In this document: positions 1-8,288 of the stretch, piece after piece | How positions within the stretch are numbered: the first letter of the stretch is position 1 | Layout: each line of letters begins with the position of its first letter | IMG/VR virus record: IMGVR_UViG_2654587570_000010 | Span: 1-8,288 of that record | Source: a virus | Lineage: Duplodnaviria; Heunggongvirae; Uroviricota; Caudoviricetes | Reading direction: 5' to 3' (one strand) | Length of the DNA: 8,288 nucleotides | Program-made: the position numbers and the translations under genes | The notes under the pieces: model-generated | Told to the model about the DNA's origin: nothing | Database searches by the model: none | The model's input: only the letters and a program-made list of their open reading frames with translations

Positions 1-43
1 CAGTAGCTGAACAGGAGGGACAGCTGATAGAAACAGAAGCCAC
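1..43 (-). CDS. insA: IS1 InsA, N-terminal fragment (about 14 codons, continues off-window)
   Basis: On the minus strand, GTG GCT TCT GTT TCT ATC AGC TGT CCC TCC TGT TCA GCT ACT translates to (M)ASVSISCPSCSAT, the remembered InsA N-terminus with its CxxC motif. The GTG start is at 41-43. Confidence 0.8.
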   Translation of the reverse strand, partial: MASVSISCPSCSAT

Positions 44-76
44 TGGAGCACCTCAAAAACACCATCATACACTAAA

Positions 77-98
<22 letters not shown>
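1..98 (-). mobile_element. IS1 insertion sequence, partial (left terminus; the rest lies beyond the window's left edge)
   Basis: The reverse complement of 1-98 reads GGTGATGCTGCCAACTTACTGATTTAGTGTATGATGGTGTTTTTGAGGTGCTCCAGTGGCTTCTG..., which matches the IS1 terminal inverted repeat and leader as I recall them. The outermost IS1 base is at 98. Match is from memory, not from a search. Confidence 0.9.
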
Positions 99-2681
<2,583 letters not shown>

Positions 2682-2870
2682 GCTTACCTTCCCTGAACGA
2701 GCTAACATAAATGCGCCCTTTCTAGCACAGCGAAAAAATGTAAATCCTGATAGCAATATGATTGAAAATTAATAACTTTTCGTTAGGCAGTTTTGGGTGT
2801 GAGTTGCAAGAGGGGAGACTACTGAATAACTCAAGTTTTATAATCGAGGGGAAAATGGTGATGGCGTTCA

Positions 2871-2905
2871 TAGCAAAACGCCCTCAACCATAAAGGTCGA
2901 GGGCG
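2871..2905 (-). terminator. Candidate rho-independent terminator downstream of tRNA-Asn
   Basis: On the minus strand, an 11-bp stem (plus 2879-2889 paired with 2895-2905, one G-U wobble) with a 5-nt loop is followed by UUUU (plus 2875-2878). It lies about 90 nt past the tRNA 3' end. Confidence 0.5.
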
Positions 2906-2993
2906 CTTAAGATGTTAAAAACCCGCTATCCGTTAATAAACAATGTTCAACTAAGGTTAGTGACATTGCGCTAAGAAGCGAATTTTTAGAATT

Positions 2994-3069
2994 TGGCTCC
3001 TCTGACTGGACTCGAACCAGTGACATACGGATTAACAGTCCGCCGTTCTACCGACTGAACTACAGAGGA
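2994..3069 (-). tRNA. asnT: tRNA-Asn (anticodon GUU), 76 nt with encoded CCA
   Basis: The reverse complement is UCCUCUGUAGUUCAGUCGGUAGAACGGCGGACUGUUAAUCCGUAUGUCACUGGUUCGAGUCCAGUCAGAGGAGCCA, with anticodon loop CUGUUAA. The asnT name is by position between yeeJ and mtfA. Confidence 0.95.
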
Positions 3070-3169
3070 ATCGTGTGAACGGGGCGAATATTACTTAGCG
3101 GTACCTTGTCTGTCAACACTAAATTTCATAAGTCATTTCAATTGGTTAATTAATCTGCAAAGTTGTTAA

Positions 3170-3967
3170 TTAATGAACATTCGTCGCCGAAAACGAGTCT
3201 GTATCATTAGTGCGATGCAGTCTCTGCAAAGGATCTTGTTGATAAAATTGGCAGAAACGTTGCCACAATGAAGGGAAACGAGGAGCAAAAAGTTCTGGGG
3301 CGCTAAAGAAATATTCAGAAAGTACGGCAAAACATTCAGCAGGATCACTGGCAGCATAAGCATCAATGCTCGCCGCATTCTCGCCAACTAATTCGATTTC
3401 TTCCTGAATGTTGTTCATTGCAGCATGAAGATCGTGTTCCCAGCCAGCAACCTCACGCAACGGAATAAAGGGAACTCCGCTGGCGCGATCGCCGTTACGG
3501 GTGTCCAGCTTATGAGCGACTTCATGAATAATCAGGTTAAAACCAGAAGCATCAAAAGAATCTTGTATATCCAACCAGTTCAAAACGATAGGCCCTTGCT
3601 GCCAGCTCTGACCTGACTGAACAATACGTTGGTTATGCACCAGACCGATATCGTCTTCCCATTCATCATCGACCACAAATGGCGCAGGATAAATTAAGAC
3701 TTCATGAAAACCATCCAGCCATTCCAGTCCTAACTCCAGAACGGGTAGGCAAAATAGAAGTGCTATCCGGCAGCTTCTTAATGAATCCAGTTCAAAGCCC
3801 TGTAAAGGAACAAGCCGCTTTTGCTGTAAAAAACGTTCGGCAAGAGTGACTAATTTGCTTTGTTCCTGTTCCGTCAGACACGTTAAAAGGGGGATCGATA
3901 GTGCTTCCTGCCAGGGAAGGGCAGTTTGATGTGCTGATTCTTGTACTTTCCAGGGCCACTTAATCAT
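3170..3967 (-). CDS. mtfA: MtfA (Mlc titration factor A), zinc-dependent peptidase, 265 aa
   Basis: The translation [28 protein letters not shown]...HEVAHKLD... contains an HExxH metallopeptidase motif and matches the remembered E. coli MtfA (YeeI) in sequence and length. The start is taken at the ATG at 3965-3967 rather than the upstream GTG used by the ORF track. Confidence 0.92.
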
Positions 3968-4060
3968 CGTTTTGCTCGCAAACTCGTCACTTGAACAAAA
4001 TTGCACGGACAGGGACTGTTAAAATGCCAAATTTCCTGGCATCATGGCAACCATCTGAAC

Positions 4061-4150
4061 GGAGAGATGCCGGAGCGGCTGAACGGACCGGTCTCGAAAA
4101 CCGGAGTGGGGGCAACTCCACCGGGGGTTCAAATCCCCCTCTCTCCGCCA
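4061..4150 (+). tRNA. serU: tRNA-Ser (anticodon CGA), 90 nt, long variable arm, encoded CCA
   Basis: The sequence GGAGAGAUGCCGGAGCGGCUGAACGGACCGGUCUCGAAAACCGG...GGGGGUUCAAAUCCCCCUCUCUCCGCCA has anticodon loop CUCGAAA and a class II variable arm. It is divergent from mtfA, as in the remembered K-12 order. Confidence 0.95.
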
Positions 4151-4195
4151 AAATTCAATCACTTACACATCATTAAGTCAGTGACAAAAATCACA

Positions 4196-4232
4196 CTTGG
4201 AATTACTTGGAATATTTTCTTGGAATATTTTC
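4196..4232. repeat. Three tandem direct repeats CTTGGAAT(T/A) (4196-4205, 4206-4219, 4220-4232), candidate integrase arm-type (P') binding sites in attL
   Basis: Repeats are directly visible: cttggaatta / cttggaatattttc / ttggaatattttc. They overlap the last codons of int (..PENIPRKYSK*) and lie between the tRNA 3' end and int, where P'1-P'3 sit in lambda attL. Function is inferred. Confidence 0.35.
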
Positions 4233-5228
4233 AGGTAACGGGATATTAAGTGTTGGTGAAACTTTAACCTTCCTGTCATAGATTAGCACTTGCCCTTCGG
4301 TTTTGTGACCAGAGAAAAGTTGCTTATCCCGGCTACTTCCTTCATAGTCTGAAATTCCTTTCGCCTTCAGATCATGAAAGGTGAAGTCGGTTAAAATACC
4401 TGAAATTTTTCCAGCACGATTTCTTGCTTCTACCCACATTTCGTTAAAGCCTTTGTACATATATCGGTTGCCGTATTGGTTGCTGATTACATAGGCGGAT
4501 GTTGGTAACTGTTTTGCTTTTTCGATCGCCGCCTGTAATCGTGGACTCCATGCTTTTATCTGTTTTTTCCCTGTTTTCCCTTGCTGGATAAAGATCCCGT
4601 CGTTTCCAATCTGCTCCCATTTCAGCGATAACACATCGGAAATCCTCGCTGCACACAGATAGGCAATTTCCATTGCGATGAAAACAGGAAGAGGTGCAAC
4701 GCTTAATACTGCCTGGTATTCTTTGTCGGTTACATATCGTTCGCGGTTTTTGGCCTTGAATTTACTTACACCTGCACATGGGTTAGCCTTCACGTACCCT
4801 CGCTCATACCCCCAACTGTAAACACGGGACATACTGCTTTTTTCATGGTTGGCTTGCGTTTTACTCTGCTCCCCTCTTTTGTCCATGTATCGACGGATGT
4901 GTTCTGGTTTTATGGAATCTGCCGGCACCTTACCGAATACGGCAAGCAACTTTTTTTGATGTTGCAGATAATCTTTTTGTGTTCTTGGGCTCAACTCACT
5001 GTAACAGGCGCTGGCGAGGAATTTTTCCCACAAGCGACCAAATGTCATTGCACGATCGCGGTTATTTACAGTTTCCTCATACTTTTTCCATAACGCGGCT
5101 AAACCATCTTTGATGGCGGTTAGTGTTACAGATTCTCTGGATGTTGGTTTCCATACATAACTATATTTATTTGGGTATACATTTGGAGGTAATCTTTCGT
5201 GTTCAGGGTTTTTCCTTCGTCTTCCCAT
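4203..5228 (-). CDS. int: Tyrosine site-specific recombinase, lambda-family phage integrase (341 aa)
   Basis: The N-terminus MGRRRKNPEHERLPPNVY resembles the lambda Int arm-binding N-terminal domain (MGRRRSHERRDLPPNLY, from memory). Length is typical, and the gene sits directly next to a tRNA 3' end. The ATG is at 5226-5228. Confidence 0.9.
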   Translation of the reverse strand: MGRRRKNPEHERLPPNVYPNKYSYVWKPTSRESVTLTAIKDGLAALWKKYEETVNNRDRAMTFGRLWEKFLASACYSELSPRTQKDYLQHQKKLLAVFGKVPADSIKPEHIRRYMDKRGEQSKTQANHEKSSMSRVYSWGYERGYVKANPCAGVSKFKAKNRERYVTDKEYQAVLSVAPLPVFIAMEIAYLCAARISDVLSLKWEQIGNDGIFIQQGKTGKKQIKAWSPRLQAAIEKAKQLPTSAYVISNQYGNRYMYKGFNEMWVEARNRAGKISGILTDFTFHDLKAKGISDYEGSSRDKQLFSGHKTEGQVLIYDRKVKVSPTLNIPLPENIPRKYSK

Positions 5229-5437
5229 CAGATCGCACCAAAATTCGGCTCTACCTCGCGTGGTGGTAAAGTTTTATTGCAGGTAAATAGATCCCGGCTG
5301 ACAATCGGTTTGCCACTGCGATTGGTATAGAACGGAAGCCCATTTTCTATTAACCATTTTCGCTGGTGGCTTGCATATTTGCAGCCCGTTAATATTAGCA
5401 ATTCATCTTCGGTTAAAAATAAGCTGCTCATAGCCAT
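5228..5437 (-). CDS. Small excisionase-like / DUF4224-like protein (69 aa), translationally coupled to int
   Basis: Its TGA stop overlaps the int ATG (minus-strand cTGATGg). The motif LTEDELLILTGCKYASHQRKWLIENGLPFYTNRSGKPIV resembles small winged-helix proteins found upstream of phage integrases. Assignment is by pattern and position only. Confidence 0.55.
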   Translation of the reverse strand: MAMSSLFLTEDELLILTGCKYASHQRKWLIENGLPFYTNRSGKPIVSRDLFTCNKTLPPREVEPNFGAI

Positions 5438-5489
5438 ATCTCATAACCGCCGCTAACTATATGCGGTTAGCGGCGATCAGGGTTGAACA

Positions 5490-7970
5490 TTAAAAATCAG
5501 CCTGATCCGGGATCATTTTTTGTATGGTGGCTGTAACGTATTTTGCCTGGTGGAGAGCGTCATCCAGTGCATTATGGCGTACGCCTTCGAATGGAATAGC
5601 TGTCTTGGCATCAAAGTCGATGGTTTTTCCCAGTTCGACGATTGTGCGCACGTCGCGATCGTTGCAGTAATGCCACGGGCAGGTGATCCCCTGCCGTTCA
5701 TATGAACGGCGTAAAATTGTGTTGTCGAAAGTTGCGCCATTGCCCCATACCTGCACGAATTTCTCATCTGAATGTTCGCTGATGAATTCCCGGAACCGTA
5801 AAAGGGCATCCTTCAGTTTTACCTGGTCTACCAAGATTGCAGATCTCGCCTCACTGGACTGCGCCAGCCACCATTCAATGGTGGAACCATCCGGAACAGC
5901 ACCTGTGGTCATTGCGTCAGCTAGGCTGATAACGATATAAAACGTTGGCCCGATTTCCCCTGTCTGCGGATCGAAAAACACAGCACCAATAACCACTATG
6001 GGCGCGTTGGTGTTAGTTCCCATCGTCTCGAGGTCGAGCATCAGGTGGTACCACATTCTGCTGGCGGATGTGGCTTTGTGATGATCGTTCGCCTTAATTA
6101 AGGTATTTGTCGTCTCGCCAGTTTCACCATCGCTATCGTGATAGTGATCATTGCCAGCGTCCTCCTTGTGATGATGTTCAGAGTCTTCCATTTCTTCCGG
6201 ATCTTTTTCCTGAGATTCGACCTGATTTTTTTCATTGAATGTTTCCTGGTATGTTGCGTCGCCCATCACCGCGCCACAATCAGGGCAGTTGCCGCCACCG
6301 CTCTGACCGCAGGTGGTGCAGATCTTTTCCTGTTCTTGTTGCGCTACTGGTTCAGGCTGTTTCGTTTCTGGCTCGTTTTGTAACGCATTTGGGCTGTTTT
6401 GTTCCGCTTTCTGGTCGTTCTGTTCCGTTTCTTGCTGGTTCTGGTTCACAGAATCGCGGGTTTCAATCCCCTTCACCCATTTCGGATCATTCGGGTCGCT
6501 AATCCCTGCAACAAATTCACCACGTGATACTGCAAGCAGTTCATCGGCGTCAGGCTGGCTGATATTGGCTGCCTGCATAATTTTGTTTACTTCGTCAGCG
6601 GTAACTTTTACCGGCCCTGGTTGTGCGGTCGTGTCAGATGCACCAGTATTTTGTTGTGAACCTGAGTATGTACCGTTTTTGCGGGCGAAATATTCTTCTT
6701 TCGTGATTTCAGTAGCCCCGGCAGCCAGTGCCTTATCCAGACCAGAAAGTTTGTTTGCGCGACCGTATTTTTTGCCACCCTTGTCGGTGAAGAGGAAGTA
6801 GAACGGCCCCTCACGCTCTACAGATGGTTCGACTTCCACTTTGCATTCGGTTTTTTCGTTGTCCTGAATTGCCGTTTCCACTGCATCAGTTTCTGGTACT
6901 GGCGACGAGAGAGTATCAGTTGCGCTCTGATTTCTTCCTTCATCTTCAAACACGCCCTTTGTAGTCAGGTATTCAGTAATGTATTTGTTCAGTGCCACAG
7001 GGTCTTTGTGAATGTCGATCGGACGTTCACGGACAAGGCCAAAAATAGTCTGGCGGTCGTAGCGAAGGGCATCAGGCTGTTTGCGCATTGATGCCGAGAT
7101 ACGCTTCCAGTCTTCGCGGTCGTTGTCGATAACTTCATTTTTTGCCCAGCGATGGATGCTGCCGTCAATGTTTCCGGCATCCACATCACCAGGCCAGAGA
7201 GCGTAGGCCAGTTCGTCATCCAGTGTTTTCCATGTCTGCTTGTATTCGCGATGAATGGCAGCAATGACCGGGCTGATTTTTCCTGTTGAATTTTCAGTGT
7301 GCTGTTGATTGGCTCTGGCGCGGGCGAGATCAACAACAGACGTGTATTTTCCGGTTTCCTTGCGTTCACCTTCGCGACGTTTTTTCCAGATGCGCATCTT
7401 TGCCTGAATTTCGGGCCATTTGGCACCAGGCTTACATTTATGCTTAACCCACCCGATGGCATGCAGCTTAAGCTCCGGATACATGGCGTTAACTTCTGGC
7501 ATTTTCATCAACGCTTCAACGATATGTCCGTCGAATGTTGCCATGTCTTCCTGCAACAGTTCCTGCGCGCTAATCACCATATCAACGGTGATGTTTTCAC
7601 ATGTGTCGAACTTAACCATGACAGCGTTCTGTACTTCAGGGGCCAGCTTGTCAAAAGTGACGTTCATAGGATCTGATTCAGTCTCAACCGGGACAAAGGA
7701 AGCAGACTCCTCATCCCAGCGGTTTTCCTGCATAAATTCAGCATCCCAGGAATCGAGGGCAGGGCGGGGTATACCGGGTTTATCCTCGCAAACAAGAAAT
7801 TTATAAGCGCAGTCCTGAGCAGCCGGATAATGTTCCAGGAATTGCCAGTGAAATTTTGCGCGGGCGCGACGTTCATCACCGGCTTCAATGGCTGTGGCTA
7901 CAGGTTTAGCGCCTTCTTGTTTTATTGCCTGTTCGTCCGGAATGGCAGCGCAAATAAAGACTTTACTCAT
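5490..7970 (-). CDS. Prophage exonuclease (826 aa): RecE-like central region with C4 zinc ribbon, fused to a C-terminal DnaQ-like DEDDh 3'-5' exonuclease domain
   Basis: ATG at 7968-7970 with a GAGGT Shine-Dalgarno about 9 nt upstream. Residues about 476-620 (ADELLAVSRGEFVAGISDPNDPKWVKGIETRD...CTTCGQSGGGNCPDCGAVMGDATYQETF...) resemble the central region of Rac RecE as I remember it. Residues about 639-826 carry DEDDh motifs: LDLETMG, WGNGATFD, HNALDDA. Confidence 0.8.
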   Translation of the reverse strand: MSKVFICAAIPDEQAIKQEGAKPVATAIEAGDERRARAKFHWQFLEHYPAAQDCAYKFLVCEDKPGIPRPALDSWDAEFMQENRWDEESASFVPVETESDPMNVTFDKLAPEVQNAVMVKFDTCENITVDMVISAQELLQEDMATFDGHIVEALMKMPEVNAMYPELKLHAIGWVKHKCKPGAKWPEIQAKMRIWKKRREGERKETGKYTSVVDLARARANQQHTENSTGKISPVIAAIHREYKQTWKTLDDELAYALWPGDVDAGNIDGSIHRWAKNEVIDNDREDWKRISASMRKQPDALRYDRQTIFGLVRERPIDIHKDPVALNKYITEYLTTKGVFEDEGRNQSATDTLSSPVPETDAVETAIQDNEKTECKVEVEPSVEREGPFYFLFTDKGGKKYGRANKLSGLDKALAAGATEITKEEYFARKNGTYSGSQQNTGASDTTAQPGPVKVTADEVNKIMQAANISQPDADELLAVSRGEFVAGISDPNDPKWVKGIETRDSVNQNQQETEQNDQKAEQNSPNALQNEPETKQPEPVAQQEQEKICTTCGQSGGGNCPDCGAVMGDATYQETFNEKNQVESQEKDPEEMEDSEHHHKEDAGNDHYHDSDGETGETTNTLIKANDHHKATSASRMWYHLMLDLETMGTNTNAPIVVIGAVFFDPQTGEIGPTFYIVISLADAMTTGAVPDGSTIEWWLAQSSEARSAILVDQVKLKDALLRFREFISEHSDEKFVQVWGNGATFDNTILRRSYERQGITCPWHYCNDRDVRTIVELGKTIDFDAKTAIPFEGVRHNALDDALHQAKYVTATIQKMIPDQADF

Positions 7971-8063
7971 TTTGTTTTAACCTCATGACAGATTTAAGGG
8001 TGAACAAATCCCTGCCATTGCTGGCATATAAGAATGAAATCGGATGTTTATTACGGAACTGTT

Positions 8064-8255
8064 TTAAAGACCTGCCGGGATTTCGTTATTATCCTGGTGA
8101 ATAACTTTATCGACCGGGTAACAGTTACCGGGAATTTTCTGTTCGGTTGCTGCAGTCACACACTCCTGCATTGTCCTGTGAACACTGATTGCAATATCAA
8201 CTGGCTCTCCGGAAACAAGAAAAACTGTCAGAACAAGTGCAAATGCTGTATTCAT
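8064..8255 (-). CDS. Small hypothetical prophage protein with hydrophobic N-terminus (63 aa from MNTAF; the ORF track starts 3 codons earlier at 8264)
   Basis: Open frame with N-terminal hydrophobic stretch MNTAFALVLTVFLVSG, possibly a signal peptide or membrane anchor. AAGGA lies about 8 nt upstream of the second ATG (8253-8255), which favours that start. It is co-oriented upstream of the exonuclease gene. Confidence 0.45.
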   Translation of the reverse strand: MNTAFALVLTVFLVSGEPVDIAISVHRTMQECVTAATEQKIPGNCYPVDKVIHQDNNEIPAGL

Positions 8256-8288
8256 TGCCAGCATCCTTTTTGTATCGGACGTAAACGG

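Follow-up and report, generated by a model that had tools for sequence, protein, structure and literature searches.

Organization of the serU-int junction

We identified positions 4061-4232 of the window, i.e., of the whole 8,288-nucleotide stretch analyzed here, as very probably the attL (B-O-P') of an Sp14-type lambdoid prophage integrated in serU. An attL of a serU-integrated lambdoid element had been proposed in the first-pass annotation, and the proposal gains support from a repeat at the far prophage end, from the empty site in E. coli K-12 and from identity to Sakai prophage Sp14.

The serU gene, encoding tRNA-Ser(CGA), occupies 4061-4150 on the plus strand, as determined by ARAGORN, Rfam (RF00005) and alignment of the junction. 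Both ARAGORN and Rfam call an intact tRNA-Ser at the junction, which shows that the tRNA gene has been reconstituted; the Rfam matches in the window are two tRNAs and nothing else. The int gene, assigned from the ORF list, Pfam, PHROGs and a PDB search, lies at 4203-5228 on the minus strand and encodes a tyrosine integrase of 341 amino acids. Its TAA stop codon is at 4203-4205, and the gap to serU (4151-4202) thus measures 52 bp, in agreement with the distance given earlier. A scan of 3900-4500 for terminators and promoters found none between serU and int. Upstream of int on the same strand, an ORF for a putative excisionase of 69 amino acids (DUF4224; 5228-5437; Pfam PF13986, PHROG phrog_1266 "excisionase") overlaps the int start with its stop codon. 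It is followed by a gene for a prophage early-left exonuclease of 826 amino acids (5490-7970, minus strand), annotated as exonuclease in the related loci L001, L005 and L100, and by a DUF1482 gene. On the left, the window carries the host genes mtfA, asnT and yeeJ, with mtfA (3170-3967, minus strand) marking the bacterial (B) side of attL.

The insertion is widespread at serU in E. coli

In K-12 MG1655, serU is followed by yodB and zinT, so the neighborhood of serU and yodB given in the first-pass annotation was correct. When the serU flank of the window was aligned to this genome, which lacks the insertion, the similarity broke off at the tRNA 3' end, save for a ragged resemblance of 15 nt. 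The junction had been regarded as a strain-specific insertion. It is an insertion relative to K-12, but its P' arm adjoins serU in 1152 of 5426 complete E. coli genomes, and 494 of the 5426 share at least 80% of the whole window. The serU insertion is therefore common and lineage-wide rather than specific to a strain. Published lists of prophage integration sites include serU for O157:H7, O145:H28 and O121:H19 (PMC8190617, PMC7067040, PMC8767318).

In near-identical genomes, the DNA to the right of serU is a complete lambda-like prophage with a CI-type regulatory region, Q, lysis genes, terminase and lambda-type head and tail genes, which bears out the lambdoid assignment. This prophage also carries the T3SS effector genes NleG, EspW, EspJ and TccP. 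The complete genomes closest to the window belong to non-O157 or O55:H7 strains. In the closest one (99.5% identical), the serU prophage ends at potB and not at yodB. This implies recombination between prophages, and the element may likewise be rearranged in the source strain of the window.

A 61-bp segment of serU is repeated at the far prophage end

If the junction is an attL, a direct repeat of the serU 3' segment is expected at the other end of the prophage. As the 8.3-kb window ends before the far end of its own prophage, attR was taken from related genomes, and for this we probed occupied genomes in BLAST with the sequence that follows serU in K-12. Beside yodB, we found a repeat of 61 bp that corresponds to tRNA positions 30-90 (window positions 4090-4150) and reads GGTCTCGAAAACCGGAGT...CCGCCA. 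Alignment located second copies of this block at L005:48077-48137, at L006:1501-1561 and in the Sakai attR. The block adjoins yodB in O157:H7 strain 17B6-2 and in Sakai, and it is also present at the tandem junction in L005, where O55:H7 DEC5B carries a second prophage of the same type. Related genomes thus have the tRNA, from its anticodon stem through its 3' end, in direct repeat at both prophage ends. The first-pass annotation had named the lack of such a repeat as grounds for refutation, and it withstood this test.

The partial tRNAs next to yodB in occupied genomes fall into two classes, starting at tRNA position 29/30 or at position 77. O157:H7, which has an attL matching the window, belongs to the 29/30 class. 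In the other class of E. coli serU elements, the repeat is confined to tRNA positions 77-90.

Strand exchange probably occurs in the anticodon stem-loop

Phage and host alleles differ within the repeated segment, and we used this difference to position the crossover. G4108 and C4119 of the window (plus strand) are A and T in the K-12 attB and in the O157 attR. Since the two nucleotides pair with each other in the variable arm of serU, the change is compensatory. G..C is found at the attL of the window, of Sakai and of DEC5B and at the phage-phage junction, whereas A..T is found in the copy on the yodB side and in the K-12 attB. Among IMG/VR contigs, 83 of 86 P'-adjacent junctions have G..C. 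Of about 4300 empty sites, just 60-105, many of which appear clonal, have G..C; the number is given as a range because attL covers 81% of the query, which confounds the coverage threshold. Judged from this distribution, the G..C pair appears to be essentially phage-borne.

The host-type A..T in one attL contig and the G..C in rare empty sites weaken the pair as an absolute phage/host marker. The allele pattern is thus strong but not absolute evidence on the crossover. The G..C empty sites cannot come from Int excision at 4090-4107; they are better explained by loss of the prophage through homologous recombination inside the repeat or by a rare host allele.

Because the identity block starts at 4090 and the first phage/host difference is at 4108, strand exchange most probably takes place within 4090-4107, i.e., in the anticodon stem-loop and not at the tRNA 3' end. 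This zone falls largely in a natural dyad in which the stem strands CCGGT (4088-4092) and ACCGG (4100-4104) surround a loop of 7 nt, CTCGAAA (4093-4099), with the anticodon at 4095-4097. The first-pass annotation had expected the attachment core to overlap the 3' portion of the tRNA. The overlap with the tRNA holds, but the alleles move the exchange away from the 3' end. The probable exchange zone lies at or to the left of position 4100, where the interval flagged in that annotation starts.

We also weighed a crossover at or beyond the 3' end of serU, with the short palindrome at 4176-4185 serving as a core-type or accessory site. Integration at the 3' end is common among elements that target tRNA genes. 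The E. coli class that repeats positions 77-90 provides a precedent at the same gene, and the palindrome region resembles the IHF consensus with two mismatches. However, the repeat that belongs to the integrase type of the window starts at tRNA position 29/30, and the distribution of G..C and A..T positions the exchange left of 4108. The palindrome itself also fares poorly. AGTCAGTGAC is not a palindrome of 10 bp but contains the inverted repeat GTCA-g-TGAC (4177-4185), with arms of 4 bp and a spacer of 1 nt. The window contains 32 such 4-1-4 repeats, or one per 259 bp, so that the repeat is no more than expected by chance, and we assign no function to it. It is located about 80 bp from the likely crossover, and in the sister attP, which belongs to the second prophage of O55:H7 DEC5B, its right arm reads TGAT instead of TGAC. 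The suggestion that it is a core-type or accessory site was accordingly dropped, and we regard a 3'-end crossover of this kind as largely refuted already and very improbable. The inverted repeat holds the stop codon of a rarer int allele described below.

Taken with the strand exchange in the anticodon stem-loop favored here, serU of the window is, judged from the alignments, a chimera of host DNA (positions 1-29) and phage DNA (positions 30-90).

Putative arm-type sites overlap the 3' end of int

The P' arm had been predicted to run into the coding end of int. The octamer CTTGGAAT occurs three times in the window compared to 0.37 expected occurrences, and all three copies (starts at 4196, 4206, and 4219) fall within 4196-4226. 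The last two are part of a perfect 13-bp tandem repeat, CTTGGAATATTTT x2, at 4206-4232. We propose three putative arm-type Int sites, all on the plus strand: P'1 (CTTGGAAT, 4196-4203), which abuts and overlaps the int stop codon; P'2 (CTTGGAATATTTT, 4206-4218), whose opposite strand encodes the terminal K-Y-S-K of Int; and P'3 (4219-4231), the second copy of the 13-mer, which encodes N-I-P-R. The P' arm does reach into int, where these putative sites take in the last nine codons together with the stop.

Relatives of the integrase with 61-67% identity, from Salmonella, Siccibacter, and Klebsiella, are encoded convergently to a tRNA-Ser(TGA) gene at a distance of 67 bp. In each of them, the 3' end of int contains ATTCCAAG in triplicate, spaced by about 13 and about 11 bp. 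The Klebsiella triplet reads ATTCTAAG throughout, which represents a concerted C-to-T change. That the three copies changed together fits sites that co-evolve with a binding domain. We regard these triplets in distant relatives as the strongest support for reading the repeats as arm-type sites.

The other arm of attP was studied in related prophages. Here, CTTGGAAT is present in direct orientation at about -114 and inverted at about -48 from the start of the repeat. Alignment of four P-arm lineages showed that the upstream sequences are unrelated and that homology starts exactly at GCTTGGAATATTCT. The conserved islands of the P arm are GCTTGGAATATTCT, the inverted ATTTATTCCAA and a pair of blocks that match the IHF consensus perfectly. 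These IHF sites lie at -86 and -31, and the whole 49.9-kb DEC5B locus contains just three perfect consensus sites.

The motif on both arms, the conserved triplets and the lambda-like N-terminus of Int together lead us to read 4196-4231 as P'1-P'3, and the most likely role of the CTTGGAAT(ATTTT) repeats is that of arm-type sites recognized by the Int N-terminal domain. Alternatively, the CTTGGAAT(ATTTT) repeats could be a slippage-prone microsatellite at the int 3' end that plays no role in recombination, and their copy number does vary from one to three. A microsatellite, however, would not account for the recurrence of this 8-mer at fixed distances on the opposite arm, where it occurs in either orientation and forms conserved islands amid diverged sequence. 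The persistence of the triplets at 61-67% identity with the concerted change in Klebsiella, and the predicted arm-binding character of the Int N-terminus, likewise speak against it, and we consider this explanation unlikely.

On the arm-site reading, attP would have a lambda-like layout, P1-H1-P2-H2-core-(tRNA 3' copy)-H'?-P'1-P'2-P'3. The best candidate for H' in the window is a weak one: ATTCAATCACTTA at 4153-4165 (plus strand) differs by one mismatch from WATCAANNNNTTR and was proposed from its resemblance to the consensus.

We searched for a free phage with a contiguous attP and found none, either among 50,697 phage records (megablast with serU-int-xis) or in IMG/VR. The megablast search gave two full matches, vB_EcoS-689R5 and vB_EcoM-606R7, both with the whole tRNA. 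The one that we inspected, vB_EcoS-689R5, carries the host genes mtfA and asnT and was rejected as a prophage excerpt. Phages ev099 and mEp332 were also rejected as attP carriers; they hold a fossil attR together with K-12 chromosomal DNA. In IMG/VR, the exact pattern of P arm, core, and P' arm had no match, whereas a looser core-P' pattern retrieved 87 contigs. In eight of these, a homologous P arm is contiguous with the core and the P' arm; a ninth contig (L067) has an unrelated left arm. The eight P-core-P' contigs could be junctions of tandem prophages.

Int is a lambda-like tyrosine integrase with a lysine in place of the second catalytic arginine

Int matches Pfam families PF00589 (44 bits compared to a cut-off of 27), PF22022, and PF14659 as well as the PHROG integrase families, which identifies it as a lambda-Int-like tyrosine integrase. 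In the PDB search, the best solved structure was lambda Int, which aligned over the full length (1Z1B and 1Z1G, E = 1e-12). Residues 1-60 of the two proteins align with each other (MGRRR..LPPNVY compared to MGRRRSHERRDLPPNLY), and Int is accordingly predicted to have an N-terminal arm-type DNA-binding domain.

The predicted catalytic residues are R195, K218, H285, K288, H308, and Y317. Five of them, R195, K218, H285, H308, and Y317, align with R212, K235, H308, H333, and Y342 of lambda Int and are invariant in 25 family members. The second catalytic arginine (R311 in the HxxR motif of lambda) is absent, and Int has H285-D-L-K288 instead. K288 is invariant across the Int family down to 55% identity, which marks the lysine as characteristic of the family rather than as a lesion. 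Integrations in many lineages and the published excision of Sp14 imply that an Int with K288 is active. The adjacent DUF4224 ORF matches PHROG excisionase families and has been kept beside int in distant relatives.

Copy number of the 13-mer probably explains the "frameshifted" annotation of int

The near-identical int genes of PS1Thumoskin9, D1, and DEC5B are labeled "frameshifted" in RefSeq (PGAP) and are annotated to end 27 nt from serU. This label probably results from variation in the number of 13-mer copies. One copy gives a 345-aa Int that ends with ...PENIPSNSKCDFCH, two copies, as in the window, give the 341-aa Int that ends with ...PENIPRKYSK, and three copies give a 360-aa Int. Among 86 contigs, about 78 have two copies, four have one, and two have three. 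A change in copy number affects only the last 5-9 residues of Int, 24 residues past the catalytic Tyr317.

These alleles bear on whether the junction might be a dead fossil, in which int would be a pseudogene frameshifted by the 13-bp duplication at 4206-4232 and the prophage would have lost excision. The RefSeq label itself, the longer protein that the one-copy allele would yield, and the right end rearranged to potB in the closest genome all point in this direction. On the other hand, the two-copy form is the majority allele, and the residues that differ are confined to the tail. Although the tail varies among family members, relatives at 61-68% identity again have the ...YSK end of the two-copy frame, and in them Y-S-K and the stop are encoded by the first arm-site copy. 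Sakai Sp14 has the two-copy form, and its Int, which also ends with ...PENIPRKYSK, was judged intact by Asadulghani et al., who considered the Sp14 Xis probably non-functional (PMC2669165). Circular forms of Sp14 were detected by attP-junction PCR after mitomycin C treatment, at a low level indicating weak excision (PMC2669165). The excision PCR proposed in the first-pass annotation is thus an experiment that has already been published for Sakai Sp14. Based on the YSK end in relatives and the intact Sakai Int with the same end, we take the stop at 4203 to be the authentic int stop. The pseudogene label probably arose because these genes were compared with the minority allele, and a dead junction appears quite improbable.

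The position of the putative arm sites inside int codons allows a more speculative idea. The tail of lambda Int beyond the catalytic tyrosine regulates cleavage. Slippage by 13 bp might reset the number of arm sites and the Int tail (345, 341, or 360 aa) together, although we would give this little credence. If true, slippage of the 13-mer could act as a heritable dial on the efficiency of integration and excision, and the dial would belong to a widespread Int family in which lysine naturally replaces the second catalytic arginine.

Comparison with known elements

The closest known element is Sakai Sp14 (NC_002695.2, 2668145-2712172; int ECs_2773), annotated as "prophage Sp14, lambda-like phage" and bounded by yodB and serU. 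It shares the serU/yodB site, and window positions 4061-4243, which cover all three repeats, are identical in Sp14. The Int proteins are identical at 329 of 341 positions (96.5%) and have the same C-terminal end, and the order of the genes (xis-like, exonuclease, dicB) is the same. The two elements differ in that the window is about 95.6% identical to Sp14 over int-xis and about 85.6% identical over the exonuclease region.

The likeness to lambda extends to the heterobivalent tyrosine integrase, which aligns with lambda Int including its N-terminal arm-binding segment, to a putative arrangement in which the P arm has two arm sites plus two IHF sites and the P' arm has three direct sites by the int stop, and to int and the xis-like gene adjoining attP. 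In contrast to lambda, which targets the gal-bio intergenic attB, the element uses a tRNA gene. Its identity block comprises 61 bp compared to 15 bp in lambda, about 95 bp separate the core from P'1, and the arm motif is CTTGGAAT. Moreover, Int has a lysine at the position of R311, and the putative Xis is a DUF4224 protein that differs from lambda Xis.

Sublocation classes of tRNA-gene integration, including crossover in the anticodon loop, were reportedly described by Williams in Nucleic Acids Res in 2002. Like the elements that cross over in the anticodon loop, the element in the window has a repeat that starts in the anticodon stem and ends with the tRNA, a symmetric stem with a 7-nt loop, and a tRNA that is rebuilt from phage DNA; here, the alleles narrow the probable strand exchange to 4090-4107, a zone that includes the loop.

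A model for integration and its implications

Our data suggest the following model. The phage attP would carry a copy of serU positions 30-90, and the lambda-type integrase would exchange strands in the anticodon stem-loop, probably within 4090-4107. Integration would rebuild serU from 29 host and 61 phage nucleotides, and the displaced host 3' segment would move to the far prophage end beside yodB. The P' arm would extend from the end of the tRNA into int, with a weak IHF-like site followed by three direct repeats to which the Int N-terminal domain would bind. For excision, Int would be required, either alone or together with the Xis-like DUF4224 protein encoded beside it. The repeat, its boundaries, the allele pattern, the conservation of the motifs, and the homology to lambda Int were observed here, and the circularization of Sp14 is taken from published work; we infer the exact crossover position, the binding of Int to the repeats, and the use of IHF.

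The occupancy of serU and the excision of Sp14 are already in the literature. What is new here is minor: the position of the crossover, the putative arm sites in the 3' codons of int, the copy variation of the 13-mer, and the misleading pseudogene label. Knowledge of site-specific recombination and of STEC genome structure is left unchanged by the finding. It is useful for calling prophage boundaries, for correcting the "frameshifted integrase" entries in RefSeq, and for typing by integration site. For the biology of EHEC and EPEC lineages, the junction marks the start of an effector-carrying lambdoid prophage, and the serU expressed in lysogens would be partly phage-encoded.

Sequences at the edge of the window and beside serU

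The window opens with one end of an IS1 element: its first 97 nucleotides (1-97) show 100% identity to the IS1A/IS1B ends found on thousands of plasmids. This end breaks yeeJ, with the interruption at position 98. It explains why a genome search with the window returned about 105,000 scattered matches, and why chromosomal matches start at 98 in every case.

Directly next to serU, the phage P' arm carries an IHF-like site at 4153-4165 (ATTCAATCACTTA). Host DNA immediately after serU also has an IHF-like site, which is a perfect IHF consensus (TATCAATGACTTA; positions 3205-3217 of the K-12 locus L003, and 1565-1577 of L006, one of the loci with a further copy of the 61-bp repeat). Phage and host sites lie at an equal offset from the tRNA end, which accounts for the ragged 15-nt extension of BLAST alignments past the tRNA.

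Prophage arrangements at serU and a remnant in phage genomes

In the O55:H7 strain DEC5B, two prophages with related integrases are arranged in tandem at serU (L005:48077-49215). The boundary where they meet resembles an attP in that it comprises a P arm, the 61-bp core and a P' arm. PS1Thumoskin9 (L001/L002, NZ_CP180607.1, 810547-860140) has the genome most similar to the window. Here, the prophage that starts at serU adjoins potB-potA-pepT at its far end rather than yodB, which implies a large rearrangement through recombination of two lambdoid prophages.

Some empty serU sites, with yodB immediately 3', carry the phage-type G..C allele of the variable arm; they were found in FFFEB2 (L098:712-841) and at least 60 other genomes, many of which look clonal. 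Excision by Int at the anticodon loop would give back A..T at the empty site, not G..C. The G..C allele therefore suggests either that the prophage was lost via homologous recombination within the 61-bp repeat or that G..C is a rare host allele.

A fossil attR of a serU prophage is carried by two free lambdoid phage genomes, ev099 (NC_049953.1; L009:2306-2750) and mEp332 (L008). Its parts are a P arm 95% identical to that of DEC5B, an incomplete serU of the host type, and a stretch of K-12 chromosome from the yodB side that exceeds 150 bp; AraC and transposase genes follow. In ev099, an integrase gene is located 2.4 kb from the fossil attR. This arrangement looks like an imprecise excision that was fixed in the phage.

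serU also hosts a second, unrelated class of integrated element, whose repeat comprises only tRNA positions 77-90 (14 bp) and whose 408-aa integrase is located on the yodB side. Examples are NS-NP030 (L007:110-1336) and rows H125-H129 of the yodB-side probe search.

The integrase and its relatives

Int, encoded on the minus strand (ORF 4203-5228), has a lysine, K288 (codon at 4365-4367), where tyrosine recombinases have their second catalytic arginine (lambda R311); the resulting motif is FHD[LI]KAK. Lys288 is invariant among 25 Int family members from across the Enterobacterales, with identities down to 55%.

Relatives with 61-67% identity to Int (L101, L103 and L105, from Salmonella, Siccibacter and Klebsiella) target another serine tRNA gene, with anticodon TGA, and share with the window both the convergent geometry and the DUF4224 partner. 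Given these DUF4224-paired relatives with the same geometry at tRNA-Ser(TGA), the Int clade appears to be specialised on tRNA-Ser genes.

Follow-up and report, generated by a model that had tools for sequence, protein, structure and literature searches.

Direct repeats at the 3' end of a serU prophage integrase gene as probable P' arm-type sites of a lambda-like integrase

Three short direct repeats lie at the 3' end of an integrase gene in a prophage inserted at the Escherichia coli tRNA gene serU, and they raise the question of whether they are binding sites for the integrase itself, sites for another protein, or a repeat that happens to fall at the end of a gene. The window, i.e., the whole stretch of DNA analyzed here (8288 bp), consists of E. 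coli chromosome and, after it, the left end of a lambdoid prophage. Several complete genomes, among them those of strain D1 and O55:H7 DEC5B, match positions 3950-5500 with 100% identity, and of 5426 complete E. coli genomes, 1153 contain the segment that carries the repeats, with O157:H7, O55:H7, ST131, and APEC strains among the carriers. The genes of the window are as follows:

E. coli chromosomal part of the window: 3' part of a yeeJ-like gene
2994-3069, minus strand: tRNA-Asn
3170-4006, minus strand: mtfA
4061-4150, plus strand: tRNA-Ser(CGA) gene serU, the bacterial attachment target (ARAGORN; annotated as tRNA-Ser in E. coli genomes)
4203-5228, minus strand: int, encoding a lambda-like, probably heterobivalent tyrosine integrase (341 aa; open reading frame, PF00589, match to lambda Int in the PDB)
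5228-5437, minus strand: a DUF4224 protein of 69 aa (PF13986) directly upstream of int, presumed to be an excisionase or recombination directionality factor
5490-7970, minus strand: exonuclease gene of the prophage

The interior of the exonuclease gene (6357-6443) carries a 21-nt tandem repeat of its own (4.1 copies, 70% matches), which would give a 7-residue protein repeat.

The octamer CTTGGAAT occurs exactly on the plus strand at 4196-4203, 4206-4213, and 4219-4226 and nowhere else in the window, i.e., three copies against an expectation of 0.37. A repeat search returned ACTTGGAAT three times with start-to-start spacings of 10 and 13, and TRF reported a 10-nt period at 4195-4213 as well as a perfect 13-nt period, CTTGGAATATTTT in 2.1 copies, at 4206-4232. 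The original prediction had placed three tandem repeats at the int 3' end with spacings of about 10 and 14; the repeats and the first spacing are confirmed, while the second spacing measures 13. The copies, situated 46-78 bp past serU, overlap the int stop codon together with the nine codons before it, and the predicted order of core, repeats, and int is found, with the tRNA gene followed by the repeats and then by the body of int. Extended to 10 bp, the three candidate sites are:

4196-4205, plus strand: P'1, candidate arm-type Int site CTTGGAATTA (exact octamer, member of the repeat family)
4206-4215, plus strand: P'2, candidate arm-type Int site CTTGGAATAT (13-bp unit, first copy)
4219-4228, plus strand: P'3, candidate arm-type Int site CTTGGAATAT (13-bp unit, second copy)

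P'1 includes the complement of the int stop codon (4203-4205), which falls at the P'1/P'2 boundary, and lies where homologous attP sites have the first of their three repeats. P'2 encodes the final codons of int, KYSK, and is unchanged in six E. coli/Shigella variants, while P'3 encodes NIP(R). Read on the reverse strand, P'3 and P'2 (4206-4232) yield codons 333-341 (ENIPRKYSK*), which is exactly the tail that had been predicted. A promoter and terminator scan of 3950-4450 found neither element, and thus gives no sign that the repeats belong to one.

The original prediction also pointed to the opposite prophage end as the place where the same motif should recur, and it does. MFDS1001074 carries a single prophage with an int region identical to that of the window, and the 49.9 kb spanning the element contain five exact octamers: three at attL and two at attR, the latter adjoining the serU 3' fragment in one direct and one inverted copy. 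The same arrangement is found in O55:H7 DEC5B, in which two related lambdoid prophages lie in tandem at serU (2063645-2112214) and are joined by an attP-like hybrid P-O-P' junction. The second of these prophages has NleG-type effector genes just ahead of the junction. Within the junction locus (L002), the elements are:

963, plus strand: P1
1029, minus strand: P2
from 1076: tRNA fragment
1183, 1193, and 1206, plus strand: P'1, P'2, and P'3

No further exact octamer is present in the 50 kb of the first DEC5B prophage. Taken over both arms, the five sites have the consensus CTTGGAAT(A/T)(T/A) and the order and orientation P1(+), P2(-), P'1-3(+). Among prophages with unrelated cargo, homology of the P arm begins approximately 7 bp before P1, so that P1 bounds the conserved module on its outer side. 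Counted from the anticodon centre (4096), the arm sites and the candidate sites for integration host factor (IHF) are located as follows:

-120: P1
-86: H1
-50: P2 (inverted)
-31: H2
+63: H'
+100: P'1
+110: P'2
+123: P'3

The candidate IHF sites were found with the consensus WATCAANNNNTTR. Only two perfect matches exist in the 15-kb junction locus, and both are in the P arm, one between P1 and P2 and the other between P2 and the core. On the P' side, a third candidate sits between the core and P'1:

4153-4165, plus strand: H', candidate IHF site ATTCAATCACTTA (12 of 13 positions match the consensus, which alone is not significant)

An equivalent of H', ATTCAA(A/G)CACTTA, is retained in serU phages that have a different arm motif. 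The P arm also contains a second direct repeat, TTGATTTTTCG (TTGATTTTACG in one variant), which occurs twice (L002 1000-1014 and 1055-1069; L095 20895-20945) and overlaps both IHF consensus sites; these copies may simply be the IHF sites, or may include binding sites for the DUF4224 protein as excisionase.

Phages ev099 and mEp332 looked suitable at first as a source of a free attP for this integrase, as the P arm and the serU fragment are both present. They were rejected because they encode the lambda integrase with an adjoining lambda attP. In ev099 (L004 2300-2800), mEp332 (L003), and PhiR70_1, this normal lambda attP is accompanied by a fossil attR of a serU prophage, made up of a P arm in which both CTTGGAAT sites and the two IHF sites are present, then the serU 3' fragment, then approximately 600 bp of the E. 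coli sequence that lies downstream of serU, with an AraC-type regulator and transposase remnants. The fossil looks like bacterial DNA that was gained by aberrant excision or by recombination with a serU prophage. The serU piece of ev099 and mEp332 is followed by bacterial B' DNA, and was therefore not counted as evidence of function.

Where strands are exchanged can be narrowed by comparing these junctions. The block of identity common to attL, attR, and attP is the phage-borne 3' part of the tRNA gene:

4089-4150, plus strand: identity block, beginning at the second base of the anticodon stem

Within this block, the phage copy of serU has G at 4108 and C at 4119, where the host copy has A and T, respectively; these two positions form a compensatory pair in the variable arm. 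A near-identical P arm is linked to G/C when P' follows, as in the DEC5B junction, and to A/T when bacterial B' follows, as in the ev099 fossil and the MFDS1001074 attR. Since G/C track P' and A/T track B', the crossover must lie to the left of 4108, within 4089-4107, i.e., in the anticodon stem-loop. In a lysogen, serU is rebuilt from a host 5' part and a phage 3' part, and the G..C supplied by the phage in place of A..U in the variable arm implies that lysogens express a slightly altered tRNA-Ser(CGA).

Several features of the integrase bear on the reading of the repeats as arm sites. PF00589 is matched at residues 183-317 (E-value 2e-11), SAM-like and central domains are also found, and Tyr317 is the predicted catalytic tyrosine. 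The best PDB match is full-length lambda Int (1z1b, 5j0n; E-value about 1e-12), aligned from residue 1, and BLASTP and phmmer alignments to lambda Int likewise begin at residue 1 (MGRRR..LPPN.Y). A profile of the N-terminal domain of the family matches residues 1-41 of lambda Int 1-70, with an hhalign probability of only 73% (E-value 3e-5); no Pfam arm-domain model matched residues 1-60, and a single-sequence AlphaFold model of Int reached a pLDDT of 34, too low to confirm the fold of the N-domain. The open reading frame in the window is intact and contains all conserved family residues. Conservation across the family extends through ...SPTL(D/N).P, at about residue 331. From about residue 333 the tails differ in length and sequence and are encoded here by the arm sites. 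The absence of conservation in the tail, together with a frame that shifts with repeat copy number, agrees with the earlier proposal that the motif dictates the protein tail.

The original prediction further suggested comparing conservation of the repeats with synonymous drift in homologous int-proximal regions. When the window is compared with the second DEC5B prophage, whose Int is 94% identical, there are no differences in the 62 positions of the tRNA block, 4 of 44 in the spacer, 2 of 37 in the repeat block, and 20 of 99 in the adjoining int codons. The last two values indicate that the repeats are held more tightly than the protein that they encode. Conservation within E. coli could be due in part to recent common ancestry, and the functional argument rests mainly on the geometry that is kept across the family and on the co-variation of the motif with the integrase.

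A tblastn search for the Int family in bona fide phages yielded ST64B, KpF5, Chris1, Evi, ZF40, mEp390, Fostie, and BUCT708, with 47-61% identity. In all eight, the attP combines a tRNA 3' fragment with 2-4 direct repeats located at the int end, and most have a direct P1 approximately 218-245 bp before P'1 and an inverted P2 approximately 63-66 bp after P1; no P1 was seen in the attP of Fostie and BUCT708. The motifs, TGAGAAAA, TTGGTATA, CTTAGAAT, TTCCTAATAT, TTCGCCAT, and TTCATAAT, are lineage-specific, and their exact copies are confined to the attachment site. The set grew to 88 loci, some of them near-duplicates, with 80 more that a genome scan found in Enterobacterales, Aeromonas, Shewanella, and other genera. 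A triple octamer with spacings of 10-12 and 12-13 is present in 36 of these 88 int-3' windows versus 4 of 4438 control windows, and an exact 9-mer pair with a spacing of 12-13 in 46 of 88 versus 15 of 4438. The triple spacing is (11,13) in 27 cases and (10,13), that of the window, in 8. The geometry is associated with at least a dozen distinct motifs, indicating that the pattern arose or persisted independently.

Some of these loci also differ in their surroundings. In Evi (L010) and in an E. albertii locus (L031), the target is a tRNA-Ser(UGA)-type gene, and the whole att module is flipped with respect to int, the tRNA fragment along with it. The arm with two sites then adjoins int, and the three-site arm is distal. 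In Evi, the latter stays on the tRNA 3' side, from which it follows that the repeats belong to the attachment site and not to the int gene. In ZF40, mEp390, Fostie, and BUCT708 (L011-L014), a strong hairpin with a T-run lies between the tRNA 3' end and the P' sites and presumably replaces the terminator of the tRNA gene after integration; no such terminator is found at 4150-4200 in the E. coli serU prophage.

Across the 88 homologous loci, the geometry is kept, with two or three repeats at the int 3' end spaced by 10/11 and then 13 bp, and the motif changes with the N-terminal domain of Int. Pairs of Int hairpin and motif are listed below:

Int hairpin VYPNKYSYVWKPTS (residues 17-30): motif CTTGGAAT
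Int hairpin NKYSYYYKPT: motif CTTAGAAT
Int hairpin VTKNKYSYVWKPKG: motif (C/G)TTGGTAT
Int hairpin RGRSAYEFKHPDGRTI: motif TTCAGAAGAT
Int hairpin RGKSKYEFHP.GGGSI: motif TTCCTAATAT
Int hairpin IKGPS.VFRP.GGGSI: motif GGGGAATAT

Positions 4-6 of the motif are those that differ among the CTTGGAAT, CTTAGAAT, and CTTGGTAT lineages. Together with the presence of the motif in both arms, this co-variation supports the predicted P' arm-type sites as candidates, at the level of sequence comparison.

The 13-bp unit CTTGGAATATTTT varies in copy number among E. coli prophages, and because 13 is not a multiple of 3, int ends in a different frame at each copy number:

UMNF18 (L099 1246-1272): one unit, 2 sites; Int of 345 aa with the tail ...NIPSNSKCDFCH
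Window (4206-4232): two units, 3 sites; Int of 341 aa with the tail ...NIPRKYSK
O157:H7 EC4115 (L098 1246-1300): three units, 4 sites; Int of 359 aa with the tail ...NIPRKYSKKIFQVIPSVIFVTDLMMCK

The three tails are unrelated to one another, and that of the 4-site allele stops 9 nt beyond the tRNA end. Among the matches listed, the 4-site allele is present in O157:H7 EC4115, TW14359, SS17, SS52, and TR01.

Three other explanations deserve weighing. That the repeats bind the excisionase-like DUF4224 protein, or another accessory protein, in place of Int has a reasonable starting point: the gene always sits beside this int family (it is upstream of int in all 7 phage relatives tested), so a co-variation with the int lineage could reflect the partner, and attL of KplE1 does contain sites bound by its directionality factor, TorI (Panis et al., 2010, PMC2951348). 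Because all relatives tested pair Int with a DUF4224 protein, this candidate binder had to be excluded on other grounds, which are provided by natural exchanges between the two genes. Loci L055 and L065 have DUF4224 proteins that are 87% identical, with identical DNA-binding parts, and yet their motifs are TTCAGAAGAT and TTCACTATAT, respectively, and their Int N-terminal domains are 55% identical; L049 and L051 behave in the same way, with similar DUF4224 proteins and different motifs. Over such pairs with different motifs and Int N-domains, DUF4224 identity is 77-87%. Conversely, L055 and L049 have DUF4224 proteins of only 53% identity (about 52% in such pairs) and have the motif and the Int hairpin in common. 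These swaps indicate that the motif follows Int and not DUF4224. A pairwise regression of motif similarity on the identity of Int-N, Int-C, and DUF4224, in which Int's N-terminal and C-terminal domains are phylogenetically confounded and some start codons and DUF4224 open reading frames were imperfectly extracted, agrees (coefficient of -0.02 for DUF4224 identity versus 0.46 for the Int N-domain), so that DUF4224 identity adds nothing; the swap cases are the better evidence. Moreover, the layout of two plus three sites with an inverted P2 is that of the arm sites of lambda Int. Binding by DUF4224 or another accessory protein in place of Int is thus very improbable. A neutral duplication by slippage, devoid of function in the DNA and with the far-end copies a coincidence or the result of hitch-hiking, would fit the perfect tandem repetition of the 13-bp unit and its variable copy number (1 in UMNF18, 2 in most strains, and 3 in O157:H7 EC4115 and TW14359). 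Over 50 kb, the octamer nevertheless recurs solely at the far end of the prophage, once in inverted orientation; distant relatives with repeats outside the open reading frame keep the geometry but not the sequence; and about 92% of the 1153 E. coli carriers hold exactly three sites. A purely neutral origin is consequently judged very improbable.

The third explanation accepts the arm sites as genuine in origin and regards them as non-functional relics of a defective element in this prophage, and it has more in its favor. Sp11 and Sp12 of O157 Sakai are taken here to be serU prophages, while Sp10, also considered, was ruled out as it is the Rac-site prophage. The integrases of the lambdoid prophages Sp11 and Sp12 were called "disrupted," and no excised circles were detected (Asadulghani et al., 2009, PMC2669165). 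The int gene of O157:H7 EDL933 (L100 1554-2576) has a one-codon in-frame deletion that removes Tyr24 (...NKYSVWKP...) in the predicted arm-binding strand of the N-domain, and this loss might explain why integrases of the Sakai serU prophages were reported to be disrupted and non-excising. Given these two cases, some present-day copies are probably inactive, and the MFDS1001074 prophage has been cut down to about 28 kb. On the other hand, the int gene of the window is intact with every conserved family residue, and the tandem arrays at serU and the presence of the module in so many diverse genomes with differing cargo suggest that it has integrated repeatedly. That the sites of this particular prophage are relics is therefore a minor possibility, though a serious one.

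The reading most consistent with these data, and a highly likely one, is that the repeats constitute arm-type sites P'1-P'3 for a lambda-like integrase whose target is the serU anticodon stem-loop. By this proposal, Int would be heterobivalent: its N-terminal domain (about residues 1-60) would bind the 10-bp arm sites, and its C-terminal domains would bind and cut the core within 4089-4107. Bending by IHF at H' (4153-4165), H1, and H2 would allow one Int protomer to bridge an arm site and a core site, leading to assembly of an integrative or excisive intasome, with the DUF4224 protein as the putative directionality factor. P1 and P2 at the other prophage end would complete the attachment site with P'1-P'3, and the sites would be divided between integration and excision. 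The tail of Int would be a by-product of arm sites read as protein, since the P' arm runs into the int open reading frame. Searches of the literature for a footprint, EMSA, or recombination assay of this integrase or its close relatives found none, and nothing relevant came up there on DUF4224 or on the arm sites of serU/ST64B-type integrases.

The attachment site of lambda offers the closest model. Lambda attP has the arm-type sites P1, P2, and P'1-P'3 (Ross and Landy, 1982; Laxmikanthan et al., 2016, PMC4880445). The layout used for comparison was read from phage ev099, which carries lambda int and lambda attP and matches the arm consensus: P1(+), P2(-), and P'1-3(+), with P' spacings of 10 and 11 and with P'3 overlapping the int stop. 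As in lambda, the serU prophage has five sites in the same order and orientation, three tandem P' sites about one helical turn apart beside int, IHF consensus sites between arm and core sites, and an Int that aligns with lambda Int from residue 1, and the overlap of lambda P'3 with the int stop sets a precedent for a last P' site that overlaps the end of int. The serU prophage motif is CTTGGAATAT, whereas that of lambda is C/AAGTCACTAT, a difference that the original prediction had pointed out, and the P' spacing is 10/13 in the former and 10/11 in the latter. The lambda P' arm lies at about +52 to +82 from the crossover. That of the serU prophage is longer, with its sites at +100 to +132. Unlike in lambda, the core is in a tRNA anticodon stem-loop, the sites extend over nine codons of int where those of lambda touch only the stop, a DUF4224 protein takes the place of Xis as partner, and the two integrases are only about 23% identical.

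Nearer relatives are the serU-integrating phages ST64B (Salmonella), KpF5 (Klebsiella), and Chris1 (Citrobacter), in which Int is 57-59% identical and likewise has a DUF4224 partner. These phages use the same serU 3' fragment as core and have the same P1/P2/P'1-3 geometry. Their arm motifs (TGAGAAAA; TTGGTATA) differ from that of the E. coli prophage, and the P' sites of ST64B and KpF5, unlike those of the E. coli serU prophage, are situated entirely downstream of the int stop. No description of the arm sites of these three phages was found in the literature searched. KplE1 (CPS-53), which encodes IntS/TorI and is located at argW, is another E. coli prophage in a tRNA gene whose attL arm-type sites overlap the int region (Panis et al., 2010, PMC2951348), and it is thus a precedent for attachment sites that overlap int sequences. 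In KplE1, the overlap involves the int promoter and 5' end and serves autoregulation (PMC2951348), whereas that of the serU prophage involves the int 3' end and stop codon, with no regulatory role evident.

The repeats are thus very probably an ordinary feature of a well-known kind, lambda-type arm sites, and they leave the general understanding of site-specific recombination unchanged. They do define the attachment site of one of the commonest E. coli prophage integration modules at serU, with a map that places the crossover in the anticodon stem-loop and shows five arm sites along with three candidate IHF sites. By-products of interest are the polymorphism of copy number and tail, an annotation artefact, and a natural set of at least a dozen pairs of Int N-domain and arm motif in a fixed geometry, which is material for decoding or re-engineering the way in which the N-domains of lambda-type integrases read DNA. 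Within this set, the prophages of Candidatus Arsenophonus triatominarum and A. nasoniae (L055/L057 versus L065-L068) include cases in one genome that have nearly the same DUF4224 protein and different Int N-domains and motifs, which suggests modular exchange between int and its excisionase partner in Arsenophonus prophages.

The annotation artefact concerns the 3-site allele. PGAP, the annotation pipeline of NCBI, labels as "frameshifted" all four of the serU-adjacent 3-site int genes inspected (DEC5B, L001 2763-3813; MFDS1001074, L095 48300-49350; APEC O1, L096 529-1579; EDL933, L100 1529-2576), with a pseudogene feature that runs 25 nt beyond the real int stop, whereas the int of the second DEC5B prophage, also with 3 sites, carries an intact annotation. 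The 3-site open reading frame is intact through the catalytic tyrosine and the conserved C-terminal segment. The label is apparently an artefact of a reference protein taken from a 2- or 4-site allele, and it traces here to arm-site copy number, not gene decay. The C-terminal tail of lambda Int modulates Int activity. It is conceivable, though unlikely, that CTTGGAATATTTT is a slippage-prone switch that sets both the number of P' sites (2, 3, or 4) and the tail of Int; if tail or site number modulates Int, copy number would tune the balance between integration and excision in different lineages.

Follow-up and report, generated by a model that had tools for sequence, protein, structure and literature searches.

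The prophage described here carries an 826-residue exonuclease gene with no annealase gene beside it, and belongs to an already described class of lambdoid phages that are rich in Chi sites and lack a Rec module. Membership of this class, whose phages use host RecBCD, better accounts for the missing annealase, an ordinary feature in such a phage. The 826-residue protein is predicted to combine a non-catalytic scaffold of the YdfE/RecE type with a DnaQ-like DEDDh nuclease head.

Locus organization

The window, the whole stretch of 8,288 nucleotides that was analyzed, contains the left-hand end of a prophage of the lambda-like, Qin/Sp type inserted at tRNA-Ser; its sequence matches that of E. 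coli O55:H7 DEC5B at 100% identity. The tRNA-Ser(CGA) gene, identified by ARAGORN and Rfam at 4061–4150 on the plus strand, serves as the attachment site (attL). The attL repeat extends from 4089 to about 4168, includes the 3′ part of the tRNA gene, and recurs at the far end of the prophage (L005 26076–26155), at the junction with a second, tandem prophage. The adjoining integrase gene (4203–5228, minus strand) encodes a 341-residue tyrosine integrase with Pfam Phage_integrase, Phage_int_M and SAM-like domains. The protein is equal in length to the tandem-prophage integrase, with which it shares about 95% identity, and is flagged as frameshifted in RefSeq.

The minus strand of the window carries, in order, a YdfD-like ORF, the 826-residue exonuclease, a DUF4224 gene and int. 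The exonuclease ORF occupies 5490–7970 and is separated by a gene-free spacer of 52 bp (5438–5489), measured from stop to start codon, from the excisionase-like DUF4224 gene of 67–69 residues (5228–5437, minus strand; Pfam DUF4224, E = 4e-15; PHROG excisionase families, E = 1e-21). On the other side lies a 63-residue gene of the DUF1482/YdfD family (8064–8255 or to 8264, minus strand; Pfam DUF1482, E = 6e-25; RefSeq annotation). The ORF coordinates and the 52-bp gap of the initial annotation agree with our ORF list, and the small hydrophobic ORF that it placed upstream is this ydfD-like gene. The ydfD–ydfE order is the same in E. coli K-12, where ydfD is annotated as a lysis protein. The window end cuts dicB, leaving its 3′ end at 8252–8288 on the minus strand; according to the RefSeq annotation of the identical DEC5B sequence, the full gene spans L001 24153–24341, equivalent to window positions 8252–8440. 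No promoter or terminator signal above chance was found in 5100–8288.

Past position 8288, the DEC5B sequence continues with dicB, the DicF RNA (Rfam, 76.7 bits), ydfC, a 42-residue ORF and ydfA, followed by the repressor, which is only about 2.2 kb away from the exonuclease gene. The longest ORF on the same strand between 8288 and the repressor encodes at most 97 residues. The early-left operon is short and complete, consisting of ydfA, ydfB, ydfC, DicF, dicB, ydfD, exonuclease, xis and int. Among 80 relatives, ydfD and dicB are found directly upstream of the exonuclease gene in 78 and 77, respectively. The DEC5B prophage contains an IS2 insertion and several pseudogenes; it appears partly decayed and may be defective.

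Domain architecture of the 826-residue protein

Judged from its sequence, the protein is the undisrupted version of ydfE, a pseudogene of the Qin prophage in E. coli K-12. Residues 1–256 are 96% identical to the product of that IS2-truncated pseudogene. The YdfE-type N-terminal domain (residues 1–257; 7200–7970, minus strand) is modeled by AlphaFold2 with a pLDDT of about 85, and no solved structural relative was found for it. The local copy of Pfam is older than the models YdfE_N (PF27430) and YdfE_C (PF27432), and membership of both families was read from precomputed matches on cluster representatives 85–91% identical to the window protein.

The middle scaffold (residues 258–460; 6591–7199, minus strand) is homologous to residues 278 to about 440 of RecE. 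It is modeled with a pLDDT of 80–90 over residues 245–345 and 385–435, and the second segment forms a small β/α domain bearing a GPFY...GRANK motif that is invariant in the alignments. It is followed by an acidic, Gln-rich, RecE-like linker (residues 461–636; 6063–6590, minus strand), which has low pLDDT and contains a CxxC-x7-CxxC zinc-ribbon motif. In BLASTP, residues 262–625 match residues 278–591 of RecE with an E value of 1e-56, and the stretch around residues 470–620 is best conserved. The match stops where the Pfam PD-(D/E)XK (DUF3799) hit of RecE starts, at residue 615.

The C-terminal domain (residues 637–826; 5493–6062, minus strand) is a predicted DEDDh exonuclease of the DnaQ-like, Rv2179c/DexA type. 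It matches PF16473 (Rv2179c-like) over residues 642–814 and profile positions 2–175 of 177, with an E value of 5e-68 and 228.6 bits (cut-off, 27). The Exo I (DLET, D646 and E648), Exo II (FDNT, D749) and Exo III (HNALDD, H799 and D804) motifs together supply the complete set of five catalytic residues. The family and the motifs assign 3′-to-5′ polarity to the head. A match to the 227-residue exodeoxyribonuclease of PDB entry 8kel (E = 1.5e-8) supports the fold; the AlphaFold2 model has a pLDDT below 50 over residues 640–826, where the alignment is shallow, and Foldseek found no match to it.

The gp34 protein of phage LLS is 60% identical to the domain, and that of Salmonella phage epsilon34, a member of the same Pfam family, is 57% identical along its entire extent. 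T4 DexA and M. tuberculosis Rv2179c share the superfamily and the catalytic motifs, but each consists of a single domain and is encoded in an unrelated genomic setting, and the T4-type dexA genes match the domain in tblastn at only 28.6% identity. Rv2179c, the founding member of PF16473, is described as an RNA-specific exoribonuclease, and the substrate of the DEDDh head could likewise be RNA instead of DNA.

Comparison with RecE

The window protein and Rac RecE share the non-catalytic middle, including the zinc-ribbon motif, and their genes are placed alike in the early-left operon, with xis-int a few genes further on. The two proteins differ at both ends. At the N terminus, Rac RecE has a PF06630 domain, which Pfam does not find in the window protein; the 257-residue YdfE-type domain stands in its place. 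Sister proteins of the window protein share the PF06630 N terminus with Rac RecE. At the C terminus, the putative DEDDh 3′-to-5′ head sits where RecE carries its PD-(D/E)XK 5′-to-3′ head. Pfam detects the DUF3799/RecE-fold domain in Rac RecE and finds none in the window protein, and the RecE C terminus used as a phmmer query matches neither the window protein nor its close relatives. With the NCBIfam RecE equivalog NF007259, the window protein reaches 269 bits, where the cut-off is 1269, and only model positions 438–602 match. Rac has a recE–recT pair, whereas no recT lies downstream here and the next gene is the xis-like one. The DEDDh head, the lack of recT and the sub-cut-off NF007259 score rule out identity with RecE/exodeoxyribonuclease VIII. 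The initial annotation had taken the protein for an exonuclease of the Rac or lambda type that has lost its partner. This premise does not hold, as the head is of the DEDDh type and only the non-catalytic middle is RecE-like.

Head type and the absence of an annealase

Annealase genes were searched for by phmmer with six references of 205–354 residues, namely Rac RecT, a Pantoea-type RecT, lambda Bet, P22 Erf, a Rad52-like protein and HK620 Sak4, to which Gam, Abc2, lambda Exo and SSB were added. The set gave no match in the whole 47-kb prophage, in about 85 related loci (80 close relatives from IMG/VR and five Escherichia/Shigella genome loci), or in phages LLS, mEp460 and Tritos. [quoted passage not shown] It bears out the initial annotation, which had noted the lack of an annealase in the window and tentatively placed the protein outside a classical exonuclease/annealase pair: no annealase lies near any relative with the same head. 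A search past 8288 and among homologues, as had been suggested there, revealed neither an annealase gene nor a consistent pairing with one. A two-component recombinase of the Red or RecET type is excluded, as neither a PD-(D/E)XK 5′-to-3′ exonuclease nor an annealase is present.

The type of nuclease head and the partner gene change in concert. Among the relatives compared, a PD-(D/E)XK head is always followed directly by recT, and a DEDDh head never is (about 85 loci). Rac provides one example of the former arrangement. Pantoea P0382 contains YdfE_N, YdfE_C and a PD-(D/E)XK head, and its stop codon is overlapped by recT. A further relative (L101) shares 79% identity with the window protein over residues 1–540, then continues into a PD-(D/E)XK head with recT directly downstream.

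Chi sites and phage class

The prophage contains 11 Chi sites in the active and two in the inactive orientation, all within the 20 kb from int to the lysis genes and none in the head and tail genes. One of the 11 lies in the window at 5362–5369 on the plus strand (Python count). The expected number is 1.8 under a first-order and 6.4 ± 2.7 under a third-order Markov model, so that the enrichment in this single prophage is only about 2.4 SD over the third-order expectation. Our counting reproduces the published 20 active and 3 inactive sites of phage LLS. Two other phages with a homologue of the DEDDh nuclease, mEp460 and Tritos, have 16 and 4, and 9 and 2 sites, respectively. Over 46 related loci, Chi density is 0.33 per kb in the active and 0.11 per kb in the inactive orientation. 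No Chi site was found in the lambda, P22, HK620, epsilon34 and Pantoea RecE-RecT regions. Given the IS2 insertion and the several pseudogenes, some of the sites in the prophage could represent drift towards host composition during decay.

Lambdoid phages that have no Rec module, are rich in Chi and use host RecBCD were described as a class by Zheng, Casjens, Davidson, Amundsen and Smith (2025, PMC12315714), where Bobay et al. (2013) is cited for it. The class is delimited by at least eight active and at most six inactive Chi sites and the lack of a Rec module, and its Chi sites lie mostly near the right-hand end of the virion map (PMC12315714). With 11 and 2 sites and no annealase, anti-RecBCD or SSB gene, the prophage belongs to this class. 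Host RecBCD aids the growth of LLS, the one phage for which this was shown (PMC12315714), and the prophage presumably relies on host RecBCD in the same way.

LLS, the type phage, resembles the prophage in lacking an annealase, a RecBCD inhibitor and SSB, in the clustering of Chi between int and the lysis genes, and in having the gene for gp34, a "DnaQ-like exonuclease", directly before xis-int. The homologues of mEp460 and phiNP have the same location. Two differences set LLS apart. Its gp34 is a stand-alone protein of about 190 residues, whereas here the domain is fused to a 636-residue YdfE/RecE scaffold, and its early-left operon contains yfdP, yfdQ and yfdR instead of the dicB, DicF and ydf genes. 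In epsilon34, the gp34 gene, also without a scaffold, lies between those of SSB, a Rad52-like annealase (gp36) and Abc2. DnaQ-type genes often accompany canonical Rec modules (Zheng et al., PMC12315714), which means that the domain by itself does not mark a RecBCD-dependent lifestyle.

Possible roles of the DEDDh nuclease

We consider it probable that the phage, having no Rec module, uses host RecBCD and RecA, with the DEDDh nuclease acting at DNA 3′ ends. The phage would have given up its own Rec module, and correctly oriented Chi sites would recruit RecBCD and RecA to carry out the recombination needed for replication and packaging. Alongside this recombination, the nuclease may trim 3′ DNA tails, for instance leaving ends sufficiently blunt for the loading or reloading of RecBCD; alternatively, it may limit events of the RecA/RecFOR type. 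The scaffold would deliver the DEDDh head to the same place as the nuclease of RecE. An annealase would be missing because such a head removes, instead of making, the 3′ single-stranded tails on which annealases load. RecBCD loading is reported to require host 3′-to-5′ single-strand exonucleases, which restore blunt ends (PMC5592934). Counting against the proposed role, 3′-to-5′ exonucleases usually inhibit recombination (PMC12315714).

The scaffold has been seen with a PD-(D/E)XK nuclease (always together with recT), a fused Rad52-like annealase, a ParB-like HTH and the DEDDh nuclease. Among sister proteins named "exonuclease VIII", a Rad52-like annealase domain takes the place of the nuclease, and one apparent RecT fusion was observed. 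We know of no function assigned to the N-terminal scaffold of RecE since RecE was described. A conceivable but rather doubtful extension of the proposed role is that the YdfE/RecE N-terminal scaffold is a general delivery platform with interchangeable heads for DNA ends, and that its DEDDh form serves Chi-rich phages as a dedicated "Rec module", helping host RecBCD to load on phage DNA by blunting the ends. The DEDDh version would then not be a leftover.

A DexA-like enzyme might instead act during lytic growth on oligonucleotides of host origin or on the 3′ ends of RNA, degrading them for nucleotide supply or host shut-off and apart from recombination. The matches to T4-type dexA genes and to 8kel, a Pfam family named after an exoribonuclease, and a deoxyribonucleoside 5′-monophosphate phosphatase gene in the LLS and mEp460 operons fit such scavenging. 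The scaffold otherwise carries recombination heads (the RecE nuclease with RecT, the Rad52-like domain and the apparent RecT fusion), the stand-alone domain of epsilon34 lies inside a Rec module, and we know of no T4-like degradation of the host genome by temperate lambdoid phages. Scavenging is thus unlikely.

The initial annotation had raised anti-defence or superinfection control, in which the nuclease would destroy, for example, nucleic-acid immune signals, retron DNA or the ends of incoming phage DNA. Accessory genes are indeed frequent in lambdoid early-left operons, and the neighbors dicB, DicF and ydfD act on the host according to their annotation. The proposal found no support: no PADLOC model matches the 826-residue protein, and the papers searched contained neither a functional study of it nor a link to anti-defence. 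DEDD exonucleases require a free 3′ end, which makes cyclic signals poor substrates. The scaffold is common to recombination proteins, and the gene fills the slot held by recE–recT in relatives. We regard such a role as quite improbable.

An annealase could also come in trans from a different prophage of the host, or be an unrecognized protein of the operon. Genomes of the O55:H7/O157 type are rich in lambdoid prophages, the query matches the DEC5B record at five places, and a tandem prophage lies next door; tblastn missed one divergent RecT, illustrating that sequence searches can overlook annealases. The layout of the tandem prophage is the same and likewise free of an annealase, phmmer with the added references was empty across the 85 loci and three complete phage genomes, and the remaining operon ORFs, of at most 97 residues, are shorter than any annealase reference. 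A nuclease of 3′-to-5′ polarity, moreover, cannot generate the substrate of an annealase. This makes a hidden partner very unlikely.

Estimates of dN/dS are 0.12–0.17 for the nuclease domain, 0.11–0.25 for the N-terminal domain and 0.5–0.8 for the linker, and indicate that purifying selection acts on the protein. That the gene is a decaying, functionless recE remnant of a defective prophage, as the truncated ydfE of K-12 and the IS2 insertion and pseudogenes of DEC5B could suggest, is hardly tenable in view of these low values in both domains, the intact frame of 826 codons with its full catalytic set, the thousands of 90%-identity clusters of full-length copies, and the occurrence of the gene in the deposited genomes of phages Tritos, Evi and mEp460_ev081.

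Domain organization of the 826-residue protein

The 826-aa ORF (5490–7970, minus strand) is composed of a scaffold (aa 1–636) and a C-terminal nuclease head (aa 637–826). The initial annotation had regarded the product as an exonuclease of the Rac RecE or lambda Exo type. This assignment is not correct: the catalytic domain is of the DEDDh type, and the likeness to RecE is limited to the non-catalytic part. Residues 642–814 form a DEDDh exonuclease domain, which matches the Rv2179c-like family at 228.6 bits (cut-off, 27) and keeps all five catalytic residues (D646, E648, D749, H799, and D804). T4-type dexA genes are relatives of this domain, as is a 227-aa exodeoxyribonuclease in the PDB (8kel).

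The scaffold is covered by the newer Pfam models YdfE_N and YdfE_C. Its first 256 residues are 96% identical to the product of ydfE, an IS2-truncated pseudogene in the Qin prophage of K-12, where the gene order is likewise dicB-ydfD-ydfE-intQ. Residues 262–625 are homologous to residues 278–591 of Rac RecE, its non-catalytic part (E = 1e-56). The best-conserved stretch, aa ~470–620, includes a CxxC-x7-CxxC motif. The match ends just short of the PD-(D/E)XK (DUF3799) region, which Pfam finds in RecE from aa 615, and with the NCBIfam RecE equivalog model, whose cut-off is 1269 bits, the protein reaches a score of 269. In an AlphaFold2 model of the full protein, the N-terminal domains are confident and the DEDDh domain has a pLDDT below 50, because the alignment there contains close E. 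coli homologs only. A Foldseek search of the model against the PDB returned nothing with E < 1; the scaffold is therefore without a solved relative in the PDB.

The gene is under purifying selection, with dN/dS of 0.12–0.17 in the nuclease domain and 0.11–0.25 in the N-terminal domain; selection is relaxed in the acidic linker (0.5–0.8). The alternative that the gene is a decaying remnant found no positive support. Compared with the same homolog, dS is 0.02–0.2 in the N-terminal half and 1.1–1.5 in the DEDDh domain. Given this roughly ten-fold gap between modules, the gene at 5490–7970 is a recombinational mosaic put together at domain boundaries.

Thousands of genomes have the gene in their annotation, and copies with 85% identity or more saturated the first protein homolog search. 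The literature searched contained no functional work on ydfE, nor on lambdoid phage nucleases of the Rv2179c-like or DnaQ-like kind. The labels "exonuclease VIII" and "exodeoxyribonuclease VIII" on these proteins are widespread and misleading, and give no ground for inferring a RecET-type recombination system or recombineering capacity.

Absence of an annealase gene

The initial annotation also noted that no annealase gene adjoins the exonuclease gene before xis and int. The absence is real, and extends by annotation and phmmer to the window, the rest of the prophage, and the close relatives examined. Inspection of the DNA beyond position 8288 revealed no annealase up to the repressor gene, which lies ~2.2 kb from the exonuclease gene. 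The operon continues there with dicB, the DicF RNA (Rfam, 76.7 bits), ydfC, a 42-aa ORF, and ydfA. An annealase hidden in a small ORF was ruled out, as every same-strand ORF between the exonuclease and repressor genes is at most 97 aa. RecT, Bet, Erf, Sak4, Gam, Abc2, and SSB are all absent from the annotation of the rest of the prophage.

A first annealase scan, by tblastn with four annealase references, was too insensitive: with Rac RecT as the query it missed a Pfam-confirmed RecT adjoining P0382, a Pantoea homolog. The scan was therefore redone with phmmer, adding a Pantoea-type RecT and the HK620 Sak4, so that six annealase references were used along with Gam, Abc2, lambda Exo, and SSB. 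No match was found in the prophage, in 80 close IMG/VR relatives, or in five Escherichia/Shigella loci, and the same held for three complete phage genomes (LLS, mEp460, and Tritos). The alternative that an annealase is supplied in trans has no positive support.

Comparison of homolog neighborhoods likewise bears out the lack of pairing with an annealase at the DEDDh-head loci examined. Directly upstream of the gene, ydfD is present in 78 of the 80 relatives and dicB in 77. Phages Evi, vB_EcoS-813R8, and Tritos share the order dicB, ydfD, exonuclease, xis, and int, except that dicB is Kil in Evi, which also lacks ydfD. A contig scan seeded by exact patterns yielded six loci (four labeled Escherichia or Shigella and two metagenome bins); such seeding reaches close relatives only, and the six loci are no broad census.

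Interchangeable heads on a common scaffold

A search with the N-terminal 640 residues against 1.84 billion representative proteins retrieved only 241 relatives. Among 50 long relatives, seven carry a DEDDh head, 12 a RecE-type PD-(D/E)XK head, and 31 neither. YdfE_N and the PF06630 N terminus of RecE are each found with both nuclease heads. A RecE-type N terminus is joined to a DEDDh head in phage vB_EcoS-813R8 and in a tandem prophage of E. coli DEC5B, whose 805-aa exonuclease has a PF06630-like N terminus.

The gene next to the exonuclease differs between the two head types. A PD-(D/E)XK head is followed directly downstream by recT in Rac, at the Pantoea P0382 locus, and at L101 (8001–12010), a locus in a metagenome bin labeled Proteobacteria; no annealase was present at any DEDDh-head locus examined. 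Over aa 1–540 the L101 protein shares 79% identity with the window protein; beyond the shared part it carries a PD-(D/E)XK head, with the RecT gene directly downstream. L101 looks like a natural swap in which nuclease head and partner gene were exchanged as one cassette. That the partner gene follows the head type fits the chemistry, since a 3′-to-5′ exonuclease cannot make the 3′ tails on which annealases act. No description of head-swapping on the RecE/YdfE scaffold, or of its covariation with recT, was found in the literature searched.

Other tails occur on the same scaffold. Proteins of the P0125 type (5–6 representatives) carry an uncharacterized ~250-aa tail, and P0352 carries a ParB-like HTH domain (PF17762). 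P0205 is an apparent fusion of the RecE N terminus to RecT, which may be a read-through artifact.

Sister proteins with a predicted Rad52-like domain

Proteins of the P0135 type (~780 aa) occur in prophages of Enterobacter, Klebsiella, Citrobacter, Pantoea, and Kosakonia. P0135 itself is from Enterobacter hormaechei (locus L092, 7001–9370) and has about 100 relatives. Annotated as "exodeoxyribonuclease VIII", these proteins possess YdfE_N and YdfE_C and have no nuclease domain. They end in a conserved C-terminal domain of ~200 aa with the motif KKSLTDAIKKALSxLGF. The AlphaFold2 model of this domain has a block-averaged pLDDT of ~60–87 over aa 520–690. The sole significant Foldseek match of the C-terminal domain in the PDB is the N-terminal domain of human Rad52 (1h2i_A; E = 9e-6, probability 1.00, target-normalized TM-score 0.50, 176 columns). 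Pfam Rad52_Rad22 hits the same motif below threshold (E = 0.008). A profile search of the PDB with the C-terminal tail gave no match, and an hhalign comparison of the tail with one Rad52-like sequence fell short of significance; the Rad52-like assignment was settled only by structure prediction and Foldseek. Judged from the predicted fold, proteins of this type resemble a fusion of the scaffold with an annealase. The gene downstream of P0135 encodes a Sipho_Gp157 family protein.

Zheng et al. (2025, PMC12315714) described "RecE-2" proteins that have no nuclease domain and whose role is unknown. The P0135-type proteins are probably these RecE-2 proteins. Head-swapping constitutes a natural experiment, in which one scaffold is found with a PD-(D/E)XK head and recT, a Rad52-like head, or a partnerless DEDDh head. 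It could make the role of the N-terminal 600 residues of RecE testable.

Chi sites and relation to RecBCD-using phages

The Rec module is absent from 22% of a lambdoid phage panel (PMC12315714). Those phages have abundant Chi sites of active orientation, which cluster toward the right end of the map, and the type phage LLS grows better with RecBCD (PMC12315714). As cited in the same paper, Bobay et al. (2013) counted 134 of 275 lambdoid phages and prophages without an annealase. Since such prophages are common, the annealase-less layout by itself matters little. The paper also mentions "sporadic ... DnaQ-type nuclease genes" located "very near int", which were excluded from the Rec-module genes (PMC12315714).

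Of the Chi sites in the prophage, 11 lie on the top strand and two on the bottom strand; all fall within the 20 kb from int to the lysis genes, and the head and tail genes have none. The expected number is 1.8 under a first-order Markov model and 6.4 ± 2.7 under a third-order model. The counting script returns the published 20/3 for LLS. Active and inactive sites number 16/4 in mEp460 and 9/2 in Tritos, and 46 related loci have 0.33 active and 0.11 inactive sites per kb. No Chi site was found in the examined early regions of lambda, P22, HK620, epsilon34, and the Pantoea RecE-RecT loci. A Chi site at window 5362–5369 is listed together with positions 28771 of LLS, 26021 of mEp460, and 27079 of Tritos.

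LLS gp34, annotated as a "DnaQ-like exonuclease", is a stand-alone homolog that is 60% identical to the window domain and occupies the same slot as the window exonuclease, immediately before xis-int. Phages mEp460 and phiNP likewise have a homolog before xis-int. The arrangement in the window belongs to this described class and is already known in kind. The head-swapping pattern raises the question of whether the DnaQ-like nuclease has a part in the RecBCD-dependent growth of LLS-type phages.

Possible role of the exonuclease

We infer that the enzyme would trim DNA 3′ ends in a phage reliant on the host RecBCD-RecA pathway. Restoring blunt ends for RecBCD loading requires host 3′-to-5′ single-strand exonucleases (PMC5592934), so the phage enzyme could aid RecBCD entry at tailed phage DNA ends. 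Alternatively, it might suppress competing events for which 3′ tails are required. The end-trimming step is weak for three reasons: the founding member of the Rv2179c-like family is described as an RNase, DnaQ-type genes also lie within canonical Rec modules, and such exonucleases generally inhibit recombination. The second point is illustrated by the DnaQ-type gp34 of epsilon34, which lies inside a canonical Rec module between SSB, a Rad52-like annealase, and Abc2. A role of the enzyme in scavenging nucleotides or processing RNA found no positive support. The same is true of anti-defence, one of the roles proposed in the initial annotation, for which PADLOC gave no match.

Prophage borders and integrity

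The window sequence recurs with 100% identity in the chromosome of E. coli O55:H7 DEC5B, and the gene coordinates and sizes first reported for it are correct. The host flank, outside the prophage, contains the 3′ portion of a very long Ig-like/invasin-type gene (77–2494; 7983 bp in DEC5B), tRNA-Asn (2994–3069), and mtfA (3170–4006). The prophage is attached at tRNA-Ser(CGA) (4061–4150), and the 3′ part of this tRNA gene recurs at a distance of 47 kb, where a second prophage adjoins in tandem; the repeat sets the prophage limits. The minus strand encodes a tyrosine integrase (4203–5228), a DUF4224 excisionase-like gene (5228–5437), and, after a 52-bp spacer, the exonuclease. These are followed by a DUF1482 (YdfD-family) gene (8064–8255) and, at the right edge, the 3′ end of dicB, both on the same strand. 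An Rfam scan of the window found the two tRNAs and nothing else, and a promoter and terminator scan gave no signal above chance.

RefSeq marks the integrase (4178–5228) as frameshifted. The 341-aa ORF at 4203–5228 is equal in length and ~95% identical to the integrase of the tandem prophage, which carries no such flag, and it keeps the GH...LIYDR motif at the C terminus. The frameshift flag may be an artifact of annotation. Several genes of the nin/lysis region are frameshifted or partial in the DEC5B prophage (chromosomal loci L001, 28631–38241, and L005, 21370–22598), and an IS2 insertion lies beside the tail-fiber genes. The prophage is probably defective, though its exonuclease gene is intact. 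The tandem prophage (L005 26190–30360; DEC5B chromosome 2111189–2115359) lies at the duplicated tRNA-Ser attachment site and matches the window in the order int, DUF4224, exonuclease, DUF1482, and dicB.

Follow-up and report, generated by a model that had tools for sequence, protein, structure and literature searches.

A DexA-like DEDDh exonuclease head on a RecE-type scaffold in a lambdoid prophage of Escherichia coli

The stretch of prophage DNA analysed here (8,288 nucleotides, called the window) carries on its - strand, at 5490-7970, a single unbroken open reading frame whose 826-residue product (N-terminus MSKVF) ends in a DEDDh exonuclease domain, the head, of the PF16473 DexA/Rv2179c family. 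The YdfE_C domain and the linker in front of this head appear from alignment to be the same scaffold that bears the PD-(D/E)XK 5'-3' nuclease in RecE, which would make the protein one product of a family that exchanges its heads and its N-termini. This combinatorial family, in which two N-terminal modules are paired with two main heads, is new; both its modularity and a linkage between the head and a neighbouring RecT gene were observed directly. The features of the window are the following:

5490..7970, - strand: complete coding sequence of the RecE-scaffold / DEDDh exonuclease, an intact YdfE-family protein of 826 amino acids plus stop codon (from the list of open reading frames)
7356..7970, - strand: residues 1-205, YdfE_N, a folded alpha/beta N-terminal module
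6936..7253, - strand: residues 240-345, YdfE_C, a helical domain common to RecE (about residues 278-370 there; AF2 pLDDT >90, RecE alignment)
6666..6818, - strand: residues 385-435, a small predicted beta-beta-alpha-beta-alpha domain (GPFYF...GRANK; AF2 pLDDT 82-95), conserved in the family consensus
6051..6665, - strand: residues 436-640, an acidic linker, predicted to be mostly disordered (AF2 pLDDT mostly <50), which the original prediction had called a RecE-like central segment
6477..6539, - strand: residues 478-498, LLAVSRGEFVAGISDPNDPKW, a motif conserved in every scaffold relative (alignment of diverse relatives)
6276..6320, - strand: residues 551-565, a CxxC-x7-CxxC zinc ribbon common to RecE (RecE alignment; weak Pfam DZR match)
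5490..6050, - strand: residues 641-826 plus stop codon, the DEDDh 3'-5' exonuclease head (PF16473, DexA/Rv2179c-like; Pfam, AF2, Foldseek, dN/dS)
6027..6035, - strand: Exo I motif, D646 and E648
5724..5726, - strand: Exo II motif, D749
5559..5576, - strand: Exo III motif, H799 to D804
8064..8264, - strand: YdfD-like DUF1482 protein (PF07358, E 6e-25), upstream in the same operon, in the order dicB-ydfD-ydfE known from K-12 Qin
5228..5437, - strand: excisionase-like gene (DUF4224; PF13986), downstream, annotated at the same position in related prophages
4203..5228, - strand: tyrosine integrase (Pfam Phage_integrase), at the prophage end
4061..4150, + strand: tRNA-Ser(CGA), the prophage attachment site (ARAGORN, Rfam)

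The match to phrog_2082 spans the full length of the protein (residues 1-826 against profile positions 1-823 of 823). The gene is 100% identical to that of WP_063183380.1, annotated as 'exonuclease', and copies at 100% identity are present in four complete E. coli genomes as well as in IMG/VR contigs, so that an assembly artefact is excluded.

The original prediction of a DnaQ-like DEDDh domain at the C-terminus has been borne out by sequence profile and by predicted structure. PF16473 (Rv2179c-like 3'-5' exoribonuclease domain) matches this domain over profile positions 2-175 of 177 with an E-value of 5.3e-68 and 228.6 bits against a curated cut-off of 27, which is far beyond chance. The three motifs lie where they had been placed (LDLETMG at residues 645-651, WGNGATFD at 742-749 and HNALDDA at 799-805), and D646, E648, D749, H799 and D804 pair in the alignment with D7, E9, D119, H186 and D191 of T4 DexA. 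Across 45 family members the first four are invariant and D804 is found in at least 90%. The AF2 model of residues 641-826 has a pLDDT of about 97, and a Foldseek search with it returned 77 matches at E <= 0.001, the best 50 of which are all DEDD exonuclease domains; DexA is the first (8KEL, E 2.5e-10, TM 0.67-0.73), followed among these 50 by the solved structures of Orn, REXO2, RNase T and ERI. In a profile search of PDB sequences DexA was again retrieved first (8e-23), the next match reached merely 5e-6 and the best oligoribonuclease about 1e-3; no Rv2179c chain was retrieved at E <= 0.01. The head is thus a DEDDh exonuclease domain in both its catalytic residues and its fold. Its enzymatic activity, and DNA as its substrate, are probable, and a 3'-5' polarity, opposite to that of RecE, would be expected from family membership. 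The possible RNA specificity that had been raised is not favoured: among characterised proteins the DNases T4 DexA and E. coli EcD stand closest to the head, in sequence as well as in fold. Separate production of the head from an internal start was considered and rejected, there being no Shine-Dalgarno sequence upstream of M639 or M644. Degradation of cyclic nucleotides (anti-CBASS) was rejected on principle, because DEDDh enzymes require a free 3'-OH end.

The N-terminal 450 residues or so had been described as resembling nothing recognisable, and this did not stand: the pseudogene ydfE of K-12 Qin matches residues 1-256 at 96% identity, and homologues at 85-91% identity carry both Pfam PF27430 (YdfE_N) and PF27432 (YdfE_C) in precomputed tables. 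No relative of known function is detectable for the N-terminal module, for which reason the term targeting scaffold is used here only tentatively. PF06630, the Exonuc_VIII N-terminal domain, was not matched by the protein in a Pfam search, and hhalign comparison of YdfE_N with RecE_N gave a probability of 2.6% (E 0.018).

Kinship of the central segment with Rac RecE was confirmed by BLASTP against the K-12 protein (E 1e-56, residues 262-625 aligned to RecE 278-591). However, with an identity of 37% over the whole alignment and 65% across residues 474-599, higher still in the motif blocks, the earlier wording 'nearly identical' was somewhat overstated. The quoted motifs of this segment are all in place: SRGEF (residues 482-486), ISDPNDPKWVKGI (490-502), TRDSVNQNQ (504-512) and NCPDCGAVMGDATYQETF (561-578). 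The similarity does not start at residue 460, as had been proposed, but at about 241-262, and a YdfE_C probe matches every RecE-type open reading frame at 26-41% identity. At the DNA level similarity to Rac recE is restricted to positions 6115-6546 of the window. AF2 predicts the larger part of this RecE-like segment to be not a domain but a disordered linker (net charge -25 over residues 436-640), a prediction that might stem from a shallow alignment. Within the linker, RGEFVxGISDPNDPKW is the single motif conserved in all scaffold relatives, and the Cys4 zinc ribbon is confined to the E. coli/RecE subgroup, being missing in more distant relatives. The PD-(D/E)XK 5'-3' nuclease domain of RecE (PF12684-like; PDB 3H4R) is absent from the window protein in the Pfam search. 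The RecE equivalog model NF007259 gave just 269 bits, below its cut-off of 1269, and was matched at positions 438-602 of 877 only. The name exodeoxyribonuclease VIII is nonetheless given to such proteins in database records through name transfer, as the original prediction had anticipated. It had also remarked that the function of this architecture is not known to have been demonstrated; searches of the literature on YdfE, on Rv2179c with prophages and on RecE with DEDDh found no functional study of it.

The domain swap that had been proposed is real, since a DEDDh domain stands where RecE has PD-(D/E)XK, but it is not a one-off event: at least four combinations occur regularly. Scaffold relatives were sought in genomes by alignment of the linker motif, and among 20 species-level loci all four pairings of YdfE_N or RecE_N with a DEDDh or a PD-(D/E)XK head were found. 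In one of them (P0123) residues 1-592 of RecE, at 88% identity, are fused to the same DEDDh head, which is a literal swap in nature; in another (P0137) YdfE_N and YdfE_C are joined to a PD-(D/E)XK head and RecT comes after it. The P0123 locus and the window share 95% identity between window positions 98 and 6524, the latter corresponding to residue 483, so that the mosaic junction with RecE_N-type genes lies at the conserved linker motif.

The type of head predicts the neighbouring gene. RecT lies immediately downstream at 12/12 PD-(D/E)XK loci versus 0/6 DEDDh loci, and at 0/77 DEDDh loci in IMG/VR, a survey made with RecT probes only, which a very divergent annealase in the flanks would escape. 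Annotated complete early-left operons with the DEDDh gene contain no annealase gene. The same is true of the window, where the exonuclease gene is preceded by ydfD, is followed directly by xis and has no annealase gene beside it.

The exonuclease gene closes the lambdoid early-left operon, in which a repressor is followed by dicB-ydfD-exo-xis-int. At the prophage end, identity to another prophage copy begins at position 4090, within tRNA-Ser(CGA); the Rfam search of the window gave two tRNAs and nothing else. A consensus-match scan of the - strand found no promoter-like site ahead of the gene, and an own promoter for the gene or for a stand-alone head was rejected on the same scan, which as a consensus match could overlook an internal promoter. 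Being last in a repressor-controlled early-left operon, the gene should be expressed on induction or infection and is probably silent in the resting lysogen, as far as gene order can suggest. In Salmonella ST64B and Serratia OS31 the same place, directly ahead of xis-int, is occupied by a stand-alone orthologue of the head (189 amino acids).

In 2887/5426 complete E. coli genomes the gene was found over at least 80% of its length, often in several copies, with a median of 2 matching places per genome. Stx-phage relatives and model lambdoid phages carry it too. The gene is under purifying selection: in its folded parts dN/dS lies at 0.13-0.29, with 0.13-0.15 for the head, and it rises in the linker to 0.37 (residues 475-580) and 0.56-0.77 (residues 581-638).

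Taken together, it is somewhat probable that the gene encodes an annealase-independent, DexA-like exonuclease acting on DNA 3' ends from a RecE-type scaffold. According to this explanation, a metal-dependent DEDDh 3'-5' exonuclease head of the DexA/Rv2179c family (PF16473) would be tethered to a folded scaffold at the N-terminus, consisting of YdfE_N, YdfE_C and the small alpha/beta domain, through an acidic, disordered linker some 200 residues long, and recombination within the conserved linker would swap both the N-terminal modules and the nuclease heads. The head would remove nucleotides at free DNA 3'-OH ends, and the scaffold and the linker motif would bring it to where it acts, be this at DNA ends or on a partner protein. 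The role that we infer, like the docking function of the linker motif, may be in the processing of DNA ends, in recombination or in clearing nucleic acid while the phage develops, in any case without an annealase partner.

A broader form of this explanation, which can be held only tentatively, is that the RecE-type scaffold, comprising YdfE_C and the disordered linker with its invariant GISDPNDPKW motif, is a general platform by which interchangeable heads (PD-(D/E)XK, DEDDh and at least two others) are docked to a single target of host or phage, for instance DNA ends, the replisome or RecBCD, and that the DEDDh version processes DNA 3' ends independently of an annealase. It might do so by making 5' overhangs for joining of the annealing type; alternatively, it might strip 3' tails and in this way exert control over the RecA and RecBCD pathways of the host. 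If true, this would also account for what the N-terminal 600 residues of RecE do.

The head could instead be a 3'-5' exoribonuclease or oligonucleotidase, trimming the 3' ends of RNA (host or phage transcripts, sRNAs, genomes of RNA phages) or short linear oligonucleotides, which we consider unlikely. PF16473 is named after the exoribonuclease Rv2179c, RNase T-like as cited in PMC8628891 and in the Pfam description, and the structural neighbours that follow DexA (REXO2, Orn, RNase T, ERI) are RNases or dinucleotidases. Besides, TONDOs, which are prophage ISG20-like DEDDh proteins with auxiliary domains, defend against RNA phages through trimming of 3' UTRs (PMC13344964). However, TONDOs belong to a different DEDDh clade and the candidates tested in that work were all shorter than 500 amino acids (PMC13344964). 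The PDB search, moreover, separates DexA widely from the best oligoribonuclease and from Rv2179c, and the head stands where a DNA exonuclease is found in the other proteins with this scaffold, which are linked to DNA recombination.

An HREX-type role in prophage defence, in which the head would break down the 5hmC DNA of superinfecting T-even phages, starting at 3' ends, as is reported for EcD, is rather improbable. Prophage accessory genes beside xis-int frequently serve in defence, and the head shows strong allelic diversity, with about 70% amino acid identity, whereas the N-termini in front of it agree at 96% or more. It shares the PF16473/DexA family with EcD, to which it is 35% identical (E 8e-33); EcD on a plasmid protected against T4, and an 826-amino acid orthologue from phage Evi (VUF53858.1) is included among the DexA homologues in Table S3 of the same work (PMC12153337). 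Nevertheless, the two residues reported to confer recognition of 5hmC (W152 and D169 in DexA, W132 and E145 in EcD) align with C769 and K782/T783, in an indel-containing region where the outcome is alignment-dependent and W766 lies three residues upstream. The tetramer Asp of DexA (D90), lost in EcD (A78), is kept as D721. The position of the gene in a repressor-controlled operon and the lack of a promoter-like site ahead of it also argue against defence, as do the absence of any PADLOC match and the dN/dS of the head, which is purifying and not diversifying.

That the gene is a decaying or functionless mosaic, born of illegitimate recombination between prophages and passively carried, is very improbable: K-12 keeps merely the IS2-truncated remnant ydfE, 2/74 complete IMG/VR copies are truncated and much of the protein centre is predicted to be disordered, but 72/74 copies have the full-length reading frame, dN/dS is low in all folded parts even between head alleles that differ at dS of about 1.4, the catalytic residues are retained in relatives at 40-60% identity (D804 with the frequency given above), and the gene is carried by the functional phages mEp460, Evi and Tritos as well as by over half of the complete E. 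coli genomes.

The DexA-like exonuclease on a RecE-type scaffold therefore remains the reading adopted here. The gene, in spite of being so common in E. coli, is routinely mislabelled 'exonuclease VIII' and has been overlooked; that K-12 retains no more than the IS2-truncated stump ydfE is probably one of the causes. Two N-terminal modules and two heads form a natural grid which, with its strict link between PD-(D/E)XK and RecT, offers a clean genetic handle on two questions: the task of the N-terminal 600 residues or so of RecE, which boost linear-linear recombineering, and the contribution of a 3'-5' exonuclease to temperate-phage development without an annealase. Annotation should no longer transfer 'RecE / 5'-3' dsDNA exonuclease' to proteins with a DEDDh head, and the head-swap design could inspire recombineering tools.

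Among known systems, T4 DexA (8KEL/8KEN) is the best match of the head by sequence profile and by Foldseek, with the same Pfam family, fold and five DEDDh residues at about 24-29% identity. On the other hand, it is a stand-alone protein of 227 amino acids from a lytic phage, has extra loops and lacks the RecE-type scaffold, and its 5hmC-recognition residues are not kept in the window head. DexA is a 3'-5' DNA exonuclease that helps to scavenge the host DNA and participates in double-strand-break repair in the form of intron homing (PMC12153337). EcD, the HREX protein of the same work, likewise has the DexA/PF16473 family and the conserved catalytic pentad in common with the head, and occurs in enterobacteria and their prophages. 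Reconstructed from IMG/VR, it is a stand-alone protein of 189 amino acids, and its W132, E145 and A78 correspond to C769, K782 and D721. The heads of ST64B (Sb30) and Serratia OS31 (p03) are closer, being 52-61% identical, and lie immediately upstream of xis-int, but these proteins also lack the scaffold. The founder of PF16473, M. tuberculosis Rv2179c, described as an RNase T-like exoribonuclease in the source cited as reference 66 in PMC8628891, belongs to the same Pfam family and is a cellular, stand-alone protein more distant from the head than DexA. Rac RecE resembles the window protein in its YdfE_C-like helical domain, in the linker that contains both RGEFVxGISDPNDPKW and the Cys4 ribbon, in its length class and in its early-left operon place in a lambdoid prophage; it has a PF06630 N-terminus, a PD-(D/E)XK 5'-3' head and RecT always after it, whereas the window protein has YdfE_N, a DEDDh head and no RecT. 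Finally, ydfE of K-12 Qin shares with the window gene the first 256 residues and the dicB-ydfD-ydfE-int context, but it is cut by IS2 after codon 256 and is left without YdfE_C, linker and exonuclease head, all of which the intact gene of the window retains.

The gene at 5490-7970 (minus strand) of the window is one unbroken open reading frame of 826 amino acids, in which all the peptide strings quoted in the original prediction are found in place. Its sequence recurs at 100% identity in contigs of IMG/VR and in four complete E. coli genomes, so it is a real gene rather than an assembly chimera. A profile search matched the last 185 residues to the whole of PF16473 (Rv2179c-like 3'-5' exoribonuclease domain; E 5.3e-68), with a weak second match to the Pfam family RNase_T, and BLASTP aligned residues 262-625 with residues 278-591 of K-12 Rac RecE (E 1e-56). 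With the ORF intact and the motifs in place, these matches confirm as a whole the observation of a RecE-like centre swapped onto a DEDDh domain. Structures were predicted with AlphaFold2 for the full length (on an alignment of 87 sequences) and, in a second model, for residues 1-440.

Predicted domains of the 826-aa protein
Residues 1-205, alpha/beta module, pLDDT >90
Residues 240-345, helical domain, pLDDT >90
Residues 385-435, small beta-beta-alpha-beta-alpha domain, pLDDT 82-95 (full-length model)
Residues 436-640, linker, pLDDT mostly <50
Residues 641-826, DEDDh domain, pLDDT about 97

The central segment does align with RecE as claimed, but it is mostly this low-confidence linker, and the RecE similarity already starts at about residue 241-262. 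The N-terminus had been said to resemble nothing recognised; residues 1-256 in fact share 96% identity with ydfE, a pseudogene of the K-12 Qin prophage. That pseudogene (5079-5999 of its locus, L004) consists of the first 256 codons of the exonuclease gene and is cut by IS2E after codon 256; the standard laboratory strain K-12 therefore has neither the linker nor the nuclease head. Two recent Pfam families, PF27430 (YdfE_N) and PF27432 (YdfE_C), are present in homologues; both lie outside the Pfam copy used for the protein itself. The linker is acidic (net charge -25). Across all the diverse relatives aligned, its sole conserved element is LAAxRGEFVxGISDPNDPKW (aa 478-498), and a Cys4 ribbon (aa 551-565) is confined to the E. 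coli/RecE subgroup.

The gene lies among the following neighbours.

Features near the exonuclease gene in the window
8064-8264, YdfD-like DUF1482 gene, preceding the exonuclease gene
5228-5437, excisionase-like gene, next after the exonuclease gene
4203-5228, integrase, after the excisionase-like gene
4061-4150, tRNA-Ser(CGA), in which the prophage is integrated
3170-4006, mtfA, adjoining the integration site
2994-3069, tRNA-Asn, adjoining the integration site

The full operon in E. coli 2013C-4465 and phage mEp460 consists of a repressor followed by DUF1391-ydfC-dicB-ydfD-exo-xis-int, which is the layout of the Qin dicB operon, and neither copy has an annealase gene. Since a scan of the window found no promoter-like site ahead of the gene on its own strand, it is probably expressed under repressor control. 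Elsewhere in strain 2013C-4465 there is a second copy of window 4090-8288 (99.95% identical), with espJ and the gene for an EspF-repeat protein as neighbours. The integrase of that copy carries a frameshift, and the match to the window begins inside the tRNA. An inverse-autotransporter gene (YeeJ/intimin-like, LysM-containing; 77-2756, minus strand) looks split into overlapping ORFs in different frames, 2406-2756 (MATKKRSGEE...) and 77-2494, the long one ending at 77; this pattern is suggestive of a frameshift around 2406-2494.

The 826-aa protein is not a RecE: its equivalog score is too low, and it lacks the two terminal domains as well as a RecT partner. The NCBIfam RecE equivalog model scores it at 269 bits, where the cut-off is 1269, and the match is confined to the central stretch. 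Of 1.84 billion representative proteins searched, 11,606 matched, with many different architectures. One of them (P0123) joins RecE 1-592 (88% identity) to the DEDDh head; its locus carries a Rac-like kilR-ydaE operon, then xis-int-mtfA as in the window, and RecT is absent there. The DNA of this locus is 95% identical to window 98-6524, and the end of identity at 6524 puts a mosaic junction on the conserved motif, at aa 483. In P0137, YdfE_N/C is combined with a PD-(D/E)XK head, and a RecT gene comes next. Other YdfE-type N-termini join phrog_7838 or the C-terminus of phrog_26058; in all, at least four different heads thus occur on the scaffold. Such fusions to other heads include P0136, P0145, P0148 and P0129; the phrog_7838 'exonuclease' head has faint Rad52/22 matches (E 0.03-0.05) and the phrog_26058 C-terminus is of no known function.

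A linker-motif scan with one genome per species yielded 20 loci (Escherichia, Shigella, Citrobacter, Enterobacter, Kluyvera and a few MAG contigs), among which both N-terminal modules (YdfE_N and RecE_N) are found with both main heads, in all four pairings. RecT lies immediately downstream in 12/12 PD-(D/E)XK loci and in 0/6 DEDDh loci. The YdfE_C probe matches every RecE-type ORF of this set, which means that what RecE has in common with these proteins extends beyond the linker. Among 80 IMG/VR loci with a YdfE-type N-terminus, 77 have the DEDDh head and none has PD-(D/E)XK or RecT. Two Firmicutes MAG contigs (L092, Veillonella parvula; L097, Roseburia) with E. coli-type RecE-scaffold or RecET prophage sequence (82-100% identity) are probably binning contamination. 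Kluyvera and Citrobacter murliniae (L109, L105) carry truncated, headless scaffold genes of 521 and 513 aa; a RecT fragment about 1.7 kb downstream in L109 suggests a disrupted RecET module.

By sequence, the protein is assigned as a DexA-family DEDDh exonuclease mounted on a RecE-type scaffold. Its catalytic pentad (D646, E648, D749, H799, D804) aligns with D7, E9, D119, H186 and D191 of T4 DexA, which is the only PDB match of the head with phmmer (8KEL/8KEN). The original prediction had suggested RNA specificity, and the family name and the structural neighbours Orn and RNase T would fit an exonuclease acting on RNA or oligonucleotides; in Foldseek, DexA comes first (E 2.5e-10), then REXO2, RNase T, ERI and Orn. 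A 45-sequence profile against the PDB speaks against this suggestion, and such a role is unlikely: DexA scores 8e-23, the next match 5e-6 and oligoribonucleases about 1e-3, with no Rv2179c chain at E <=0.01.

Somewhat less likely still is a defence of the HREX type, as in EcD, a stand-alone E. coli DexA homologue reported to degrade 5hmC DNA and to give protection against T4 (PMC12153337). The EcD sequence, recovered from IMG/VR through its cloning primer (189 aa; A78, W132 and E145 agree with that paper), is 35% identical to the head. However, the reported 5hmC-recognition residues align with C769 and K782/T783, so this specificity is not conserved, and the operon position of the gene also weakens the defence reading. 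Decay of the gene is very improbable given purifying selection (dN/dS against the mEp460 allele 0.18 for aa 1-256, 0.29 for 346-474, 0.37 for 475-580, 0.77 for 581-638 and 0.15 for 639-826) and intact ORFs, full-length in 72/74 complete IMG/VR ORFs.

The window's head is a rare allele: compared with the common form of 823 aa it has about 70% protein identity, at a dS of about 1.4, although the N-termini are at least 96% identical. Among 77 IMG/VR relatives, from loci L010-L089, the head (window 5493-6050) is identical in two, 87% identical in one and about 70% in the rest, which nevertheless agree at 96-100% over their first 440 residues; the linker thus has a further mosaic boundary, at about aa 580-640. 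Of 5426 complete E. coli genomes, 2887 contain 80% or more of the gene, and the median number of matching places in a genome with any match is two.

The family is already catalogued, as PHROG 2082, Pfam YdfE_N/C and the PGAP names 'exonuclease' and '3'-5' exoribonuclease domain-containing protein'. The RecE N-terminal region was still called of unknown function in a 2023 review (PMC11611040), and no functional work on YdfE or on the RecE-scaffold/DEDDh architecture was found in the literature searched. What is new is the functional reading, that is, head exchange on a common scaffold with a strict head-RecT rule. Most economically, the DexA-like head would take nucleotides off DNA at free 3' ends while the phage develops, acting independently of an annealase, and the scaffold with its conserved motif would supply localisation.

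Table S3 of PMC12153337 lists the 826-aa orthologue of phage Evi (VUF53858.1) among DexA homologues, its architecture not remarked on. The Salmonella ST64B operon (L005), whose stand-alone DEDDh gene is sb30, also contains sb35 (deoxyribonucleoside 5'-monophosphate phosphatase), a DUF2303 protein and a DUF262 protein, which may hint at nucleotide salvage. In ST64B and Serratia OS31, stand-alone 189-aa head orthologues (52-61% identity) occupy the same position, directly upstream of xis-int.
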